Both the position numbers and the translations under genes were made by a program. From the IMG/VR virus record IMGVR_UViG_3300034283_000433, positions 4,323-68,322 of that record: a stretch of DNA of 64,000 nucleotides; one strand, given 5' to 3'. The notes beneath the pieces were generated by a model, which saw nothing but the letters and a program-made list of their open reading frames with translations, searched no databases and was not told the origin of the DNA. Shown piece by piece: positions 1 to 64,000 of this stretch. Source of the stretch: a virus. How positions within the stretch are numbered: position 1 is the stretch's first letter; each line of letters opens with the position of its first letter.

Positions 1-116
1 CGAATGCTTAATTTGTGGCTTAATAAGCCTTTAGAGCGTTCACCTGTTTGTTGGTTAATTACTCTTCCGTTTAATTCGTCGCTTAACGCTACGATTTCAC
101 CTAATGTCAACTTCAT
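1..116 (-). CDS. Hypothetical protein, truncated by window edge
   Basis: ATG at 116 just after the preceding stop; MKLTLGEIVALSDELNG... open to position 1. Confidence 0.6.
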   Translation of the reverse strand, partial: MKLTLGEIVALSDELNGRVINQQTGERSKGLLSHKLSI

Positions 117-117
117 A

Positions 118-363
118 TTATGATTGGTTTAAATGTTTTTCGTCTACTTCTGCCCAGCGATTGTCTGGACAAGCTCCTTTTACAGGGCTATATATCTTAG
201 CTTTTAACGCGCAACCACACAGCCCACAATGGATAAAAGGAGTAGTGCGCTTATGCTCACATCCTTCGCATATCTGTATTCTTTCTGCTGCTAATACTGA
301 TTGGGCATCGTCTGGATTAAACATTATAGCCCAAGCCTTAAAGATTTCCTCAATTTTAGTCAT
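118..363 (-). CDS. Small Cys-rich (probable Zn-binding) phage protein
   Basis: CxxC...CxxCxC...CP..W pattern; TATATTTG element at 386-393 upstream. Confidence 0.7.
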   Translation of the reverse strand: MTKIEEIFKAWAIMFNPDDAQSVLAAERIQICEGCEHKRTTPFIHCGLCGCALKAKIYSPVKGACPDNRWAEVDEKHLNQS

Positions 364-397
364 CGGTCTTTGCTTTGTTATAGAGCAAATATAAGAA

Positions 398-757
398 TTA
401 TTCCGCTATAGGAGCAGGAGTTTCTTCAGTAATCCAAGGAGCTTTCTTAGTAACTACAAGAGGATTCTTTTGAGTCTCTATTTTAGCATCTAATGCGTTG
501 TCAATAGCAGCCACATCTAAAGTAGCTTCTAACCATTCTACCATAGTAGCTTCTGTTAAGTCATTAAACTCAATGAAAGACTCAGGCTCAGGTAAAGTGA
601 TTGTACAAGCACCATATGTATCAGCTGTATAAGTCTTGTCATCTACTACTTCTGTAGCTTGTTTACGCCAATGAATTACAGATACTACATCTGTCATTGC
701 GTCAATTGAAGGTTTGCAATCTAGGGCTGCAATAACCCATTTTTTTGTATTTGCCAT
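398..757 (-). CDS. Tail-fibre-associated protein (putative assembly factor)
   Basis: 119 aa acidic protein following a fibre gene; FIEFNDLTE..MVEW motif typical of such proteins. Confidence 0.6.
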   Translation of the reverse strand: MANTKKWVIAALDCKPSIDAMTDVVSVIHWRKQATEVVDDKTYTADTYGACTITLPEPESFIEFNDLTEATMVEWLEATLDVAAIDNALDAKIETQKNPLVVTKKAPWITEETPAPIAE

Positions 758-839
758 ATTATTTGTTTATTTTGTTAAAAGACCAATTAGTGTCCAAATT
801 AAAATCATTGAAATAATTGATAATATTTTTGTCTTCATA

Positions 840-2534
840 TTATTTGTTCTTTAAAATATCTATTTCTGCTTTTAATTCTTTTACAACTTCTACTAATAAT
901 CCTACAACTCCATTATAGTTTAATGCTTTTGTTCCGTCATCATTTGGTCTAACTATTTCTGGTATTATTTGCTCAACCTCTTGAGCTATCAATCCAGCGT
1001 CTTCAAGTATATTAGATAAATGCATTCTTGCTGGCGCATTATCCTTCCAAGTGAAAGTATATCCATTTATTTTAGAAATTTTATCTAATGGATTAGATAT
1101 TTTTACTATGTTTTCTTTTAATGTCAAATCAGATAAAGAACCATTTTGTGTTAAAGAGCCATTTATAGTAAGGTTACCACCTCCATACAAGCGCATTTTT
1201 TCATAACAGTTATTTAAATTAGTTGTACTAGAGTCGTGAACAAAAAATCTTAAATCTAATTCCCACCCAGCACCTGCATTTGTTCTACCAGATGCAATTC
1301 CTGATTTATGAGGCCCTACAGAAAACCAATATCCGACTAAATTATCTGTAGTTCCAGAAATTGAATTATATAATTCATATCCCTTTGCTTGAGAATCAAA
1401 GGTAACACTACCACTTGTTATAGTAGAGCCTGTTACATAGTTAGTAATTTGTCCAATTCCATCAGAAGTTCCTACACAAAATTTACCAGCTATATTAATT
1501 CTTGCTCTTTCAGGAGCTCCACTTCCAGTGCTGAATACTAAATGGTTTGTTGCATTTATACCCATATTACCGATAGAGCCACTAGCCACAACTTGATTAG
1601 CCACACCGACATACCCAACAAGATTCCCAGAGTGTGCATATGCTACATATGTTCCATCACTTTTGTCAAAAAGAGCCGACCCATTTACTTCTAAATTATA
1701 TCCAGCAGCTGTAGTTTTGTTTATTAAAACTAATCCAGTACTAGTCAATCTTAATCTTTCTGTATTATCTGTATCAAATGCTAAATAACCTGCTTGGTAG
1801 TTTGTAACTCTATAATTACCGCCAGCCGTTCCACCGAACTCTATATTTCCATTTAATCCTAATAATCCTCCGCCTAGCGTACTTGTAGTATTAATTCTAA
1901 CTAACCCAGCATTTGTAATAGCAAATTTTTCAGCAAATGTAATAGCATTACCAGCTGTACCAGTTCCTGCCGTAGAAAAAGTAAGACCTCCATCTGCACT
2001 AACATTTAATTGAGATGCAGCTTTATTTGTTGTATGATATATATACCCAGTCCCATTAAAATAATTGTTAACGCCAATTTTCATATCAGCATTATTAGTC
2101 TGAAACGCTATATGTTGACCATAACTACCACCTTGAATAGCTATAAATGGTGTCCCCCAAGAACTTGGAGTAGCTCCAACGCCAATATGACCATTGTTTG
2201 TAATTCTCATTCTCTCTAAAGGAGAAGAGCTACCGCCTGGCAAAGTCCAAAAAGTAAGATTGCCATTACCTGTGCTAGTTGATTCATCCCAAGAACGAAT
2301 TCTAGCCATTTCATAATCATTATATCCTCTAAATGATAAATCTAAATATAATGGAGAACCAGATGTTCCAGCTACTCTGTTTGATACAATGGATATGTTG
2401 CCTCCAGAACTTGTACCTATCGCTATGGCAGAACCCTGATTTGATGTTATATTGCTTGTACCTACGCCAACATTTCCGTTATCTAGAACAGTAAATCCAT
2501 TTACAAGTTTACCAAGTTTAAAAGTATTACCCAT
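840..2534 (-). CDS. Tail fibre with C-terminal intramolecular chaperone (peptidase S74-like)
   Basis: ERMRI..G.VGIG repeats; C-terminal SD..LKENI...GLIAQEVE..PE.V...coiled coil. Confidence 0.85.
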   Translation of the reverse strand: MGNTFKLGKLVNGFTVLDNGNVGVGTSNITSNQGSAIAIGTSSGGNISIVSNRVAGTSGSPLYLDLSFRGYNDYEMARIRSWDESTSTGNGNLTFWTLPGGSSSPLERMRITNNGHIGVGATPSSWGTPFIAIQGGSYGQHIAFQTNNADMKIGVNNYFNGTGYIYHTTNKAASQLNVSADGGLTFSTAGTGTAGNAITFAEKFAITNAGLVRINTTSTLGGGLLGLNGNIEFGGTAGGNYRVTNYQAGYLAFDTDNTERLRLTSTGLVLINKTTAAGYNLEVNGSALFDKSDGTYVAYAHSGNLVGYVGVANQVVASGSIGNMGINATNHLVFSTGSGAPERARINIAGKFCVGTSDGIGQITNYVTGSTITSGSVTFDSQAKGYELYNSISGTTDNLVGYWFSVGPHKSGIASGRTNAGAGWELDLRFFVHDSSTTNLNNCYEKMRLYGGGNLTINGSLTQNGSLSDLTLKENIVKISNPLDKISKINGYTFTWKDNAPARMHLSNILEDAGLIAQEVEQIIPEIVRPNDDGTKALNYNGVVGLLVEVVKELKAEIDILKNK

Positions 2535-2543
2535 TTTATATTA

Positions 2544-2873
2544 TTAGCAGTCTACAATATTTTCAGCTCCATATAAACCTATAAGTTTATCTTTTAGCTT
2601 TTCGTAGCCGTATGCAAAGATACTTACATTTTCTAAGGTTGCTATATCAATACTAGGTATGTATATAGTCTGTCCTATAGCCTCACATTTAGCAATTACC
2701 TCACTAATTTCTGTAGCTGTAGTCTTATCTTCTAAATCAGACTGAGCATTGAATACCTCTAACATAAGCACTACATTGCTGTATTTGCTTACGATATATC
2801 CGCATATTCTTACATACGCTTCGGAGGTTACTCCTTTGTCAGTCTCTATTTCAGTTACAATTTTAAGTCCCAT
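2544..2873 (-). CDS. Hypothetical tail-associated protein
   Basis: ORF in fibre cluster; start moved to MGLKIV (ATG 2873, A-rich leader) to avoid overlap. Confidence 0.6.
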   Translation of the reverse strand: MGLKIVTEIETDKGVTSEAYVRICGYIVSKYSNVVLMLEVFNAQSDLEDKTTATEISEVIAKCEAIGQTIYIPSIDIATLENVSIFAYGYEKLKDKLIGLYGAENIVDC

Positions 2874-2889
2874 ATTCTTTATTTTAAAT

Positions 2890-3465
2890 TTATACGCTTC
2901 CGTACCATAAACCAAACTCTACAGTATATGTAGTTCCAGGGTCTACTGTAAAACTATATGATATAGCTGTATATCCTGCATTGGTATTTGTGTTAGCCCT
3001 TCTTACCCCATTCACATTGATATAAGAATAGATAGGTTGACAAGGAGATACACCATAACCATTACTAAAAGCTGTTACTGTACAAGTACTTCTACCTCTA
3101 GCATAGATAGTTCCATTACCACCAAAGGTCAGGAATGTACCTGCGTTTGTACCTCTTTCTGAGTTAGTAATGTTATAACCTGCGTTACCACCACCACCAT
3201 AGGGGCCGTAATAGTATCCTCCTACATCTTGTCCCTCTAATTGACCATAAGTATCCATAGACATAGAACAGCCATCATATAGCTGCCCTGTATTCTGAGA
3301 ATAGTTTATGACTGCAGGAGGCAAAGTATACCCATAGAACTCAGATAAAGAGTCTGGCGTAGACTTACCTAATGTTGAACTCAATCCTCTTAAATTGGAT
3401 GTAGACACATTCAGTTCGGTACGAACAGCATTTATACTTATTGCTCCACTAGAAGGTAATGCCAT
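2890..3465 (-). CDS. Putative fibre-tip adhesin
   Basis: MALPSSGAIS..VRTEL...SLSEFYG N-terminus typical of small fibre-tip proteins; G/Y/T-rich body. Confidence 0.6.
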   Translation of the reverse strand: MALPSSGAISINAVRTELNVSTSNLRGLSSTLGKSTPDSLSEFYGYTLPPAVINYSQNTGQLYDGCSMSMDTYGQLEGQDVGGYYYGPYGGGGNAGYNITNSERGTNAGTFLTFGGNGTIYARGRSTCTVTAFSNGYGVSPCQPIYSYINVNGVRRANTNTNAGYTAISYSFTVDPGTTYTVEFGLWYGSV

Positions 3466-3466
3466 A

Positions 3467-3742
3467 TTACGCTAATTCATTTGTTCTAGTAGCTGCTTCT
3501 TCATTCATTTGAGCTGCTGTTTTTACCCACTCATTTGTGAACGCTGCTGCAACGATTTCATCTTTAGAACCTGGAATAGATTGACCAGCTGCTAAGAATT
3601 TCTCTACTGCAATCTTTACGATTTCATCTACAGCAATTCTTGCTCTTTCTTTCATAGCATTCTCTACCCAATCTTGAGGGTCTAATGCTACATACTCCAT
3701 ACCTTTTTTTTCTGTCTCTGTTAATGTTACTGTGTAATTCAT
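3467..3742 (-). CDS. Small helical protein, putative fibre chaperone
   Basis: 91 aa directly after C1q-type fibre gene. Confidence 0.55.
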   Translation of the reverse strand: MNYTVTLTETEKKGMEYVALDPQDWVENAMKERARIAVDEIVKIAVEKFLAAGQSIPGSKDEIVAAAFTNEWVKTAAQMNEEAATRTNELA

Positions 3743-3754
3743 ATATTTTATTTA

Positions 3755-5323
3755 TTATATTAAAAATCCGCTAAATTGACTTTCAAATTGTATGCCAGTT
3801 GAACCTGATGCAATAATAGCACGAGCTTCAACATAATCCCCAGCATTTAAATTTAGAGTTGCACAAACTGTTAATGTATGGTAATTTGAAGAATAACCAC
3901 TAGGCCCTGCAATAGCGTGACCAAATGAAAAGTTTGTAGTACTACCAGTTGCACCATTTATTGTAAAGAATAATCTTATATATGTTCCAGATGTTGAGCC
4001 ATCAAATCTAGTTGTTGAAGAGAATTGATATCTTCCTGCAATAGGTGCAGTAAATCTACCATTAGATGTATTATAATGACTTCCAGTATTATGATGAACA
4101 TTCCCAAAAATAATAACAGTACCTGCCCCATCCCCTCCAGAAACGCTTTGATTATCTCCACTTCTAAATGCCTGAAACGAAGGTTGTCCAGGTCTATCCA
4201 TTCTACCAGCAAAATATGAAAGCCCTGCAGCTGAATCTATATACGCAACAAGGTCTCCTAAAGACCCATCCGCAGTTGGCTTTCTTACGCTTAATTTTCT
4301 ATTACTTGCAGCATTGTCTCCCTGAAAAGAAAATCCATCTTGAATAAGAAATCCAAATCCAGTACTTAATCCTGTTCCTGTTGATTCGCAGAAAATACCA
4401 GCTGCTTTATTTGCTATAGTAGACGCTTGATATAAAGTCATAATTGCACCACCTACATCTAATCTTGCTCTTGGTGATGCCATACCTACTCCTGTATTAC
4501 TCCCAAATGGGTTTATTAAAAGTGGAGCAGCTGTTCCTTCATTGTAACAAGCTTGAATATATGTATAGTTAGCACCTGCATATCCTATTGATACTCCAAC
4601 ATTTGACTCTGTATATAGTTTTATTCTAAATCTTGAATAATCATATGCTTGTTGTGCATTAGTTGCAGCAATTGTAGAACCTGTTGCTGGAAATGCTATA
4701 GTCAATGGCCCTACTGGAGAACTTGTACCAATTCCTAAAAATCCGCCTGCCGTTATTCTTGCTTTTTCTGTTGCAGTCAAAGATGCGTCTGCTGTACCTG
4801 AAGAACTATTTGAAAAAAGTATGTCACCATTTGCCGTGCTTATCATTGTAGATGGTTCTGCATACCTTGCCCTAAAACCACTATTATAATAGAAATTTGA
4901 ACCAAAGTATACATCATTACTAGAGCCAGAAAATAAAGAAAAATTTCTACCTACAAATAAATGAGCAAATGTTGTAGTAGTTGGAGAAGTGACTCCAATT
5001 GCAACATTCCCAGAAGATGTAACAGTTATTCTTCTTGTATTATCGGTTGCTATTGCTAAATCATTTGTACCCTGAGTTCCTATTGTCAATATATCTCCTA
5101 AAGCACCCCCTGTCATAGGACTTCCATTTCCATCCCAATATCTAATAATAGGCAAAACTGCAGAAGCACTAGACCTTTGCAAATAATATGCTCCTGTAAT
5201 AGAGGCTATATCGCCATTAACAGATAATTTATACGATGGGTTAGTTGTGCCCATACCCACATTCCCATTATCTAGGACTGTTATTGCGTTTGGAAATTTA
5301 CTAAGGTCTCTATTTTTCGCCAT
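3755..5323 (-). CDS. Tail fibre with C-terminal C1q-like domain
   Basis: GNVGIG repeats; PSFQA...NTGSHYNTSNGRFTAPIAGRYQF...LNAGDYVE...FSGFLI. Confidence 0.85.
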   Translation of the reverse strand: MAKNRDLSKFPNAITVLDNGNVGMGTTNPSYKLSVNGDIASITGAYYLQRSSASAVLPIIRYWDGNGSPMTGGALGDILTIGTQGTNDLAIATDNTRRITVTSSGNVAIGVTSPTTTTFAHLFVGRNFSLFSGSSNDVYFGSNFYYNSGFRARYAEPSTMISTANGDILFSNSSSGTADASLTATEKARITAGGFLGIGTSSPVGPLTIAFPATGSTIAATNAQQAYDYSRFRIKLYTESNVGVSIGYAGANYTYIQACYNEGTAAPLLINPFGSNTGVGMASPRARLDVGGAIMTLYQASTIANKAAGIFCESTGTGLSTGFGFLIQDGFSFQGDNAASNRKLSVRKPTADGSLGDLVAYIDSAAGLSYFAGRMDRPGQPSFQAFRSGDNQSVSGGDGAGTVIIFGNVHHNTGSHYNTSNGRFTAPIAGRYQFSSTTRFDGSTSGTYIRLFFTINGATGSTTNFSFGHAIAGPSGYSSNYHTLTVCATLNLNAGDYVEARAIIASGSTGIQFESQFSGFLI

Positions 5324-5333
5324 AAATTATTTT

Positions 5334-7586
5334 TTATCCTATTAAATATCCCATAAAGTTATGATATGGATTTGCTGTAGCTCCCATAGCATAGAATGTA
5401 TTTGTATTATCTGTAATCATAAATATTCTAACAGAATCATTAGCTGATAAATTAATAATTACACTTCTATTACCATTTGTTCCATAGTTTGTTCCAGTAG
5501 CGGTAGTGTCAAGCCTTAAATGATAATCACCTAAGAAATTTGAGTTATTTATTCTTAGAAAAAATCTATATACATCATCAGCACTACCTCCAATATCTGA
5601 CCAAGAAAAATAATATACCCCAGCAATAGGAGCTGTAAATATACCATTTGATGCATTATAATGCCCACCTCTATTTAAGTGAACTGTAGGGAAAGTAAGA
5701 TAAGAACCGCTTAATGTATTAAATGAATCACCATTCCCATAAGCTAAAAATGCTGGTTGATTTGGTTTTAAAACTTGACCAGAAGACGTCAAAGATAATG
5801 CATCTACTGGTGTGCCATTAGTTTTTAATCTAAAATACATTCTACCATTAGCATCATTCCATCTACTATCAATATAAGAATTTCCATAGTAATTATCTGA
5901 CCATAAATCTAATCCAGTCGTATTGTCCGTTTGTCTTAAAAATAAGCCAGTATTCCCATATCCGTCAGTTGAATTTATTTGCAAAACTCTTGTTTTTGCT
6001 GGCTGAGATGTCCATCCAGTACCACTTGGCAAAGTAGCCCCTGGAGTTGAAGTATTAATTCCAATATATCCTCCAGGCTTTAAAAATAATCTAAAATCAG
6101 CGACTGATGATTCAACAAAATTTAAACCATCTGCGCTATTCCATTGAATATGCCATTTTTGAACATTACTATTATTTTGAAACCCTATAGCACCAGCATT
6201 AGCTAAAGTAAGTTTTTCATTTCCAGATGTTCCACCTATAATTACATTACCAGAAGAAGTAACAGCAATCCTTGTTGTATTGGCTGTATAATCGTAAAGA
6301 ACAAAATTATTGTTTACATTTTGCAATGCATATATTCTTGGATAAGTAGAATTTGTATTATTAAATACTAATCCTATATTAACCGCTGACTGGTCTCCTA
6401 TTAAATTCAACATATTACCATCTGTAATAGTTGTTCCGTTTATTGCAAATTTTACACCTGTTTGATATAAAGCACTATCTCCTAAAGTCCCTGAAGCAGT
6501 CCACTTAGGGATATAGTTAGTTGTACCTGAACCACCTACTCCCGTAAATGCACCAACTGTATAGTTGTATGCAACTACTTCCACAATATCATTCACCACA
6601 CAAGCCGTGCCTAGAACTATAGAAGTTCCATTAGTCGCAGTAAACTCTGCAGCAGCTAATTTAGCACCATTGTAAAACACATCTACAAATCCTACAGAGT
6701 AGTTAACAGTAAATGTAGTCTGACCAGCAGTAGCTGTAAATGCAGTTGTTTGTCTTAAGCTATTATTAGCTATGAATTGTCCACCATATTTGTAAACTTC
6801 TACAACATCGTTTACAGCGGCAGCAGCTGTCAATACAACTGTTGACCCATTGCTAGCTGTAAACTCGGTAGCGTTGTCTAACTTAACACCATTTAAGAAC
6901 ACATCTACCATACCTACAGTGTAACCACCAGTAACAGTAAATGTAGTTTGTGATGCAGTAGCTGTAAACTTCTGAATTACTCTTGTAGAAACAGAAGAAG
7001 CATCTACTACCCAAGTTCTATTCGCACTTAAGTCGTATGTAGTTCCGTTTATAGTTATTGTTCTAGCGTTAGTAACAGGAGTATATCCTAGTGCGCCAGT
7101 AACATCTGTATCTAATAATGTAATATCACCAGTACGTGTATTGAAGCTAGATATACCAGCTACAATTGTCCAGCTTCTATTTGCTGATAAATCATATGTC
7201 GTACCATTAATAGTAAGTGTACGAGCATTTGTTACAGGCGTGTATCCTAAAGCTCCTGTTACATCTGTATCAGTTAAAGTTATCGCACCTGTTCTTGTAT
7301 TAAAAGAAGATACACCTGATACGATAGACCAGCTTCTATCAGCAGACAAATCGTAAGATGTACCATTGATTGTAATTGTTCTTGTAGTAGGAACATAAGC
7401 ACTTAATCCAGCAGGAGCTACGAAGTCTGTACCTGCAACAGCAGCTACTAACTTACCACTAGAGTCTGCCTTAAGCATAGAACTTGTTACAGTCGTTTGC
7501 GTAAACGAAGCAGGAACAGTAATGTTTCCACTGCCATCGTAGGTTATCAAATAACTTAACTGACCTGTATTTCTAGTATATCCCAT
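5334..7586 (-). CDS. Tail fibre with two branching-type domains and C-terminal C1q-like domain
   Basis: Two TAT.GQTTF..Y.VG.VDVF.NG.KL domains; C-terminal YNASNGIFTAPIAGVYYF...FMGYLIG. Confidence 0.85.
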   Translation of the reverse strand: MGYTRNTGQLSYLITYDGSGNITVPASFTQTTVTSSMLKADSSGKLVAAVAGTDFVAPAGLSAYVPTTRTITINGTSYDLSADRSWSIVSGVSSFNTRTGAITLTDTDVTGALGYTPVTNARTLTINGTTYDLSANRSWTIVAGISSFNTRTGDITLLDTDVTGALGYTPVTNARTITINGTTYDLSANRTWVVDASSVSTRVIQKFTATASQTTFTVTGGYTVGMVDVFLNGVKLDNATEFTASNGSTVVLTAAAAVNDVVEVYKYGGQFIANNSLRQTTAFTATAGQTTFTVNYSVGFVDVFYNGAKLAAAEFTATNGTSIVLGTACVVNDIVEVVAYNYTVGAFTGVGGSGTTNYIPKWTASGTLGDSALYQTGVKFAINGTTITDGNMLNLIGDQSAVNIGLVFNNTNSTYPRIYALQNVNNNFVLYDYTANTTRIAVTSSGNVIIGGTSGNEKLTLANAGAIGFQNNSNVQKWHIQWNSADGLNFVESSVADFRLFLKPGGYIGINTSTPGATLPSGTGWTSQPAKTRVLQINSTDGYGNTGLFLRQTDNTTGLDLWSDNYYGNSYIDSRWNDANGRMYFRLKTNGTPVDALSLTSSGQVLKPNQPAFLAYGNGDSFNTLSGSYLTFPTVHLNRGGHYNASNGIFTAPIAGVYYFSWSDIGGSADDVYRFFLRINNSNFLGDYHLRLDTTATGTNYGTNGNRSVIINLSANDSVRIFMITDNTNTFYAMGATANPYHNFMGYLIG
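7005..7400 (-). repeat. About 2.5 tandem ~53-aa repeats within the 750-aa fibre
   Basis: RTITINGT.YDLSA.R.W x3; SSFNTRTG.ITL.DTDVTGALGYTPVTNA x2 (approximate bounds). Confidence 0.8.
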
Positions 7587-9364
7587 TAGATTAAATTATT
7601 TCGTTTTAATATGTCACGAAGTTCGTTATTTTCCTTCTTTAATTCTTTTATAGCCTCAATAAATAATCCACCCATATTTCCGTAAGCTACATTATACATA
7701 CCATCTTCATCTTGATTTACAACTTCTGGTACTATAGGTAATGTTTCTTGCGCAATAACACCAATTTTCGTTTTACCATCTTCAGAGCCTATTCTTGTGT
7801 AAGACACACCTCTTAATGCTAATACTTTATCAAGTGCGCCTTCAATAGTCTTTACATTTTCTTTTACTCTAGCATCTGAGTATGCTGTTACATCACCAAC
7901 AGCTGTCCAGTTACCTGAGTCATCACAATAAGCTCCCCATCCACCAGCTTGAGTTAAAAATCCAATACGATTTGAGTTACAATGAATTTCACGCTGCCCC
8001 TCATCACTATCTGACATATATATAGAACTGGATGAGCCAGCTCCTGTTACTGTTAAATATCCACCTATTGTAACACTACCACTACTTGATAGTGGCGTAT
8101 ATCCTAAAGCACCTGTAACCTGACCTGATGTAATACCAGTCAAGTATGTACTGTTATCGTAAGATATAGTTGTACCTGAAATCTTCACAAAACCTGTACC
8201 ATTCAATGCAGGCTGACCACCTAATCCAGCCAATGTATATGTAGGTATATTTAATGTTGCACCTGTTAAGGTTGCAGCACCTGAACTACCTGTTACTGTT
8301 AAAGTAAGTGCGTTTTGTTTATTGTTAAATGTTGTCCAGTTAGCTGATGTCAAATATCCGTTCTGGCTACCTGTAGCAGCAGGCATAGAAAATACACCTG
8401 TGTTTGAATCGTAAGCCATAGGAGCTGTAGCAGAGAATGCAGCTTTACTTGCACCACCACCAATACCATTTGCAACAACAGTTAAAATAGTTCCCTCTGG
8501 TATTCCTGAAGCTAATGTGATACTTGTACCATTCGTAGCTGTAAACTCAGCAGGAGCCATCTTAGAGCCATTATAGAATACTTCTACGCTACCTACAGTA
8601 TAGTTTACTGTGAATACACTTTGGTTAGCTGTAGCTGTAAATACAGTCTCTGTTCTTGTAGGAATATTAGCTGCATCAGCAGGAGTATATCCTAACCATC
8701 CAGCTATTGTTTTATTCACCCATAATGTTCCGTTATATCCTAAGATATGACCATTAACAGGAGTAGTTGTAATTAAATCAACATCGTGAATTTCTCTAAG
8801 CTCAAAACCATTCTGCACCTTCACAAAAATCTCACCATTGTTAGCGTTTATTCTTGTAACGATACCTATAAAAACTAAGTGAGCAGGAGCATAAGGCTTG
8901 TTAGTCAAACCATATATTAAGTTACCATCAGTACCTAACCATACAGGGTCACCTGCATTAGTAGCTCCTGTAGTATTTAAGCCTGCCAATAACCCTTCTG
9001 TAATAACGTTCCCAATCCCATTGTTAGATAGGTTAGACTCTATAAGACCCATTGTCTTAGATGATGTAGCTTCAGATGCGTTAGAGGCCTTGCCAACTAT
9101 CATATTTGTGCCATCCGCACTTGTAACATAAACAGCTTGTCCCTTTGTTAAAGCTACACCTGCCTTTACTTGATGTTTTACAGTAGATGTAAAACCAGCA
9201 GGCAAGGAACCTATACCCAAATCATTGTACAATTCTAAAGCAGTTCTGAAATCTACATTGCCAGAAGCATCAAGTACTAAAAACTTGTCAGTATTTGTAC
9301 CAGCATTAGCTACAGAGTTAGCTGTAATTGTACCATTAAATATGGCATTACTTTGAAACTTCAT
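7586..9364 (-). CDS. Tail fibre with one branching-type domain and S74-like chaperone
   Basis: C-terminal YSDARVKENV...GVIAQE..PEVV; one TATANQSVF..Y.VG.VEVFYNG domain. Confidence 0.85.
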   Translation of the reverse strand: MKFQSNAIFNGTITANSVANAGTNTDKFLVLDASGNVDFRTALELYNDLGIGSLPAGFTSTVKHQVKAGVALTKGQAVYVTSADGTNMIVGKASNASEATSSKTMGLIESNLSNNGIGNVITEGLLAGLNTTGATNAGDPVWLGTDGNLIYGLTNKPYAPAHLVFIGIVTRINANNGEIFVKVQNGFELREIHDVDLITTTPVNGHILGYNGTLWVNKTIAGWLGYTPADAANIPTRTETVFTATANQSVFTVNYTVGSVEVFYNGSKMAPAEFTATNGTSITLASGIPEGTILTVVANGIGGGASKAAFSATAPMAYDSNTGVFSMPAATGSQNGYLTSANWTTFNNKQNALTLTVTGSSGAATLTGATLNIPTYTLAGLGGQPALNGTGFVKISGTTISYDNSTYLTGITSGQVTGALGYTPLSSSGSVTIGGYLTVTGAGSSSSIYMSDSDEGQREIHCNSNRIGFLTQAGGWGAYCDDSGNWTAVGDVTAYSDARVKENVKTIEGALDKVLALRGVSYTRIGSEDGKTKIGVIAQETLPIVPEVVNQDEDGMYNVAYGNMGGLFIEAIKELKKENNELRDILKRNNLI

Positions 9365-9367
9365 TTA

Positions 9368-10462
9368 TTATTTTTTAATAACTACACGATATGCATTTAA
9401 TGCAGGAGCTGTTGCAAAACTAACTGTTACTACCGAAGTAGAAGTCATTACAACATCTGCATATACTTGTTCATATGTAGAGTTATCATATATTAAAACT
9501 ATTACATCTCTTGTTCCCAAGTTATGTGTTAGAGTAAAACTTGTAGCACTTGCGTTACCTACGTTTGCAGCATACCCACCAACAGCATTAGCTAAATATG
9601 TAACTAACTTAAGTGGAGTAACTATTCTTTGGTCATCTGTACCTGCATTTACTTCAGCTTGAGTAGCAATCTCTGCTAAACCTAAAGTAGTCTCTGTAGC
9701 TTGGTCTCTATTTACTTCTAACTGAATCCAATCACTTGCACTAGATGTAGAAGCAGAATCAATCTTAGCGATGATTACATCACCTACGTTGAACGCTACA
9801 CCACCTGTTGTACCTGCTACAGATACATACCAGTAATCACCTTTCTTAGTTCCTGCTACAGGAGTAGAACCTACAGGGAAAGAACCACTAGATGCATCCC
9901 AAGCTCCTTCTAGGTTACCTAAAGTTCCTACATTAGTATCTATGTAAGATTTAATTGCAGAAGAAGTAGCTAATGTAGTTGAGCTAGCAGAAGCTAAATC
10001 AGTTATAACAGTAACTTCAGCAACATTTGCTGTACCGCCTGAAACGTTACCTAAAACTTTAAGATTAGCTATTTGTGCAATCTTAGCCAAAGTAACTTGG
10101 TTATCGCCTAACTTAATTGTAGTTACAGCTCCGTCATTCAACTTAGCTGTAGTGATACCTAAATCTTTAACACGAACTATATCGTTATTAACTTCAATGG
10201 TAGCATTATCTACATTCACATCTAACGTAACATCTCCTGTCGTTCCACCACCAGTTAAACCAGCTCCTGCAACTACAGAAGTGATATCACCTGTAAGGTC
10301 TAACCAAGTAGTTCCATTGTATAAGAATAGTTTTTTAACACCAGTTGTGGTATCAAAATAAATCTGGCCTTGTACAGGGCTAGATGGATTACCAGCGTTG
10401 TTATGTACCGCGACATTTACTATCTGGTTTTTGTTCAAGTCAATGTTAGTAAGAAATTTCAT
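9368..10462 (-). CDS. Proximal tail fibre/linker protein
   Basis: ATQAEVNAGTDD.RIVTPLKL fibre motif; C-terminal THNLG domain. Confidence 0.75.
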   Translation of the reverse strand: MKFLTNIDLNKNQIVNVAVHNNAGNPSSPVQGQIYFDTTTGVKKLFLYNGTTWLDLTGDITSVVAGAGLTGGGTTGDVTLDVNVDNATIEVNNDIVRVKDLGITTAKLNDGAVTTIKLGDNQVTLAKIAQIANLKVLGNVSGGTANVAEVTVITDLASASSTTLATSSAIKSYIDTNVGTLGNLEGAWDASSGSFPVGSTPVAGTKKGDYWYVSVAGTTGGVAFNVGDVIIAKIDSASTSSASDWIQLEVNRDQATETTLGLAEIATQAEVNAGTDDQRIVTPLKLVTYLANAVGGYAANVGNASATSFTLTHNLGTRDVIVLIYDNSTYEQVYADVVMTSTSVVTVSFATAPALNAYRVVIKK

Positions 10463-10468
10463 CTTGTT

Positions 10469-11083
10469 TTAGTTTAAGTAGGCTTTACCACTAATTGCAG
10501 CAGTAAAAGTTATTGTTAGTTGATTTAGTGAATTATATTTTACTTCTCCCATAATGATATCGTTAGACGTATCCACGATATTTATGGCAGCATATTTATT
10601 TAAATTATGTACTACTGTCCAAGTAGCACTTGCAACTTGTTGGTCGTGCACATAGTTTTCTCTTGTCTGTGTTTGGATATAACTAAGGTCAAGATTAACA
10701 TTTACGCTAGTGCCTGTAAAGTCCGTTGAGCCAGTTAATCCAAGCCCTAAATTCAATGGTGTAACTTTGAATACGTATGGAGATACTGTATTAATGCTAG
10801 AAACCACCACTATGTCGCTATATATTGGGCTTAACTTACCATAGTCATATAGATTCACCTTTGCACTTAACCTCTCTACAACCTTGTCTAGTTTACTATT
10901 ACCTACATAGTAATTATCAGCCCACTCAACAGCTTTCTTGTATAAAAAGATTATATCTCTCTCATAATCAAGCAGTTCGCTGTCTTCAGCAAACATATCG
11001 TCATAAGCTACTGAGCCTAGTCTATAAAGGGTTTTATCCGCCTTTAAGAGAATATCTGATATTTCGGTTATAGTATAACCCAT
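10469..11083 (-). CDS. Tail fibre attachment (hub-like) protein
   Basis: C-terminal YVH.Q..AS.TW...HNL...GKAYLN domain; position before fibres. Confidence 0.6.
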   Translation of the reverse strand: MGYTITEISDILLKADKTLYRLGSVAYDDMFAEDSELLDYERDIIFLYKKAVEWADNYYVGNSKLDKVVERLSAKVNLYDYGKLSPIYSDIVVVSSINTVSPYVFKVTPLNLGLGLTGSTDFTGTSVNVNLDLSYIQTQTRENYVHDQQVASATWTVVHNLNKYAAINIVDTSNDIIMGEVKYNSLNQLTITFTAAISGKAYLN

Positions 11084-11637
11084 TAGTAACCTATTTTAAG
11101 AGCATCAGAAATATACTTACCTCTATCAAGGCAAGACTGAGAAGCACCAATGTCTCCGTCAATACCAGCCTTCTTAGCTGATTCTTGCTCTATGAATAAT
11201 CTCTGTAAGTCCTTTACGAATTTGTAGTCTTTCTCAAGACCTGTGCTAATAGCCATCTTATTGGCATTAGAGAAGAACGCACTCATAATGTAGCAAATCA
11301 ATACTACAAGTTCTGTCTTAGTATATACGCTACCTGTCTGAGGTGAGCTAGAAGTAAGTGCTAATGTTATATTAAAAGCATAATCCTTGTCTATAAAGGG
11401 CACATTCTTGTCGTCTACGCCACTCAATGTAATGCTGTTTCCTGAAGCAAAAGGCCATACGTATTGGTTATATGTAACACCATTTACCTTTAGATATGTA
11501 CCATCTGATTTAACGATTGTAAGCTTTCTAGAAGAGAATGTATTTGTAGCCTCTACATTATAGGTAGACGTATCAGTCACAATGAACTGACTGCAGTCTG
11601 CTCCTTGGGTAATGCTAATTGAGGTGATAAAAGGCAT
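11083..11637 (-). CDS. Putative virion structural protein
   Basis: Start moved to MPFITS (ATG 11637), just downstream of TATATTTG at 11653-11660. Confidence 0.6.
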   Translation of the reverse strand: MPFITSISITQGADCSQFIVTDTSTYNVEATNTFSSRKLTIVKSDGTYLKVNGVTYNQYVWPFASGNSITLSGVDDKNVPFIDKDYAFNITLALTSSSPQTGSVYTKTELVVLICYIMSAFFSNANKMAISTGLEKDYKFVKDLQRLFIEQESAKKAGIDGDIGASQSCLDRGKYISDALKIGY

Positions 11638-11671
11638 ATTAAAACGTTTACGCAAATATACCTAAAAACTC

Positions 11672-14600
11672 CTATTTATTCTTTGGCTGTGCTAGCTTCA
11701 TATATTCTATACCAGTAGGATTGTCTGCATTCATTAACCCTAGATTGTACAATAAGCCGAAATAGTTGCTTTTCTCTTTAGCGTCCATATCTGAAGCCTG
11801 GTCAAATATATACTTTGCTCTAATCTTAGCGTCATTGATAATATAGGCTTGGTATACATTTTGGTCATAGTTTTTTTGAATATACTTTCTTTTCATATCT
11901 GCAGAAACAGACTTAGATATATTTCCAGCTATTCCACCACGCTTATCTGAGCTAAGTGTAACCAATTTGCTGTATAAAGAAGGATAATCCTTTTTAACAG
12001 GTTCAAGCGTTTTTATTATTTCCGCAAACTTGTTTTCTATCTGCTTATTATAGTTGTCATACTCCTCTTGAGAACCTTTTTTATTTGCAAGTAATGCGCC
12101 AAATGCTTTTGAACGCAAGTGCTCAATCTCCAATAAATCGCCCTCAATCAAAGACTTATAATAGTTTGGCGTGCCAGAGAACATTCTTTTCTGTAAAGAC
12201 AATCCATTAAATATAGCACCTTTCCAGTCTTTCTCAATGTCATTCTTTATGCTTACAGGAGCTCCAGATGCTAATTCAATTGCAGTTTCAAATGCAATCT
12301 TTGGAATATATATAAGAGGGTTTCTTTCTGGCTGTCCGTATATCTTTTGACCTGCAGCTTGCATTCTAGCTGGAGACAAACCAGTTGCACTACCTACTTT
12401 TTTATAGAAAGTACTTACAGCTTCATCAGTAGCTCCTTCTATGCTATCTGGTATATCAGCCTCGTCTTTTACTAGTTGTCTCTTAGTAAACAAGTCTAAG
12501 TTATTGTATGCCATCATAGCTGCAGCGCCTGGAGGTAACTTTGCAGGAATCTCTGTAATATCTCCAAATGGATTAGCATTAGCAATAGCACCAACATAAT
12601 CAGCCTTGCTGTATATAGCATTGTTAACCTTGCTTTCAAATCCCATCATACCAGCTACCCAGAAATTTTTATATACTGGAGGTAAAGGAACCTTTACAAA
12701 CGCTCTTTCTGGGACATTACCACCTACGTATATGTTAAGGTAGTTTAGCTTTTGGTATTCAGATAATGCATCCCAAGCAGCTTTTTTCTTCTTTTTTTCT
12801 TCTTCGTCTTCCCAAGCCATATTCAATACACCTGCACTATAAGCTGTTAACATACCGCCTATAGATAGCATTTCCGCTAATTGATAAGCTGCTCTACCTG
12901 GATTCTTTTTAATCTGGTCTGTAACAGAAACCCCTGTTCTAACTGTAGAGTTTAAATAGATAATTAATCTTGACGCTGGCTTAATAATACTACCTCCTCT
13001 AGCAAAGTCAGAACTTCTTCTAGCTTCGTGAGCAGCCTTGGCATATATATCATTCATCTCGGAAGTATTTGGTTGTCTTCCGTTTTCTTTTGCAAACTTT
13101 TCTGTAAATACAACTCTTGCTCTATCAAATATAATAAGTCTTGTAGCCTTCTCTGTTACGTCTGATACTTTACCTAAACCTGTCGCATCTATTAATTTAT
13201 CTATAAATTCAACTGGCTTAGAACTATATTTGCTAGCATTATTGATTAACTTTTCATAATTATCTCCATCTACAACGTCTTTTGATAATAAAGAAGATTC
13301 TAATTCTTTACCAGCGTTCATTTCAGTAAATGCACCCCACTTTGCAGCTAATCTATATTTATCTCCTCTTTTGATAACTTGTTGTATAGAACCTCTCCAT
13401 CCTACTTTATCAACTCCACCAAGTGCAATCTGTGCATATGCAACAGGAACAGATGGAGCAAATACATTAGTAGCAACTGCAGCTGTTATAGGGTCTAATG
13501 CAATCATCTGAAATATACCAAATCCAGGGTTCTTACCAGTAAATATTTTTTGAGCTAAACTAGCAAATGTTATATTGGCTAATGTATTAATTTCATCAGA
13601 TTGACGATATTTTGCATTCCATTGTTTTGTTATTTCATTGTCTGCAAGTAATGCCTTTTTTTGTCCATCTTCATAGTAGAATATGTAAGACTTCCCTTCT
13701 GGTGCTTTTGGATAAACAGGATTACCTTCCATATCAAGTCTAACCTCACCTTCGTCATCTACTAATGGATTAACGATTTGAATCATACCATTATCAGGAA
13801 TACTTTCAGCAAACTTAACCAATCCTAATGCAGCCCTATTATTAGATATACTCTTATAATGACCAGCAGCAAATACTTGGAATACATTTTCGTAGTCAGT
13901 AAGAATATCTCCTTCAGCACCGCCAGTTAAAACAGCCTTTCTTAGTTGATTAGGGTTTTTTGATACTACTCTAGCATACTCTGGATTTTCTTCTTGTAAT
14001 ATCTTCTCTATGTATGTAATTGGAACGTAATCGTATTTAGTATAGAATTCGTGCTGCTCTTTAGACGCTATGCCATTTTCCAACTTTTCATCCATAAGCT
14101 TCTTAAATGTATTAAACATTTTATCTGCTCTATTATTTAAATCTTCAAATGTAGCACCATCAAACATTGCAACATTATCAATTTCTTTTTGCAATAATTC
14201 TATTCTCTTTTTAGCAAATCCTGCATTATCTGCTACCTTTTTACCTGTAGCATCTACAGTAGAACCTACTTGGTAGTTTTGCAAATATTCTGTAGTAGTC
14301 TGCGTCTGTGGATTATATTTTCTTCCTAATACTTTTCTACCTTGTAAATATTCTACAGTAGCGTCTATTCTAACTTGAAGTGCTTCTTTTTTAGCCTTAC
14401 TTCTAAGTTTTTTCATCTGAGCGCGCATTGCTTGAAGTTCATTGAATTTGTCTTCAATCATATTTTGTATAGCTACAATTCTTCTTGCACTAATAATTTG
14501 ATTAAGTAATTCAACTTCGCTAGTCTTACTTCCTAATATTTCAATATCGTTTTTGTCAGATAATCCACCGTAAACAGCTTCTGTTAAGTCTTCTGATATT

Positions 14601-17600
14601 AAAGCAGATTGAGCACCAAAACCTCTTGAAGTTGTAAGCAATGATTCTGCAACAGTTCCTGCTTCACCTTTATTTCTAAGCAAGTTTATTAATGTAGTCT
14701 GATTTTCTATTCCACCAAGCTTAATATTTTTATATTTATTTTTAATATTACTAATTAAACCAGTTTTTTCAATAGACTCTTGTGCTCTTTTCTTTGCATT
14801 TATATTATACGCAAATGAAGCAGCCGCATCAGCTTCCGTTCTAGCGTTTTCTTTAGCTGTTTGTTTTGCTGATTTTCTAGTACCACCTTCTTGTTGTAAT
14901 GCAAGTTGTTTTCTTACAGCAATAATAGGCTGTGCTCCCATAGCTGATTTAGCAGCCTGTGGTTTACCTCTTTGTCCAAGTGGTGTTTGATTGGCTTCTT
15001 TTGAAGCAGGTATAAAGCTAGGAGCAATATCTCTAACGTCGTAAAACTTATTAAATATACCTATAGGAGTACCTGTAACTACAAATGGATAAGAAGGGTG
15101 ATTCTTAAATCTATTGTCTGTTCTAGTATCTACAATAGGACTATTTTTATCAATTTGTATAGCAGCTACAATATCACCATATTCTGCACTTTTAACAAGA
15201 GGGTCATTGGATATATCAAGCGCTGTCTCTAATCTTGGAATACCAAAGTTCTTTTCTGTAAATGCACTAAATACTTTTTTAGTAAAACCACCTCTTTGGT
15301 CGTAGCTAAATTTAGAAGGGCCTTCTATAGGCATTAAATTTTCTAAATCTGCAATAGACTCTATACTTGTCTTCTTACCTTTGCTTGCTAATAATTGTCT
15401 AAATGTTTGACCTTTCTTAACATTAGTATCTAACTTGCTGTCAAGATACTTTGCTAAATCTTTTTCTGCAACACCTTTATCTATTGCATTGTAAAATTCG
15501 CCAATCATATATCCGTAGAAGTCATAACTTCCAGTAATACCTTCTTCTTTTTGTGACATTATAAGCCCTACGCCATCACTTGCTTTTGCTCTGTTTAAAA
15601 ACTTCTGAGCTGCAGCTTTTGTAGTAAATGCCCATACACCTGTACCATCTTGATATGAATAACCAACGCCTCCGTTAAACTCGTGAACATATCCACTAGG
15701 TGATTTAACAAAAGCAGAAACAGCTTTATCTGCAGCGAATATAAATGCGTTAGCACCATCAATATCACTTATATCTATAAACTTAAGATTCTTTTCGTCA
15801 AAGTTTCTTTCAGCTATTTCTAAATTTAATCCTTCTTTGTTAGGGCCTCTTTCAGTAGGCTTTATGTTACCAGCATTAATTACAATAGTATCAGAAGTAA
15901 TACCAGCCTCTGTTGCAGAACCTGAAGTTTCACTAACTATTATAATTTCTTTTCCTGTTTGGAATGCTTCTTTAATCTTTGCAGCTATAGACTTGATATC
16001 GTCTAAAGAATTAATATCTGTGCCTAATCCTATAATATCTAAGAATCCTCTAATTACGTCTAAGATATTCTGCATTACAGTAGGCTGGTCTACAGGTAGT
16101 TCAATTTGTCCGTCTGCAACTCTAGCTATAAATTCTACAATAGCTTCTGACTTTACAGTATCGTCTCCGTAGATAGAATAGCCATCGCCAAAAGCTAATA
16201 CACCATTTACACCATCAAGAGTTTCACTAAGGTCTCTCAATTGATTGTACAACGTACCAACAGCTTCTGAGTTTTGCTCTGCTATAATATTGATAATAGG
16301 ATGAGCTCCTTCGTGGAATATTGTAGATGTTTTAGCCTTTTTAGCAATATTCTCCGCATTAAGATATATAATATCATTCTCTGGGTCAAATGCTCCATTA
16401 GAGCCTCTTAAGTCCCTTTCTCTTTGTTTACTTACTGTTTCTCCATTGTCCAACTCTTGTTGTAACAAAGTATTACCATACTCTTGAACCGTAGGTATAA
16501 CAGCTATTTTAAGATTTGGCTTGATACTTTTTAATGCAGATACGACATTCGCTGCTCTATTGATAACGCCATCTATTAAAGACCTAGGTCTATCTATGGT
16601 TGATGTTGCTGCATTTTGAGCGTCAATAACTATTTTTTGTTGTTGCGTCTTGCTGCCGAAAGCGCTATAGCGATTATCTGTTTCATTGGACGCTTGGTTT
16701 TGGATGCCTTGAGTTCCCTGATATTGGCTGATACTGCTTGTTGCTGTGCTTTCTTGCCCTTCGCTGATTGTAGTGGCATATTGTTTATTTTTAATATTTA
16801 ATCCTGTCTTATCATCAACCTCTTCTGTAAGAGGGTCGTCAGATGCTTGCGCTCTGCTGATTCTCTCGTTTACTTGCTCTAACTCAGTATTTAATGCATT
16901 TAACGCACTAATGTTAGTTTCTGGCGTATTCTTTATTTGCTCTTGTAAGGCTTCTGCCTTCATAGTCAAACCAGCTACTGTAGGTACAGCATCTTGGTTA
17001 GACACCATAACCTTAGCCTTTGTGTCTCTAAACTTATTTACATCGTCTACTGCCTTTTTAGCTGTACCTTCTGGAACTAAGCCTGTTTGTTCCATAGCTA
17101 CCATATTATTGTAGATAGTCTGATTATCTAAGTTTGATATAGCATTGTAAGCATATGACTTAACGTACTTAGGTACTGATACAGCACCACCAATAGCAGC
17201 AAATCCAAGTTGAGTTAAAAACTCCGCCTTGAACTGCTCCTCAGCTGAATCATCCGAACCTCCTCTAACCTTTTCCATAGAGTATGCAACAGCACCATCT
17301 AAAAAGCCAGATAAGGCCAATTCCTTGCCATTTGAAGCTGCATCTTTTAAGAATGCCTTAGTAGCTTGCCCAAAAGATTTAAGGTCTCTAGCAGGCGCTA
17401 AATCAGCAAATTTGTTTAATACCTTGTTACCCAAGTATTGACTCACTGCTCCCTCTGCAGCACCAGTTAATAATGGCACTTTGCTATTCCAAAAATTAGT
17501 AGCTACTTCGTATGCATCGTCGTCTGAAAGTCCACTCTGTTTAGCTTTTTGGAATGCCTGATTCATACTGTCAAATTGCTGTCTCTTACCTTGCACAGCA

Positions 17601-18511
17601 CCGACAACAGCAGGTGATAACATTTGGCCTAATCCAGGGATTGCGCCTACAGTTATACCCGTAGCAATGTCTGGCATAACGCCACCCATCATAGAAGCTG
17701 TTTCTGCGAATGCTCCACGTCTTTCCATACCAACAGTGCCTAAATCTTTATCCATTGGTCTGTCAATATATCTTGTCTTATTAGGCTTTCCAGCCTCTCC
17801 TATAGTAGGTATTTGAACTCTCTTGCTACCTTTCATAAACGAAATCTGCTCGTCTTTGTCCATCATATCAAAGTCAGCTACCTGAGAATTTGCATTTAGT
17901 GTATTTTGTACACCATCTATAAAGTTGGCAATAGTGCCATCTATAACATTCTTAAGTACAGGGAATCCTTTGTCATCTTTAGCAATACGTAATTCTCCTT
18001 TCTTAAATCTAGATAAAAAATCCTCTTTCTTTTGAGCTACGAATACGTCTCTCATTGGCATATCAGCAGGAAGCTGATTAGCATATAATTTAGCCTGATT
18101 GTCTATAGCTATCAATGCATTTTCGTATGTATTAATATTAGCCTTAGACTTCTCAAGTACGATTCCTTTTGGCTTTTCTCCTGTAACCTCTTTAGCTTTT
18201 ACAACAGGCTTAACAGCTTCTACTCTAGGCTTCATTTCAGCCATAGCAGCAGCTTCTACATCTTTCATTGAAAATGCAGGTTTAGCCTCTTGTTTAGCTT
18301 GTTCTTTTTGTACGGGAAGTTGACCAGCCCTTGCAGCTTTAAATAATGGCTGTACAGATGGAGCACCCTTCTTTAAGGTATTCAAATAGTTTGCTCTAAG
18401 TAATTCGCTTACACTAGAGTATCCAGTTCTTCTATCTTTTGGATTAGTAGGGCCTTGACTATTGCCTTCGCTATTGTAATCAACGGTTTCGTCTGTAGTA
18501 TTTTCAGCCAT
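11672..18511 (-). CDS. Large internal virion/ejection (polyvalent-type) protein with zincin HExxH motif
   Basis: 2279 aa, helical; IFHEGAH...SEAIVE; third of three ejection-like genes after the nozzle. Confidence 0.7.
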   Translation of the reverse strand: MAENTTDETVDYNSEGNSQGPTNPKDRRTGYSSVSELLRANYLNTLKKGAPSVQPLFKAARAGQLPVQKEQAKQEAKPAFSMKDVEAAAMAEMKPRVEAVKPVVKAKEVTGEKPKGIVLEKSKANINTYENALIAIDNQAKLYANQLPADMPMRDVFVAQKKEDFLSRFKKGELRIAKDDKGFPVLKNVIDGTIANFIDGVQNTLNANSQVADFDMMDKDEQISFMKGSKRVQIPTIGEAGKPNKTRYIDRPMDKDLGTVGMERRGAFAETASMMGGVMPDIATGITVGAIPGLGQMLSPAVVGAVQGKRQQFDSMNQAFQKAKQSGLSDDDAYEVATNFWNSKVPLLTGAAEGAVSQYLGNKVLNKFADLAPARDLKSFGQATKAFLKDAASNGKELALSGFLDGAVAYSMEKVRGGSDDSAEEQFKAEFLTQLGFAAIGGAVSVPKYVKSYAYNAISNLDNQTIYNNMVAMEQTGLVPEGTAKKAVDDVNKFRDTKAKVMVSNQDAVPTVAGLTMKAEALQEQIKNTPETNISALNALNTELEQVNERISRAQASDDPLTEEVDDKTGLNIKNKQYATTISEGQESTATSSISQYQGTQGIQNQASNETDNRYSAFGSKTQQQKIVIDAQNAATSTIDRPRSLIDGVINRAANVVSALKSIKPNLKIAVIPTVQEYGNTLLQQELDNGETVSKQRERDLRGSNGAFDPENDIIYLNAENIAKKAKTSTIFHEGAHPIINIIAEQNSEAVGTLYNQLRDLSETLDGVNGVLAFGDGYSIYGDDTVKSEAIVEFIARVADGQIELPVDQPTVMQNILDVIRGFLDIIGLGTDINSLDDIKSIAAKIKEAFQTGKEIIIVSETSGSATEAGITSDTIVINAGNIKPTERGPNKEGLNLEIAERNFDEKNLKFIDISDIDGANAFIFAADKAVSAFVKSPSGYVHEFNGGVGYSYQDGTGVWAFTTKAAAQKFLNRAKASDGVGLIMSQKEEGITGSYDFYGYMIGEFYNAIDKGVAEKDLAKYLDSKLDTNVKKGQTFRQLLASKGKKTSIESIADLENLMPIEGPSKFSYDQRGGFTKKVFSAFTEKNFGIPRLETALDISNDPLVKSAEYGDIVAAIQIDKNSPIVDTRTDNRFKNHPSYPFVVTGTPIGIFNKFYDVRDIAPSFIPASKEANQTPLGQRGKPQAAKSAMGAQPIIAVRKQLALQQEGGTRKSAKQTAKENARTEADAAASFAYNINAKKRAQESIEKTGLISNIKNKYKNIKLGGIENQTTLINLLRNKGEAGTVAESLLTTSRGFGAQSALISEDLTEAVYGGLSDKNDIEILGSKTSEVELLNQIISARRIVAIQNMIEDKFNELQAMRAQMKKLRSKAKKEALQVRIDATVEYLQGRKVLGRKYNPQTQTTTEYLQNYQVGSTVDATGKKVADNAGFAKKRIELLQKEIDNVAMFDGATFEDLNNRADKMFNTFKKLMDEKLENGIASKEQHEFYTKYDYVPITYIEKILQEENPEYARVVSKNPNQLRKAVLTGGAEGDILTDYENVFQVFAAGHYKSISNNRAALGLVKFAESIPDNGMIQIVNPLVDDEGEVRLDMEGNPVYPKAPEGKSYIFYYEDGQKKALLADNEITKQWNAKYRQSDEINTLANITFASLAQKIFTGKNPGFGIFQMIALDPITAAVATNVFAPSVPVAYAQIALGGVDKVGWRGSIQQVIKRGDKYRLAAKWGAFTEMNAGKELESSLLSKDVVDGDNYEKLINNASKYSSKPVEFIDKLIDATGLGKVSDVTEKATRLIIFDRARVVFTEKFAKENGRQPNTSEMNDIYAKAAHEARRSSDFARGGSIIKPASRLIIYLNSTVRTGVSVTDQIKKNPGRAAYQLAEMLSIGGMLTAYSAGVLNMAWEDEEEKKKKKAAWDALSEYQKLNYLNIYVGGNVPERAFVKVPLPPVYKNFWVAGMMGFESKVNNAIYSKADYVGAIANANPFGDITEIPAKLPPGAAAMMAYNNLDLFTKRQLVKDEADIPDSIEGATDEAVSTFYKKVGSATGLSPARMQAAGQKIYGQPERNPLIYIPKIAFETAIELASGAPVSIKNDIEKDWKGAIFNGLSLQKRMFSGTPNYYKSLIEGDLLEIEHLRSKAFGALLANKKGSQEEYDNYNKQIENKFAEIIKTLEPVKKDYPSLYSKLVTLSSDKRGGIAGNISKSVSADMKRKYIQKNYDQNVYQAYIINDAKIRAKYIFDQASDMDAKEKSNYFGLLYNLGLMNADNPTGIEYMKLAQPKNK
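16630..16779 (-). CDS. Nested out-of-frame small basic protein (49 aa)
   Basis: Hand-translated MPLQSAKGKKAQQQAVSANIRELKASKTKRPMKQIIAIALSAARRNNKK; A-rich leader; resembles a common stand-alone phage peptide family. Confidence 0.7.
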   Translation of the reverse strand: MPLQSAKGKKAQQQAVSANIRELKASKTKRPMKQIIAIALSAARRNNKK

Positions 18512-18562
18512 ATTTACGTATGAATTATATACGCAAATCTAAGATTTTTTGCCTAGATATTA

Positions 18563-19789
18563 CTATTGTGGGATGGAACCTGGCTTATATCCTCTTTGTG
18601 CTGCAAGTTGTATATAAGATGCTCTAGCCTTATCAATCATATCTTGAGTGATACCCATATCTTCTAAATCTTCTGTACTATATAGGTTACCTCCAGTTTC
18701 CAAAATAAGTCTCAATGTAGATGCATTAGCACCAGAATTCTTTCCTAATATCTTATCTCTAGCCATCTTTAATCTCGCTTGAGTTGCCTTATCATTCATA
18801 TTCAACTTTAATGCAGCAAGTTTAGCATTAAACTCTTTCATTGAAACAGAAGTACCTAAAGTATTTCTATCTAAGTAACCTCTATTTGCAGCTATTACCA
18901 TTGCAGGAGAAGCTTTTGTAATATCACCTTGTAACTCAGGATATGCTGTAAGTATTTTGTCAGCTGTTTTCTTAGCTAATTGTTTAGCTATCAAAGAGTC
19001 TGTATCTGTAGCAGCAGAACCTAAAGAAGCCTGAAGTGCGGCCTTTTGGTCTACAGCAGCATTTTTAATTAATGCGTCTGCATTTAATGCATCGGTAACT
19101 CTACCTAAAACAGCGTATTGGTCTTTTATTGTAAATTGCTCCTTCTCTGGTACACTAACAACTTGATATCCTTTCTCTCCCTTTGTGCCTATTTCAATAT
19201 CAAAACTCTTTCCTGGAACATCTACGCTTCCTTTATTTTCCTTAATACCCTTTAAAGCACCATCTAAAGTAGTAAAGTCTCTTTCATTAGCCTTAAAGTT
19301 ATATGCAGTAGGAGCTTTTATTTCATCAAAATTAATCTGGTCAATAGGCTTTGTTTTAAGCAACATCATAGTTTGATTCATATCGTCTGGTAAAGCATAT
19401 CCAGAATTAGTCATTCTATCTGCATATTTTACCATATCTCCAAGTATACTAGCGCCTTTTGCAGAGTCTGTGTATACCTTATTCAACTTACCTCTAACAG
19501 CATCTAATTCAGCTTGTTTAGCTGATATTTTTTCTGTATTAGCACCGCCTCTATTTAACTTATTAAACTCAATAGCTTTTTTTCTGTACTCGTCAAAAGC
19601 AGTTGCAAACAAAGGAATATCCTTTGGCATCATTTTGCCAGTGTCATAAGTACTTTTAAAATCGTCAATTTCTCTTCTTACGATAGCCTCTCTTTGCATT
19701 CTAAATTGAGCCGCTTGTTGCAAACCTTGGGCAATACTTTGCCCTATTCCCGAAAAATCTACTGGTGCTACTCTAAAATCAATTGCCAT
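18563..19789 (-). CDS. Putative internal virion/ejection protein
   Basis: 408 aa helical, VDFSGIGQSIAQGL N-terminus; synteny. Confidence 0.55.
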   Translation of the reverse strand: MAIDFRVAPVDFSGIGQSIAQGLQQAAQFRMQREAIVRREIDDFKSTYDTGKMMPKDIPLFATAFDEYRKKAIEFNKLNRGGANTEKISAKQAELDAVRGKLNKVYTDSAKGASILGDMVKYADRMTNSGYALPDDMNQTMMLLKTKPIDQINFDEIKAPTAYNFKANERDFTTLDGALKGIKENKGSVDVPGKSFDIEIGTKGEKGYQVVSVPEKEQFTIKDQYAVLGRVTDALNADALIKNAAVDQKAALQASLGSAATDTDSLIAKQLAKKTADKILTAYPELQGDITKASPAMVIAANRGYLDRNTLGTSVSMKEFNAKLAALKLNMNDKATQARLKMARDKILGKNSGANASTLRLILETGGNLYSTEDLEDMGITQDMIDKARASYIQLAAQRGYKPGSIPQ

Positions 19790-19808
19790 TTATGTTATAT
19801 TTTATATT

Positions 19809-20501
19809 TTAAGCTCCTGGAGGTTTTCCTAAAAATGCACCTGCTACTTGAGCCGCGCCTTGTATAGCTGTACTTAATGTTTGATTTAATCTACTTCTTT
19901 CCGCTACACCTTTATTAATCAACGCTTCATTCTTCATTTGTTGAAGACCAAGAACGTCTCTACCATATTGCATTTTAACGCCAATATTTGACATCTGATT
20001 TTCTCTTTTCATCATAGCATTTTGAGCAGCTAATCTTAATGCAAAATCACTTGAACTAGCAGCTAAACCTGGAATACCAGCTAATGCAGAGCGTCTAGTT
20101 CCTAATGCTCTAAGAGCAGTGCTCATACCTCTAGATTGCTCTTGCATAGCTAATTGTTGAGACGCTGCATCCATCCCCTGATTTGCCATAGCATTAGACT
20201 GAGCTAAAGCTTGTTGCTGTTCAGGAGTCATATCCATATTCATTAAATTCTGCATACCTTGCTCTTCCATTTGTTTAGCTCTCTTAACTTTTTGAATATG
20301 TCTTTGGCCAGCTCCTATTAAAGCTCCAAGTCCACCAGTAAGCGCAACTCCACCAGCTGTCTGAAAAAAGGTTTTTTTGTATTTTTCTGGCGAAACAGAG
20401 TAATTCTGATTAGCACTTGTGTTTACTCCTGCAATACCTGGCGTGCCCATTGTATTTGTTACACTTGATGAAGGGACACCCAAATTATATTTTTCAGCCA
20501 T
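19809..20501 (-). CDS. Putative DNA ejection protein
   Basis: G/A/Q-rich with hydrophobic GG.ALTGGLGALIGAG segment; synteny. Confidence 0.55.
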   Translation of the reverse strand: MAEKYNLGVPSSSVTNTMGTPGIAGVNTSANQNYSVSPEKYKKTFFQTAGGVALTGGLGALIGAGQRHIQKVKRAKQMEEQGMQNLMNMDMTPEQQQALAQSNAMANQGMDAASQQLAMQEQSRGMSTALRALGTRRSALAGIPGLAASSSDFALRLAAQNAMMKRENQMSNIGVKMQYGRDVLGLQQMKNEALINKGVAERSRLNQTLSTAIQGAAQVAGAFLGKPPGA

Positions 20502-20502
20502 T

Positions 20503-23500
20503 TTATCTATTATTTAAAGGTTGTTGTATTCCTAATTCTACGTAGTACAAATCTACTAAACTTTGCGGATTTACTGGCTTTAAGTTTAATTCAACCCAGC
20601 TACCTTTCAAAGGCCTTCCGTTTAGTAATCCTCCTGGGCTTAACATATCTCTCTTAAATGCAGCGTGATACTTGTCGTCTTTAATTCTAAAGTCAGACTG
20701 TACAAGCTGTGATTGTTGAGCCATATTAGTATTTACATCCCCTTGCGTAGGAGCAACCCAAGTAGTATTGCCTAATGTAGTTATAGTATTGTAATGCTTT
20801 TTGATGCTTTGACCATCATTGAAAATAATCTTTATACTAGGGCTTTTCTGTTCTTCATAGAAGTTAGCATAGTTAGTAGTATTGTTATGCACCCATAGCT
20901 CCCCATTTTTCCAAGTAATAATCAAATTACCAACAGAGTCTATCCACTCTGGGAAGTAGTCATAAAACGCACTATATGCGTTTCTAGTCTCAGAGAATCC
21001 AAATGTATAGTCTGGCAGTACAGTTGAGCTACCTTGCATAGCTGTAATGTACTCCTCTTCAAATAAGTCATACACTCCTAAAATCTTTGCATACCCTCCG
21101 TTACCAAACTTATCTGGGTAGTCTGTTTTTTGATATTTAGCTATCTTATCTGTAAAGAAAAAGTGTGCTTTATATAATTCAGTTATAGAAGTAATTCCAT
21201 CATTAGACAGTCTAATCTGAGCACCTAAAACAGGGTCTATAAAATAGTCAGCAATAGGCGAAGAAGCTAAAGAACAATACTGCTCTCCTATGCCATACTC
21301 ACCTTTATAGTACTGAATCTTATTTACGATTTCTGAGCTTTGAGAAACAACGCTATTACCATCTGCTGTTTGTAGCATATTTTGAAGGATAGGTACTACT
21401 CCACACGCTCTATTTTGGAATACTCTTAGTTGATTATCCCTTAATTTAAATCTTTGTATATCACCCTTTTGTCTGTCGTACTCATCAAGATTTTCTGGTA
21501 AAAACTTATTTGTATTGTTTATACTTGTACTACTTTGATACTCAAGAGAATATCTTATAGTCGTTGGAAAATATGTTTCTCTTGCATACTCATCTTCTAC
21601 AAATGTTCTTCCATTACCATCTAGCTTAGACTCATACTTATCAGATATAGACATATCTATAATTGAATGTCCGTTACTTCTTAGTCTTGAATAAACATCG
21701 CCTTTATACAAATAGTATTGAGCAGCCTGTGCAGGTGTAGCTTGACCAGGGTTCTGTATTACTTGATTTTTAAGAGAACCTTCGTGTACTAAATTTCCGT
21801 TAGCATCTGTTATGATATTGTAATTTTCTCCAAACTCATAATAAACTTGGTCGCTATAAGACGAATTGGTAAATGGCTTATACGCTTCAATATAGTATAT
21901 AACAGAGTTGTTTGGGTTTGTAGGCCAAGTACTCATAAATGCACTTGTATTATCGTACTGAATCTTAATCCAATAACCTGGTGTTTTAGTTCCGTCTGTA
22001 CTCTCTGTTAATACTTCAATAATTGGAACTTCATAGCCATTATAGGTAGATTGTCCAAAAGCTCCGTGTATGATGACTCTATCCCCTTTTGTATATTCAT
22101 AAATAGGGAATCCAGCATTATTCTGATTATAAGCCAATATGTTCATATAAGCATAAGTAGAATCCTTATAAACGAAATTTGTAGTAGCCCACACAAAATT
22201 GCTATTTGTCAAGTTCTTTGTTCTTACAAATGAAAATGATTTAGCCCAAGATGGTGGCTTATGAGAAATATTAAATTTAATTCTAGGGTATGGTATTATT
22301 GGGTCTGTACCTAAGCCTAAAGTTGTAACAGATAAGCTAGGTGTCATAAACCTCATTTCTGTATTTGTAACAACTCCGTTTGTAACACCAAACTCATCAA
22401 AGTATACTAAGCCAAACTTGTATAAAGAAGAATGCTTGTAAATTGAAATATTGGTATCTGGTATAGCATCAGGATTAATCAACGTTACAGTAGCTGTACC
22501 TGTTACAGACCATTGTAATGTATTGGCTGTAAATGGATAAACTATAGTAAATCCATTTGTTATAGCATCTGTATTTAATTCCGACTCGTTGCCTATTATA
22601 CCAGAAAAATAAGTAATAACATCATTTATTGTTTTCCCAGTCGTTACTGTATAAGAATAAGAATAGTTCTTAGTAGTAGCAACAGGGATTCCTCCAGTAC
22701 CTGTTAAATAAAACAATCTAACTGTCATCGCTATTATGTCACCAACGGCAGGTATACCAGTGAATGTAAATGACCACGCTGAACCATTACTTTTACCTGT
22801 AACAACTAAAGGATTAGAAGGCTTTACAGTATCTATAGTCTTAGATATAGAAAGTGTTTCACTAAAAGTATTACCCTCTGTAATTCCTCCGTAAGCTAAA
22901 ACATTACCATTTAATAACTCCTGTGTATTTGCTTTTTTAGGCACATAATCAAACAGCTGTGTGCTATCAGATAATCCGACAATAGAATACAATTGGTCGT
23001 TATAGAAATTATAAACGCTAGTTGAATTATCTGGAATAGAGTTCTTTGCCTTGTCTATAACAGTAGCAAGCATTCTATCAGAGAATACAGATGCTACACT
23101 CTCTCTTACAGATATTTCAATCTTAGTTACATCTCTCTGCCCTGTCTTGTAAAATACGTTTATTGCGTTGTTTACCGCAGCTGTAGATAGCGTTATATCC
23201 GTAACTCCTGGAGGAGGCACAAGCGCACTCCAAGGGCCCCAAGTAGATTTTGTATCATCTCTATAAACCCATCTATAACTAAATTGGAATAACTTACTAG
23301 CTAGGTTATTTGAAGTAGAACTAGGCTCTGTAGCATAGTTGCATACAGGAGCTAATCCAGGTACTTTTCTACTAACAGTCAGGTATTCTTTTTTCCAGTT
23401 ACTTCCGTATACATTAGCAGCTATTCTATTAGTTCCTGCTGGTCTATCTAAACCAGTATCCTTTATGTTTATTTTCATTGGTCTATTCTTCCTGTCTGTC

Positions 23501-23748
23501 CAATGAAGCACATCTCCGTCTTGTTCTGTTCTATATAATATATTTACTGAGGCTACTGGGAACTTTGGGTCAAACTCAAATAAGTCCTCTTGGCTGTCTA
23601 TAAAAGAAATAAGCAAAGGCTCAATAACGTTTGTCTTAAGATTGTATACATATATGCCATTATAACCAGCAGAGTTGTAATTAAAATAAAACACCCTGTG
23701 CTTTAATTCGTCATAATGAGACCCTATGCATTGATTGGTAGAAGCCAT
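20503..23748 (-). CDS. Tail nozzle/stabilization protein, apparently lacking its N-terminal ~60 aa
   Basis: 1081 aa; WTDRKNRPMKINI, FQFSYRWVY.D, YKFGLVYFDEFG, RLSNDGIT.I motifs. Confidence 0.8.
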   Translation of the reverse strand: MASTNQCIGSHYDELKHRVFYFNYNSAGYNGIYVYNLKTNVIEPLLISFIDSQEDLFEFDPKFPVASVNILYRTEQDGDVLHWTDRKNRPMKINIKDTGLDRPAGTNRIAANVYGSNWKKEYLTVSRKVPGLAPVCNYATEPSSTSNNLASKLFQFSYRWVYRDDTKSTWGPWSALVPPPGVTDITLSTAAVNNAINVFYKTGQRDVTKIEISVRESVASVFSDRMLATVIDKAKNSIPDNSTSVYNFYNDQLYSIVGLSDSTQLFDYVPKKANTQELLNGNVLAYGGITEGNTFSETLSISKTIDTVKPSNPLVVTGKSNGSAWSFTFTGIPAVGDIIAMTVRLFYLTGTGGIPVATTKNYSYSYTVTTGKTINDVITYFSGIIGNESELNTDAITNGFTIVYPFTANTLQWSVTGTATVTLINPDAIPDTNISIYKHSSLYKFGLVYFDEFGVTNGVVTNTEMRFMTPSLSVTTLGLGTDPIIPYPRIKFNISHKPPSWAKSFSFVRTKNLTNSNFVWATTNFVYKDSTYAYMNILAYNQNNAGFPIYEYTKGDRVIIHGAFGQSTYNGYEVPIIEVLTESTDGTKTPGYWIKIQYDNTSAFMSTWPTNPNNSVIYYIEAYKPFTNSSYSDQVYYEFGENYNIITDANGNLVHEGSLKNQVIQNPGQATPAQAAQYYLYKGDVYSRLRSNGHSIIDMSISDKYESKLDGNGRTFVEDEYARETYFPTTIRYSLEYQSSTSINNTNKFLPENLDEYDRQKGDIQRFKLRDNQLRVFQNRACGVVPILQNMLQTADGNSVVSQSSEIVNKIQYYKGEYGIGEQYCSLASSPIADYFIDPVLGAQIRLSNDGITSITELYKAHFFFTDKIAKYQKTDYPDKFGNGGYAKILGVYDLFEEEYITAMQGSSTVLPDYTFGFSETRNAYSAFYDYFPEWIDSVGNLIITWKNGELWVHNNTTNYANFYEEQKSPSIKIIFNDGQSIKKHYNTITTLGNTTWVAPTQGDVNTNMAQQSQLVQSDFRIKDDKYHAAFKRDMLSPGGLLNGRPLKGSWVELNLKPVNPQSLVDLYYVELGIQQPLNNR

Positions 23749-23751
23749 TTA

Positions 23752-23991
23752 TTAAACTGTTTTAAATCTTAATGTTATAAAGTTAGAACAATATTGCGTA
23801 AGTGATTGAATCTTAATCTGATATGCAGTATCTGGAACGTCAGTATATTGTTTTGGAGTCCCTGTAACGAATGCTTGAGCAGTCTTTTCCCACCCAGAAA
23901 CTAATGCACCAGCATTGTCTAACGCAGTAAGTGTAAAGTTACCTGTATCTAGACCCTGAGTTGTTATTGTAATGCTGACTGTTTGTGCCAT
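23752..23991 (-). CDS. Small beta-rich virion-associated protein
   Basis: 79 aa with own TATCTTTG element at 24016-24023. Confidence 0.6.
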   Translation of the reverse strand: MAQTVSITITTQGLDTGNFTLTALDNAGALVSGWEKTAQAFVTGTPKQYTDVPDTAYQIKIQSLTQYCSNFITLRFKTV

Positions 23992-24073
23992 ATTTTCTAC
24001 CGAATTTTAATTGCTCAAAGATACGATTTTATGATATTAGATAAATTGCAAGGAATATACTGAAAATGCCTAA

Positions 24074-24673
24074 TTAATCATTCATTTTAAACAGAATCAT
24101 ACACTTATCATTATAATGGGGATATCCTTCTTGGCAATTTTCATTAATCAAATATATTGGGTTTAAATAAAACGGCTCAATCATAAGATTTATACATTTC
24201 CATCCCCCATCCTGTATGTCTGGATTCATATTCCAACGTGTAAATGATGTAGCTAAAAGATACTTGCTACCACTATTTCTTATGTTAGCTATTGCTTTAT
24301 GTACATTTTCATTTGTTAAATGTCCTAGACAATCTCTAACAAAAACTAAGTCAACTTTAGGTAATTCATCAGTTGTTAAATCTAATGTTCTAAAATCTAT
24401 ATTTGGATAAGATTGCTTATTAGATATTATTAATTTTTCTACTATATCTGCACCTATATAAGAAACACTGGATAAATCAACTTTTTTCATCCAATTCCAG
24501 TCTCCGCAAGGTATGTCTAGCATAGATTTTATATCAAATTTTTGAAACAAATAAGGTAGTTCATTCCTTATTAATTCTGTATTCTTTAACTCAGAACCAA
24601 TTCCACTTGAACTTTCAGAAGAAGTCCATAAATTATTTTCATAAATATCTGTAAATGTTTCTTTTATACTCAT
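24074..24673 (-). CDS. Class I SAM-dependent methyltransferase
   Basis: SG.GS, MLDIPCGD.NWM, YIGADIV, DL..VRDCL.HL motifs; ATG 24673 overlaps GT stop (ATGA). Confidence 0.85.
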   Translation of the reverse strand: MSIKETFTDIYENNLWTSSESSSGIGSELKNTELIRNELPYLFQKFDIKSMLDIPCGDWNWMKKVDLSSVSYIGADIVEKLIISNKQSYPNIDFRTLDLTTDELPKVDLVFVRDCLGHLTNENVHKAIANIRNSGSKYLLATSFTRWNMNPDIQDGGWKCINLMIEPFYLNPIYLINENCQEGYPHYNDKCMILFKMND

Positions 24674-25596
24674 ATTAATATTGTTTTTTTGGCTGTTTCT
24701 TGTACTTGCATCCAATAGTAGTAGGATGCTCTATTTTGGTCTATGTGTAAATCATCCCAATATGGAAGTTTATTTGCGTAAGAAGACTTGAAGAATAATC
24801 CGCTATTGCTATTGGTTACTCCTGCATTATGTAATATCCAATACTTGTCAATAACCTCAATACTATCCGTACTCCATCCAAACCCAAGTCTTTTATCAAC
24901 CTCTGTAGGATGGCCAAATAACCAAGCATTCCAAAGTAAAGCCCACATACCAGCAGTCCATTTTTGTATGGGGTAGTCATTTGGGAATTTCTCTATATAA
25001 CTACCTTCTACAGCGCAAAAGTATTGATATAACTTTATAGAATCTTTTTCTACTTTGTCCCAAAAATCAGCACCTTCTCCTTTAACTATATATTGAGCCC
25101 CTCCAGAGTGGTTTTTCATTAACTTAGGTATTTGCTTGTCTATACCTATTATTTCGCACATAGCTTCATATATATCATTACCCTTGTGTTGTATGTAGTC
25201 ATAATTTATATATGAATTAGTATCACTCATATACCAAGTGCCAGGTGTCATATACCAGTCTAATTCTGGAGGCCTAGTAAATACTATATCACAATCGTGT
25301 AAGAATAAGTATTTATTTTTTAATTCAGGGAATGCAGTTAGATGATGTTTCATTAAATTGAAGTATACAGATGGAATATAGCTATTAGGCTGTCTAGTAT
25401 CTTCATAGAAATAAAAACCTACAGGAGCATAATGATTTTTTAGTTTTACCCAATCTTCTGGTATATATCCTCCATTAATTGAGCATAAAATATCTATTTG
25501 ATTTGGGTCAATACCATTTTTTATAAAATTATTTATAAGTACTTCTATCTGCCATCTATAATAGTCGTTGGCAGGCTGTGCGCATATATATCTCAT
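24670..25596 (-). CDS. GT-A fold glycosyltransferase resembling peptide O-glycosyltransferases (GT95/GT96)
   Basis: YYRWQ, LFLHDCDIVFTRP (DxD), KWTAGMWA, ILHNAG motifs. Confidence 0.7.
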   Translation of the reverse strand: MRYICAQPANDYYRWQIEVLINNFIKNGIDPNQIDILCSINGGYIPEDWVKLKNHYAPVGFYFYEDTRQPNSYIPSVYFNLMKHHLTAFPELKNKYLFLHDCDIVFTRPPELDWYMTPGTWYMSDTNSYINYDYIQHKGNDIYEAMCEIIGIDKQIPKLMKNHSGGAQYIVKGEGADFWDKVEKDSIKLYQYFCAVEGSYIEKFPNDYPIQKWTAGMWALLWNAWLFGHPTEVDKRLGFGWSTDSIEVIDKYWILHNAGVTNSNSGLFFKSSYANKLPYWDDLHIDQNRASYYYWMQVQETAKKTILI

Positions 25597-25619
25597 ATTA
25601 TTGGTTTACTTTTTAACAA

Positions 25620-28160
25620 TTAACATCCTGCTGCTGTTGCGCAAGATATAAAAGAAGTAGAACTCATTATTATTGCTGGGCTACCACTTTGGAATCTACT
25701 TCCAACTGTATAAGCAAAACCTGTAGGAGTAGCTGGTCTATAGTATCTTATAGGATTTGCACTAAAACCTACTGGAAATGCACCATATTTTTGCTCTCCA
25801 GTTGCAACACAAGAGCCATTATCACACATATATTCTGTCATAAAAAATATATCATAAGGAGCAGCCGTTGTGGTGGTAGTTGTAGTAGTGGTAGTAGTTG
25901 TGGTACATCCAGCATTTATAGACCTTATTTTAGACCTTCCTTCTGTATCTTTTACTACAACAAATCTTGTAGAATTTCCAGGTTGATTATTATAAAATTT
26001 ACTACCAGAAACAGCTTCAAATGAACCACTAATTGCAGCAGACTCTGAATCGTATGTAGTTGTACTAGCTAAGTAACTTCCATTACCACCTGTAAATCCA
26101 CTTATTGTAATATCTTGGAATGAACCATCACAAACAGAACTAATACTGCAATTAACAGGAGCCAATGTGGTAGTAGTTGTTGTATATCCACAATCAGGTG
26201 AATTAGATGAATAAAATCCTCCAGCCTGAAACGCATTATAAGTTGTAGAACAAGGATTTGTATCTATTTGTTCGTAATGTTTATTTACATCTACGCATCT
26301 CCAATAAGTATTTATATCTCTATTTACCCAAACAGGGTCTGTATTAGGTGCTGTTTGTGAAGGGTTTGTAGCATACGTCGTAGTTCCTGCAATCCATTGA
26401 TTACCAAAGAAACAAGTATTCGTATTTTTATAAACAGGCGTAGATGTTACACCTGAATTACAAGTATAAATATATCCAACAAGTTCAGTATAGCTTGCAT
26501 TAAAGTTAAATGTTTGTCCTATTTGTTTAGGAGTACTTATACTACCAGAAACTATTTTTATATATCTAGTTCCATTTGGTTGGTTATTATAATTATAAGT
26601 ACTAGCTGGAGTTGTAGAAACAGCACCAGCCATAGCAGCTCCTGCATCAGCATAAGTTGTTAAAGAAGCATAATAATTAGTACCATCACCTCCAGCAAAG
26701 TTATTCACTGTGATATTCTGCGTTCCTGAACTAGTACAAACAGAACTAGTGCTAGCTGTTATTGGAGGAAGAGTAGTTGTTGTAGTAGTAGGGCAAACTC
26801 CAACAGTAAATGATTTTGCAATCTTATTAAATGTATTAGCCCTATCTCTTACAGCAACCCAATATGTACCTGCAGCTAATCCAGTATATGTTCTAGTAAA
26901 TTCTACATTAGTAAAACTTCCGTCTCTTGCAGCTTGCTCTGTAGAATATGTAATATTACTAGGAGTTGCATCATACGTACCTAATCCACCAGTAAATGAT
27001 AATATAGTAATTTGGCCATCTGATTCACCACTATTAGCACATCCAGCACTTCCACCAAAATTAACAGGAGCTGGAGTTGTTGTACTCGTAGTTGTTGTCG
27101 TAGTTGTAGTAGTTGTTCCGCAACTTATATTAGGATATTTAGTACTTCCATAACTTAATGAAGTTCCAATACCTACTGTTAATATATAATTAGAATCAGG
27201 TAAGTTAGAGAATGTAACTCCACTTCCTTGATTAAATGGCCCTAATGTAGTTCTTTGGCCATTAGATATATTTATAATTGTAGCATAGTAATTTAAATAC
27301 GTTCCACCATCTGCATTTGCAACAATTATCTGACCAGACCCAGGGCCTGCAAGACAAGCTGTCGTAAATGTATACGTTACCATAGGTATTGTAGTAGTCG
27401 TAGTTATTGTTTGACATCCAGTTCCACCTATGCTTTGTATAGGATAATTAGGTGAAGGAAGTGCTGTAGGAGATATACTCTGTATATAATAATTTCTTTG
27501 TGTAACAGGACTATAAACACTCTGATTAACAGTGAATGTATCTTGGAAATAGTTAGTTGATGTAACTATAGAATTGCTTGTACAATCGTATATATAATAC
27601 CACTCTTGTGGAGGAGCAGTTGTTGTGCTAGTAGTACTTGTTGTAGTACAATTAGAATTAACTGATTTAACTACTGGAGTAGTGCCACTTCCATCTCTTA
27701 CTGCTACAAATCTAGCTGTAGTGCCAGCTTGATTATCATAAACCTTTGCACCATTACTAACAGCTACAAATGTGCCGTTTAAGGCAGCAAATTCTGTATC
27801 ATAAGTAGTTGTGCTAGCTTGATAATTACCATCTCCACCTGTAATGCTATTTATAGTGACATCCTGATATATGCCATCACAAACAGAAAGAATATTAAAA
27901 TTAACTGCAGTTGTTAAAGCTATTGTACCACTTAAAGCACAGTTAGGCGTAAATACTATATTACCAGAAAAATTACAATCGTTTTTAATTAAACTTGAGT
28001 TTGTAACCATTGAATTACCTCTGATAGCTGTAAAGTGCATATCAGGAGCATTACCCTTAAAAACGCCATTTCTAGCCTCTTTATGATGAGTGCTAGGGAA
28101 TATATCATTGGAATCATCCAAGTTCATAATCCCCTGAAATGTCTTTCTTTGTGTACTCAT
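25620..28160 (-). CDS. Thr-run (mucin-like) protein with SprB-like repeats and nozzle-type N-terminal peptide
   Basis: Six Cys-initiated, Pro-terminated Thr runs; ~5 repeats such as C...DGQITI..FTGG.GTY...YTGLAAGTYWVAVRD. Confidence 0.8.
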   Translation of the reverse strand: MSTQRKTFQGIMNLDDSNDIFPSTHHKEARNGVFKGNAPDMHFTAIRGNSMVTNSSLIKNDCNFSGNIVFTPNCALSGTIALTTAVNFNILSVCDGIYQDVTINSITGGDGNYQASTTTYDTEFAALNGTFVAVSNGAKVYDNQAGTTARFVAVRDGSGTTPVVKSVNSNCTTTSTTSTTTAPPQEWYYIYDCTSNSIVTSTNYFQDTFTVNQSVYSPVTQRNYYIQSISPTALPSPNYPIQSIGGTGCQTITTTTTIPMVTYTFTTACLAGPGSGQIIVANADGGTYLNYYATIINISNGQRTTLGPFNQGSGVTFSNLPDSNYILTVGIGTSLSYGSTKYPNISCGTTTTTTTTTTSTTTPAPVNFGGSAGCANSGESDGQITILSFTGGLGTYDATPSNITYSTEQAARDGSFTNVEFTRTYTGLAAGTYWVAVRDRANTFNKIAKSFTVGVCPTTTTTTLPPITASTSSVCTSSGTQNITVNNFAGGDGTNYYASLTTYADAGAAMAGAVSTTPASTYNYNNQPNGTRYIKIVSGSISTPKQIGQTFNFNASYTELVGYIYTCNSGVTSTPVYKNTNTCFFGNQWIAGTTTYATNPSQTAPNTDPVWVNRDINTYWRCVDVNKHYEQIDTNPCSTTYNAFQAGGFYSSNSPDCGYTTTTTTLAPVNCSISSVCDGSFQDITISGFTGGNGSYLASTTTYDSESAAISGSFEAVSGSKFYNNQPGNSTRFVVVKDTEGRSKIRSINAGCTTTTTTTTTTTTTAAPYDIFFMTEYMCDNGSCVATGEQKYGAFPVGFSANPIRYYRPATPTGFAYTVGSRFQSGSPAIIMSSTSFISCATAAGC

Positions 28161-28161
28161 C

Positions 28162-28353
28162 TTAAGGTCTGTCTATGGTTTTTAAATTGCTATTGGTTAC
28201 TTTGCTATTTCCTTTTACTGACTGAAATTTAATAAGACCGCCATTGCCTCTAAAAACACCATTTCTAGCCTCTTTGTGGTGAAAGCTAGGCATCGTGTCT
28301 TTTGGGTCATCTAAGTTCATAAAGCCACTTATTGTCTTCTTTTCAGTTCTCAT
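28162..28353 (-). CDS. 63-aa paralogue of the N-terminus of the 846-aa protein
   Basis: 34 of 57 residues identical to the start of 25620..28160; tightly packed between neighbours. Confidence 0.8.
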   Translation of the reverse strand: MRTEKKTISGFMNLDDPKDTMPSFHHKEARNGVFRGNGGLIKFQSVKGNSKVTNSNLKTIDRP

Positions 28354-28354
28354 A

Positions 28355-29125
28355 TTATGCTCTTACTACCAATTTTTGACCAAGTCTAATTACTTCGTTT
28401 GCCTCTGGCAAAGAGAATGTATTCTCACGAAGGTTAGCTAATCTTTTTTGGTTGTAGTATTCTTTTCTACGTAATTGCTTATCTCCTAAACTTGCACGTC
28501 TACCCAAAGGTAAATGCTCAATATCTTTCCAAGCTATAAAAGCTAAAACAGCTTCTCTAATTTGAACTGGTATTTTGTAGTCTACATCGTCAGCAGGAGA
28601 AGACAAGTATTCTAATACCACATAGTCGTGGCTATATTCGTTATCAAGATATAATATACCTTGCTCCTCGTCAATATCAAAAGAACCTGCGCCATTTAAA
28701 ACAGCACCTGCTCCAAATATATTTACATATCTAGCTCCGTCAAAATAGTTTACAAAAGCTAAGTCTTGTAGTCTATAGGTATTACCTGTTGTATTATCTG
28801 TATTGCTGTCAGTTCTATCTGCTTGGTTGATTTTATAAGAAGATAGGTTTCTGTTTCTTTTCAAGGTAGCAACTTCTCCGTCTGCGTTAAATACGCCTAC
28901 TTTAGAAAAGCCAATATAATCAGAAGGCAATGTAACAGTCTTGTTTGCATTAACTACCAACTTAGCTGTTTTAGGTGTGGAATATACATCCATCCCCATT
29001 TCTTCTACGCCACGAACTCCTACAGTCCATAATCTACGATACTCAGCATTAGTCTGTTTAGACTGGTCTAAGTATTGGTAAATTACTTCTGATAAAGGAA
29101 CCCATTTTGCTGTATCTTTTGCCAT
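28355..29125 (-). CDS. Tail ring/adaptor structural protein
   Basis: LPSDYI and VVLEYLS motifs; position between capsid and nozzle. Confidence 0.65.
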   Translation of the reverse strand: MAKDTAKWVPLSEVIYQYLDQSKQTNAEYRRLWTVGVRGVEEMGMDVYSTPKTAKLVVNANKTVTLPSDYIGFSKVGVFNADGEVATLKRNRNLSSYKINQADRTDSNTDNTTGNTYRLQDLAFVNYFDGARYVNIFGAGAVLNGAGSFDIDEEQGILYLDNEYSHDYVVLEYLSSPADDVDYKIPVQIREAVLAFIAWKDIEHLPLGRRASLGDKQLRRKEYYNQKRLANLRENTFSLPEANEVIRLGQKLVVRA

Positions 29126-29131
29126 TTTTTA

Positions 29132-29755
29132 TTATATTTTATCTAGTGCATCATTTGTTGAATCTTGAGGCGTAGCCTTTCTAGGTCTAAGCTGATTCAT
29201 TACTAAATTGATGATGTCTGTAATATATTCTTGAGGTACGTTAATTTCTGCATCTAAATCAGAAGTCTCTGTACTTACCATTCTTACTATTGCAAATCTA
29301 CCAACTAAATTGGTATAACTCTTAAACCAAAGCTTTTTTCCTTCTACCCAATAAAATATTTTACTAGGAGGCTGCTTTAAATTATCCATATAGTCTAACT
29401 CTCTTGGAGAAACAGGTATTGGTGATTTAGCCAAGCCTGTACTAGTAGGGAATGTAACTGTAGATATACCATATCCTCTAGATAATCCAAGTGGAACTTG
29501 AGGTAAATCTAAAGAGTAGTATCCTGTATCGTTATCTTTTGTAATAGCTAAGTTTTTAAATGTCGCATAAAAAGAATCTGCAACAGTCTCTATACCATCT
29601 AGCTTAATAGCATCAGTATAGTTTACTTTAGCCATATAAGCTATAGCTTCGTTAATATATAGATTAATTTCTTTCTCTGTTATATTAGCATCGTCAGTAG
29701 GTATGCCTCCGTAAAGCATACGTCTTATTTGCTCTATCAAAACTCTTCTAGTCAT
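29132..29755 (-). CDS. Tail ring/adaptor structural protein
   Basis: 207 aa; synteny with adjacent ring genes. Confidence 0.6.
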   Translation of the reverse strand: MTRRVLIEQIRRMLYGGIPTDDANITEKEINLYINEAIAYMAKVNYTDAIKLDGIETVADSFYATFKNLAITKDNDTGYYSLDLPQVPLGLSRGYGISTVTFPTSTGLAKSPIPVSPRELDYMDNLKQPPSKIFYWVEGKKLWFKSYTNLVGRFAIVRMVSTETSDLDAEINVPQEYITDIINLVMNQLRPRKATPQDSTNDALDKI

Positions 29756-30435
29756 TATTGGCCTTCGTTTTTAATTGTTTGAGATACTCTAAGCAAATCA
29801 CCATCTTTTAAATTAATACCTATAATTCCAATTGCTCTGTAGATAATTTCATTCATATCTGCATCACCCCACTCTGGTTGAACAGAACCTGTAGTAGGAA
29901 CTACAGAAGGCCCACCAGCAGCAGAATAAACCAAGTTACCAGTATAAGCCCAAACCATTGTATTTGGATTTCTAATGTATCCAAGTATAGGAGCTGCTAC
30001 ATTTGATGGGTAAAATTTAAAATTATCACCAAACTCCATATAAATAGCATCTGTAGTTGTAGGTGCATCTATTGGGTTAATTAAGTGGTTTGCAAGATTA
30101 TCATCAAATACCTTCTTTATAGGTCTATTAGTAGATGTTCTTAAAGATGTAGCCGTATTCATATTTGCAGGCTTAGGTGCAACCCCAGATGTAACAGTTA
30201 GGCCTGTTTCTGTATAAAACTTTGATAATCTATCAGATATAGCAGAATTTACAATAAGGCCTGCTGGACTTTTTCTGTTATTACTATTAACGTTACCAGT
30301 ACCATCAACAAGTGATTCTAAATACTGCGATTGCGCCATATTTATAATACTATTGAAATCTTCTGGAGACAAATACGTACCCTGATATTTATCAACAAGG
30401 TAGGTTACTATTTTATATACTTCATCTATAGTCAT
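29755..30435 (-). CDS. Head-tail adaptor / tail tubular protein
   Basis: MTIDEVY..V...K.QG.YLSPEDFN....AQ and Y.R.P...WAY motifs. Confidence 0.7.
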   Translation of the reverse strand: MTIDEVYKIVTYLVDKYQGTYLSPEDFNSIINMAQSQYLESLVDGTGNVNSNNRKSPAGLIVNSAISDRLSKFYTETGLTVTSGVAPKPANMNTATSLRTSTNRPIKKVFDDNLANHLINPIDAPTTTDAIYMEFGDNFKFYPSNVAAPILGYIRNPNTMVWAYTGNLVYSAAGGPSVVPTTGSVQPEWGDADMNEIIYRAIGIIGINLKDGDLLRVSQTIKNEGQ

Positions 30436-30450
30436 ATTGCAAATATAAAC

Positions 30451-30476
30451 AAAAAAGCCCCTATAGAAATAGGGGC
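30451..30476 (-). terminator. Intrinsic terminator with UUUCUA loop
   Basis: GCCCCTA-TTTCTA-TAGGGGC followed by T6 on - strand. Confidence 0.8.
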
Positions 30477-30512
30477 GATTTAACCAATGAAACCATATAA
30501 CACAAAGCGCAT
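30451..30512 (-). ncRNA. Candidate 3'-UTR-derived antisense sRNA
   Basis: U-rich 3' UTR segment complementary to start regions at 53020, 54258, 54561, 46780 and 57389. Confidence 0.45.
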
Positions 30513-31433
30513 TTAGGCTTTCACCATACTCTTTAATTCAATATAGAAGTCTCTGCCCTTTTCTGTTAAACAGAACTCTGAAACAAACTCAGCTGGCTTT
30601 TTGCCGTCTGGGATTTGTACAATAAAGGTCTTGGTTTCACTCCATACTGCTTGACCCTTCACGTGGGTAAAGTTAATTAAGTTCTTTTCAACTGCTCTAT
30701 CTACGATAAACTTAGATAATACAGTTGGGTTATTATAAGTCTTAATAAACGTATCTGACATCTTATTAGCAATATTGTAGTATAATGGTCGTAATGCCAT
30801 TTCTGATACAAAGTTACCTTCCTTGTCTTTTACGTTGATTCCTAAGAATTTAGCGTGAGGTAACATAATGTCGTAAGGAGCTGTCTTAGCTAACTCTGTA
30901 GCGTTCATTTCACTCTCAAACTTCTTATAGTTAGCTTGCTCAATAGCCTCTTCGTCAACCAATTTAAAGATACCTCTTGATTCAGGTAATCTGTGAGGAT
31001 TAGCCTTATTCATATTAGTAACGTTTAAAAAGTGTACTAAAGCTGTCTTTTGAGCTGGCACTCTTAGTCTACCCCAAACAAATCTAATCTCAGGTCTTTG
31101 TCTTTTCTTAGCGTCTGATAGCTTTTCTTGTTCATCTACCCAAATAGTGTTTACACCCTCTAGGTATCTGATTTCTCTTTCTGTACCTGTTACGTGGTCA
31201 AAAATTACATCTGAGTTTCTAATAATGTAGTTTTCTGGGAATGGAGGTCTAGTACTGTTAACTGTGTTTACTTGAAACTTCTCAGTAAGTTCGTACTCGT
31301 ACCACTGCTTTTCCTTCTTTTTCTTAACTGGTTCTGGGATAAATGTTGCAGCTTCTTGTGATTGTTCCGTGGCGATTTCCACTTCTACAATATTACCATC
31401 TGCATCAATGGTTTGTTTTTTTGCTTTTGCCAT
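30513..31433 (-). CDS. Conserved protein downstream of capsid gene, function unknown
   Basis: 306 aa, own promoter element at 31457-31464. Confidence 0.7.
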   Translation of the reverse strand: MAKAKKQTIDADGNIVEVEIATEQSQEAATFIPEPVKKKKEKQWYEYELTEKFQVNTVNSTRPPFPENYIIRNSDVIFDHVTGTEREIRYLEGVNTIWVDEQEKLSDAKKRQRPEIRFVWGRLRVPAQKTALVHFLNVTNMNKANPHRLPESRGIFKLVDEEAIEQANYKKFESEMNATELAKTAPYDIMLPHAKFLGINVKDKEGNFVSEMALRPLYYNIANKMSDTFIKTYNNPTVLSKFIVDRAVEKNLINFTHVKGQAVWSETKTFIVQIPDGKKPAEFVSEFCLTEKGRDFYIELKSMVKA

Positions 31434-31465
31434 ATTGGTTTAATTTATATGTGTCACAAATATAC

Positions 31466-31497
31466 ATAAAAAAGAAAACCCCACCATAAGGTGGGGC
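31466..31497 (-). terminator. Intrinsic terminator after capsid gene
   Basis: GCCCCACC-TTAT-GGTGGGGT then TTTCTTTTTT on - strand. Confidence 0.8.
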
Positions 31498-31518
31498 TCT
31501 CTATATAATCTGTAAAGA

Positions 31519-32856
31519 TTAGTAAGTAACGCTGATGTATTGATTTGCAGCGAACACTTGGATACCGCAGTATGCCATATGATGCACATTCAATTCCATC
31601 TTGTCTGAAGTTGGAGTCTTAGCTAATGCACCAGTCTCCCAAACTTTCACTTCTTTACCTGGCTCAACTTCGTTGTAAACCATACGTAATGAAGGTAATT
31701 TGTCTCCAGTTTGAGCATCTCTTCCCTCTTTCATTGGGATTAAGATACCGCTATTCTTGTACAAGCTTGTAGAAGGAGCAACTCCGTATACAGCTTCAGC
31801 ATTGAATGGTAAGTACTTCTTCAAGTGGAAAGTTGTACCATCAATCTTTAATGAATCAAAACCGTACTTAACAGCTACGTCTTGAGAACCACCTGCGTTA
31901 GCCCAAACAATAGCACCGTTTTGGTACTTAGTGAATAAAGCGTCATCAACAGCTGTTCTTAAGTAGCTATCCATTAAGAAGTGATACTCTTGAGCACCAC
32001 CGTTAAAGTCAGCTAAACGAGCTAAAGCGTGGAAATCTTCAATTGTGAAAGCTGAGTCACCACCCCATTGGTAGTTTTGACCACCAGCTTTGATTTGAGG
32101 AATCAAACCAGTTGTACCTACAGTTCCAGTGATGTTTGTAGCAGCACTACCGAACATTAACTTGAACTCTTTGTTGTTCATAAAACGACGTACAGCTTCA
32201 TCTAAACCTTTGTAAGTGTAGTAAGCTTGTCCGTTTACTTCAAAGTATAATTCTTCAATCTTAGCACGGTCAGTGATAGAGAAATCTTCACGAATTTCAG
32301 TTGTGTAGAAAGTCTTTCTTTCAGTCAAACCAGTTAAAGAATTGAATTTAGTAGAAGCTTCACCAGCTTCAGTAATACCTCTGAATAATAAGAATGCAGT
32401 TGAAGTAGCACCTAAATCATCGTTAGCATCAATTGTAGCGATTAAAGGCTTAATAGTACAAGTTGCAGCAGTTGGTACAGTCATAATCTTGTACTGAACA
32501 CCAGTTGCAGCGTTCTCTACAACTTCACCTACACGTAATGGAGATTTACCACCATCAATGTAGCCTGCAGCGATTTCTACTGCAATTGCGTCACCAGCAG
32601 CTACAGTAGCTAAAGCACCACCGTTTAATTGTACAGCTGAATGTAATTTTCCTTTAGATTCAAAGTGGAAGAATTCACGAGAAGGAACTGTAGCCTTCAT
32701 ACCTAAAGCTTCCAATAATTGTGTATAGTTTTGAGAACCATACTTCTCAATAAACTTATCGTAGTATTGAGGTTTTAAGATAGATAAGTCAGAAACGAAC
32801 TGGCGACCTACTTGGCCTGCAGTTGGTTGAACATTACCTGGTTGTAATACTGGCAT
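31519..32856 (-). CDS. Major capsid protein
   Basis: 445 aa after scaffold; strongly biased codons; followed by terminator. Confidence 0.85.
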   Translation of the reverse strand: MPVLQPGNVQPTAGQVGRQFVSDLSILKPQYYDKFIEKYGSQNYTQLLEALGMKATVPSREFFHFESKGKLHSAVQLNGGALATVAAGDAIAVEIAAGYIDGGKSPLRVGEVVENAATGVQYKIMTVPTAATCTIKPLIATIDANDDLGATSTAFLLFRGITEAGEASTKFNSLTGLTERKTFYTTEIREDFSITDRAKIEELYFEVNGQAYYTYKGLDEAVRRFMNNKEFKLMFGSAATNITGTVGTTGLIPQIKAGGQNYQWGGDSAFTIEDFHALARLADFNGGAQEYHFLMDSYLRTAVDDALFTKYQNGAIVWANAGGSQDVAVKYGFDSLKIDGTTFHLKKYLPFNAEAVYGVAPSTSLYKNSGILIPMKEGRDAQTGDKLPSLRMVYNEVEPGKEVKVWETGALAKTPTSDKMELNVHHMAYCGIQVFAANQYISVTY

Positions 32857-32885
32857 TGTAATTAATTTTTATTTTTAATAATTGT

Positions 32886-34016
32886 TTATATACTGAACAT
32901 TTTGCCAACCATCTTATCATAGTCACTCATATCGCTCACAGCTGCTGTCCTTGGAGTATTGCTGTAATCAATATTTTTCATACCCTTCAACAAGTCTGCC
33001 TTTGCTTTGCTTACCGCTTGGGTAACCATAGAATTGACAATCTTGTCTCTGTTTTGTAAGAAGTAGACGTCTTCTGCTAATTGCTTGGTATCGTACTTAC
33101 CATCCTTGTAGTAACGAGGCCCGTAAAAAGACTCTAAATCAAAATCCTTCAAGTCGTTTTGAAGTTGTGCTTTCTCCTCTGGTGACAGAGCATACTTGCC
33201 GTCAAATTGGACTTCCTCGTCCTTGTAATTAACGTTAAATCCTTCAAAAGCGTTCAAACCAGACTCAATACTTTGCTCATACATTTGTCTAGCCTGCTCG
33301 TAGGCTTTTGCTTGTTCTTCTTCCTGAGTTTTCAAATACTGACTCACGACTTCCTCTGTGTTTACAGAAGGTTGTGATTGTTCTTGAAATTGACTCAAGA
33401 TATCTGGAAAGCTAATGTCCTGTTTTAATGTCTGCAAGTAGTCTTTCGCTTCACGTACATCCTTCTTCAACTCTCTTGCTAGTGCTTTTTCTTGCTTCTC
33501 AATTTGCTTGCGTTTAGCAGCAATTTCTTCTTCTGACATTAAAGACTCGTCAAAGTCTTTATCTACAGCGTATTTAGAAGCAAACTCTTCCTCAATTTCC
33601 TCTGGACTTAAATCTGGATAATCGTAAGCTATCTTAAGCTTTAAAATATCAGACTCGTCCATCTTGTCTAATTCTGAAAGAACTTTTTGTTCATATAAGA
33701 TATCCGCTACTTCACTAATGTTTCCAGTAGTCAAACTATCGTATATGTTTTTTGCTACTTCGTTTTCCCACTCAAATTGAATTTTAGTAGGTTCACTAGG
33801 TTCGCTTTGCGCAGGCTCTACTTTTGCTGGTTCAGTTTGAGTAGGTTCTACTGTTGTTTGAGTTGGTTCAGTCTGAGTTGCCGTTGGTTCTACTTGCGTA
33901 GGTTCTGCAGGTGTTGGTTCAGTCTGAGTTGGCTCTGTTTGTGTTGGTTCTACTGATGTGTTTGGGTCACTTGAGTAACTTGACACATCAAATGGATTGA
34001 TGTCTTGCTCTGCCAT
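32886..34016 (-). CDS. Scaffolding protein
   Basis: Very acidic coiled coil between portal and capsid; EPTQT repeats. Confidence 0.75.
   Translation of the reverse strand: MAEQDINPFDVSSYSSDPNTSVEPTQTEPTQTEPTPAEPTQVEPTATQTEPTQTTVEPTQTEPAKVEPAQSEPSEPTKIQFEWENEVAKNIYDSLTTGNISEVADILYEQKVLSELDKMDESDILKLKIAYDYPDLSPEEIEEEFASKYAVDKDFDESLMSEEEIAAKRKQIEKQEKALARELKKDVREAKDYLQTLKQDISFPDILSQFQEQSQPSVNTEEVVSQYLKTQEEEQAKAYEQARQMYEQSIESGLNAFEGFNVNYKDEEVQFDGKYALSPEEKAQLQNDLKDFDLESFYGPRYYKDGKYDTKQLAEDVYFLQNRDKIVNSMVTQAVSKAKADLLKGMKNIDYSNTPRTAAVSDMSDYDKMVGKMFSI
33790..33955 (-). repeat. EPTQT pentapeptide repeats in scaffold
   Basis: About 10 EPT(Q/P/A)T-like units (approximate bounds). Confidence 0.8.
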
Positions 34017-34047
34017 ATTGGTTTATTTTGTTATGCAAATATATAAA

Positions 34048-36357
34048 TTATTCTGCTTCAGTTTCTTGCGCCTCTTGTTCTTGCGCTGCTTGTTGCTGTT
34101 GCATCATCATTTCTTCCATTTCTTTTTGCTGCTTCTTAGCAAAGAATGCATCAACTACTGCTTTCATTTCTGGACTAAGTGGTCTACCTAGTTCATAAGA
34201 TTTAAGTAAAGCTAATTGTACAAACTCTTGCTCAGATAACTCTTGCTTCATCTTCATCTCTGTACTAACAACAGCTAGTTTACCTTGAGCTTCTATTTGT
34301 TGTAATTGAGCATCTGCCTGAGCTTTAGCTTGAATAGACTGCTGTTGAGCTTGCGCATTCATTTCTGAATTACGTTGCGCCTTCTCCATCTCAGCTTTTT
34401 CTTTATTCTTCTTAGCCTTTGTAAGATACATTTCTGCAAGCTTAGTGTTCTTAATACTACGGATTCTAAATGCATCTTCAAATTCCATCATACCTGCAGA
34501 TAATGCTGTTTGAATCATACCTTCTAAGAATTGTCTTTCTTTCTCGTCTGGCATTACTTCAATCTTTACATCAAAGTGTCTTCCTTTTACCTTATCTGGA
34601 GTTAAATAGTCTTCGTATTGTTTACCACCATAAGAAACAGAATCATATAACAATAATGAAATCTTGAATGCAGTTTGTTGGTATAAGCTTAAATAAGCAT
34701 CGTATATGAAATCTGTAGCATTGTTAGATGCTTGAATTTGCGCTTGTTGTACACCTAAACCTAATTTAGGGTTTACGCCAGAACCTTCTCTATATTCATT
34801 AACTCCGATTTCATCACGTAAGCGCTCAAGATAGTGGTTGTAAACCATAATCAATTGTTGGATTTGACTTACGCTACCAGTATTAGGAGCTTCTTGAATA
34901 GGCACTCCGTTTTGGCTATCTCCATCTTCAGTTCTACGCTTGTAGTAGATGTTACCTGTTTGGTCGTAAACAGCTTGTAACTCCAACGGACTCAATGCTT
35001 TAGCTTGTCCAATATTAATATCAGACAATGAGTCAATATCTATAATTAAACCTGAAGGTCTAAGTTTTGCGATTAACTGCTGAATCTTCAAGTGAGCTAA
35101 AGTCATCTGGCGAATAGAAGTCTCCATTCTCTCAGGAATAGCCATATTCTCTAAATCCAAGTTCTCGTGCATATACACGCTATAGCTAAAGTATGCGTCA
35201 GCAATTTCTTTTGTACTAGAAGGCTTAATCATATTCTTAGCAACACCCCACTCTAGCATAGTGTCTGTATTCAATACATATACACCACGATAGATAACGT
35301 ACATATCCTTGGTAATCAATTCTTTATTATCACCTAGTCTTTGAGGAGCTTTGTCCTTTTTATCAACAGCTGTAAGATTGCCATACTTGTTAGTCTTGGC
35401 TTGATACATCATACTGTCTATAGTCTTGATTTCGTAGTCTAATACGTCTACAGTCCAATCGTCATATGGTCTATCAATAGAATATCTAAATCTATCGTCC
35501 CACTTAACAGACTGGCTATATTGTTTAGCCTGTTTAGCTAACTGCCAAATCTTTTCTTCTGGCATATTAGGATATTGGTTTCTAATGTCTACTAATTTCA
35601 TAGACAATACCTCACCTATAAAAGAAACGTCACGAAAATCATCGTAGTTAGAAAAACCATAAAAGCTATTCTCTGGAACAACACGTCTAACGTTTATTTT
35701 ACCATTAGCTCCTGTACTTACTTTTGTAGCTCCTAAGCCTGTTTCTGATACATCTTCTAAAATCTTACGCTTGATTACAGGCCATCCATTTTCATAGAAT
35801 ACGTAATCACAGCCTTTTTCAAATAATATTTCCTCTGGCAATTGATATTCAAGGCCAAAGTATAATTCTAATTCATCATAGTCTTGAGGAGTAAACTGAC
35901 CATCAGCAATTAACTTTACGCCAGTTTGAGCTTCCATACCCTTAATCTCTTCACCAAAGTTCATTCTAAACTCAGCGTCGTCTCTATCGTATTTCTTTCT
36001 CTCAACAGATACTGGGTCAATCGCTGTAGCACGAACTTTCTCGTCACGCTTCATAAATCCACCGATAATAACCTGCATAAACTTAGGAGCAATTGCAGGC
36101 GCTTTCATATCTAGGTTTACAAACGCTTCTTTACCATCTACGTTCAATAAGTCTAAGAACTCCTGCATAGGCTGTTTACCTCTAGAGAACTTCCTGTTCT
36201 TTTCAAACTTTTTATTACGTCTGGTGAAATAACCACTATTGTAGGCTTTTTGTAAGAATTTAGATATCTTTAAGCCTTCGTCAGTATCTCTCTTTAATTT
36301 AGAGTTACCTAGGTGGAAATTTAATATTTCCTTTGTTGTTTCTTTATTATCGCTCAT
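34048..36357 (-). CDS. Portal protein
   Basis: 769 aa; IAPKF..VI.G, YDQTG.IYY, G.NE.REGS motifs, Q-rich C-terminal barrel; follows terminase. Confidence 0.85.
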   Translation of the reverse strand: MSDNKETTKEILNFHLGNSKLKRDTDEGLKISKFLQKAYNSGYFTRRNKKFEKNRKFSRGKQPMQEFLDLLNVDGKEAFVNLDMKAPAIAPKFMQVIIGGFMKRDEKVRATAIDPVSVERKKYDRDDAEFRMNFGEEIKGMEAQTGVKLIADGQFTPQDYDELELYFGLEYQLPEEILFEKGCDYVFYENGWPVIKRKILEDVSETGLGATKVSTGANGKINVRRVVPENSFYGFSNYDDFRDVSFIGEVLSMKLVDIRNQYPNMPEEKIWQLAKQAKQYSQSVKWDDRFRYSIDRPYDDWTVDVLDYEIKTIDSMMYQAKTNKYGNLTAVDKKDKAPQRLGDNKELITKDMYVIYRGVYVLNTDTMLEWGVAKNMIKPSSTKEIADAYFSYSVYMHENLDLENMAIPERMETSIRQMTLAHLKIQQLIAKLRPSGLIIDIDSLSDINIGQAKALSPLELQAVYDQTGNIYYKRRTEDGDSQNGVPIQEAPNTGSVSQIQQLIMVYNHYLERLRDEIGVNEYREGSGVNPKLGLGVQQAQIQASNNATDFIYDAYLSLYQQTAFKISLLLYDSVSYGGKQYEDYLTPDKVKGRHFDVKIEVMPDEKERQFLEGMIQTALSAGMMEFEDAFRIRSIKNTKLAEMYLTKAKKNKEKAEMEKAQRNSEMNAQAQQQSIQAKAQADAQLQQIEAQGKLAVVSTEMKMKQELSEQEFVQLALLKSYELGRPLSPEMKAVVDAFFAKKQQKEMEEMMMQQQQAAQEQEAQETEAE

Positions 36358-36383
36358 AAGTATAGCAAAAGTACAAAATTACA

Positions 36384-38402
36384 TTACACAGTAATCTTGT
36401 ATGTTTTTAATGGTAAAGAAGAGAGTTTTACTTCCTCTTTGTGACTTTCCAAAGATACACCAGAAAGTAGACTAATCATAAAGGCGATACTTCGGTCAAA
36501 TGGAGTTCGGTTCTCGTGGTCGTACGCCAGCAACTCTTCCAGCAAGTCAACGAAATATATTTTATGACTATGGTTCTCTACGTAAGATATTGCTGTGTCT
36601 AATTGCCTAGCCATAGCAAATGCATCCGCAGAAGCTACCCCGTACTTTCCAGGGCCACCTTGTCTTCTCTTGAATCTGTCTACAGCTGCCTGTGGTGTCT
36701 TCAAAAGAAATGCCCTAAATCCTTTATTCTGGAAATAGTCTACGAAGTCATCACCTACGTCATTCTCGTAACAAGCCTTGTATCCATAGAATACAGCCGC
36801 TTTTAACATCTCGTCGTGAAACATACTTTTCAGTCTAGGTCTTCCCACATACTCGGCAATAGGCATCCCTGTATTCTCAGGGTCTTTCATATCTAGCTTC
36901 TCAAATATGTAGCAAGCTCCCATAGAACCCTTTCCACTAATAACAGAAGATTTGAATGGGTCAATACCACTTGAGTAGATATGGTTATTAGCAGGAGTTT
37001 TAACGCCACCTACTTCTGTCCACTTGTTTTGCATTTCCTTTGGCGGAAACTTATGTATTAGCCAGTTGCCTTCTTTATCGTCAGACCAGTCTACGGTCTT
37101 GTCATCTTTCCAATAAAAACGTACTCTACGCATAGCAAGTCTTTCTTCTTTTAAGAAGTCTAACTGGTTGTATATTTTCTCTGCGTTGAAGTAACACTTC
37201 TTAGCATCAATCATAAAGGCTTCGTTTTCGTCAAATGGATTCATACGAATCTCTTCCGACAACTGCTCTTTATCTGTAATTAACTTACGCTGATTGATAA
37301 GGTAGTCTCTACTACCCATTTCTATTTTGATGCCAAATCTTTCGTAGATATATTTCTTTTGTCTTTCTGTAGGTGCTTCTATAATAGACTTGCCATACTC
37401 GTCTATAAAACCTTCGTATCCATCGTATGCAGGACAGAAGTATCTGTATAGTCCAGATGCAGTCATTGCATTTTCAAATTGATTAGACGCATCGTATAGT
37501 TTCTTGTAAGGTTCACCACCAGACTTTGCATCATTCGCTGTAGATGGTATCAAACAGAATCCTACCTTTATTGCACCACGACCCATCGTCTTTTTTACGA
37601 TAGGCCAGTATTGGTTTACGGAAACTTCTTTAGGCCACTTACCAGCCTCATCCATTAGTAAAGCCGTAACACGGCCTGAATCGTACGAGTTAAGGGCAGT
37701 ATTCTTAAAATTGATTTTTGACTCCAAGCCAATGTCATCATCAAATACCTTTCCCTTCTCGCGGCCCTTCGCCTTACGTTTATCTTTCTTCTTCTTGAAT
37801 ACCAATTCTGTCTTAGTCTCTTCATCTTCTGCTCTCGGTTTTAAAAATATAGGTAAGTTACGATATCCGTTCATTACCATATATACAAACGCATCACTGG
37901 CATCCTTACCTGTCTTAGATATGATACCACAGAATGATTTACGTTTAGTGATTGATTTCCATACCAAGTATGCTGTAGCTTGTGAGGTAGCACCTTCACG
38001 ACGCTTCTTAATCCTTACTATACCAAAACAGTAGGGTAATGATTCAGCGTGGTCTTGGAAATAAAAATATTTTCTGTCTACATCTCTGTAGTCTGGATTA
38101 GAGCCATCCTCTAGTGTCCAGTAGTTTAAATAGAAATAGTGTAACCCTGTAAGATATGTAGCTTCACCGTCATTCATAAACCAGTACCCATTGTTTATGC
38201 GGCCCCACTCCTGAATAACGAAGTCTCTTTGTTCATCCGTGTATATAGGATTACCATCTTCATCAAACTCTAGTTCTTCAAAGAAGTCAGGTATATCTGC
38301 GCGGTAAAACTTTTGGTCTTCCTGCTCTAACTCCTGATTATCTATAACAGATGGTTTCTCAGGTAATTTGTACTTAATTCCGTACACTTCTACACTACTC
38401 AT
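36384..38402 (-). CDS. terL: Terminase large subunit
   Basis: KKRREGAT P-loop, LLMDEAGKW Walker B, GIDP and FDRSIA nuclease motifs; start set at MSSVEV. Confidence 0.9.
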   Translation of the reverse strand: MSSVEVYGIKYKLPEKPSVIDNQELEQEDQKFYRADIPDFFEELEFDEDGNPIYTDEQRDFVIQEWGRINNGYWFMNDGEATYLTGLHYFYLNYWTLEDGSNPDYRDVDRKYFYFQDHAESLPYCFGIVRIKKRREGATSQATAYLVWKSITKRKSFCGIISKTGKDASDAFVYMVMNGYRNLPIFLKPRAEDEETKTELVFKKKKDKRKAKGREKGKVFDDDIGLESKINFKNTALNSYDSGRVTALLMDEAGKWPKEVSVNQYWPIVKKTMGRGAIKVGFCLIPSTANDAKSGGEPYKKLYDASNQFENAMTASGLYRYFCPAYDGYEGFIDEYGKSIIEAPTERQKKYIYERFGIKIEMGSRDYLINQRKLITDKEQLSEEIRMNPFDENEAFMIDAKKCYFNAEKIYNQLDFLKEERLAMRRVRFYWKDDKTVDWSDDKEGNWLIHKFPPKEMQNKWTEVGGVKTPANNHIYSSGIDPFKSSVISGKGSMGACYIFEKLDMKDPENTGMPIAEYVGRPRLKSMFHDEMLKAAVFYGYKACYENDVGDDFVDYFQNKGFRAFLLKTPQAAVDRFKRRQGGPGKYGVASADAFAMARQLDTAISYVENHSHKIYFVDLLEELLAYDHENRTPFDRSIAFMISLLSGVSLESHKEEVKLSSLPLKTYKITV

Positions 38403-39012
38403 CTTCAAAATGTTTTTTAGTGAATTTATCAATCTTGGTAAACATAGTTATACCTGTGCCTGTTAAGGCAAACAGCTTTCTAGTTCCTTGCGTTGATGGT
38501 ACGTTTACAACGTATCCTTTTTTAACCATACGATTGTTCATAGCGTAGAATGTTAAAGTCATTCCTTCCCAGTCTCTTTTAAAGTCGTTAGTTCCGTAAA
38601 AGTTATACGTACCTGCCCACAATAAAAAAGCACACTCATTCAAAGATAAACCTATAATATCTGTTACAACATTAATCTTGTTTAGGAATGTATACATATC
38701 TATGATACGACCATCCCTCTCTTTTATCTGTACTATAGCTTCTTGGTATCCTGCTTTTTTAGCCTGAACCACCTTTGAACGTATGTGTCTTTGTAGGTTA
38801 TTAATATGCTTCTCCTTTCCATATACGCGCTGCTTCTCCTTGAACAGCTTATAACTTAGTTTGCCGTAACGCTCGTTTTTATGCTTAATAACCTTAGCTT
38901 TCTTTTCTTTAGAATTTTTATGCAGCCTATTGAGTCTTTTAATTTCTTCTTGAGACTCTCTGTAGGCTTCGTATAATTCTGAATGAGGACTGTTCTTGGT
39001 TATATACTTCAT
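38395..39012 (-). CDS. Basic coiled-coil protein with probable C-terminal winged HTH
   Basis: ...MVKKGYV......RKLFALTGTG wHTH-like end. Confidence 0.6.
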   Translation of the reverse strand: MKYITKNSPHSELYEAYRESQEEIKRLNRLHKNSKEKKAKVIKHKNERYGKLSYKLFKEKQRVYGKEKHINNLQRHIRSKVVQAKKAGYQEAIVQIKERDGRIIDMYTFLNKINVVTDIIGLSLNECAFLLWAGTYNFYGTNDFKRDWEGMTLTFYAMNNRMVKKGYVVNVPSTQGTRKLFALTGTGITMFTKIDKFTKKHFEDE

Positions 39013-39302
39013 CGTACCAATTGTTCAATTAAAGGTTTTTGACGCGTCTTGTCTTTTTCTTCGTCACCAGTTAACGCATTGTCAATCTTTAGCTTTTTCA
39101 TAACGTCGTTGATTTCTCCAACACTAGCAAACAGCTTAAGTACACGCTCCCAGGAGCTATCTTGTCTATCTGACAAGTCTAGCCTAGATAAGTTGCTGTT
39201 GTTTAACAGAATGGTGATTTCGTTTAGTTTACGATTGAGTGCGTAGTATGCACCAACAATGCCGTCTTCTTCGTACAGCTTTAGTTTTTCTTTATCAGTC
39301 AT
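39009..39302 (-). CDS. Hypothetical protein, possible terminase small subunit
   Basis: 97 aa helical, upstream of terL. Confidence 0.45.
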   Translation of the reverse strand: MTDKEKLKLYEEDGIVGAYYALNRKLNEITILLNNSNLSRLDLSDRQDSSWERVLKLFASVGEINDVMKKLKIDNALTGDEEKDKTRQKPLIEQLVR

Positions 39303-39928
39303 TAGTATCCTCTTTTATCAAAGTCGTGGTCAATAGCTAAACAGTCAATATACTTAAGACGTATAATGCTTTCTTGTTTGCCGTTTAGATTATGGGTCAT
39401 TTCGTAGTCAGCGTACTTGTACGTAATTACGACATCCCCTTCGTTGAAATCTGTTGTAGATTCTGGCTTGGCTTTGATGCGTAGCTTGTTGTGTATCTTG
39501 ATGGGTTCTGTATTTAGTATGATACCACCTTTTGTGATATTGTCTGGTTCATATAGCCTTTCAGCTAATAGGTAGCCATCAATAGGAATTACCTTGCCAT
39601 CCTTAAATCCAAAATAAATAAATTGTTCTTCTACTGAGAAGAGTTTATAACCGTCAGGGATGTTGTCGTATACCAATTCGCATTCGTTCCCCATACTGCT
39701 GTGGTGTGCCAATACATAAGTTCCTGCTTTTAAGTTTTTGTAATCTGTAAGTAAAATGCCTTGAGTGATGTTTGTTACCCTGCTATCCCAAGAGTAGTCA
39801 GTAGCAATTTCTAGATTAACAGATTTTCCGTCTCCTAGATTTAGTTTGTGATTTTTTTTGTCCTCTGGCTTTGAAAGTACGATAACACGTTTGCCAACAG
39901 GCTTAATCTTGTTAAATAGATGTTTCAT
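39302..39928 (-). CDS. Co-chaperonin with two tandem GroES-like domains
   Basis: IKPVGKRVIV... and IPIDGYLLAE...TKGGIIL...EGDVVI. Confidence 0.7.
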   Translation of the reverse strand: MKHLFNKIKPVGKRVIVLSKPEDKKNHKLNLGDGKSVNLEIATDYSWDSRVTNITQGILLTDYKNLKAGTYVLAHHSSMGNECELVYDNIPDGYKLFSVEEQFIYFGFKDGKVIPIDGYLLAERLYEPDNITKGGIILNTEPIKIHNKLRIKAKPESTTDFNEGDVVITYKYADYEMTHNLNGKQESIIRLKYIDCLAIDHDFDKRGY

Positions 39929-39969
39929 TTGCTTTGGTTATACGCAAATATACGATAAGATTCGTATTA

Positions 39970-40275
39970 CTATCTGAAACGTTCTCCTCTTCCTGAAGTT
40001 CTACCAGAGCGGTATACTTGTGAACCAGGAGACCATAGGTGATGGTATGCCCACCATCCTGCTGTTAATCTAGATGCGTTTGCTGATTTAGCGTGACGCT
40101 TTCTATAATTTCTTCTAGCCTCTGCACTATAGTTAGAAGAGTATCCTTTAGCACCAAATCTAATAATGCGAACTCTGTCGCCTTCCTTAGCTAGTACTAC
40201 TTTTTTGTGAACGCCATCATTAGCGTTTTTAGGTTTATTATAACCTGCAAATCTTTCACCGCGATACTCTACCAT
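39970..40275 (-). CDS. Small basic conserved viral protein
   Basis: IRFG..GY....RR.YRKRH....AGWWA motif. Confidence 0.7.
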   Translation of the reverse strand: MVEYRGERFAGYNKPKNANDGVHKKVVLAKEGDRVRIIRFGAKGYSSNYSAEARRNYRKRHAKSANASRLTAGWWAYHHLWSPGSQVYRSGRTSGRGERFR

Positions 40276-40409
40276 TTGTTAGACTTTAATTTTGAATATT
40301 GTTTTGGAGGAATAGTAGATTTAGACTTAGGTCTTGAAATACCCATAGCCTTTCTAGCATTGATATTGTTTACCAAACTATTCTTTACTCCAAGTTTATT
40401 TGTTTTCAT
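40269..40409 (-). CDS. Small basic protein (46 aa)
   Basis: Hand-translated MKTNKLGVKNSLVNNINARK...; fills gap, overlaps next start. Confidence 0.6.
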   Translation of the reverse strand: MKTNKLGVKNSLVNNINARKAMGISRPKSKSTIPPKQYSKLKSNKW

Positions 40410-40410
40410 T

Positions 40411-41226
40411 TTATGCCTGATTAGAAGGTTCAGTTGCTGTTTTAGCAATAGTATTGTTTAATTCAATAATATCTTTGTCGCTAAAGTTTTTTCTCATACG
40501 TTGAAATACCTTAGTTTTATTTATCTCTTTATTATTCAAAGCTTTCTTAAATGTCTCCTCGTCTATTTTTTGACCGTATTTTTTTGTAATACCTTGCTCT
40601 TTTAATAAATATCTTACAGCATCTAAATCAGCCTTTGATTCAAACGCCCCTACATCGTGTACATCGTAACCTTGTCTTTGCATTGTTTGATATGCTGGGT
40701 CTGTAGAATATAAGTTCCATCTTGTATTTGACATATATTCCTTTCCTATTTCTTTTCTTTGCTTGTCTGTTATATTCTTGTTTTTAGCAATAAACTGCCA
40801 AGCTTCAGCTGGAGATTGGTATAGGCCTCCTCCTTGTGTAGGTGACTTAGAAAATGTTTTAAGTCCAGATGTTACGTGACCTATTTCGTGAGCTAATATA
40901 GATTTATCTGAACCTTGTGCTAATTGCACAGTAGGATTACCAGCATAATATATTGCAGCAGAAGAGCCTTTAGGGCCAGCAAAAAATTCTATATTTTTAA
41001 GTGCTTCTTGTCTTTCACTAACAACATTAGATATATTTTTTTCTCCTTGCATTGCAAGTCTATCTGCATATTCCTTAGATTGCATATATCCTAACTTATC
41101 TTGTATAAGATTTTCTGCCATCTTTCTAACAGCCATATCTGCGCCACTTGGCTTCCATCCTCCTCTAGAAGTCCATCCTTTGTTATATTTTGAAGGATTT
41201 ATTTTTTTAGGTTGCTTATCTGCCAT
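40411..41226 (-). CDS. Zincin-like (HExxH) protein
   Basis: ILAHEIGH...FESKAD. Confidence 0.65.
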   Translation of the reverse strand: MADKQPKKINPSKYNKGWTSRGGWKPSGADMAVRKMAENLIQDKLGYMQSKEYADRLAMQGEKNISNVVSERQEALKNIEFFAGPKGSSAAIYYAGNPTVQLAQGSDKSILAHEIGHVTSGLKTFSKSPTQGGGLYQSPAEAWQFIAKNKNITDKQRKEIGKEYMSNTRWNLYSTDPAYQTMQRQGYDVHDVGAFESKADLDAVRYLLKEQGITKKYGQKIDEETFKKALNNKEINKTKVFQRMRKNFSDKDIIELNNTIAKTATEPSNQA

Positions 41227-41228
41227 AA

Positions 41229-41354
41229 TTATCTTCCTTGACCGCGGTAAGCTTTTGGCTTAGGCGTGTGTTTGTTAAAAGATTTTTGCGCACTACCTTG
41301 TTTGCGTTTGCCAAAGGAAACTTTTTGACTACTATTTTTAGTTGCTTTTGCCAT
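41229..41354 (-). CDS. Small basic protein, YRGQGR type (41 aa)
   Basis: Hand-translated MAKATKNSSQKVSFGKRKQG...KAYRGQGR. Confidence 0.75.
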   Translation of the reverse strand: MAKATKNSSQKVSFGKRKQGSAQKSFNKHTPKPKAYRGQGR

Positions 41355-41355
41355 T

Positions 41356-41769
41356 TTATTTCTTACTTAGACCTTCGCCTATTTTTTGATATTCTGTATA
41401 TTTTTTGTTTGCGATAGCTTCGTTAGACGCTTTTTCAATAAAACCTTTAAACAATGCTGCAGATACTGGGTCTAATGCATAGCTAGATAAAGGCTTGTTA
41501 TCTCTCTTAGCTTGTAGCATCTTGTCTCTAAGTTCCATAGCAGCTAGATGCTTTTTACTATCTGATAAATAGTTTTCGTCTTCAGCTTCCATATCCATTT
41601 CCTTCATAGCCTCTTCAGGCTTTCTAGACATAATCTTCTTGCCAAGCATTTCAGCATAGTTGTGTACTAAACCTAAGTTAACATTCAAGCTGTCTCTGCC
41701 TGTCATAGGATTTTGAGGCGCTTGTGCTGCCCTTTCGTTAATTATCTTTATAAGTTTTTTAGCTGACAT
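41356..41769 (-). CDS. Hypothetical protein
   Basis: 137 aa, tightly packed. Confidence 0.65.
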   Translation of the reverse strand: MSAKKLIKIINERAAQAPQNPMTGRDSLNVNLGLVHNYAEMLGKKIMSRKPEEAMKEMDMEAEDENYLSDSKKHLAAMELRDKMLQAKRDNKPLSSYALDPVSAALFKGFIEKASNEAIANKKYTEYQKIGEGLSKK

Positions 41770-41773
41770 ATTG

Positions 41774-41944
41774 TTATCTGTTTATTTTTGCACGCTTTGC
41801 AGCATCTGCTAATTTACCTTTTACAGCTGGTTTAGCCACATCACCTGGCTTACGGCTTTCCCATTGCTTTTGCATTGCCTCTTCAAACTTTTCTTTGTTA
41901 GAAGCATATCCCATTTCTCCAACTTTCTTTTTCTTAGGTTCCAT
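41774..41944 (-). CDS. Small basic protein (56 aa)
   Basis: Hand-translated MEPKKKKVGEMG...AKRAKINR; fills gap. Confidence 0.6.
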   Translation of the reverse strand: MEPKKKKVGEMGYASNKEKFEEAMQKQWESRKPGDVAKPAVKGKLADAAKRAKINR

Positions 41945-41947
41945 AGT

Positions 41948-42136
41948 TTATTTAATTTTCTTTTTAGCGTTTTTCTTAGCTGTCTTCTTAGCTACAGGTT
42001 TTTTAGCTGCAGGCTTTTTCTTTACAGCTTCTTTCTTTGCCTCAACCAATTGTTCAATAGGAGATGCATACTCTGATGGTACGTATTCCCATTTCTTTCC
42101 AAATAGGTTGTTGAAGAATTCTATTATCTTTTTCAT
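41948..42136 (-). CDS. Histone-H1-like Lys/Ala-rich protein
   Basis: KKKPAAKKPVAKKTAKKNAKKK tail. Confidence 0.7.
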   Translation of the reverse strand: MKKIIEFFNNLFGKKWEYVPSEYASPIEQLVEAKKEAVKKKPAAKKPVAKKTAKKNAKKKIK

Positions 42137-42151
42137 AGATACAAAAATAGC

Positions 42152-42772
42152 TTATTTAGCTTTATATTTATTCACCATATACTTTGCCATATCATCTGGC
42201 ACTTTTCTATAGGATTTCTTGAATGTTTTAGGAGCCATCTCTACAAGCGTAGGGTCAGTGTGTACACCAGTAGGGAACTGTTTTATAGTAGGTAGCATAT
42301 GGTAGCTGTACAAATACACGTTAGCTTTCTTTACGTATTGCGTTATGTTTACAGGTAACTCCCACTTGCGTATCTTATCTACAGCACGCATCTCGCAATC
42401 CTTCTCTAGTTCAACCATATCATCAAGTACATTACGAAGCTGTGTATTGTTCATTATAACGCCACCACCCATCCAGTCCCAAGTTTTACCGCAAGCGTCT
42501 GTCCACTTCTCCCATCTAGGGTCTGTTTTCCATTGCTCTAAATGACAGAATTCGTGGATGAGTATTTCAAACCATTCTTTAAAAGGTTTACCACAGGCAA
42601 CAGCCAATACCTTGTCTCTATCGCAGAAGTATCCACTGCAATCCTGTGAGAAATCATCTGTTAAGACAACGGTCTTTGAAGGAGCAAGCATCAACTCTAT
42701 GCCGTATGTTTTACACTGTCTTTTTACTGAGGCTATGAAAGGTTTGTATTCTTGTGGGATATCGTACTTCAT
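42152..42772 (-). CDS. Zincin-like (HExxH) protein
   Basis: ILIHEFCHLEQW...ELEKDCE. Confidence 0.7.
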   Translation of the reverse strand: MKYDIPQEYKPFIASVKRQCKTYGIELMLAPSKTVVLTDDFSQDCSGYFCDRDKVLAVACGKPFKEWFEILIHEFCHLEQWKTDPRWEKWTDACGKTWDWMGGGVIMNNTQLRNVLDDMVELEKDCEMRAVDKIRKWELPVNITQYVKKANVYLYSYHMLPTIKQFPTGVHTDPTLVEMAPKTFKKSYRKVPDDMAKYMVNKYKAK

Positions 42773-42785
42773 ACCCCAAATTTAC

Positions 42786-43244
42786 CTAAATTAAGCGTAG
42801 CCTGTTTCCGTTGAAGAATACGTTAGGATTTACCCAGTACTCTATATTAGACCCTAACTTCTGGGCTATAATCTTAGCTTCTATTAATTCACTAACAGCT
42901 GTTCGTATAGTATTAGCAGATGATATACCTGTAGCCACCTGTATATCGGGTATATGGTATACTACGGTCTGACTGAGGGGGCGTATGGTGCAGGCCCCGT
43001 AAACCAGTAGCCTCAACCCAGTACCCGACAATTTCATTAAGTCTTTAAGATTATCTGTAAACAGCTTTGTATAGGCAGAGGTATCTGTCAGCGACATCTT
43101 GTTCTTGGGTATCTTGCGTACAGCGTATAGGTCATCACCATCCTTTAGCTGCCATACCTCCTCGTTCTGTTTAGTTAGGAAATGCTTTTCTTCTAGCCCT
43201 ATAATTCTAAAGGGGCTATGTAGGTACGATTCGTACTTTTTCAT
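42786..43244 (-). CDS. RepL-like winged-helix DNA-binding protein
   Basis: HTH then YWVNPNVFFNGNR, the plasmid RepL-type C-terminal signature. Confidence 0.7.
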   Translation of the reverse strand: MKKYESYLHSPFRIIGLEEKHFLTKQNEEVWQLKDGDDLYAVRKIPKNKMSLTDTSAYTKLFTDNLKDLMKLSGTGLRLLVYGACTIRPLSQTVVYHIPDIQVATGISSANTIRTAVSELIEAKIIAQKLGSNIEYWVNPNVFFNGNRLRLI

Positions 43245-43629
43245 ATCTTCGTATTGACTTATTTAAAATGAAAACGAAGATACGTCATTTTGCAGCCTAA
43301 AACTCAATTTGACGTATTTTTTTTACAAAAAATTGAAAAACACATATTGATTTACAACGTGTTACAAGGTTTCCTTCTTATATATATTATATAGAATTCT
43401 ATAGTCTGTTTATAGTCCACTTATTTATATAAAATACTGGACAATCTATAGGAGCCTGGAGGCTCTTGTTTATGTAAGGAATGTAACCGTGCAAGGGAAC
43501 TATATAGTAATACTGCGCATAGTGCCTAGGTGAAAGTCAAATCCTGCAACCGAGTACCCCTAGATTCAAATTGATTATCAAGCAAGTAATATAGGAAAGT
43601 AACCTAGATAGAAAGGTAAATAGATATGC

Positions 43630-43781
43630 TAATGTGTATATTATACACTAAGTAATGTGTAATAAATACACTAACGAGCGTAAGCGATAACCCCTACGAA
43701 AGAAATCGTAAATCCTAAACTCTAATCCCTACTAAACTAATAGACTAATGCTTTATAACTAATGTGTAAAATGTACACTAA
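43630..43781. repeat. Three 22-bp repeats TAATGTGTA-N5-TACACTAA with palindromic core
   Basis: Copies at 43630-43651, 43653-43674, 43760-43781. Confidence 0.9.
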
Positions 43782-43944
43782 CTATAACTCCGAAATGCTT
43801 CGTAATCAAGGGTAAATGTTAAAATTCCTTTAACACATTTCCTGCCATTTAGGGGCGATTTTAGCCCGTCTCCATCGTTTTGGATGTCTACCCTTGGACA
43901 CTCCGAGAAGTGCCAAATTTGGGGAAATGCGCCTTACCTCTAAT

Positions 43945-44003
43945 TGCGCGCGCGTATGTACGCGTGTGTATGTGTGCGCGTGTACGTGTATGCGCACGTA
44001 TGC
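43945..44003. other. 59-bp strictly alternating pyrimidine-purine tract
   Basis: TGCGCGCGCGTATGTACGCGTGTG...GTATGC checked base by base. Confidence 0.9.
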
Positions 44004-44099
44004 CTGCGCGCTATATCCTTATACCACAGCTGTAAAAAATCTTTTAACAAAACCTTAACTAGGCTGTTGATTGCGGTATCAAAACTATTTTGCAGTTTT

Positions 44100-44436
44100 A
44101 CAATGTCAACGGGGACGACCTAATGACACAGCTCTTTTAACGTTTCTTTAACACTCTTGCATACCTGACCTCAATAAGTCACTTAGTCACTGCAAGTATG
44201 GTCTCGCTAGGCTTTCCGCTGTAAAGCGTTGTAGCAATCACGAAGAGTGAGAGAGACCCATCCGATGGTTATGATGGTGCATAAACTCAACCCTGCTTTT
44301 GGTTTCCCTAGGACTATAGGCAGTAAAACTAGGCGACGAAATGGTTCAGTTCCATAGTAGTTGAAGATGGCGCGTTTAAAAACGTTAGCTGTTCGGAGCG
44401 TTGGGTGACAGCAATGCCCTCTAAAATAACGATGTC
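44100..44436 (+). ncRNA. Structured RNA upstream of hammerhead (unknown class)
   Basis: GC-elevated, no ORF in the track; several multi-branch helices with G-U pairs on + strand. Confidence 0.6.
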
Positions 44437-44484
44437 CGCGGATAAATTACTCCGCGCTGATGAGCTGCAGAACAGCGAAACATT
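44431..44484 (+). ncRNA. Type III hammerhead ribozyme
   Basis: GAUGUC^ / stem I CGCGGA-UCCGCG / CUGAUGA / stem II GCUG-CAGC / GAAA / stem III ACAUU; cleavage predicted after 44436. Confidence 0.93.
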
Positions 44485-44498
44485 TAAACCTAAATACT

Positions 44499-44765
44499 AT
44501 GAAAGCTACAATTAACGGCACAATGCTAAACGAAGACAGATTTGTTATTGAATTAAACGCTGAACAAATGGAAGACCTAGCTGTCTACTACTTGCTAGAG
44601 TCTTGCAAGTGGGACGCTAAGAATATCAAGTACGATGGCAATGATATGAGACAAAGAGATACCTACAATAGATTAGCTGACAAGTACTACACAATGTACA
44701 AATCAATCAAGGCTATACAAGGTAAGGAAGAACCAATAGGTGTTGAATATATCCTAGAAAATTAA
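44499..44765 (+). CDS. First early protein, hypothetical
   Basis: ATG 44499 (MKATING) after A-rich leader, just past the ribozyme. Confidence 0.75.
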   Translation: MKATINGTMLNEDRFVIELNAEQMEDLAVYYLLESCKWDAKNIKYDGNDMRQRDTYNRLADKYYTMYKSIKAIQGKEEPIGVEYILEN

Positions 44766-44818
44766 TTAACCACGGGGGTTAACAGCCCCCACATTTTAAC
44801 CTAAAAAAATATACAATT

Positions 44819-45742
44819 ATGAGACAACAAACAGCACAACAAATGATGAACGATGCATCTAGATTCAGCGCACGCACAACCGCAGACGCGGAGCGCAAGA
44901 TTGACAACATCCTAGAGAACAGCAGACAAGACAATGTCTTCGTTGAGTCCTCTATTATTAGCTTATCTGAAATCACGGGAATGGACACGCGCAAAGGCCT
45001 AGAGCAGGCAGTTATTTGTGAGGGTCAAATCGTTAACGTGGTATCTTCTAGCTATGGCCACCTAGATAACCGCAAGTTCTACTACGAAGCAGAGTCCAAG
45101 CTAATTGATTCTGACATCTACTACAAACAGCGCTCTATCAACAAAGATAACCGCTCATTCGCTGTAGATTATGTACTTGCTGATGACCGCTACAAGATAT
45201 GCGTAAAGGGTGAAGAGGATGTACTACGTCCGATGTTACGATTCGTAAACTCTTACGATGGTAGCTGTAAGACTAGCGGCTCCTTTGGATTTTGGCGCAA
45301 AGTATGTGACAATGGACTACACGTTGCACATACTGAGATTGGATTCAGCGTTAAGCACCGCGGTAATATAGCAGACGTGGTAATGCCTAAGATGGACGAG
45401 ATTGTATCTAAGTTTATGGACAACGAGTTCTATACATTAAAACGCAAGTTTGAAGTATTGGCAGAGCGCCCCGTATACAACCTAGACGGATATGTAAAAG
45501 CTACAGCTAAATCATTAGGGCTGTTCAAGTACGAAGCTAGTGACAAGAACCCCGAGCCTAGCGCTAACGCTCGTTTTGTTCTAGATGTAATCAACCGCGA
45601 GACTAGACAATTGAATACACAACCTAACCAATGGATTGTATACAACGCGTTCAACGAATTGTTACACGGCAAGTTAAAGAAGACCTTTGACCAACAGCGT
45701 AACATTGACGAGCAATTGTTTGAGACTATCTATAATTCATAA
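44819..45742 (+). CDS. DUF932/DUF945-like early protein
   Basis: NSYDGS...GFWRKVCDNGL...KH motif and W..YNAFNE. Confidence 0.8.
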   Translation: MRQQTAQQMMNDASRFSARTTADAERKIDNILENSRQDNVFVESSIISLSEITGMDTRKGLEQAVICEGQIVNVVSSSYGHLDNRKFYYEAESKLIDSDIYYKQRSINKDNRSFAVDYVLADDRYKICVKGEEDVLRPMLRFVNSYDGSCKTSGSFGFWRKVCDNGLHVAHTEIGFSVKHRGNIADVVMPKMDEIVSKFMDNEFYTLKRKFEVLAERPVYNLDGYVKATAKSLGLFKYEASDKNPEPSANARFVLDVINRETRQLNTQPNQWIVYNAFNELLHGKLKKTFDQQRNIDEQLFETIYNS

Positions 45743-45788
45743 TCATAACCACGGGGGCGGGCAACTGCCCCCACAAAAACTATCATCA

Positions 45789-46010
45789 ATGGCAAAAGAA
45801 TTCAAAATCGGTGAGTACGCTGTAGGCGGTATCATCAAGGTAGATAAGGGTGCTAAATTAGTACGCATCCAAGCCCTAGATTGGGACGATAAGGATGTAT
45901 TAAGAAACAAAGTATTCCCCGTAGATTATACGGACGCTATGGACGAGTTCTTAAACGACTTGACCACTAGCTACTACGCAGACAAAATATTAGACTACAT
46001 TAAAAACTAA
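45789..46010 (+). CDS. Hypothetical early protein
   Basis: Start moved to MAKEFKIG (ATG 45789) after AAAAACTATCATCA leader. Confidence 0.7.
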   Translation: MAKEFKIGEYAVGGIIKVDKGAKLVRIQALDWDDKDVLRNKVFPVDYTDAMDEFLNDLTTSYYADKILDYIKN

Positions 46011-46014
46011 AGCT

Positions 46015-46182
46015 ATGAAACCAAAAAATCACCAAGAGCAAATTATTATCCCCGTTTATTATTACGAAGACGAAGATGGACAATTAGTCTACGACTTTGA
46101 AGAAATGGCGGACTATTTTGCAAAAGAATTATCTAAACTTGATGAATCAAATAAAATTTTATGTAATCTAGAATATAAATAA
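46015..46182 (+). CDS. Small acidic early protein (55 aa)
   Basis: Hand-translated MKPKNHQEQIIIPVYYYEDEDG...; same leader as next gene. Confidence 0.65.
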   Translation: MKPKNHQEQIIIPVYYYEDEDGQLVYDFEEMADYFAKELSKLDESNKILCNLEYK

Positions 46183-46193
46183 AAACTAAAGCT

Positions 46194-46541
46194 ATGAAAC
46201 AAAAATTAGTATGGCCAAACATTTACAAGATGGAGCAACCTATTATTGAAAAACCTAAAACCTATGCAACTATGATACACGATGAACCTATTATTTTATC
46301 TGACCTATTAGATAGCGTATATGTACACGACTATAGTTATATGATGTCAGACGACAAGCGAGTGTGGGAGCGTGGCAAAAACAATGAGCGCCACATCAAG
46401 GATTTGATTGACATACTAATTACTGAGCTGTATGTTAAGCCAATTGACCTATTGAAACAGCTGTTAGAATGCAGAAGCGAGCAACATACCGACGGGTTAA
46501 CGCACCGCGTAATCAAGGGGTGGTTCGCTATTTATATGTAA
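46194..46541 (+). CDS. Hypothetical early protein
   Basis: HDYSYMMSDD.RVW motif. Confidence 0.7.
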   Translation: MKQKLVWPNIYKMEQPIIEKPKTYATMIHDEPIILSDLLDSVYVHDYSYMMSDDKRVWERGKNNERHIKDLIDILITELYVKPIDLLKQLLECRSEQHTDGLTHRVIKGWFAIYM

Positions 46542-46573
46542 ACAATTATTATTTTATCTAAACTATTAACACA

Positions 46574-46780
46574 ATGAAAGAGTTATTTAACATTTATGTA
46601 GTATATAATCCTAAAAAAGAATATGTAATCAGATGGGAATCCGACAATAGTATAGTGTTGTATGGTAGCGAGCTTGACGCTACATATGACTGCAACGAAG
46701 ACGAGATTGTTATTACTGCAGATAAACTAAATAAAAAATATCAAGACGAAATATTATTGGAACTTAAACAATTAAACTAA
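46574..46780 (+). CDS. Hypothetical early protein
   Basis: Repeated TTATCTAAACTA leader. Confidence 0.65.
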   Translation: MKELFNIYVVYNPKKEYVIRWESDNSIVLYGSELDATYDCNEDEIVITADKLNKKYQDEILLELKQLN

Positions 46781-46787
46781 TAACACA

Positions 46788-47204
46788 ATGAACTATTCAT
46801 TTTATCTATTCGTAAACTTACGAAATGCCATACTTGGCGAAGGTGTTGAGTACGATTGTCAGTATGGTATTGACCAAACAATATTTGCAATGTACGAGAA
46901 ATCAAAGTACAATGAAGATAACACACCCGAGTACGAGTGTATGGTCAACTTCTTAAACGCATACAAGGACAATAAGATTGACATCATTATGGACAGCTTT
47001 AACAACTACCTAAACAAACACGATTGGGTAGTATTGCTTGATGAAAGCGGTATCAGTCACGACTTTCTTAAGCCTAGAAGAGGCGATGTATTGCAGTTTA
47101 TTAGAATCAATGACAACGACTCTACTATAGGTGAGTTCTTGCACTTACCCAGCAATCAACCGCTAAACATATTCGCTGACCGCACACTTAAACTAAATAA
47201 ATAA
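46788..47204 (+). CDS. Hypothetical early protein
   Basis: 138 aa, A-rich leader. Confidence 0.65.
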   Translation: MNYSFYLFVNLRNAILGEGVEYDCQYGIDQTIFAMYEKSKYNEDNTPEYECMVNFLNAYKDNKIDIIMDSFNNYLNKHDWVVLLDESGISHDFLKPRRGDVLQFIRINDNDSTIGEFLHLPSNQPLNIFADRTLKLNK

Positions 47205-47206
47205 CT

Positions 47207-47425
47207 ATGAAAAAACAATTAACAGCAAAATGGTTATTAACCGAGTTGCAAAATATGGAAGCGCTAGGAACCGACCTTTCTAAGGTAGAACTTAGCTACC
47301 GATTTGACCCCGACTCAGACGTAGAGCCAATTACATATGTAAGCGAGGGTATATACGATGCTGAGACTAATAATATTCTAGAAGAACTAATATTCTTGAC
47401 CGATGCGTCGGAGTATGAAGATTAA
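47207..47425 (+). CDS. Small acidic early protein
   Basis: 72 aa, packed. Confidence 0.65.
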   Translation: MKKQLTAKWLLTELQNMEALGTDLSKVELSYRFDPDSDVEPITYVSEGIYDAETNNILEELIFLTDASEYED

Positions 47426-47446
47426 ATTATCTAAACTAATAATACA

Positions 47447-47623
47447 ATGGAAAAATTATCAACACGCGCCATCCTAGTTACTGCATTGATAGACCTAGCA
47501 GGCGACGAATACGAAACAACGGAAGACTTTATTGATATGGCAAAGAAGTCTGAACTAGAGTTAATCCAAGACTTAATTCATACAGCTAGATACTATAAAA
47601 ACTTAAACGATGAAGCAAGCTAA
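47447..47623 (+). CDS. Small early protein (58 aa)
   Basis: Hand-translated MEKLSTRAILVTALID...; repeated leader. Confidence 0.6.
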   Translation: MEKLSTRAILVTALIDLAGDEYETTEDFIDMAKKSELELIQDLIHTARYYKNLNDEAS

Positions 47624-47759
47624 AAAATATTACCACAGCCACCATTGGATATACGAAATCCAAACGGAGAACGGCATCCGCTATACACCCGACATAGATT
47701 GGTCGGAGTGGACAACTATAGAAGGTGCTAAAGCGCACATAGATAATCTACAACGATAA
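47610..47759 (+). CDS. Small early protein (49 aa)
   Basis: Hand-translated MKQAKKYYHSHHWIYE...AKAHID. Confidence 0.55.
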   Translation: MKQAKKYYHSHHWIYEIQTENGIRYTPDIDWSEWTTIEGAKAHIDNLQR

Positions 47760-47771
47760 AAACTATCATCA

Positions 47772-47894
47772 ATGCCACGCAAGAAAAAATACCGCCTTAC
47801 AGCATACGGCTACCAACAAATGCCATTCTTAACCGAGGGTACAATCGTTGAGCTGTCTTGGACACCTAACCTGCTGTATTGGGAAGAAATTTAG
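47772..47894 (+). CDS. Small early protein (40 aa)
   Basis: MPRKKKYRL...; same leader as 45789 gene. Confidence 0.55.
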   Translation: MPRKKKYRLTAYGYQQMPFLTEGTIVELSWTPNLLYWEEI

Positions 47895-47954
47895 GTTAAC
47901 GTGGGGAGCGTCACGTACAACGCTCACCTTTTTAAATTATCTAAACTAATAATT

Positions 47955-48209
47955 ATGTTAACACTAGAACAAGACAAACAATTAGAACAATTATGCGATG
48001 ACAATTCACCATATGTCATTATGAATGTAGTCAAAGAAGTATACAGCTCAGATAGAAAGCGCGACTTAATAGACGAGTGTATTGAGTTCCTACAAGACGA
48101 AGGATACCTTACTATTAAGCCATCTAATCTATTAGAACAGCAAAAGGTAGAAGACTTCATTGTAGAGTTGAAGCCACACTACAACGAGCGTCAATATCTA
48201 TTTATCTAA
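47955..48209 (+). CDS. Hypothetical early protein
   Basis: Start moved to ATG 47955 after repeated leader. Confidence 0.65.
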   Translation: MLTLEQDKQLEQLCDDNSPYVIMNVVKEVYSSDRKRDLIDECIEFLQDEGYLTIKPSNLLEQQKVEDFIVELKPHYNERQYLFI

Positions 48210-48221
48210 ACTATTAATATT

Positions 48222-48464
48222 ATGACAACAAGAGAAAAGATTGCACTATACAACCAAGAGGCTGTTATGTGGGATAACCTAGATGAAGCTATTATCGGCA
48301 TCACGGACGACGGCAAGGTAGTCTACGATATAGACAAAATGGTAGATATATTCTCAAAGGATATGAGTACCGATGATGCTATAGAATGGATAGACTACAA
48401 TATTCTAGGCGCACACGTAGGAGACTACACTCCCGTACACATTCATAAAATAAATGCAATATAA
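48222..48464 (+). CDS. Conserved small acidic phage protein
   Basis: LDEAIIG...VVYD..KM...A.EW..YNI.GA.VG..TP motif. Confidence 0.75.
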   Translation: MTTREKIALYNQEAVMWDNLDEAIIGITDDGKVVYDIDKMVDIFSKDMSTDDAIEWIDYNILGAHVGDYTPVHIHKINAI

Positions 48465-48496
48465 TTTGCAGTTATGCAAACATTATTTTAACTTTA
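48465..48496 (+). promoter_or_regulatory. Bacteroidota-type promoter (degenerate -7)
   Basis: TTTG-N20-TAACTTTA. Confidence 0.55.
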
Positions 48497-48512
48497 CACA
48501 AAACATACACAT

Positions 48513-48764
48513 ATGACACAAGACCAATGGAATTCTCTATTAGTTGAGCGTGCATCTGAGATGGCGCATCACCGCACTATTATTGACTTTATTATCAATG
48601 CCCCGTTTGACAAGGAATTTAAGGAAGACGACTTATGGGTATCTGATGGTGGAGAAGATGATGATTCACTTGTATACACGGACGAGGCTCAAGACGTATT
48701 TAACTTTTACTACGATGAGTACTACGACCAATTAGTTAACACCTATGAAATGCCAATACAATGA
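48513..48764 (+). CDS. Acidic hypothetical protein
   Basis: YTDEAQDVFN.YYD.Y motif. Confidence 0.7.
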   Translation: MTQDQWNSLLVERASEMAHHRTIIDFIINAPFDKEFKEDDLWVSDGGEDDDSLVYTDEAQDVFNFYYDEYYDQLVNTYEMPIQ

Positions 48765-48877
48765 GTGACTTTGAATTCTTAAGATACCTACACCTAGCTA
48801 TATTCACAGCTTGGGTCGTAGCATTAGTATCACTCGTAGTCGTAGTATTACGAGATAAACTAAACAAACATAAATGA
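48761..48877 (+). CDS. Small single-TM peptide (38 aa)
   Basis: Hydrophobic core, starts within the previous stop region. Confidence 0.45.
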   Translation: MSDFEFLRYLHLAIFTAWVVALVSLVVVVLRDKLNKHK

Positions 48878-48950
48878 TTGACAATATTATATTAGCTGTG
48901 ATAATATATTTACTTGCAGTAATATTCTTATCCAAAAAACACAAGACCAA

Positions 48951-49202
48951 ATGAAACACTATGTATTTGCTAATACGCTAGATAACTACACATCTGAACG
49001 TGTAGAACATATTGAAGAGTTCAATGACTACAATACAGCTATGGATTATTATAGAAACACATTCAAGAATCAATCCGAGCAACTAGTAGACCACGGAGGT
49101 GACCATACTATTATGCTGTATACTAAAGAGAACCACTATGTACGCGTATTGAAGAGACACACTATTTCTACAACCTTTAATAAAATAGAAGACAATGACT
49201 AA
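48951..49202 (+). CDS. Hypothetical protein
   Basis: 83 aa. Confidence 0.6.
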   Translation: MKHYVFANTLDNYTSERVEHIEEFNDYNTAMDYYRNTFKNQSEQLVDHGGDHTIMLYTKENHYVRVLKRHTISTTFNKIEDND

Positions 49203-49431
49203 CGTAAAGAAACTACAAATAGCTTTGGATATTATATACGATTTGCCATTCTTAGAGAATGCCAAGATGATTGCAGTTACTGAACGCACTGCACTTCCAG
49301 AGTCTTACACATTAGTAAGAAGATATGTAATCAAGCATCAGACTATGGAGCTGTATGATATGAATATGGTAGGGCCTAAAACATACTATGCTGTAGTACG
49401 CAACCTAGGCGAGTTTCAGATAATGTTATAA
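49195..49431 (+). CDS. Hypothetical protein
   Basis: 78 aa, coupled to previous gene. Confidence 0.6.
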   Translation: MTNVKKLQIALDIIYDLPFLENAKMIAVTERTALPESYTLVRRYVIKHQTMELYDMNMVGPKTYYAVVRNLGEFQIML

Positions 49432-49440
49432 ATAAAAAAT

Positions 49441-49860
49441 ATGAGAAGAACGAAAAACGGAAGAGGGGTTACTGCTATAAGCCCATATGTTTATGTAGGT
49501 ATAAGGCCAAATGACTTGCCTAAAAACATAAGGGTTAGATTAAAGTTTTTGAAGAGAAGCTACACGATAGATATCATTACATCTGCTATAAAAAAGGTTA
49601 CAAAAATAACGCACCAGCAGATTGGCAGACAAAATAGGCAAAGAGATGTAAGTGAGGCAAGAAAGATGTACTGCTATTTCGTAAAACAAAAGATGAATCT
49701 GTCATTGAAAGAAATAGGCAATAGTATTGGTAGAGACCATACCACCGTGATTCATAACATTGAAGTATTTAAAGACTTGTACGAAACAGACCTTCACTTT
49801 AAATCTAAGGCTGATAAGATATCTGACTTGATTGAAAACAATAGCCTAGATAATCTATAA
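49441..49860 (+). CDS. Stand-alone DnaA domain IV-like HTH protein
   Basis: R...AR.M..Y......SL.EIG..IGRDHTTVIH signature. Confidence 0.85.
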   Translation: MRRTKNGRGVTAISPYVYVGIRPNDLPKNIRVRLKFLKRSYTIDIITSAIKKVTKITHQQIGRQNRQRDVSEARKMYCYFVKQKMNLSLKEIGNSIGRDHTTVIHNIEVFKDLYETDLHFKSKADKISDLIENNSLDNL

Positions 49861-49861
49861 A

Positions 49862-50080
49862 ATGTATTACTATTTAGAAAACGGGAAGGTAGTGTTTACG
49901 GAGAAGTTCCACCTTGAGCGTGGATACTGCTGTAATAATAATTGTAGACACTGCCCCTATAAAACACAACACAATGGAAGTATTGAAGAAACTATTCACA
50001 ACCCCAAGAGCGGAGAAACCAACGATGAGCTACGACAAGGCTGTCCTCACAGCAGAATTGAGGACGACCCTATTGAATGA
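49862..50080 (+). CDS. DUF5522-like small Cys-cluster protein
   Basis: FTE.FHL.RG.CC...CRHCPY. Confidence 0.7.
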   Translation: MYYYLENGKVVFTEKFHLERGYCCNNNCRHCPYKTQHNGSIEETIHNPKSGETNDELRQGCPHSRIEDDPIE

Positions 50081-50360
50081 GCTGTTTGAAATACAGCGTG
50101 GCATCCTAGACAAAAAAGGCTACGACTATGCAGGCGAGGACGTGCTGTCTAATTTCAGATTAGCAGGTATGATTGTCAATCAAGGCAGTACACATCCCGA
50201 TGCTGTCAATTGTCTTAACCTAATAGGCACTAAGGTCGCAAGGCTAGGTCAATTACTATCATCAAACAAATCTGCGCAGAACGAAAGCGTACAAGATTCT
50301 ATCGTAGACCTATGTAACTACAGCGCATTACTTTATCTAATCCTTAAAATGGAGAAATAA
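49974..50360 (+). CDS. Nucleotide-modification-associated (DUF1599-like, all-alpha) protein
   Basis: KK.YDYA..D..SNF...K..RL...NES..DS..DL.NY; start at ATG 49974. Confidence 0.7.
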   Translation: MEVLKKLFTTPRAEKPTMSYDKAVLTAELRTTLLNELFEIQRGILDKKGYDYAGEDVLSNFRLAGMIVNQGSTHPDAVNCLNLIGTKVARLGQLLSSNKSAQNESVQDSIVDLCNYSALLYLILKMEK

Positions 50361-50363
50361 TAT

Positions 50364-50552
50364 ATGAACGAAAAAGAAAAAATAATCAATTCCTTTCCCG
50401 AAAATAGCATTTACTTTACCTTAAAGGATGAATCTAATCCTATAATGGTAATAAGTAACGGAAAATTTTATTGGAAAGATAAAGAGATAGACGATATATA
50501 CAATATTTATGAAAGATTTAATGAATGGCTTACAAAAGCTCAAAACAAATAA
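50364..50552 (+). CDS. Hypothetical protein
   Basis: 62 aa packed ORF. Confidence 0.55.
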   Translation: MNEKEKIINSFPENSIYFTLKDESNPIMVISNGKFYWKDKEIDDIYNIYERFNEWLTKAQNK

Positions 50553-50555
50553 CCT

Positions 50556-50759
50556 ATGAAACTGCTGAATAACTTTAGGGTAACTAACAGCAACAAAACC
50601 ACAGGCTCTGAGATATCCATTGAAGACATTAACAGAGACGAAGTAATACGCATACACGCTGTATTCTTCAAGAAGTCTGGTCGCAAACAGCGTCAGACAC
50701 TTAGTCTACTAATTTGGTGGGCTATTAAACACTATTTTAAAATCATATGTAAACGATAG
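50556..50759 (+). CDS. Hypothetical protein
   Basis: 67 aa packed ORF. Confidence 0.55.
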   Translation: MKLLNNFRVTNSNKTTGSEISIEDINRDEVIRIHAVFFKKSGRKQRQTLSLLIWWAIKHYFKIICKR

Positions 50760-50761
50760 CT

Positions 50762-50983
50762 ATGGATAACAGATTACTTAGCTTTTTTGCCGCAATAGGC
50801 GTATTTGTATGTATATGCTGTATAGCTTACTTGACACTGCATACAATATCTGGATTTCAAGAAAAACAACAACAGAAGTATGTTATAGATAGCCTAGAAC
50901 AAGAGATACTACTTAGAGATAACCTTATTAAACAATCTAAAGACACAACCTATGGCGAAGAAACACCAACAAGCATTAAATAG
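50762..50983 (+). CDS. Membrane-anchored small protein
   Basis: N-terminal TM helix plus coiled coil. Confidence 0.55.
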   Translation: MDNRLLSFFAAIGVFVCICCIAYLTLHTISGFQEKQQQKYVIDSLEQEILLRDNLIKQSKDTTYGEETPTSIK

Positions 50984-51296
50984 TACGCACTTAGGTAGCG
51001 TATTCGTAAAAGAAGAAGATAATTTCGTACACAGCTACGAGTTATACCACCAAGAAACACTTGACACTACGATTATAAAGTACGCAGAAGGTAAGCTGTG
51101 GGACAGAGAGGTTCAAGGGACTGCAGCAGGGTCTGTCTTTGACAACGGGGACATTGTGACCATCAGTATAGGTCTCACTATGTTTCAGTTAGACTATTCT
51201 GAGATGGAAGTCCTAACAGCCCTTATAATGGCCTGCAATGACACTGAGATGGAGTTTAGAAAGTATATTGTTTCCTCATCTATAAAACCAATCTAA
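50952..51296 (+). CDS. Hypothetical protein
   Basis: 114 aa. Confidence 0.6.
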   Translation: MAKKHQQALNSTHLGSVFVKEEDNFVHSYELYHQETLDTTIIKYAEGKLWDREVQGTAAGSVFDNGDIVTISIGLTMFQLDYSEMEVLTALIMACNDTEMEFRKYIVSSSIKPI

Positions 51297-51415
51297 TGAA
51301 AGGACTAATACTTCTGATGCTACCAATGGCTGTAGCCATTTTCACAGCGTTCTACCTATTTGAAAAGGACGCAAACAAGCCAGACAGCTTTGACGAGCGA
51401 GATATCTACAAATAG
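51296..51415 (+). CDS. Small TM peptide (39 aa)
   Basis: TAATG coupling; MKGLILLMLPMAVAIFTAFYLF... Confidence 0.5.
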   Translation: MKGLILLMLPMAVAIFTAFYLFEKDANKPDSFDERDIYK

Positions 51416-51416
51416 A

Positions 51417-51447
51417 TTTGGTAATTTAAAAACTATTTATATCTTTG
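51417..51447 (+). promoter_or_regulatory. Consensus Bacteroidota sigma70 promoter
   Basis: TTTG-N19-TATCTTTG. Confidence 0.8.
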
Positions 51448-51452
51448 CTGTA

Positions 51453-51550
51453 CAAATCCGATAAGGTAGGGGATGACTTTATCGGGTATGTTTCAAGAAC
51501 TAACCCTTCTTAAGATATGCCCATTAGAATCCCCTCTAGTGGGCTTTTTT
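51453..51550 (+). ncRNA. ~100-nt two-hairpin RNA with complementary loops, ending in terminator
   Basis: 11-bp hairpin with loop AGGGGAUG; 9-bp hairpin with loop AAUCCCCU, then U6. Confidence 0.65.
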
Positions 51551-51956
51551 ATTCCACTTACCTACGGATATGAAGGATGCAGAAGCATCCCACTCATAGT
51601 TCCGAGTACAAGGAAGCTAGTAGCTAACGCCTGCAAAGATTCCGTTAACTACGAATATTCTTTTAAATGTATAGTATTGTTCTAGACTTCCGTAACTATA
51701 CAGCCTCACGTAACGACAACTCATTAACTCATTAGTATGTATGGTAAGATAGACAGGTCGTATCTCCTTTGGGGGTAGGGGGTATGACTTGCGTTTTTCT
51801 TACCTACGTTCACCAATCTATTAATCTATTAGTATGAATAAACATATAAGCACTACGCTCGGATTCGCGAAGTTTTTCGTAGTCTCCGTACCAATAGCTT
51901 GCGTAATATATACGTGCGCTATGTTGATAAGTTTTTGTAAAAAAACTATAGAAATA

Positions 51957-51988
51957 TTTGGCAAGTAGTATAACTATTTGTAGTTTCG
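51957..51988 (+). promoter_or_regulatory. Promoter for recombination/replication genes
   Basis: TTTG-N20-TAGTTTCG. Confidence 0.6.
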
Positions 51989-52010
51989 CAAACAATAAAA
52001 TATAAACAAT

Positions 52011-52631
52011 ATGAGTATCGTAAAAATCCAAGAGGAGCTAAAAGCTCCAAAGAACCAACGTAATAACTTTGGTGGCTACAACTATCGTAGCGCAGAAGAC
52101 ATCATTGAAGCTGTTAAACCTATAGCACACAGGTATGGTTACTACCTTATTATCTCAGATGAAATAGTAGAGGTAGGTGGACGTATCTACGTAAAAGCTA
52201 CAGCTAGATTACAGCCTAACGAAGCGGGTAATATATACTCCGCTACGGGATGGGCTAGAGAAGAAGAAACAAAGAAAGGTATGGATGGCGCGCAAATCAC
52301 AGGTGCTGCTAGTTCATACGCACGTAAGTATGCATTGAATGGCCTATTGGCTATTGATGATACAAAGGATGCAGACGCAACCAATACGCACGGCAAGGAA
52401 GAAGTTAGTAATGTAGCTGTACCACAAACAGCTCCAGCTGTTAGAGTATACCCTGCGAAGAATAGCTCAGATAAACCAGAAGACGATAAGGCTTGGTTAA
52501 ATAAGAATAACCCTAAATGGTCACTTATTGTACAGCAATTCAAGACAGGTGAAAACAATATCAATAACCTACGCAAGGAATTTAAGGTATCTAAGGCTGT
52601 AGAAGCTGAGTTAACAGCACTAAGCGTATAG
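52011..52631 (+). CDS. erf: ERF-family single-strand annealing protein
   Basis: KAPK.Q.N.FG.YNYRS.EDI...GAASSYARKYAL.GL..IDD..DAD. Confidence 0.85.
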   Translation: MSIVKIQEELKAPKNQRNNFGGYNYRSAEDIIEAVKPIAHRYGYYLIISDEIVEVGGRIYVKATARLQPNEAGNIYSATGWAREEETKKGMDGAQITGAASSYARKYALNGLLAIDDTKDADATNTHGKEEVSNVAVPQTAPAVRVYPAKNSSDKPEDDKAWLNKNNPKWSLIVQQFKTGENNINNLRKEFKVSKAVEAELTALSV

Positions 52632-52632
52632 T

Positions 52633-52875
52633 ATGGCTGACTATCCTACGGGCAAATGGTATCGTTCATACATAGAAAAGTATGAGGAGAACATATTTAA
52701 AAAATTTGAAGAAGATATTATGGCAGGTAAAATAACAGAATCAAAAAACATACAGCTTAAGCTAGAAGAAATTATAGATGCGCTACGCAACGCTATAGAG
52801 AAAGGCAACGACCTACACTTAGGTATAGTAATTGGACAGACTCTTAAACAGCTAGAAGATATCGCATACAAGTAA
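52633..52875 (+). CDS. Hypothetical protein
   Basis: 80 aa. Confidence 0.55.
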   Translation: MADYPTGKWYRSYIEKYEENIFKKFEEDIMAGKITESKNIQLKLEEIIDALRNAIEKGNDLHLGIVIGQTLKQLEDIAYK

Positions 52876-52975
52876 ACGTATTGCCCTCCCACTTAAATTT
52901 ATTATTAATTAACAGGGGTGTTGGTTATGTAAATTGGGAGGGTAACCTTGTTTTATTTTAAATTGAAAAATCAAT

Positions 52976-53010
52976 GGCCTGCGGTGTTTCTACATTGGAG
53001 GCCGCTTTTT
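52976..53010 (+). terminator. Terminator-like hairpin with UUUCUA loop
   Basis: GGCCTGCGGTG-TTTCTA-CATTGGAGGCC then GCTTTTT. Confidence 0.6.
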
Positions 53011-53026
53011 TAAAAACAATTAACCA

Positions 53027-53782
53027 ATGATAACATTAGAACAACTACAAGAGCGACCACTTAGCTACAGCTCACTAAAAGAATTCGCTAAGAGTCCTCG
53101 TCACTACCTAGACTATCTAAACAGAAAGAAGGAGACTACAGCTCCTATGCTGTTTGGTAGTATGGTACACTGCCTATTGCTTGAACCATCTAAGTTTAAC
53201 GAAGAGTTTGCTGTGATGGGTACAATAGATAGACGCACATCTGCAGGAAAAGAAGCATACGCAAAGTTTGTAGAAGAGTCTGCAGGTAAAGAAGTAGTTA
53301 TGGAAAATGATTACAACGAGGCGAAAGGTTTAGCTGATAATGTTTTATCTAATCCTAAGTTAGCTCCGTGGATACATAACTGTCATCAATACGAGCAGGA
53401 GTTTCGCGCTGAAATGTGGGGTCTACCCGTACGTGGTTTCTTTGATGGTATAGCAGAAGACTATATACTTGAAGTTAAGACTACGATGGATGCGTCACCA
53501 GAAAATTTAATGCGTGACTTTTATAACAGACAATACCATATGCAGGCTGGATTGTATAATCTAGTTTCAAATAAACCTATCAAGTATCTTATCATAGAAA
53601 CGAAAGGCCCTTACGATGCGTACATTGCAGATGCAACAGAAAACTATATCAAGAAAGGTCAGGAGCTGTTTTCAGATACTATTGTTAAGTTTAACAAATG
53701 TATGGAAGACAATGCGTGGACTAAAGGATACGAATACCATAATAACAATATTACGATAGACCTGCCATCGTGGGTAAAATAA
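53027..53782 (+). CDS. RecE/exonuclease VIII-like PD-(D/E)XK exonuclease (DUF3799-like)
   Basis: LSYSSLK, GS..H..LLEP, RG..D.....EVKTT, Y..QA..Y. Confidence 0.85.
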   Translation: MITLEQLQERPLSYSSLKEFAKSPRHYLDYLNRKKETTAPMLFGSMVHCLLLEPSKFNEEFAVMGTIDRRTSAGKEAYAKFVEESAGKEVVMENDYNEAKGLADNVLSNPKLAPWIHNCHQYEQEFRAEMWGLPVRGFFDGIAEDYILEVKTTMDASPENLMRDFYNRQYHMQAGLYNLVSNKPIKYLIIETKGPYDAYIADATENYIKKGQELFSDTIVKFNKCMEDNAWTKGYEYHNNNITIDLPSWVK

Positions 53783-53783
53783 A

Positions 53784-53814
53784 TTTGGCAGTTTCGCAAA
53801 AGTTTGTATATTCG
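53784..53814 (+). promoter_or_regulatory. Bacteroidota-type promoter
   Basis: TTTG-N19-TATATTCG. Confidence 0.65.
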
Positions 53815-53818
53815 CAAT

Positions 53819-53874
53819 GGGTTTTCTCATCATTGTGTTAAATATAGGGGGTGCTAGGCATAGATAGTACCCCC
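53819..53874 (+). ncRNA. Candidate sRNA or leader: antisense seed plus 10-bp hairpin
   Basis: UCAUUGUGUUA(A) complementary to starts of genes at 46574, 46788, 57397; hairpin GGGGGTGCTA/TAGTACCCCC. Confidence 0.45.
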
Positions 53875-53889
53875 AAACTTTAGAAACTT

Positions 53890-54252
53890 ATGGGTAGATT
53901 TGATACCTTAAAAATAAATACGAGATTCCTGCCTATATCAGATGCGCAGGAGCTTGAAGACCTTTCGGATTTGGAATTCCAAACGAAAGACCTAGAAAAA
54001 CAATTCTTAGAATATGAAGTAGGCGAAGATGGTTATTTGTATTTTGAAGACTACGAATACGAAATGATACCATCCGACAATCCTGAAGGACTATTTAATA
54101 TTAACCTAAGAAAGATTAACCAAACCATTAAAAAAAGCTACCACACAGGTGACGTTGAGTTTTACGGGAAACCTTGGGAGTATATGTATACATTCAAGGC
54201 ACACTTCCAAGACGGGAAACTAGAAAGGGTAGACTTGATAAACAAAGAATAG
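53890..54252 (+). CDS. Conserved phage protein
   Basis: MG.FD...FQTKDL...F.DGKL motif. Confidence 0.7.
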   Translation: MGRFDTLKINTRFLPISDAQELEDLSDLEFQTKDLEKQFLEYEVGEDGYLYFEDYEYEMIPSDNPEGLFNINLRKINQTIKKSYHTGDVEFYGKPWEYMYTFKAHFQDGKLERVDLINKE

Positions 54253-54266
54253 ACCACTGAAACCAT

Positions 54267-54500
54267 ATGACGACAAAGAACAAGGGTATAAACAAAGCAA
54301 AATTAACCAAACAATACCCACAAGTAGCAAAGATTGTAGATGCCATCCTTGAAGAAAACAAGAATGATAACTATTGGTTTTATGTAAACTATTGTGGTAA
54401 ATATAAGGACAAGAATGGAGCTGCTAGAGCAGTTTCTATGGGCTCTATTTTTGACCTTCTAACTAACTACGGATATAAGATTGATATAATAGTAAAATAG
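54267..54500 (+). CDS. Hypothetical protein
   Basis: 77 aa. Confidence 0.6.
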   Translation: MTTKNKGINKAKLTKQYPQVAKIVDAILEENKNDNYWFYVNYCGKYKDKNGAARAVSMGSIFDLLTNYGYKIDIIVK

Positions 54501-54584
54501 TTTAATACGGACATACAATCACACGCCCTGCGTTTCTACGTGGGGCTCATTTTGAAAATTTTTAACCAATAAAACATAGACACA

Positions 54585-54911
54585 ATGTCACAAGAACAAA
54601 CACAAAGAAGCTCAATAGGAGCTTGGAAAAGACAAACACCAAGAGGTGAAGTAATTAACTTTACAATCAACGGCCAGAAATATAATATGTGGCCTAACAC
54701 GAAGAAGTCTAACGAAAAACAACCTGACTTCAACATCTTGGAAGACAACTACGTTCCTCAACCAAAAGTAGCTGTTCAACAGCCACAGCAACAATATGTT
54801 GCACAGCAACCTCAGTACGTACAACCTCAACAGCAGTATGTACAACAACAGCCGCAGCCACAACAACCTCAACAAGGTTATGTTCCTGCTGGCAACGGAT
54901 TGAATTTCTAG
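54585..54911 (+). CDS. Putative single-stranded DNA-binding protein
   Basis: IGAWK...K.NEKQPDF small beta domain, Q/P-rich tail ending in Phe, upstream of primase-helicase. Confidence 0.6.
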   Translation: MSQEQTQRSSIGAWKRQTPRGEVINFTINGQKYNMWPNTKKSNEKQPDFNILEDNYVPQPKVAVQQPQQQYVAQQPQYVQPQQQYVQQQPQPQQPQQGYVPAGNGLNF

Positions 54912-54945
54912 TTTTTCTTTTTTTGATTCATAATTATAATTTGTC

Positions 54946-54976
54946 CCTCACGGCCTAAAAATCGTGAGGGTTTTTT
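54946..54976 (+). terminator. Intrinsic terminator
   Basis: CCCTCACGG-CCTAAAAA-TCGTGAGGG-TTTTTT. Confidence 0.75.
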
Positions 54977-54982
54977 ACCACT

Positions 54983-56803
54983 ATGCAATACACGGTAACA
55001 GTATTTAACAACATTAGAAACGTAACAGACCCTATTGAAAAGGACTTACGTGATGTTCTTATGGCCATCAGAGATGGTGCATACAAAGAACAAGTAGAAG
55101 CAATACGTAATTGCACAGACTCCTATAAAATCCCTTCCCTCAAACAAAATCTTCCGTGTGTACTTTACGCTGGGCTGTTTAAAAAGCCTGTAGAAAAAGT
55201 ATACGACAACGGACAAAAATATATATCGTATAGAGACGATAAATCATTAACCATACATAGTGGCTTTGTACCTATAGATATGGATGGTATAACAGATATA
55301 CCTGCTAAGAAAGAAGAACTAAAACAGAACCCATACATCTTTGCGCTGTGGACATCCGCTAGTGGCAAGGGTATACACGGCCTTATAAAGATTGGTGATA
55401 CCAATAAACATACGGAGCACTACAAGGCTATCTTGGAATTGATTCCAGACCTTGACCCTACAGCTAGAAATCCTTCACGTGTGCTGTATATGTCTTACGA
55501 CCCTGATATGTATGTTAATAGTTCAGCTAGCATATTCTACAATATTGTAAAAGAAGAAGAATTAAAGGCTGCTAATATCGTATATGGTGATGGATATACT
55601 GACTATAGAAAGTTGGATATCGCATCTAGGATGATTAGACTCGCTAAGGAAGGCGAGAAACACCACGTTCTATTGAAAGCTGCACACCTTATGGGTGGAT
55701 ACGTAGCAACTAAACATATAGAGTATGACATTGCTTTTAATATACTTGTTCACGAAATTTCTAAAAAAGATGTGCAAGACTTAAATCTTGCGAAGAAAAC
55801 TATAGAGGATGGTATGCGTCACGGTATGACGATGCCTATATCTGAAATAGAAACTCAGTTCAGAGAAGCTGCACGTATCATTGGAGTACAAGAAGAGGAC
55901 TTAGCTTTCCTCTCATCTAATCCTAAAGACGATGACTTTATTTATAAATTCAGGTCTGGTCTTATCCCTATGGGATTACCGTTTGGATATACTGAGATGG
56001 ACGAGCATTTAAGGCTCAAGGAAGGCGAATTCTACGCATCCCTAGCGCATAGTCACATTGGTAAAACAACCGTGAATCTGTGGCTTATATTCCTATCTGC
56101 GATACACTACGATTGGAATTGGATGATGTATATGGGTGAGAATCAGTCTGCTTCTATCAAGATGAAGCTAATGGAATTCTTTATCGGTAAGAAGATTAAG
56201 GATATGAACGACCACGAACACAACGTATCACTACGTTTCGTAGAGGAGCACTTCTTTATTCTGTCTACAGATAATATGTATACATACGGAGAAATCTTAG
56301 ATAACGCTAAGGTTCTAATGCAATACAAATCTTTGAAGGGTGTATTTATAGACCCATACAATAGCCTTAAGATGGAGCTGACAACAGCTAAGAACAAATA
56401 CATCTATGACTACGAGGCGTACAGTGAAATGTTAAACTTCACTAAGAAATACAACACAACTATATTCTTATCTGTTCATACTACGACAGCATCACAAAGA
56501 GAACGTGACAGCGAAGGCAACCAGAAGATGCCACACGCAGCTGATACAGAGGGTGGCGCAGCATTGTATAATAGGGTAGATAACTTTATAACTTTGCATA
56601 GAAAGATTAAGAGTCAGGACGAGTGGATGTATACGCAAGTATCAATAGACAAGGTTAGAAACGGAGAGACGGGTGGTATGCCTACGCGTGTTGGTAATCC
56701 TTGTATCATCAAGATGAATAGAGGTATAGAGTTTACTGATATGAATGGTGCACTACCATTTAATAGAGACCAATTATTACTTAAATATAAATGTAAATTT
56801 TAG
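54983..56803 (+). CDS. Primase-helicase (BT4734/VirE-N-like primase domain plus DnaB-like SF4 helicase)
   Basis: K..LP, SG.VPID.D, S.SG.G.H, R..YMSYDP; AHSHIGKT, FIDPYN, LSVH, KVR..ETGG. Confidence 0.85.
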   Translation: MQYTVTVFNNIRNVTDPIEKDLRDVLMAIRDGAYKEQVEAIRNCTDSYKIPSLKQNLPCVLYAGLFKKPVEKVYDNGQKYISYRDDKSLTIHSGFVPIDMDGITDIPAKKEELKQNPYIFALWTSASGKGIHGLIKIGDTNKHTEHYKAILELIPDLDPTARNPSRVLYMSYDPDMYVNSSASIFYNIVKEEELKAANIVYGDGYTDYRKLDIASRMIRLAKEGEKHHVLLKAAHLMGGYVATKHIEYDIAFNILVHEISKKDVQDLNLAKKTIEDGMRHGMTMPISEIETQFREAARIIGVQEEDLAFLSSNPKDDDFIYKFRSGLIPMGLPFGYTEMDEHLRLKEGEFYASLAHSHIGKTTVNLWLIFLSAIHYDWNWMMYMGENQSASIKMKLMEFFIGKKIKDMNDHEHNVSLRFVEEHFFILSTDNMYTYGEILDNAKVLMQYKSLKGVFIDPYNSLKMELTTAKNKYIYDYEAYSEMLNFTKKYNTTIFLSVHTTTASQRERDSEGNQKMPHAADTEGGAALYNRVDNFITLHRKIKSQDEWMYTQVSIDKVRNGETGGMPTRVGNPCIIKMNRGIEFTDMNGALPFNRDQLLLKYKCKF

Positions 56804-56804
56804 G

Positions 56805-57041
56805 ATGGCATACGCTTTTATAGATGAACAGAGAGTCTCTATATTGGCCTACGATGTGACGATAGCTAATATAGAAGAGAGAAAGAAGAAAGCAATAGAA
56901 TTTAAAACATTGAAACTAGCAGAACAAAAGCTGGGTGTAGGACAACACGTGCTGAAGAACGCCCTAAAGAATAGGGGTCGTGTATTTTCTACACTATACC
57001 AAAAAGAGTTTGCTGTTAGACTTAAACCACTGAAGAAATGA
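56805..57041 (+). CDS. Small HTH-like DNA-binding protein
   Basis: EFKTL..AEQKLGV....L...LK; start moved to ATG 56805. Confidence 0.55.
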   Translation: MAYAFIDEQRVSILAYDVTIANIEERKKKAIEFKTLKLAEQKLGVGQHVLKNALKNRGRVFSTLYQKEFAVRLKPLKK

Positions 57042-57400
57042 AATACTCCTCTAGCTTTACACACGACCTAGCCTTTGGAGAAAAGGCAGAGGATTGGGTA
57101 AACGATATTTTTAAAAATGGAAAGAAGGTTGAAGTTAAGTATGACAGGATTGCTCACAAGACAGGGAACATATTCATAGAGTATGAGTCAAGAGGCAAGC
57201 CTAGTGGTATAGCTACAACAGACGCAGACTATTGGATTTATAAATTAGAAAAGACAGAATGCGCTATAATTCTACCTGTAGAATACCTAAAAGAAAAACT
57301 TCGTTCTTATTACCACGAAGGAATATATTTAATCAATGGAGGAGATAACAATACGTCAAAAGGATTTTTAGTACCAATAAATAAAATAATAACACAATGA
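57038..57400 (+). CDS. PD-(D/E)XK nuclease-like protein
   Basis: VEVK.D.....TGN.FIE..SRGKPSGI..T.ADYW. Confidence 0.75.
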   Translation: MKYSSSFTHDLAFGEKAEDWVNDIFKNGKKVEVKYDRIAHKTGNIFIEYESRGKPSGIATTDADYWIYKLEKTECAIILPVEYLKEKLRSYYHEGIYLINGGDNNTSKGFLVPINKIITQ

Positions 57401-57807
57401 AACCCGTAAATGTAAGTTTTAACGTAGGCTCTTTTGAAGAGAAACAATTCAACGAATGCAAAGTTATGTATGCAAAGTTCCAAGAGTCTGTATCTAAACA
57501 GATAGACTGCTCTGACCCTAATCAAATCATAGAGCATATGACAGAGTTAACATCTATGCTAAGTATGGGTGCTGTTTGTAAAGCTACCCTTGAATATCTA
57601 ACAGATAAGTTATCCGTAAAGGCTTTGATGAACCTGAGAGATATTGATGGTAGTGCTAATGAGCGAAAGGTAATGTTAGCCTTTGCTATTGGAGATTGTA
57701 GCTTCTATAACAATGTAGTAGAGTTATTAATCAAAGAAGCACACTATAAGATAGAAATACTTAGAAGTTCTTTATCTTACTGCAAATCAGAATTAAACAT
57801 TCAGTAG
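57397..57807 (+). CDS. Helical hypothetical protein
   Basis: C-terminal LRS.LSY.K.E; ATGA coupling. Confidence 0.65.
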   Translation: MKPVNVSFNVGSFEEKQFNECKVMYAKFQESVSKQIDCSDPNQIIEHMTELTSMLSMGAVCKATLEYLTDKLSVKALMNLRDIDGSANERKVMLAFAIGDCSFYNNVVELLIKEAHYKIEILRSSLSYCKSELNIQ

Positions 57808-57808
57808 T

Positions 57809-58033
57809 ATGGCAATACACGAACTAAGAAATACTATAGACGTAGAGACACCGCTTGGTTATGGCAAGGCTATAGCTTGGATTGACTATGGTTCTCAGAT
57901 GAACACAGTCTGGAAGGTCGTACTTTATGCTGATGGAAAAGTTCGTAACTTTTACGATGACGATATATACGTTTACCCTAATAAAATGGATGGCGGTGCA
58001 ATTCATACAAGCTATAATAATCAAGTCAAGTAA
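57809..58033 (+). CDS. Conserved small phage protein
   Basis: V.TPLG.G.A...IDYG...N.VW.V. Confidence 0.7.
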   Translation: MAIHELRNTIDVETPLGYGKAIAWIDYGSQMNTVWKVVLYADGKVRNFYDDDIYVYPNKMDGGAIHTSYNNQVK

Positions 58034-58113
58034 GCTCCCTATTGAACTACAGGAAGGATGCCATTTAAAAAAGATAAAGGGTAAATATTATTTAATAAAA
58101 ACAACGATAGTAT

Positions 58114-58335
58114 ATGGAAGAGGATTTAAATTTAGATAGGGCTGTACTTAAGATAGTTGAGTATTGTTGGTATAATAGACAAAGATTTCCAACCTTAACT
58201 GATATAGCTTCGGTTACAAAATGTTCTAGCAGAACACTAACTAGAATAGCTAGGGACAATAATTTACCGCCTAGATATAATATAAGTAGATATGCGACAG
58301 ATAAAGAAAGTGCAAAAGCACGGACAAAAGTTTGA
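58114..58335 (+). CDS. HTH DNA-binding protein
   Basis: TL.DIA....CS.RTL.R. Confidence 0.65.
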   Translation: MEEDLNLDRAVLKIVEYCWYNRQRFPTLTDIASVTKCSSRTLTRIARDNNLPPRYNISRYATDKESAKARTKV

Positions 58336-58651
58336 TTCTAGACTAGAATTATTCTTCTATGAGTTATTAGTAGATGCTAAGATACCTTTTGAGTTTCAGG
58401 TATGTTACGAGATGGTGCCCTCGTTTAAGTACGATGGTAAAGCTGTACGGCCTATGACACTCACAGTAGACTTTGACTTTACAGACCACGGAAAGAATGT
58501 TATTGTAGACACCAAAGGCTTTTGGCGTAACGATAATAAGCTCAAGTGGAAGTACTTTCAATGGGGTATGTCTGATGTACAACCTAAATTATTTTTTCCA
58601 AAATCGCAAAAAGAATGCAAAGAAGTTTTGGAATTAATAAAAAAATTGTAA
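58292..58651 (+). CDS. DUF1064-like endonuclease (resolvase-like)
   Basis: G.KFDS.LE...DF......VDTKG. Confidence 0.75.
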   Translation: MRQIKKVQKHGQKFDSRLELFFYELLVDAKIPFEFQVCYEMVPSFKYDGKAVRPMTLTVDFDFTDHGKNVIVDTKGFWRNDNKLKWKYFQWGMSDVQPKLFFPKSQKECKEVLELIKKL

Positions 58652-58677
58652 TTTAGCAAATAACCTAACCATATCTA

Positions 58678-59724
58678 ATGAGCAAAAAAGATTTTCGTCC
58701 TCGCCTTACAGCTGACGAATACACCATCCTACAAGACATACGCAATAAACACGCAGCCTTAGAAGCAGAATGCTTTGCACAAGGATTACCTGTAGAATCA
58801 GTAAAACAATATTGGTATAAAGGAGAACACTTCTCCATTAACCTACGAGGCGAAGGGGGTAAATCATATGAACAAATTAAAGACGATATTATTAAGGAGA
58901 TGCAAGGGCACGCTCCAAAATACCAAAAGATAAAGCGTGACAAAGAAAATCTTAAATTAGATGGTCATCTGTTGGTGATAGACCCTGCTGACATCCACAT
59001 TGGGAAGCTAGCTAAGGCTATAGAAACAGGTGAAGAGTATAATAATAAGATAGCTGTTGAGCGTGTAATGATGGGAGTATATGGCATTGTAGAAAAGGCT
59101 TCAGCTTTTAAGACTGATAGAATTTTATATATAATAGGCAATGATATATTACATATTGATACACCTAAACGCCAAACAACTTCTGGCACTCCACAGGATA
59201 CAGATGGTATGTGGTATGATAATTTCACTATAGCTCGTAGATTACACGTAGAGGTAATTGAAATGCTTAGAGAGATTGCAGATGTGCACGTACAATACGA
59301 CCCATCTAACCACGACTATACCAATGGATTCTTTTTAGCAGATACACTAGCGTCTTGGTTTCACAATGACCAACACGTTACGTTTAATGTCACACCTGCA
59401 CACAGAAAGTATTTCCACTACCACAATAACCTTATAGGTACAACACACGGAGACGGAGCAAAGCAAGCAGACTTACCATTGTTGATGGCACACGAAGCCA
59501 AACAAGAGTGGGCTATATCTGACCATAAATATTTTTACATACACCACATACACCACAAGCAGTCTAAGGATATTATGGGAGTTACCATAGAAGCATTAAG
59601 AAGCCCTTCAGGAGCAGATAGTTGGCATCACCGAAATGGTTACCAGCATTCACCAAAGGCTGTTGAAGGTTTTATGCACCATAAGATATACGGACAGATA
59701 GCTAGGTTCACGCACATTTTCTAG
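58678..59724 (+). CDS. Calcineurin-like metallophosphoesterase
   Basis: DIHIG, GND..H.D, SNHD, HGD, H.HH motifs. Confidence 0.85.
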   Translation: MSKKDFRPRLTADEYTILQDIRNKHAALEAECFAQGLPVESVKQYWYKGEHFSINLRGEGGKSYEQIKDDIIKEMQGHAPKYQKIKRDKENLKLDGHLLVIDPADIHIGKLAKAIETGEEYNNKIAVERVMMGVYGIVEKASAFKTDRILYIIGNDILHIDTPKRQTTSGTPQDTDGMWYDNFTIARRLHVEVIEMLREIADVHVQYDPSNHDYTNGFFLADTLASWFHNDQHVTFNVTPAHRKYFHYHNNLIGTTHGDGAKQADLPLLMAHEAKQEWAISDHKYFYIHHIHHKQSKDIMGVTIEALRSPSGADSWHHRNGYQHSPKAVEGFMHHKIYGQIARFTHIF

Positions 59725-59930
59725 TTGGCGTAGATATACGACAATAGGAATGGGTCGTTGATATTGGCAGGAATGCCGTCATCATATGTGATGAAATCGT
59801 CAATGTATTCATCCTCAATCATTTCCAAAATATTCATTTGGGAGCACAAATAAAGGCGTTTAAATTGTATATTTGGAACTTCCTTATCAATCTGTTGAAT
59901 TGCTATTATCATAGCTAAAATTTTGTTCTT

Positions 59931-60098
59931 ATGAAGATAATAAAAATAGAAGAGTCCAACAAGGACAACCAAGACTTAGAAGTGTTATTGAAAGAAAAAG
60001 CAAAGGTAGATGCCTATGCTAAAAAGTTATCCGATAAAATACGTGAGATTATATATAAGTACGATACAGGGAAGATGGACTTTACAAAAAAAGCCTAA
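59931..60098 (+). CDS. Small coiled-coil protein (55 aa)
   Basis: Hand-translated MKIIKIEESNKDNQD... Confidence 0.45.
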   Translation: MKIIKIEESNKDNQDLEVLLKEKAKVDAYAKKLSDKIREIIYKYDTGKMDFTKKA

Positions 60099-60307
60099 GT
60101 AGAAGATTTCTCTTCGTCCTTAAGCTTCTTTAGCTCCTTATACTTGATAAAGATGCCGATAATCAAATAGATAATTGACAAGAAGGAGATTCCTAGTGTC
60201 AATAACATATTGATGTTGGAAATGTTGAACATACTCATAATATTTAAAATTACCGCTCCTATTGTACTTGGTATTCCTACCTCGTCCGAAATTTTAAATT
60301 GCTCCAT
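60095..60307 (-). CDS. Holin-like two-TM protein
   Basis: Two hydrophobic segments, charged tail; promoter element at 60333-60340. Confidence 0.55.
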   Translation of the reverse strand: MEQFKISDEVGIPSTIGAVILNIMSMFNISNINMLLTLGISFLSIIYLIIGIFIKYKELKKLKDEEKSST

Positions 60308-60340
60308 TTCTGTTCATCTATTTAATTAATTGCAAATATA

Positions 60341-60622
60341 TTACTTCTTAGTAGATTTTCCGTTCTGTCCATTACGACCACGATTCTTAGACTGATGTTC
60401 TAGCTTCATCTTGCCATCCTTAGTATGACTCATATCCTTGTCATCACCATTACCATAAGTTCCTGCCTTACGATTAGCCCTATTTAGTTCTGCTCTATAC
60501 TTCTTTTGCTTCTCAGTTGCAGCATACTTCTTATCATACGCTCTCTTGCGTGCGATAGAAGATGGGCTCCATTTTAATTTAAGATAGCTCGGATGTTTAC
60601 CTGCATTTTTATTCTTAGGCAT
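60341..60622 (-). CDS. Small basic protein with degenerate HNH-like C-terminus
   Basis: GD.KD.SH..DG......NR.RNG. Confidence 0.65.
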   Translation of the reverse strand: MPKNKNAGKHPSYLKLKWSPSSIARKRAYDKKYAATEKQKKYRAELNRANRKAGTYGNGDDKDMSHTKDGKMKLEHQSKNRGRNGQNGKSTKK

Positions 60623-60684
60623 TTACACAAATAGTTTTAATAGTGTCCAAAGTTACTGAATTAACAGCTATATTGCCTGGTTGT

Positions 60685-60843
60685 TTAGTGTCCGACATTT
60701 ACTTGTTTTTGAAGGCTGTCAATAATGATTCTGTCTTGCTTTACTTGTTGAGTAAGCTGTGCGTTCTCTATTACACCTGCTACTACCAATACGCTTAGGC
60801 ATATGATAATAATACAGAATAATAAAAATATACTTCTTGCCAT
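60685..60843 (-). CDS. TM-anchored peptide (52 aa) after endolysin
   Basis: TAATG coupling; MARSIFLLFCIIIICLSVLVV... Confidence 0.5.
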   Translation of the reverse strand: MARSIFLLFCIIIICLSVLVVAGVIENAQLTQQVKQDRIIIDSLQKQVNVGH

Positions 60844-61439
60844 TATGCTAATAGTTGATGGTATTCTTTAAAATGTTTTACTCTATCATCAAGACCGATA
60901 GTTCCTCCGTTTACCTTCTTGGTAATCTTAGTAACTACTTCTGTAGTATTACCTTGGTCAGCGATAGCGTTCAAGCCATTCTTAGACCAGAACCAAGCAG
61001 CAGATAGTAAAGGATACTTTGTAGCTACCAAGTCAGGATTCGCTTCAATGTTGTCTTCAACAGTCTTATCAAACGCTTGATAATTTGTCTTACCTGTAAG
61101 CTGGATATAGCCCCTTCCACGAAATTTATAGCCTTCACCAGAAGCCTGGTTACCATTCCCCATTCTGTTTGCGTAGACAATGTTTGCGATTTTTTCAGGT
61201 TTACGTTGATATTCTGCAGCACTCTCTGCTGTAAAATACTTTTTAAATATATTCTGCAATCCTTTAGCACTATAGTTTAAGTTCTCTGTAGTAACTCTAA
61301 AGCCACCACTCTCGTGCCCTGTTTGAGCAAGGAAGTGTGCTAATCTTAATGGAGTGTTTACTCCGAACTTCGCAGCCACGTCTGGTATCTGATTGATTAC
61401 AGAGTCAGGAATATGGCCTTTCAATTTAGTTAAATCCAT
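60843..61439 (-). CDS. Endolysin, glycoside hydrolase family 19
   Basis: AHFLAQ..HESG, ENLNYS, FRGRG.IQLTG..NY, NGG..GL.DR. Confidence 0.9.
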   Translation of the reverse strand: MDLTKLKGHIPDSVINQIPDVAAKFGVNTPLRLAHFLAQTGHESGGFRVTTENLNYSAKGLQNIFKKYFTAESAAEYQRKPEKIANIVYANRMGNGNQASGEGYKFRGRGYIQLTGKTNYQAFDKTVEDNIEANPDLVATKYPLLSAAWFWSKNGLNAIADQGNTTEVVTKITKKVNGGTIGLDDRVKHFKEYHQLLA

Positions 61440-61440
61440 T

Positions 61441-61689
61441 TTACTTATTTTCTTTTATATTCTTATTACCAAATACAGCCTCTACGCCTGTGATACCACA
61501 CATAGTTAATGCTGTGTACATTAATCCGTTAAATACAATAGGTTCAATTACGAACGCAATTCCCATAGCTCCTGTAACAATATCTGTTAGGGCATAAACA
61601 GCCATTAACACAAATGATACAAAACCTAATACAGCTTTCTGATTTACGTCAGACTTGTCGCTGAACATTCTAAGTAAAAATTCTTTCAT
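61441..61689 (-). CDS. Holin-like membrane protein
   Basis: Two TM helices directly upstream of endolysin. Confidence 0.6.
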   Translation of the reverse strand: MKEFLLRMFSDKSDVNQKAVLGFVSFVLMAVYALTDIVTGAMGIAFVIEPIVFNGLMYTALTMCGITGVEAVFGNKNIKENK

Positions 61690-61694
61690 AAGAT

Positions 61695-62297
61695 TTATTT
61701 AAGTTTCCAATAAATTGATGCATTAATAAACGGAGTCTTATTGATGTCAATACCTGCTCCGATATTATACAACTTGTCGCACTTTGTGTTAATCAATAGA
61801 TTTGCACCTACGTGGTTTATGTAGTTGGTTCTGTCAAAGCCCATACCTACACCCCAGAATATCTTGGTCTTAGGTAGTTCTTTAACTATGGTTGTTTCTT
61901 TAATTGTACGTTGCTTAACATTAGCTGTAAACATTCTAGCCTCAATCGTATTCTTGCTGATTGTATCTAGCATAATAATGTAACCTAAACTATCTGGCAA
62001 GTACAAGGTATCCTTGTATACGTTCTTAGCAAAGTAATTCTTGATAATGGCAATCGTATCCACGTTCATAGGAACTTGTACGAAGATTGTCGTATCGTGG
62101 TAAATGTCTTTACCTTGCTTCGTAATTACCTTAGTCTTTACGATATCAATAGTATCAATCTCGTGCTTGATAACCTCGTAAGGCTTACCATCCACGTATT
62201 TTATATTGGGCTTCAAGGGATTATGAAACCCATTGATAAAGAAGTTTAGCGCTAACGCGCCAACTATCATCAATAATGCTGGTTTAAGTAATTTCAT
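61695..62297 (-). CDS. Spanin-like lysis protein
   Basis: N-terminal TM, DT(I/L) repeats, C-terminal amphipathic strands ending IYWKLK. Confidence 0.5.
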   Translation of the reverse strand: MKLLKPALLMIVGALALNFFINGFHNPLKPNIKYVDGKPYEVIKHEIDTIDIVKTKVITKQGKDIYHDTTIFVQVPMNVDTIAIIKNYFAKNVYKDTLYLPDSLGYIIMLDTISKNTIEARMFTANVKQRTIKETTIVKELPKTKIFWGVGMGFDRTNYINHVGANLLINTKCDKLYNIGAGIDINKTPFINASIYWKLK

Positions 62298-62306
62298 ATA
62301 GCAAAT

Positions 62307-63593
62307 TTACAAATTAAATTTAGTACCGACTAACAGCCCTATTGTATGCACAGGCCCCATATATTTCACGTTTAAGGCCAATTTAAAGCGTTTTGAGAGG
62401 GCTATGTCAAAAGATGACCCAACTATATAGCTTAATTGGCTCACGGAGCTTAAATCGTCTGATTTTGAGCTGTAGGATAATGGGCTAGACATCAGGAAAA
62501 CTTCAGGCGTAATGCCTAGTCTTTTGCTGTAGGTGAATGGCTTCATACCAAATATTACTATAGAGGACGTCCAAAACTGTTGCTTATTATCCTCAAAAGG
62601 GATAGATGTGTTGATAATACTCAACGCATACCCATAGATATAGCTGTTCTTCATCATCACATATGAATTACCTGCAATATGTAATAGACTCCCTGCGTTA
62701 TAGGCTAGGGTATATGACATTGTTCCAATGCCACATAACTGCCCATTTTGGATATCCATCTTAGAATAGCGTGTAGAAAGCGCAAATTGTTTTAAATTTG
62801 AGAAGATGGTTAGCGTTGAACCATAAGATACATCACCTGCCATAGAGGCTCTAGAAACGCCCAGATTGGCCATTAAATTAAAATCCCCATCCAATTGCTT
62901 AACACTACTCATATCCGAAGAAAATATAAGAGGCGTTTGACCAGCCTTGGCATTACTCTTCTTTTTCTCTTCCTTCTTACTCTCCTTTTTCTCCTCTTTC
63001 TTACTCTCGGATTTGCTTTCGGACTTGGACTCTTCACTATTGGATTCATTGCTTGCTTCCGCCTTGCTTTCCGATTTACTTTCGGAAGAACTACTGCTAC
63101 TTTGAGACGAGCTAGAACTACTATTAGAGGCAGCTGGTGCGCTAGAAGATGGCGCAGCTGGCGCAGGAGCAGGAGCAGGCGTTGGAACACTTACACTACT
63201 AGCAGCACTCGCAGCAGCACTTGAAGCCGCAGATGAGGCAGCGGATGAAGCTGCACTTGATGCAGCACTACTAACGGCAGCCGATACTGATGCTGAAACT
63301 GTTTGTTGTGTAATCTGTTGAGTTAGTTGATTGACAGGGCAAGGAGCTGAATACTCTGCATATACCTGATTTACCCACTGCATTAAGGCACCTGAGCGTA
63401 CATCTTCAGCTGTGATGTATTTAGACTTATTCATAAACACCAATGTAGTACCCTGCAAAGGCACTACAAAGACTGTAACCTTCTTAGTACAGGGGTCTAC
63501 AAATGTGTTCGTAAGAACTTGTGCATTTAATATTTTTGTACAGAAAAGCGTACAAAAAAACGTACAGAATTTTATTCTATTTCGTAAAGACAT
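62307..63593 (-). CDS. Putative outer-membrane beta-barrel protein with S/A/E/K-rich linker
   Basis: Signal-peptide-like ...ILNA-Q; low-complexity linker; amphipathic strands ending VGTKFNL. Confidence 0.6.
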   Translation of the reverse strand: MSLRNRIKFCTFFCTLFCTKILNAQVLTNTFVDPCTKKVTVFVVPLQGTTLVFMNKSKYITAEDVRSGALMQWVNQVYAEYSAPCPVNQLTQQITQQTVSASVSAAVSSAASSAASSAASSAASSAAASAASSVSVPTPAPAPAPAAPSSSAPAASNSSSSSSQSSSSSSESKSESKAEASNESNSEESKSESKSESKKEEKKESKKEEKKKSNAKAGQTPLIFSSDMSSVKQLDGDFNLMANLGVSRASMAGDVSYGSTLTIFSNLKQFALSTRYSKMDIQNGQLCGIGTMSYTLAYNAGSLLHIAGNSYVMMKNSYIYGYALSIINTSIPFEDNKQQFWTSSIVIFGMKPFTYSKRLGITPEVFLMSSPLSYSSKSDDLSSVSQLSYIVGSSFDIALSKRFKLALNVKYMGPVHTIGLLVGTKFNL

Positions 63594-64000
63594 TCTTTTT
63601 AACCATTCTTTGTAGGATGCGAGCACACGCAATATCTAGTGCTTTCTTTGTGGCTGTTCCTATAGTAGATTGGTTAAATTTAACAGGGTCTAAGTTAGTG
63701 TCATTCAATAGGCTTGCTTCTCTTGTAGTCTTAGCTTCGCCTAATCCTGATGCTGCTATAATTTCTCCTGTCTCTGCATTGGTAAATCTTACTTGTAATC
63801 CTATTCTTGTAACTACTGTTTCCTTGATACCATCCTTCACTCTGATTTCTTCATCTTCTGAAACAGAATAATCGTAGCATTCAATTTCTACGAAGTAGTG
63901 TGCTAGTCTAATCTTTCCTCTTCCGTCCAACTTATCTTGAGAGATTCCTGCCTGTGAAGCTTGGAATTGCTTGACCATTCGGTTCTTAATCTCTGTCTTG
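63577..64000 (-). CDS. CsgG-like protein, 5' end beyond window
   Basis: T.IGLQVRF.NAETGEII...G.G.A C-terminal motif; frame open to window edge. Confidence 0.6.
   Translation of the reverse strand, partial: KTEIKNRMVKQFQASQAGISQDKLDGRGKIRLAHYFVEIECYDYSVSEDEEIRVKDGIKETVVTRIGLQVRFTNAETGEIIAASGLGEAKTTREASLLNDTNLDPVKFNQSTIGTATKKALDIACARILQRMVKKNVFTK

What the first reader, a model, noticed from the sequence alone, without database searches (positions are those of the whole stretch)
44100..44436. Unclassified ~330-nt multi-domain RNA released by the ribozyme
Seen (hand-folded): TGTCA/TGACA (44104/44124); CTTGCA/TGCAAG (44156/44191); a three-way junction closed by GGTCTC/GAGACC (44200/44253); a domain closed by TCAAC/GTTGA (44287/44360) containing a T-arm-like ATGG-TTCAGTT-CCAT; GCTGTT/GACAGC (44388/44407). 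G-U pairs favour the + strand. Inferred: among the first RNAs made on infection and cut free with a 2',3'-cyclic phosphate. It could be a tRNA-like decoy, anti-defence RNA or protein sponge.
Basis: partly seen in the sequence, partly recalled or inferred. Interest (0 to 1): 0.85.

Follow-up and report, generated by a model that had tools for sequence, protein, structure and literature searches.

The report
Ribozyme-ended leader RNA of phage early operon
This stretch is the gene-free start of a freshwater phage's early transcript: a short conserved front part that looks like the signal bacteria use to keep RNA polymerase from stopping, then a folded body that close relatives swap for other versions, then a self-cutting RNA that severs it from the first gene.

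Summary
Window 44100-44436 is non-coding. It lies between a Bacteroidota-type promoter (about 44066-44092) and a type III hammerhead (44429-44486, cut after 44436), 12 nt before the first early gene. On their own they are no more than chance: folding energy and stem counts match shuffled sequence.

Comparison with relatives supports part of the fold:
- The 5' hairpin and the CTTGCA/TGCAAG domain belong to a "head" shared by five leader types. All 11 head pairs are kept, with 2-4 pair types each.
- The GGTCTC/GAGACC junction has a compensated counterpart in one other type.
- The T-arm-like hairpin, TCAAC/GTTGA and GCTGTT/GACAGC remain untested or unsupported.

The head is preceded by BoxA-like words (GCTCTTTTAAC, TTTCTTTAACA). 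Close relatives keep the promoter, head and ribozyme. They replace the body with an unrelated, covariation-proven RNA, and one replaces the hammerhead with a twister.

Best reading: a nut/rrn-like antitermination leader plus a swappable folded body, cut off so the mRNA is freed. No Rfam family matches. No expression or cleavage was shown. This scan has already noted similar BoxA-plus-ribozyme leaders in other phage genomes.

The parts
44066..44092 (+). Candidate Bacteroidota-type promoter. TTG words sit at 44067-44073 and a -7-like TATTTTG box at 44086-44092. The start of transcription is inferred near 44096-44101.
   Evidence: Read. The same TTTG-CAG-TTTTACAATGTC context is conserved in relatives. 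The TAnnTTTG consensus is recalled, and no start site was measured.
44104..44128 (+).
   Evidence: Present. Local fold z = -2.51, with 4 of 200 shuffles as good. Relatives keep TGTC...GAC pairing with inserts of very different length, which argues for an RNA stem rather than a fixed-spacing DNA operator.
44131..44153 (+). Two tandem BoxA-like words: GCTCTTTTAAC (44131-44141) and TTTCTTTAACA (44143-44153).
   Evidence: The second word matches GYTCTTTAANA at 10 of 11 positions (consensus read in PMC5725501). UCUUUAACA equals the E. coli UGCUCUUUAACA core (PMC13753749). GTTCTTT is invariant in 8 of 8 B-type leaders and present in the C, D and L007 types. The 7-mer alone is common: 30 copies in the window.
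44156..44196 (+). 'Head' domain. Bulge is U44162. P1a is 44163-64/44186-87. P2 is 44166-69/44178-81. Unpaired CAC is 44188-90.
   Evidence: In the descriptor scan, 18 of 18 hits lying next to a GUUCUUU-like word are leader heads, against 30 other hits in 2.64 Mb. All 11 pairs are Watson-Crick in 7 sequences of 5 types, with 2-4 pair types each.
44200..44258 (+). Second domain: a three-way junction closed by GGTCTC/GAGACC, with hairpins CGCT-GTAA-AGCG (44217-28) and CAC-GAAGA-GTG (44239-49).
   Evidence: Fold z = -1.84. The L144 leader has GGTCAC/GTGACC (one compensated pair) and CTGC-GAAGA-GCAG. No change is listed here in the diverged variant of run X15.
44259..44346 (+). Variable middle, including the CCTAG/CTAGG hairpin (44307-11/44329-33) with a 17-nt loop.
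   Evidence: 11 substitutions and 4 indels are listed here in run X15, none in the 10 stem bases and 6 in the loop. The only changes listed here in X12, X13 and X17 (44326, 44317) also lie in that loop. This reading is post hoc.
44287..44364 (+).
   Evidence: Words present. Fold z = -1.06. A three-pair counterpart appears in the two-sequence alignment with L144. The T-loop reading is not supported.
44347..44430 (+). 3' block with hairpin CGTT-TAAA-AACG (44373-84) and GCTGTT/GACAGC (44388-93/44407-12).
   Evidence: No change is listed in run X15 apart from one base left out at 44431. Fold z = +0.20. There is no covariation data.
44429..44486 (+). Type III hammerhead ribozyme, with cleavage after C44436.
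   Evidence: RF00008 at 38.6 bits, E 2e-6. The same site scores 35.8-47.9 bits in relatives. Stems covary (CGCGG/CCGCG, CTAGG/CCTAG, ACTGC/GCAGT; GCTG/CAGC, GTCG/CGAC, GTCA/TGAC, GCCA/TGGC).
44499..44765 (+). First early gene (88 aa, no family). It starts 12 nt after the ribozyme.
   Evidence: ORF, with no Pfam or PHROG hit. L002 carries the same leader with a different first gene, and L104 carries a similar first gene with another leader.

Best explanation
44097-44436 is the non-coding leader of the phage's rightward early operon. Host RNA polymerase starts at a Bacteroidota-type promoter. It first makes a 5' hairpin, two BoxA-like words and a small conserved stem-loop 'head' (44104-44196). 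Together these resemble the boxB-boxA start of rRNA operons and lambda nut sites. I infer that they recruit NusB/S10 and the other Nus factors, so that polymerase reads through the roughly 15-kb operon and its internal terminator-like hairpins.

Behind the head lies a folded body of about 240 nt (44197-44430). It is a swappable cassette: near-identical phages carry unrelated bodies.

The type III hammerhead then cuts the leader off, leaving a 2',3'-cyclic phosphate on the leader and a 5'-OH on the mRNA. I infer that the cut frees the first gene's start region from the leader and from any polymerase-bound RNA loop. This is the job RNase III does between nutL and gene N in lambda.

Shown: the position, non-coding nature, ribozyme, head homology, body swapping and ribozyme-class swapping. 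Inferred: the promoter and start site, Nus binding, antitermination, the reason for the cut and the role of the body.
For: Non-coding status and boundaries:
- No ORF over 36 aa lies inside the stretch.
- The hammerhead scores E 2e-6 with covarying stems.

Selection keeps the cut itself:
- L105 and L106 carry the same kind of leader, but a twister-P1-like ribozyme (41.4 bits, E 2.5e-6, below the gathering score of 67.2) replaces the hammerhead at the same place.

The slot holds structured RNA:
- In 8 B-type leaders, 65 pairs are 97.9% paired and 23 show double changes, against 0-3 in the slid controls.

The head is shared:
- All 18 descriptor hits that lie next to a GUUCUUU-like word are leader heads. 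They include L144, which was not used in designing the descriptor. There are 30 other hits in 2.64 Mb.
- All 11 head pairs are kept across five types.

BoxA likeness:
- TTTCTTTAACA matches GYTCTTTAANA at 10 of 11 positions (passages of PMC5725501).
- B. subtilis rrn operons begin with a small 5' hairpin followed at once by AUGAUCUUUGAAA, and NusB binds that RNA (passages of PMC13753749). Several of the phage leaders read CGTTCTTTGAAAT right after a 5' hairpin.
- With the changes listed for run X15, the second word reads GTTCTTTAA while its flanks are remodelled.

Lambda parallel:
- nutL lies about 200 nt upstream of N, the sequence between them is highly structured, and the nut-polymerase loop represses N translation (discussion passage of PMC5725501, citing Wilson 1997 and 2002).

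Terminator-like hairpins within the + operon:
- 23 are found against 10.3 +/- 3.1 in shuffles, for example at 51519 and 54945.

The body is a cassette:
- L103 has a 100% identical DUF932 protein and a 100% identical hammerhead, but no similarity across 44113-44431.
- The W body is seen only in L002/L026 among about 1 Mb of loci.
- It occurs in at least 14 freshwater DNA runs.
Against: - No RNA data. Expression, the 5' end, cleavage and stability are all unshown.
- The promoter is read by eye against a recalled consensus, and the -7 box is one base short of TAnnTTTG.
- The BoxA words are short. G[CT]TCTTT occurs 30 times in the window and TCTTTAACA 4 times, so the case rests on position and conservation.
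- The BoxA of Bacteroidota rRNA operons was not examined, because no bacterial genome was reachable.
- Covariance models built from B-type leaders do not find the window's leader significantly: R1 gives 7.9 bits, E 0.15 in 3 kb and 3.3 in 67 kb, with coding DNA scoring as high. R2 finds nothing, but it also missed the positive control L152.
- The head descriptor was written after seeing the window, and its one-base offset option was added for it.
- The W body shows no thermodynamic signal and has only one distant partial relative (L144, local alignment z = 3.7, 1 of 300 shuffles as high).
- Cutting an antiterminator RNA off the transcript could just as well release it from polymerase.
- The unchanged blocks in run X15 may reflect recent recombination rather than constraint, and that list may be truncated.
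Confidence: 0.45

Rival explanations
1. The released ~340-nt RNA is itself the product: a trans-acting early RNA (decoy, anti-defence RNA or protein sponge) that the ribozyme frees from the mRNA. It can coexist with the BoxA head.
For: The body is exchanged as a cassette among phages whose flanks and next genes are 90-100% identical, as counter-defence loci often are. Two ribozyme classes serve the same slot. The B-type body is strongly structure-constrained. RNA-based anti-defence exists (abstract of PMC10651486, seen in listing).
Against: No tRNA or other known family likeness. No complementarity of 13 nt or more to the rest of the window. No target, no expression data and no stability data. 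The best-conserved part is the promoter-proximal BoxA/head, which fits a cis role.
Confidence: 0.25
2. The body is only a structured spacer or disposable 5' UTR. The ribozyme acts as a natural insulator that removes whatever leader recombination has placed there, and the body has no specific function.
For: The W body has no thermodynamic or stem-count signal. Unrelated bodies are tolerated in the same slot. The ribozyme sits 12 nt before the start codon.
Against: B-type bodies keep 23 compensated pairs, which costs selection. Two blocks of the W body (109 and 84 nt) show no listed change in a variant with 21 listed substitutions elsewhere. W and L144 share a compensated domain.
Confidence: 0.2
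3. The signal is in the DNA, not the RNA: an origin, operator or packaging element next to the RepL-like gene at the strand switch.
For: It lies in the 1.2-kb gap between divergent operons, near a RepL-like gene (18.3 bits, below the cut-off) and an alternating purine-pyrimidine tract.
Against: Pairing is kept through compensatory changes and through inserts of very different length, with G-U pairs that would be A-C on the other strand. The stretch is bracketed by a promoter-like site and a ribozyme on the same strand.
Confidence: 0.05

Closest known systems
Lambda PL leader: nutL (boxA + boxB hairpin), about 200 nt of structured leader with an RNase III site, then gene N
   Same: The order of parts: early promoter, BoxA-like word next to a hairpin, a structured leader a few hundred nt long, a cut, and the first early gene. 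Discussion passages of PMC5725501 describe nutL, the structured intervening RNA and loop-mediated repression of N translation.
   Different: Here the cut is made by a self-cleaving ribozyme rather than host RNase III. The hairpin precedes BoxA. No N-like protein is evident, since the first gene has no family. The host phylum is Bacteroidota. Nothing was tested biochemically. The role of RNase III in relieving repression is known to me only from the title of Wilson 2002, seen in the reference list, and from recall.
rRNA operon leaders (boxB-boxA-boxC; the B. subtilis rrn leader with a 5' hairpin then a boxA-like word)
   Same: A small hairpin at the 5' end is followed at once by a BoxA-like word, and the leader is later cut off (PMC13753749 passages; abstract of PMC10250234).
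   Different: It heads protein-coding phage genes, not rRNA. No leader-trailer helix was sought. The BoxA of the host phylum was not checked.
Hammerhead ribozymes flanking genes in prophages and phages (Perreault et al. 2011, PMC3088659)
   Same: A consensus-core hammerhead in a phage polycistronic transcript just upstream of a gene. The function in those cases is also unknown (passages; review PMC6765202).
   Different: That paper, in the passages I read, describes ribozymes between genes. It does not describe a conserved BoxA/head leader with a swappable folded body upstream of the ribozyme.
RAGATH motifs (Rfam): structured RNAs found near twister and hammerhead ribozymes
   Same: An uncharacterised structured RNA next to a self-cleaving ribozyme in phage-like DNA. 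What the acronym stands for is recalled.
   Different: No RAGATH model matches 44100-44436 at E<=10. The only RAGATH hit (RAGATH-7, 18.6 bits against a cut-off of 111.8, E 0.22) lies upstream of the promoter at 43441-43664.
RiboJ-type synthetic ribozyme insulators (recalled, no paper read)
   Same: A hammerhead between a variable 5' leader and the translation start makes expression independent of the leader.
   Different: This one is natural, and its leader carries conserved modules of its own.

Membership tests
Hammerhead ribozyme type III (RF00008), which sets the 3' boundary | Conserved core (CUGAUGA, GAAA, NUH cut site) with stems I and II closed and stem III open | tested here: met
   Full model match at 44429-44486 with GUC, CUGAUGAG and CGAAAC (alignment).
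Hammerhead ribozyme type III (RF00008), which sets the 3' boundary | Score at or above Rfam's gathering cut-off (48.5 bits) | tested here: not met
   38.6 bits, E 2e-6, and absent from the gathering scan. Relatives score 35.8-47.9 bits.
Hammerhead ribozyme type III (RF00008), which sets the 3' boundary | Self-cleavage | not testable with these tools
   No RNA ends are available, because all runs laid were contigs.
BoxA / nut-like or rrn-like antitermination leader | Match to the BoxA consensus (GYTCTTTAANA; UGCUCUUUAACA; B. subtilis AUGAUCUUUGAAA) | tested here: inconclusive
   44143-44153 matches 10 of 11 positions and 44131-44141 matches 8 of 11. Such words are common by chance. The host-phylum consensus was not seen.
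BoxA / nut-like or rrn-like antitermination leader | Promoter-proximal position in the transcript, next to a hairpin, conserved among relatives | tested here: met
   It is the first single-stranded element after the 5' hairpin in the W, B, C, D and L007 types and in part of the 42-leader cluster. GTTCTTT is invariant in 8 of 8 B-type leaders. The promoter itself is inferred.
BoxA / nut-like or rrn-like antitermination leader | Binding of NusB/S10 and terminator read-through | not testable with these tools
   Needs a gel shift and a reporter assay.
Phage early-leader 'head' shared with the B, C and D types (uncatalogued) | GUUCUUU-like word, 6-8 nt, P1 (5 bp), 1-nt bulge, P1a (2 bp), P2 (4 bp or more), 3-nt spacer, P1a', CAC, P1' | tested here: met
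   Window 44157-44195 fits with a one-base offset (C-C mismatch at the base of P2). The descriptor was designed after seeing it. Covariance models R1 and R2 do not confirm it.
B-type leader body (L003, L004, L005, L103-L108) | Sequence or profile similarity across the body | tested here: not met
   No blastn match to 44130-44431 other than L002/L026. Local alignment z = 0.3.
tRNA or tRNA-like element (T-arm) | T-loop and tRNA model match | tested here: not met
   ARAGORN finds 0 genes. No tRNA hit at E<=10. The loop TTCAGTT has G where A58 would be (T-loop rule recalled). Variant X15 inserts a base in the loop.
Any Rfam 15 family, including RAGATH and freshwater motifs | Covariance-model match | tested here: not met
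   No gathering hits in the window. At E<=10, only the hammerhead lies within 44100-44500.

The most novel reading that the evidence does not exclude
After self-cleavage, the leader stays on RNA polymerase as a detachable RNA subunit. The BoxA/head anchors it through Nus factors. The exchangeable body is a specificity module that shields the early transcription complex from a host factor, such as Rho or an RNA-targeting defence. The ribozyme exists so that one RNA can be both a polymerase cofactor and physically separate from the message. That would be a new use for small ribozymes and an RNA-based, cassette-swapped layer of phage-host conflict.
Probability: 0.12. Interest if true: 0.85.

Novelty: new variant of a known kind. 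Interest (0 to 1): 0.58.

Why it matters
The biological purpose of hammerhead and twister ribozymes in phages and bacteria has been open since at least 2011 (passages of PMC3088659 and PMC6765202). This locus offers a concrete, testable rationale: the ribozyme separates a BoxA-type leader RNA from the first early message. The replacement of a hammerhead by a twister at the same place shows that the cut is what is kept.

It also shows a leader built from exchangeable RNA modules in otherwise near-identical freshwater phages. This would be a new place to look for RNA-level host takeover in Bacteroidota phages. None of my six answered paper searches listed a paper, by title or abstract start, describing this layout.

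Tried and rejected
Approaches that gave nothing:
- Thermodynamic tests are uninformative. A proven structured relative also scores z = 0.
- Phage GenBank blastn of 43200-44800 found no match.
- IMG/VR scans with exact words from the W body returned only L026 plus a chance 18-mer in coding DNA, L136.
- The pattern shared by W and L144 returned two further chance hits in GC-rich coding DNA, L160 and L161.
- The 16-mer of the leader start returned mostly chance hits, plus two real new leaders, L152 and L144.
- Two genome-contig scans found nothing.
- The metagenome scan by the DUF932 protein gave 33 loci, none with the W body.
- Model R1 gave a non-significant hit, and R2 failed on its positive control.
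- MAFFT could not align heads with loops of different size, so I tabulated them by script.
- The L152 leader showed no Rfam ribozyme at E<=5.
- Antisense pairing of the leader to the rest of the window gave one 12-mer, against 3.3 expected.
- A small-protein reading is rejected. The longest internal ORF is 36 aa with a GTG start, and B-type alignments have non-triplet indels and compensated pairs.
- Laying reads: all four runs were contigs, so they give no starts, ends, strand or level. Parts without cover mean nothing. The RNA-labelled runs X15 and X17 are 'probably DNA'. The tool says 32 differences and 6 indels were not shown, so 'no change listed' is not proof of identity.
- Bacteroidota rRNA leaders could not be fetched.
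- Supplements were not opened. Supplementary Table 2 of PMC5725501 and Fig. S1 of PMC13753749 may bear on the BoxA comparison.

Full report
**Setting**

The window is an IMG/VR virus record of 68 kb. It has 36% G+C. A leftward structural block carries portal and terminase genes. A rightward block of small genes carries DUF932, a DnaA-type HTH, ERF and a PD-(D/E)XK nuclease. The two blocks diverge from a 1.2-kb gene-free gap at 43245-44498. The flagged stretch, 44100-44436, is the right part of that gap.

**Observation**

The 3' boundary is sound. Rfam's type III hammerhead matches 44429-44486 at 38.6 bits and E 2e-6, with an intact core and the GUC site ending at 44436. The score is below the curated cut-off of 48.5, so the gathering scan is empty. 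The same site in relatives scores 35.8-47.9 bits, and all three stems covary.

No other Rfam family matches the stretch at E<=10. ARAGORN finds no tRNA.

The helices alone are no more than chance:
- MFE z is -0.08 on the + strand and +0.81 on the - strand.
- Short perfect stems are no more numerous than in shuffles.
- This test is blind for this class. A relative's leader that is proven by covariation also gives z = 0.00.

**Relatives and the cassette structure**

The DUF932 protein recovered 6 viral loci and 33 metagenome loci.
- L002 has the same leader. Within 44097-44487 it differs at one base.
- All other close relatives keep the sequence up to about 44112-44140 and from 44432 onward, but have no similarity in between.
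- L103 is the sharpest case: its DUF932 protein and its hammerhead are each 100% identical to the window's, yet its body is different.
- Leader and first gene also assort independently.

The common alternative body, which I call B-type, is a real structured RNA. It has 8 sequences and 65 predicted pairs. 97.9% of cells are paired. 23 pairs changed on both sides, against 0-3 when partners are slid, and 0 of 500 shuffles reach the observed values.

L105 and L106 have a B-type leader, but a twister-P1-like ribozyme (41.4 bits, E 2.5e-6, below the cut-off of 67.2) sits where the others have the hammerhead. The slot therefore holds structured RNA, and selection keeps the cut itself.

**How common is the W-type body?**

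It is absent from about 1 Mb of fetched loci other than L002/L026. Exact-word scans of IMG/VR find it nowhere else.

It is present in 14 freshwater DNA runs at 90% or more of its sampled words, and 20 rows from 14 studies hold some of it. Nine of the rows may be the source sample.

Laying four runs (contigs only) gave:
- Two recurrent single changes, A44123>C and A44326>T, both in unpaired positions of the proposed fold.
- One diverged copy in run X15, with 35 substitutions and 22 gap letters over 44089-44477.
- In X15 the listed changes cluster in 44113-44162 and 44272-44346. None is listed in 44163-44271 or 44347-44430.
- Six listed changes fall in the loop of a CCTAG/CTAGG hairpin and none in its stem.

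The list is stated to be incomplete. Identical blocks could also come from recombination, so this is suggestive only.

**The head**

A scan for this hammerhead subtype found 95 stretches in IMG/VR. 42 of 82 distinct upstream leaders form one similarity cluster, and none of the 11 loci scanned has an Rfam family there.

Across these and the close relatives, the transcript begins with a hairpin whose insert varies from 7 to 41 nt. A GTTCTTT-type word follows.

Behind that word, the B-type leaders, L152 (C-type), L144 (D-type) and the window all show the same small domain: P1, a one-base bulge, a 2-bp P1a, P2, a 3-nt spacer, and an unpaired CAC.

A structure-only descriptor gives 48 hits in 2.64 Mb. 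The 18 hits that lie within 20 nt of a GUUCUUU-like word are all leader heads, including L144, which played no part in the design. All 11 pairs are Watson-Crick in the 7 sequences tabulated, with 2-4 pair types per position.

Caveats:
- The window's copy is the most divergent and needs a one-base offset.
- The descriptor was written after I had seen it.
- Covariance models built from B-type sequences do not confirm it. R1 gives 7.9 bits, with coding DNA scoring as high. R2 finds nothing, but it also misses the positive control L152.

**The second domain**

The body of L144 is weakly but detectably similar to the window's body: local alignment z = 3.7, with 1 of 300 shuffles as high. The B-type body is not (z = 0.3), while L144 against B-type gives z = 3.2.

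The shared part includes:
- the closing helix GGTCTC/GAGACC against GGTCAC/GTGACC, with one compensated pair;
- a hairpin with the same GAAGA loop and different stems, CAC/GTG against CTGC/GCAG;
- the next 30 nt or so.

TCAAC/GTTGA has only a three-pair hint. GCTGTT/GACAGC and the T-arm-like hairpin have no support, and X15 inserts a base in the supposed T-loop.

**BoxA**

The window reads GCTCTTTTAAC and then TTTCTTTAACA, immediately after the 5' hairpin and before the head.

Published consensus sequences, read as passages:
- GYTCTTTAANA for gamma-proteobacteria (PMC5725501).
- UGCUCUUUAACA for E. coli, and AUGAUCUUUGAAA for B. subtilis rrn operons. In B. subtilis it follows a small 5'-terminal hairpin, and NusB binds it (PMC13753749).

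Several of the phage leaders read CGTTCTTTGAAAT in that position. With the changes listed for X15, the window-type word becomes GTTCTTTAA while its flanks are remodelled.

The words are short and frequent by chance. The argument rests on position and conservation, not on the match alone. I could not examine Bacteroidota rRNA leaders.

**Mechanism proposed**

The front 100 nt resemble an rrn-type or nut-type signal that loads Nus factors on polymerase. The operon behind it contains terminator-like hairpins above expectation.

In lambda, nutL lies about 200 nt upstream of N, the RNA between them is highly structured, and the nut-polymerase loop represses N translation (discussion of PMC5725501). 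That RNase III processing relieves this repression I know only from the cited title and from recall.

By analogy, a ribozyme 12 nt before the first start codon would free that gene from the leader. This accounts for the ribozyme's position and for the interchangeability of hammerhead and twister.

It does not explain why the body is structured and swapped.

**Literature and earlier notes**

Six answered searches listed no paper that, by title or abstract start, describes a BoxA-type leader joined to a self-cleaving ribozyme in phages. Two other attempts failed on term syntax. Perreault 2011 and the 2019 review say the role of phage hammerheads is unknown (passages).

This scan's own earlier notes describe similar leaders on other genomes: a head, a fast-evolving body and a hammerhead; a twister swap; boxA words. 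I reached the BoxA reading before that look-up (note). Those notes are AI leads, not independent evidence.

**Verdict**

This is a real, uncatalogued, ribozyme-terminated leader RNA. Its front third and second domain have comparative support. Its remaining structure and its function are unproven. The tRNA-like reading is rejected.

Noticed in passing
window 43943-44016; L003:1861-1922; L152:2210-2267: An alternating purine-pyrimidine (CG/TG) tract about 80 nt upstream of the early promoter recurs at the same place in relatives, although its sequence differs. It shows up only as spurious miRNA-model hits. This positionally conserved tract could form Z-DNA (inference).
   Followed up: partly
L105:417-475 (also L106): A twister-P1-like ribozyme (41.4 bits, E 2.5e-6) replaces the type III hammerhead between a B-type leader and the first gene.
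   Followed up: yes
L006, L007, L109-L135 (e.g. L116:1025, 1487, 3089, 4553): Relatives carry many GGTTAACTGAYGA...GAAA type I hammerhead-like cores at gene junctions. One reaches 31.5 bits for Hammerhead_1 (L007:2117-2165). The window has none.
   Followed up: partly
L152 (- strand), reverse-complement positions 10748-11300: A longer leader type with the same head but a 62-nt insert in P2 and no recognisable ribozyme at E<=5 before its first gene. It may hold an unrecognised cleavage element, or none.
   Followed up: partly
L008-L102 (42 loci listed): A large family of leaders upstream of the same hammerhead subtype in other Bacteroidota-type phages. They share repeated AATGTTAAAGTTTTGTTAAAA...TATGTTTGCAGTG promoter-like words, a GAGACCACAG...GTGGCGGAGGTG...CTCTACTG core and a small AAATA-loop hairpin before the ribozyme. 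No Rfam family matches in the 11 loci scanned.
   Followed up: partly
window 44773-44806: A GGGGG-TTAACA-GCCCCC hairpin followed by a short T run lies between the first gene and the DUF932 gene. The hairpin is conserved in L105/L106 without the T run.
   Followed up: no
window 43441-43664: A weak RAGATH-7 match (18.6 bits against a cut-off of 111.8, E 0.22) lies upstream of the promoter, in the region of palindromic boxes. It is probably chance.
   Followed up: no
window 44819-45742: The conserved second gene is a DUF932 protein (54.5 bits). Its sequence is 100% identical in a phage with a different leader (L103).
   Followed up: partly

Follow-up and report, generated by a model that had tools for sequence, protein, structure and literature searches.

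Thousands of phage and prophage hammerhead ribozymes have been known since 2011, and their role is still called open in reviews (PMC6765202; PMC13725137). The closest described case is that of the haloviruses HF1 and HF2 (Perreault 2011, PMC3088659). There, the first ORF of an early polycistronic transcript is preceded by a hammerhead, with 13 nt between the ribozyme and the start codon, and the 5' end of the mRNA has been mapped to at most 3 nt from the cleavage site. The same paper (PMC3088659) describes clustered prophage hammerheads that cleave in vitro and proposes that they process transcripts into single-gene mRNAs; in the Clostridium scindens, Azorhizobium caulinodans and Agrobacterium tumefaciens prophages, hammerheads of mixed permutation punctuate small genes. 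In eukaryotic RNA viruses, type I self-cleaving ribozymes are found just before an ORF, and self-cleavage is needed for initiation of what is there cap-independent translation (2026, PMC13725137).

The window analysed here, 64,000 nt in length, corresponds to bases 4323–68,322 of a 68,322-bp viral contig (CheckV completeness 57%). Its hammerhead resembles that of HF1/HF2 in lying a few nucleotides before the first early ORF of a tailed virus. The HF1/HF2 element is a core or structural variant related to HHmeta that needs high Mg2+/salt and belongs to an archaeal virus, whereas the core in the window is fully canonical and the phage has features that point to a Bacteroidota host. The mixed-permutation prophage clusters have their counterpart in relatives of the window, which itself keeps only the type III element at the head. 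The eukaryotic ribozymes differ in type and in setting, the present one belonging to a DNA phage and to bacterial translation. The hammerhead itself is of a kind known from Perreault 2011, but the rules of spacing and ordering described below may be new: no statement of a fixed hammerhead–AUG spacing or of an order of types in phages was found in the open-access main texts searched.

Terminase, portal and other large genes occupy the minus strand up to 43244 (ORF calls are mechanical throughout). They are followed by a 1.25-kb gap without credible ORFs and then, from 44499, by a plus-strand array of small genes that runs through to primase/helicase. The hammerhead lies in the leader of the first plus-strand gene. 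The features of this region, all on the plus strand, are as follows.

44070–44116 (+): candidate promoter or leader-start block, a conserved stretch with TATTTTG and then CAGTTTTACAATGTCAACGGGG
44431–44435 (+): stem III 5' strand, GAUGU, partner of 44480–44484 (sequence and descriptor)
C44436 (+): C17, the predicted cleavage site, in a GUC triplet
44437–44456 (+): stem-loop I, CGCGGA (44437–44442) paired with UCCGCG (44451–44456), 6 bp
44443–44450 (+): loop I, UAAAUUAC, 8 nt, in which U44443 adjoins position 1.6
44457–44463 (+): catalytic core C3–A9, CUGAUGA (sequence and Rfam alignment)
44464–44476 (+): stem-loop II, GCUG (44464–44467) paired with CAGC (44473–44476), 4 bp, with G10.1-C11.1
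44468–44472 (+): loop II, CAGAA, ending in A44472
44477–44479 (+): catalytic core G12, A13, A14 (GAA; sequence and Rfam alignment)
44480–44484 (+): stem III 3' strand, ACAUU, with A15.1 at A44480; 5 bp including one G-U
44481–44498 (+): 18-nt stretch from core to AUG, G-free, A/U-rich, predicted unpaired in the 3' cleavage product
44499–44765 (+): P0001, the first plus-strand gene, 88 aa, of no known family (ORF list and family searches)

The stretch 44431–44484 is a complete type III hammerhead. Measured against the list of core criteria in Perreault 2011, it carries the consensus at every position (C3 to A9, G12–A14, A15.1-U16.1, H17). The sequence-only reading had described an intact type III hammerhead before the first early start codon, with a full core, a GUC site, G10.1-C11.1 and stems of 6, 4 and 5 bp, and each of these elements can be read in the sequence. 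The stems are free of bulges, also by our own descriptor, and the pairs next to the core are all Watson-Crick (C44437-G44456, G44464-C44476 and A44480-U44435). Stems I and II are loop-capped and stem III is open, hence the type III topology. Hammerhead chemistry leaves a 2',3'-cyclic phosphate on the upstream piece and a 5'-OH on the downstream piece, so a cut at 44436/44437 would place a 5'-OH on C44437 and the cyclic phosphate upstream. The signature of the tertiary contact is also present, in that loop I opens with a U (U44443, beside 1.6) and loop II ends with an A (A44472), as had been proposed; according to Chi et al. 2008 (PMC2553840), a U beside 1.6 forms a conserved Hoogsteen pair with the last A of loop II. 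The hammerhead fold has a predicted energy of −13.6 kcal/mol against a minimum of −14.4, a difference of 0.8 kcal/mol, and the cleaved 3' product is predicted to retain stems I and II with an open leader.

A comparison with the Rfam hammerhead models, which had been suggested as a check, gave a divided answer. RF00008 (Hammerhead_3) matches 44429–44486 over all 54 of its positions, with canonical core and topology and E-values of 4.2e-7 (321 nt), 8.4e-5 (whole window) and 2.2e-8 (68-kb record). The score of 38.6 bits falls below the gathering score of 48.5, which is why a default Rfam scan of the window comes out empty. Our own descriptor found one hammerhead on the plus strand of the window and none on the minus strand. 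When the window was randomised 300 times with a first-order Markov model, the two strands together gave eight loose matches (stems of at least 4/3/3) and none with stems of at least 6/4/5.

The start codon at 44499 lies 18 nt behind the core. In mechanical ORF lists, an in-frame ATG at 44460, inside the CUGAUGA core, lengthens the first ORF to 101 aa. The true start is more probably 44499, judging from the spacing seen in the wider family and from the divergence among relatives, which begins at that position. The 18-nt stretch has no Shine-Dalgarno motif, and its first 4 nt belong to the 3' strand of stem III; the leaders of the plus-strand array are likewise A/U-rich and without such motifs. 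Taken with a BT4734-like domain in the helicase of the array and weak DNA matches to Flavobacterium phages, these G-poor leaders make a Bacteroidota host likely. (A BLAST search of the locus against isolated phages matched nothing but the DUF932 gene, at 68%, in 11 records of Flavobacterium phages; the hammerhead alone gave only matches with E = 8.) A query of viral contigs with the P0001 protein returned no relatives, family searches gave no informative family for the downstream genes, and a tRNA/tmRNA scan of the window found none.

Comparative evidence comes first from six viral contigs (L002–L007) whose DUF932 protein is 77–97% identical to that of the window. Five of the six have a type III hammerhead at the same place, that is, all those that cover the spot; the sixth, L006, is truncated here by the end of its contig, and the motifs that it does show are all of type I. 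L004 and L005 have GUA for GUC and CUGACGA for CUGAUGA, and their stems I and II have changed in a compensatory way; in L007 all three stems differ from those of the window, yet the fold is kept. Among these three contigs, compensatory changes extend to stems I, II and III, and the core shows allowed variation at N7 (U/C) and H17 (C/A).

The hammerhead and its leader (44429–44498) form a conserved island between divergent flanks. Identity between the window and L003 is 36% over 44131–44428, 95.7% over 44429–44498 and 45.8% past the ATG. L002 and L003 have the same hammerhead with a different first gene behind it, which indicates module exchange at both edges of the island, and in L007 a homologue of the window's first gene follows the hammerhead. 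Five sequencing runs contain small shares of the locus (0.05–0.11), none of them recorded as RNA; the four inspected consist of contigs, probably of DNA, and in one of them, X4, a contig fuses 44432–44477 to an unrelated upstream flank.

The wider family, widespread in phages, was collected with a pattern made of the core and the CAGAA loop, in which the loop was fixed and the pairing of stem II was not imposed. It gave 96 matches on 95 stretches of viral contigs and a further 17 stretches, from diverse phyla, among bacterial and archaeal genome contigs. Of the 96 viral matches, 93 have the full type III fold and one, L036, has a type I fold; the other two, L043 and L098, show no hammerhead fold of either type and lie directly 3' of sequence resembling the 3' part of a tRNA. 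In the 66 distinct rows of the alignment, which come from interrelated metagenomic contigs and are not phylogenetically independent, 93.0% of the pair cells are paired. None of 500 shuffles reached this value; the figure is 64.0% after shuffling and 26–44% in slid controls. For covariation the score is 0.784 against 0.193, and both sides have changed at 13 of 17 pairs. Stem I is paired in 92.6%, with both-side changes in six of seven columns; stem II is paired in 100% of the 66 rows, with both-side changes at three of its four pairs; and the four pairs of stem III nearest the core are paired in 97–100% of rows, two of the four columns covarying. H17 is C, A or U in every row. The U beside position 1.6 is also invariant (66 of 66), which fits the conserved U-A Hoogsteen contact described in PMC2553840; conservation of loop II carries no information, since the search pattern had fixed it. 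The proposal of an intact type III ribozyme is in this way supported by covariation as well as by inspection.

The position of the hammerhead relative to the start codon is equally well kept. An ORF of at least 40 aa follows in all 82 distinct members, and in 79 of them the ATG of this ORF lies at most 35 nt from the core, as against 18% of random positions (n = 1640). The median core–ATG distance is 18 nt, which is also the mode and the distance found in the window, and the tight range is 15–27 nt. Of 80 leaders, 56 are G-poor and without a Shine-Dalgarno motif and 24 have one. The proteins encoded behind the ribozyme are small (44–252 aa) and mutually unrelated (mean column identity of 6% among 78 distinct ones); a single one of the 78 has a Pfam match and eight have PHROG matches, all of unknown function. 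Only one of 17 loci tested, each with a member of this phage subfamily, passes the RF00008 gathering score. Threshold-based annotation consequently misses most of the subfamily, and what is limiting here looks to be the threshold rather than the motif.

Hammerheads of other types occupy later positions on the same strand. In the DUF932-linked relatives, the type I elements all have GGTTAA/TTAACC as stem I and stand right before later genes. The hammerheads number six in L007 (one of type III, five of type I), five in L006 (all of type I) and two in each of L002–L005. In the window, and in the whole 68-kb record, there is a single hammerhead and none of type I or type II; several hammerheads flanking genes on one strand, the mark of an array, are thus seen in the relatives and not in the window. 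A scan with the type I design gave at least 120 stretches. Among the matches listed, which cover 218 loci, the type I fold is present at 179 of 192 sites, and 162 of these 179 are distinct; again among the matches listed, the distance from cut to ATG has a median of 22 nt and is 12–35 nt in 129 of the 162. Distinct arrays that combine both types on one strand number 41, and 39 of them open with type III and continue with type I alone. The spacing from one hammerhead to the next is mostly 200–600 nt, or about one small gene. In two higher-GC loci, L020 and L022, the later elements are of type II, which in these lineages takes the internal role that type I has in the relatives of the window. These type II hammerheads, downstream of the head type III and above the Rfam gathering score, lie at 6181–6249 in L020 and at 3416–3479, 3784–3848 and 4247–4312 in L022.

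Some predicted type I hammerheads in the relatives are variants with an extra nucleotide between A9 and stem II (e.g., CUGAGGA-U). Such a residue is tolerated in a viroid hammerhead. The variants are located as follows.

L002, 2921–2984: type I variant with an extra nucleotide
L003, 2919–2982: type I variant with an extra nucleotide
L007, 2872–2937 and 6509–6564: two type I variants with an extra nucleotide
L006: four sites of type I variants with an extra nucleotide

The window has a type I relic before its DUF932 gene, at 44766–44801. It has no catalytic core; what is left is TTAACC, a G5/C5 hairpin containing GGTTAAC, and TTTAACC. At this spot, L002, L003, L004 and L007 have a type I hammerhead, intact or variant. 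The window has therefore lost a type I element that its closest relatives keep, and such elements are dispensable at some positions. The DUF932 gene lies between two G+C-rich hairpins that resemble each other (CCACGGGGG...CCCCCAC; ~44770–44792 and ~45749–45774) and that occupy positions where relatives have type I hammerheads.

What does cleavage at these positions achieve? The sequence-only reading had held that it gives the early mRNA a hairpin-protected 5'-OH end and frees the upstream RNA. An early mRNA with its 5'-OH flush in a hairpin, and release of the RNA upstream, would be consistent with the anatomy of the element and with the family-wide AUG distance. Protection by a hairpin, on the other hand, cannot be the common purpose of phage hammerheads, because the relatives have type I hammerheads at equivalent positions before later genes: by topology, the body of a type I ribozyme stays with the upstream fragment and the 5' end of the downstream mRNA is left bare. 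What the two types have in common is a cut shortly before the ribosome-binding stretch rather than the hairpin.

The comparisons provide directly the motif, its conservation and covariation, the fixed start-codon spacing and the head position in hammerhead-punctuated arrays. From these we infer, for the phage, transcription through the hammerhead, cleavage in vivo and an effect on stability or translation. The explanation that we favour, with moderate confidence, is that a functional and constitutively self-cleaving type III hammerhead sits in the long leader of the early/replication array on the plus strand of a tailed phage and acts as an insulator that defines the 5' end. As soon as the stem III 3' strand (44480–44484) has been made, the RNA would cut itself between C44436 and C44437, and the leader fragment, held only by a weak stem III of 5 bp, would drop off. 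The first nucleotide of the mRNA, already held in a stem I pair, would then bear the 5'-OH, and behind it would come the two ribozyme hairpins (44 nt), the unstructured A/U-rich stretch of 18 nt and the AUG. The 5' end of the first cistron, and the open stretch where the ribosome binds, would be constant irrespective of the sequence upstream. This arrangement agrees with HF1/HF2, the one mapped case, and has, on paper, a parallel in the RiboJ-type synthetic insulators reportedly described by Lou et al. in 2012, in which a type III hammerhead placed behind the promoter and ahead of the ribosome-binding site cuts off a variable leader and stays in place as a 5' structure. RiboJ is an engineered part of plant satellite RNA origin with an additional hairpin, whereas the window's element is natural and lacks such a hairpin; the parallel is one of functional analogy and not of membership.

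The region in which such a leader might begin was searched for promoters. Identity over 44061–44130, around the candidate block, is 77.5% to L005 and 64.8% to L004. The block was viewed against the −7 promoter consensus of Bacteroidota. There is no exact plus-strand TANNTTTG in 44070–44116 or anywhere between 43245 and 44498, and the 87 copies of this motif in the window, with 81 expected, are no enrichment. Sigma-70-like sites do not exceed shuffles either (8 found, 5.6 expected). These searches located no promoter, and so it is RNA-level covariation alone that points to transcription through the hammerhead.

The same 5'-OH end could have the opposite effect. RNase J1 of Bacillus attacks the product of glmS ribozyme cleavage that carries the 5'-OH, a case in which such an end destabilises mRNA rather than protecting it. 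The hammerhead, which shares the cleavage chemistry of glmS, might by analogy be a device for down-tuning or timing, whereby host nucleases attack the 5'-OH end and lower or shorten the expression of the first early gene; the genes behind the family members are small and hypervariable, and could be harmful if over-expressed. On the other side, the first nucleotide after cleavage is paired in a G+C-rich stem of 6 bp, and pairing of the 5' nucleotide hinders the 5'-end-dependent nucleases of bacterial mRNA decay. Destabilisation as such also does not require an AUG spacing held to 15–27 nt, and a down-tuning role for the insulator-like element seems unlikely.

An equally unlikely role would have the upstream RNA as the product: the 1.2-kb intergenic region would give rise to a non-coding leader RNA, and the hammerhead would make its cyclic-phosphate 3' end. 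Long divergent non-coding gaps are common in the family: of 83 distinct members, 35 have a divergent ORF as their nearest upstream neighbour of 80 aa or more, at gaps of 130–1980 nt (1186 nt in the window), 33 have one on their own strand, and 15 could not be classed. The window's gap has conserved blocks, three palindromic sites and an alternating tract. The 300 nt that adjoin the hammerhead upstream are nonetheless the least conserved part (36% to L003, 24–27% to L004 and L005), the region 44100–44436 folds no better than shuffles (z = −0.08), and an Rfam scan gave no match in the region upstream of the hammerhead. Nor would a leader RNA explain the fixed distance to the AUG, or the seven family members that lie at most 32 nt from an upstream stop codon.

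The gap holds other features of its own. The palindromic site is 26 nt long (TAATGTGTA...TACACTAA, with the internal palindrome) and occurs in three copies, at 43629–43654, 43652–43677 and 43759–43784; in this divergent intergenic setting it looks like an operator. The tract at 43945–44003 consists of 59 nt of strictly alternating purines and pyrimidines with CG, TG and CA steps, a Z-DNA-prone composition, compared with 15 nt for the next longest alternating run in the whole window. It sits ~80 nt upstream of the candidate promoter block and has counterparts at the same place in L003, L004 and L005.

The island of 95.7% identity between unrelated flanks, the different first genes behind one hammerhead in L002 and L003, and the join to a foreign upstream flank in run X4 could also be read at the DNA level, the conserved 55–70 nt being a module junction, a patch of homology for the swapping of early genes, with the ribozyme secondary. 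Such a patch should lose pairing or core in copies that are otherwise conserved, and the opposite is seen; compensatory changes in RNA helices and a stem II paired in all 66 rows are not expected of it. As an explanation of the element this has little to commend it, and exchange at the junction is more probably an additional consequence than a competing explanation. A chance motif or a dead, functionless relic is very improbable, since, for all that the Rfam score is under the gathering score and relics do exist (as at 44766–44801), none of 300 randomised windows matches the stems, the core is intact, and the element is conserved with covariation both in the relatives and across the family.

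The insulating, 5'-end-defining hammerhead of the window may be one instance of something broader. We suggest tentatively, and with rather less confidence than for the single element, that phage hammerheads form a positional system coupled to start codons (~18 nt from core, or ~22 nt from cut, to AUG), in which the permutation follows the place in the operon and cleavage licenses translation. At the head, a type III ribozyme would stay on the mRNA as a flush 5' hairpin; between cistrons, a type I ribozyme (type II in other lineages) would remain attached to the 3' terminus of the upstream message. The stretch that the ribosome has to occupy includes the 3' strand of stem III, so that cleavage and release of the upstream strand would license translation.

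The window is a clean case for the biology of these elements, and it yields a testable rule about phage hammerhead function: a fixed distance to the start codon, a place at the head of arrays of small and fast-evolving early genes, and a conserved island between swapped modules. Most of the subfamily to which this rule would apply is hidden by the Rfam type III threshold. Should cleavage indeed define where the mRNA begins and open the stretch for ribosome binding, phages would long have been using the insulator device of synthetic biologists, and natural insulator parts would be available for hosts such as the Bacteroidota. If the positional system is true, each hypervariable early gene would be an independently expressed unit, insulated from its context, and bacterial and phage hammerheads would have a general function.

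Follow-up and report, generated by a model that had tools for sequence, protein, structure and literature searches.

The DNA analyzed here (hereafter the window) comprises 64,000 nucleotides and represents most of a 68.3-kb virus record that was found in lake-water metagenomes. Structural genes are encoded on the minus strand up to ~43 kb, and many small genes are encoded on the plus strand at 44–60 kb; a gene-free stretch of 336 nt (44124–44459) is located where the genes switch from the minus to the plus strand, and the 2-kb bin that includes this stretch (44001–46000) has the highest G+C content of the window (0.42 vs. ~0.36). The leaders in the window are A-rich and contain no Shine-Dalgarno sequence, and TAnnTTTGC-like boxes precede many genes; from these leader and promoter signals, we infer a Bacteroidota host for the phage. 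A search of genome contigs returned distant homologues only (≤40% identity), in MAGs of Rhodocyclaceae and Thermoanaerobaculia, and was uninformative on the host or the leader.

The element under study (53784–53874) has an Erf gene (52011–52631) and a PD-(D/E)XK exonuclease gene (53027–53782) as neighbours, and is followed on the plus strand by a gene for a protein of 120 amino acids (aa; 53890–54252; phrog_1615). The latter gene is the first of a small operon (120, 77 and 108 aa) within the recombination/replication module, with a primase/helicase gene (BT4734-like N-terminal domain; 54983–56803) downstream. Terminators of this unit are located at 54525 and 54945; the second (54945–54976, plus strand), an intrinsic terminator recovered in the terminator scan, ends the unit. 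It is strong and lies 6 nt before the start of the primase/helicase gene, and expression of the primase must therefore be by read-through. The position of a terminator before the primase is kept in all five relatives that were fetched whole (G001–G005), with differing stems. The initial annotation had placed a weaker element of the type studied here at 54912–54976; this sequence comprises the 3' UTR of the 108-aa gene together with the intrinsic terminator, and its best anti-start matches are of 9–10 nt and of low complexity.

The 120-aa product looks like a widespread phage protein of unassigned function. It contains an invariant DLEFQTK motif, and its structure was modelled with confidence as all-beta (pLDDT 83); the BFVD matches of the model are uncharacterised phage proteins only, and the PDB gave no match at E-values up to 0.001. 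No significant Pfam family was assigned, RegA included, and there was no hint of RNA binding. All matches are uncharacterised proteins, of cyanophages (S-CAM7, S-TIM5), of a Proteus phage, and of others.

Two other stretches nearby contain hairpins. At 51416–51550, a 7-bp hairpin (CCGATAA/TTATCGG) lies downstream of TTTG...TATCTTTG, which resembles a promoter, and a strong terminator (51519–51550) comes next, inside a weak 70-aa open reading frame (ORF); a second hairpin with a T-run is found at 51754–51800, and the region extends to 51833. As a candidate for a discrete small RNA, this poorly coding stretch of ~400 nt from 51416 looks more promising than 53784–53874. In the spacer of 151 nt before the exonuclease gene (52876–53026), CCCTCCCA and TGGGAGGG form an inverted repeat over a long range, and a hairpin that resembles a terminator, T-run included, immediately precedes the exonuclease start region.

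The sequence 53784–53818 is predicted to be a strongly conserved promoter of the Bacteroidota type, for which the consensus TTTG/TANNTTTG is quoted in PMC6847099. A −33-like TTTG (53784–53787, plus strand; alignment column conserved) is located 19 nt upstream of a −7 box, TATATTCG (53807–53814), which is part of an invariant block, TTGTATATTCGCAAT (53804–53818), that is found exactly in G001–G005. The order of TTTG-N19-TATATTCG, U/G stretch and 10-bp hairpin that the initial annotation described was thus recovered at the same positions. In Flavobacterium johnsoniae, the −7 box TAnnTTTG has the nearly invariant positions T-12, A-11, T-8, T-7, T-6 and G-5, as given in PMC6847099; TATATTCG matches five of these six and has a C at −6, where the consensus is that of F. 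johnsoniae and the phage host is a putative one. The same TTCG variant is present in the −7 box of the erf promoter of the same phage. An additional conserved box, AGTTTCGCAAAA (53790–53801, plus strand), is nearly the same as a box before the erf gene (~51980–51991), and may be a second weak −7-like box or a part of the promoter. The transcription start is predicted at 53819 (plus strand), counted from 53814, because the −7 box of F. johnsoniae has its G at −5 (PMC6847099). An ORF of 16 aa from an ATG at 53817 was rejected; the relatives read CGCAATA, and its position is at or before the predicted start. An inverted repeat, CAATG (53815–53819) and CATTG (53831–53835), spans the predicted start, and in G001 and G002 ATTGTG is found again, 7 and 20 nt, respectively, from the invariant CGCAAT.

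For a comparison across relatives, 36 loci encoding close relatives of the 120-aa protein (62–100% identity) were used, with the more distant L162–L165 and L187–L214 left out. These loci represent 25 distinct upstream variants, all of which contain TTGTATATTCGCAAT or at least TTCGCAAT between diverging flanks. A scan of viral contigs with the exact 15-nt promoter block gave at least eight loci in the right context, those listed all belonging to lineages of the comparison. In the window, the strict promoter motif has 8 matches vs. 4.4 ± 2.3 in mononucleotide shuffles; since this enrichment is weak, the promoter call rests on conservation.

Spacer and hairpin are present in 15 of the 25 upstream variants and are both missing from the other 10 (G005 and the L155–L161 groups), in which the same promoter leads to the same 120-aa gene via a leader of 16–20 nt. 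The promoter therefore serves the 120-aa gene, and spacer and hairpin represent an insert in its leader. Of the separate small-RNA gene with its own promoter that had been proposed for this site, the promoter is supported, as a conserved one of the Bacteroidota type, and the separate gene is not.

The leader in the window begins with a U/G-rich 5' arm (53819–53846, plus strand), which is unpaired in the minimum-free-energy (MFE) and centroid folds of 53820–53878; it includes the U/G-rich stretch GGGTTTTCTCATCATTGTGTTAA (53819–53841) and therein the 12-mer TCATTGTGTTAA (53830–53841), the complement of three start regions in the window. The right half of the inverted repeat across the predicted start lies within this 12-mer. 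The arm is followed by the hairpin (53847–53874) and by an A-rich leader end (53875–53889) directly before the start codon at 53890. The two variant spacers in the window's group show eight substitutions, of which seven are in the first 11 nt and one is in the last 17 nt (by eye); these last 17 nt, which hold the 12-mer, are the best-conserved part of the leader in the window's own group, and the interiors of the hairpins are exchanged wholesale (by eye). In L174, the seed carries a T-to-A change. The lineages of G001, G002 and L183 also have the core TTGTGTT. Four metatranscriptome runs provided a few low-depth contigs, one on 53771–53895 and one on 53856–54121; these contigs carry neither ends nor strand, and DNA carry-over is possible.

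The hairpin consists of two arms (53847–53856 and 53865–53874, plus strand) that form 10 base pairs (one G.U; six of the 10 are G-C) around an 8-nt loop, GGCATAGA, with a predicted energy of −19.5 kcal/mol (z = −3.0). The G+C-rich stem-loop is as in an intrinsic terminator. A U-tract after the stem is absent; the window reads AAACTTTAG instead, and the relatives read AAAyTTT(T)A. The hairpin is not listed in the terminator scan of the window, in which the clear terminators at 51519 and 54945 have T-runs. As it ends 15 nt upstream of the ATG of a conserved gene and has no U-tract, the element is read as a 5' leader and not as a terminated small-RNA gene.

All 12 variants examined fold into the hairpin (−13 to −18 kcal/mol). 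In the alignment fold of these variants, five of nine pairs have changes on both sides and eight of the nine are never broken, and G.U is found at one position in seven cases and U.G at another in five. The compensatory and G.U changes indicate that the hairpin is kept by selection, as RNA on the plus strand. A covariance model recovered the homologous locus only, in five genomes (next match, E = 0.38), hence a single-copy element; a repeat or mobile hairpin family was rejected on the same result. No Rfam 15 family matched in the window at gathering scores, and a search of 53700–54000 at E-values up to 10 gave nothing other than one chance miRNA row, with the GibS and FopS families unmatched.

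The interior of the hairpin turns over much faster than its flanks. The locus L166 (hairpin at 1461–1486) encodes a 120-aa protein 100% identical to that of the window and has the same spacer and leader, with a different stem interior and loop in place of 53847–53874; the hairpin interiors of L169 and L174 also differ from that of the window. The loop motif GCATAG(A) (53857–53864) recurs in the window, G002, G003, G004 and L183. In the window, G002, G003 and G004, the loop GCAUAG is the 6-nt complement of CUAUGC at the primase start (54980–54988), and G001 has another loop and a primase start that reads CTATGA; a complement of this length is too short to weigh.

Taken together, the stretch probably comprises a conserved promoter and a structured leader, the 5' untranslated region of the 120-aa gene at 53890. 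The leader lies between a promoter and the start codon of a conserved gene, and its structure is kept through compensatory change. A host sigma-A-type promoter (TTTG, 19 nt, TATATTCG) would fire at ~53819 to give a transcript that opens with ~28 unpaired, U/G-rich bases; a stable hairpin of 10 bp would form next, and 15 A-rich bases would lead from the hairpin to the start codon. We infer the start at 53819 and a role of the leader in cis: the hairpin would most likely serve as a clamp, marking the 5' limit of the site where the ribosome lands, or it would slow mRNA decay. That the 12-mer is complementary to three start regions would be a by-product, in that a U/G-rich leader meets a small vocabulary of A/C-rich start regions without Shine-Dalgarno sequences.

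The complement itself is real. The reverse complement of 53830–53841 is found exactly at 46566–46577 and with one mismatch at 46780–46791 and 57389–57400, all on the plus strand. The matches represent the start regions of a 68-aa gene (12 nt at 46566–46577, covering the ATG at 46574), of a 138-aa gene (11 nt at 46781–46791, covering the ATG at 46788; its orthologue in G001 is the partner of the G001 leader) and of a 136-aa gene (57390–57405; 11 nt at 57390–57400, covering the ATG at 57397, plus AACCC). The complements across three AUGs that the initial annotation listed were thereby confirmed, as was the additional predicted pairing of GGGTT with AACCC on the mRNA of the 57397 gene, for which RNAduplex gave a valid duplex with a 6-nt bulge (−15.3 kcal/mol). 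A pattern search for the 12-mer complement yielded 4 matches vs. 0.73 expected. The three plus-strand copies are not independent, since they are members of one family of near-identical early-gene leaders, and hence only the single reverse copy is in question. Perfect complements of at least 12 nt to segments that overlap a start codon exist at ~21 other places in the window on either strand (30 matches; places counted by eye), and 3 of 18 non-trivial plus-strand intergenic segments of the early region reach at least 12 nt. The best duplex of the spacer (−16.6 kcal/mol vs. −15.2 ± 1.9) is reached by 60 of 300 dinucleotide shuffles (20%), its third-best duplex energy by 5% of the 300, and its best energy by 25% of shuffles made with a second method; the shuffle-controlled target prediction proposed as a check is therefore not significant in the window (p ~0.2–0.25). 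Complementarity to three start codons does not clearly exceed what chance would give.

Early genes in the window do have leaders in common, in agreement with the initial annotation. A leader tag, TTATCTAAACTA[A/T]TAA, is common to four early genes (46554–46569, 47427–47442, 47937–47952 and 48202–48217), and whole leaders are common to the gene pairs 46015 with 46194 and 45789 with 47772. A reverse copy of this tag was not found in the window. A master anti-leader was rejected; the tag has no such copy, and start-region matches at 8 or 9 nt are not enriched (p 0.05–1.0).

The free arm of each leader was compared with all start regions of its own genome in the window and the relatives. The longest exact complement beats shuffles in three of five lineages: it is 12 nt in the window (p = 0.026), 13 nt in G001 (16 bp with one G.U, at the start of the orthologous 138-aa gene; p = 0.008), and 13 nt in G003, where a different section of the arm matches positions −25 to −13 of an early gene of 88 aa (p = 0.005). 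No excess was seen for G002 and G004 (p = 0.77 and 0.45). With genome windows of the same length as the null, the window, G001 and G003 rank in the top 0.84%, 0.22% and 0.30%, respectively. The duplex energy of G001 is −18.5 vs. −12.7 ± 1.6 kcal/mol, which one of 150 shuffles reaches (p 0.007); energies are not significant in the window (p 0.20–0.25), G002 (0.66), G003 (0.27) and G004 (0.60). The match in G003 depends on a limit of −30 that was set after it had been seen, and with a start window of −20 to +10 it is 9 nt (p = 0.38). A composition-matched control in the complement-only orientation reached 13 nt in G002 and 11 nt in G001, and the shuffles therefore understate chance in A/C-rich leader vocabularies. 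Leaders showed no preference for their own genome in a 6 x 6 cross-genome table, the orthologue in G002 of the G003 target (88-aa gene leader) is not complementary, and the count of leaders matched by the arm is not enriched. Near relatives show two A-to-G substitutions within target 12-mers, and both retain the pairing as G.U; beyond these two wobble-preserving changes, no joint change of seed and target was found in the relatives, and hence no lineage-specific covariation with targets.

Several points stand against a plain leader: the 17 nt that bear the putative seed are best conserved, TTGTGTT recurs, the G001 duplex is strong, three of five lineages have an exact-match excess, the −7 box has a C where T is nearly invariant, and ~28 free bases precede the hairpin. 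Hairpins that simply stabilise an mRNA normally form its extreme 5' end, with no run of 28 free bases ahead of them. The leader might, though we consider this unlikely, be a trans regulator as well, its free arm being a seed that would span the start codons of the 68-, 138- and 136-aa genes by base pairing and block ribosome binding, on the whole mRNA or on a fragment cut behind the hairpin. Middle-gene transcription would then turn down earlier genes, a doubtful proposition that corresponds to the idea of the initial annotation minus the terminator. In its general form, a middle-gene leader that doubles as an anti-start riboregulator, with a free seed, a clamp hairpin, no terminator, and a seed retuned in each lineage, is put forward here with little confidence; equally tentative are its putative targets (the 68-, 138- and 136-aa starts here, the 138-aa start in G001 and the 88-aa leader in G003), and a shutdown of earlier genes once the replication genes are transcribed seems rather improbable too. 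Consistent with such a role, the complements of 12, 11 and 11 nt all cover an AUG, all three genome-wide matches of at least 11 nt sit at start regions, and the layout is like that of GibS and FopS of Bacteroides (sigma-A promoter, free 5' seed, hairpin, and near-start pairing, as described in PMC11697453 and PMC7366714). Between the G001 leader and the start of the orthologous 138-aa gene, 13 Watson-Crick pairs are predicted (16 if one G.U is counted), in a duplex whose energy 1 of 150 shuffles reaches, and the G003 leader has a different 13-nt complement in an 88-aa early gene; the longest-match p-values (0.026, 0.008 and 0.005) and genome-window ranks (0.84%, 0.22% and 0.30%) of three of five lineages, the conserved seed part of the spacer, and the two A-to-G target changes that retain G.U pairs point the same way. 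Against it, the energies do not significantly exceed those of shuffles in the window, G002, G003 and G004, the G003 match vanishes with the −20 to +10 window, the control orientation attains 13 nt (G002) and 11 nt (G001), and the core and target are common to the window and G001 by descent. Neither own-genome specificity nor an enrichment of matched leaders is seen, the G002 orthologue of the G003 target is unmatched, no U-tract means no defined 3' end, and 10 of 25 variants do without the element altogether.

A switch in cis, in which the CAU of the spacer and its flanks reach around the hairpin to pair with the start region of the 120-aa gene itself, or ATTGTG pairs with CGCAAT in read-through transcripts, is improbable in our view, as is a dependence of 120-aa translation on an alternative fold or a bound protein, to which we give just as little weight. 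The MFE fold of 53820–53920 does pair UCAU with AUGG and UUAAA with UUUAG (pairing probability of the AUG bases, 0.56–0.86), L149, L176, L152 and L153 are predicted to extend the hairpin by a lower stem rich in A/U, and the CAATG/CATTG repeat and the ATTGTG at varying distance in G001 and G002 would suit a switch; the centroid fold, however, keeps four flanking pairs only, the z-score of the long fold is −1.8, and the AUG pairing probability is anywhere between 0.04 and 0.94, depending on the variant, and the variants have no fold in common. Pairings between A/U-rich flanks are expected by chance, and CGCAAT lies upstream of the predicted start and so would be present in read-through RNA only. 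A discrete small-RNA gene with promoter, seed and own terminator is very unlikely: promoter and hairpin are in the right order, in the canonical layout of Bacteroides small RNAs (as outlined in PMC11697453), but AAACTTTAG rather than a T-run follows the hairpin, which is absent from the terminator scan and from Rfam, and hairpin-less relatives use the same promoter for the 120-aa gene. It is still harder to credit that the minus strand is functional here, with the 12-mer as the leader of a 53-aa reverse ORF (53833 down to 53672) or as a DNA operator. On the minus strand, the leader-plus-ATG 12-mer is indeed present, and 53 aa of open frame come after it; this ORF, however, extends over the promoter and over 111 nt of the exonuclease gene, and the G.U pairs of the hairpin point to the plus strand. 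The ATG is shifted in G001, so the frame across the invariant block differs; the ORF (53672–53833) was rejected, as its frame is not kept in G001 and G002, G003 and L183 have no ATG. For a dimeric operator, the variable spacing of the half-sites (7, 11 and 20 nt) is unsuited.

The preferred reading, a promoter with a structured leader, is ordinary in itself; the locus provides a clean case of host-type Bacteroidota promoters and of hairpin selection at the RNA level in uncultivated freshwater phages. If the early start regions were indeed paired, this would represent RNA-based timing of phage genes in a phylum whose mRNAs lack Shine-Dalgarno sequences and in which the start-codon region would be the only handle for such control, and it would be an example of an mRNA leader that acts in trans without a terminator.

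Among known systems, RegA of phage T4 is a protein for translational repression of early genes, and the 5' stabiliser hairpins are represented by the ompA leader of Escherichia coli and the aprE and ermC leaders of Bacillus subtilis. Common start regions of early genes as a control point, and a replication gene cluster, are reminiscent of RegA; RegA, however, is a protein, and the 120-aa product encoded here has no Pfam RegA match. With the stabiliser hairpins, the present element has in common a stable stem-loop upstream of the ribosome landing site and a possible protective role; these hairpins are located within a few bases of the 5' end, whereas the present one is located behind ~28 free bases. 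SreA of Listeria is a riboswitch-derived, 5' UTR-derived small RNA, and BTnc259 is a 5' UTR-derived small RNA of Bacteroides thetaiotaomicron (PMC7366714). Such RNAs begin at an mRNA start site and may act in trans, as would the proposed leader RNA; in the accounts considered, they end at a terminator or a mapped processing site, whereas the present leader has no U-tract to define a 3' end.

In GibS and FopS of B. thetaiotaomicron, a sigma-A promoter is followed by a free 5' seed and by a hairpin that serves as the terminator, and the two RNAs base-pair close to start codons (PMC7366714, PMC11697453). The likeness extends to the canonical Bacteroidota promoter, the seed-capable free 5' stretch, the hairpin, and putative targets that are start regions without Shine-Dalgarno sequences. 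GibS and FopS are described there as discrete RNAs with a Rho-independent terminator and validated targets, whereas the present element has no U-tract, is followed by a gene 15 nt on, leaves the Rfam models unmatched, and has predicted targets only. Structured 5' leaders are common in flavobacteria; for Flavobacterium psychrophilum, a mean 5' UTR of 65 nt, a median leader of 24 nt and 64 structured 5' regions are given in PMC9723704. These leaders are likewise located between a sigma-A-type promoter and the start codon, with a conserved stem-loop to which no function is assigned; the phage leader is longer than the flavobacterial median of 24 nt (PMC9723704). The present element is phage-borne and found in some lineages of one gene family only, and its hairpin interior is replaced even between phages with identical 120-aa proteins (L166), unlike in the flavobacterial leaders as compared here. 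The layout is thus like that of GibS and FopS, but the tests for a terminator and for a family model were negative, and each feature looked for in a structured 5' leader was found; the element is therefore most plausibly a promoter with a structured leader.
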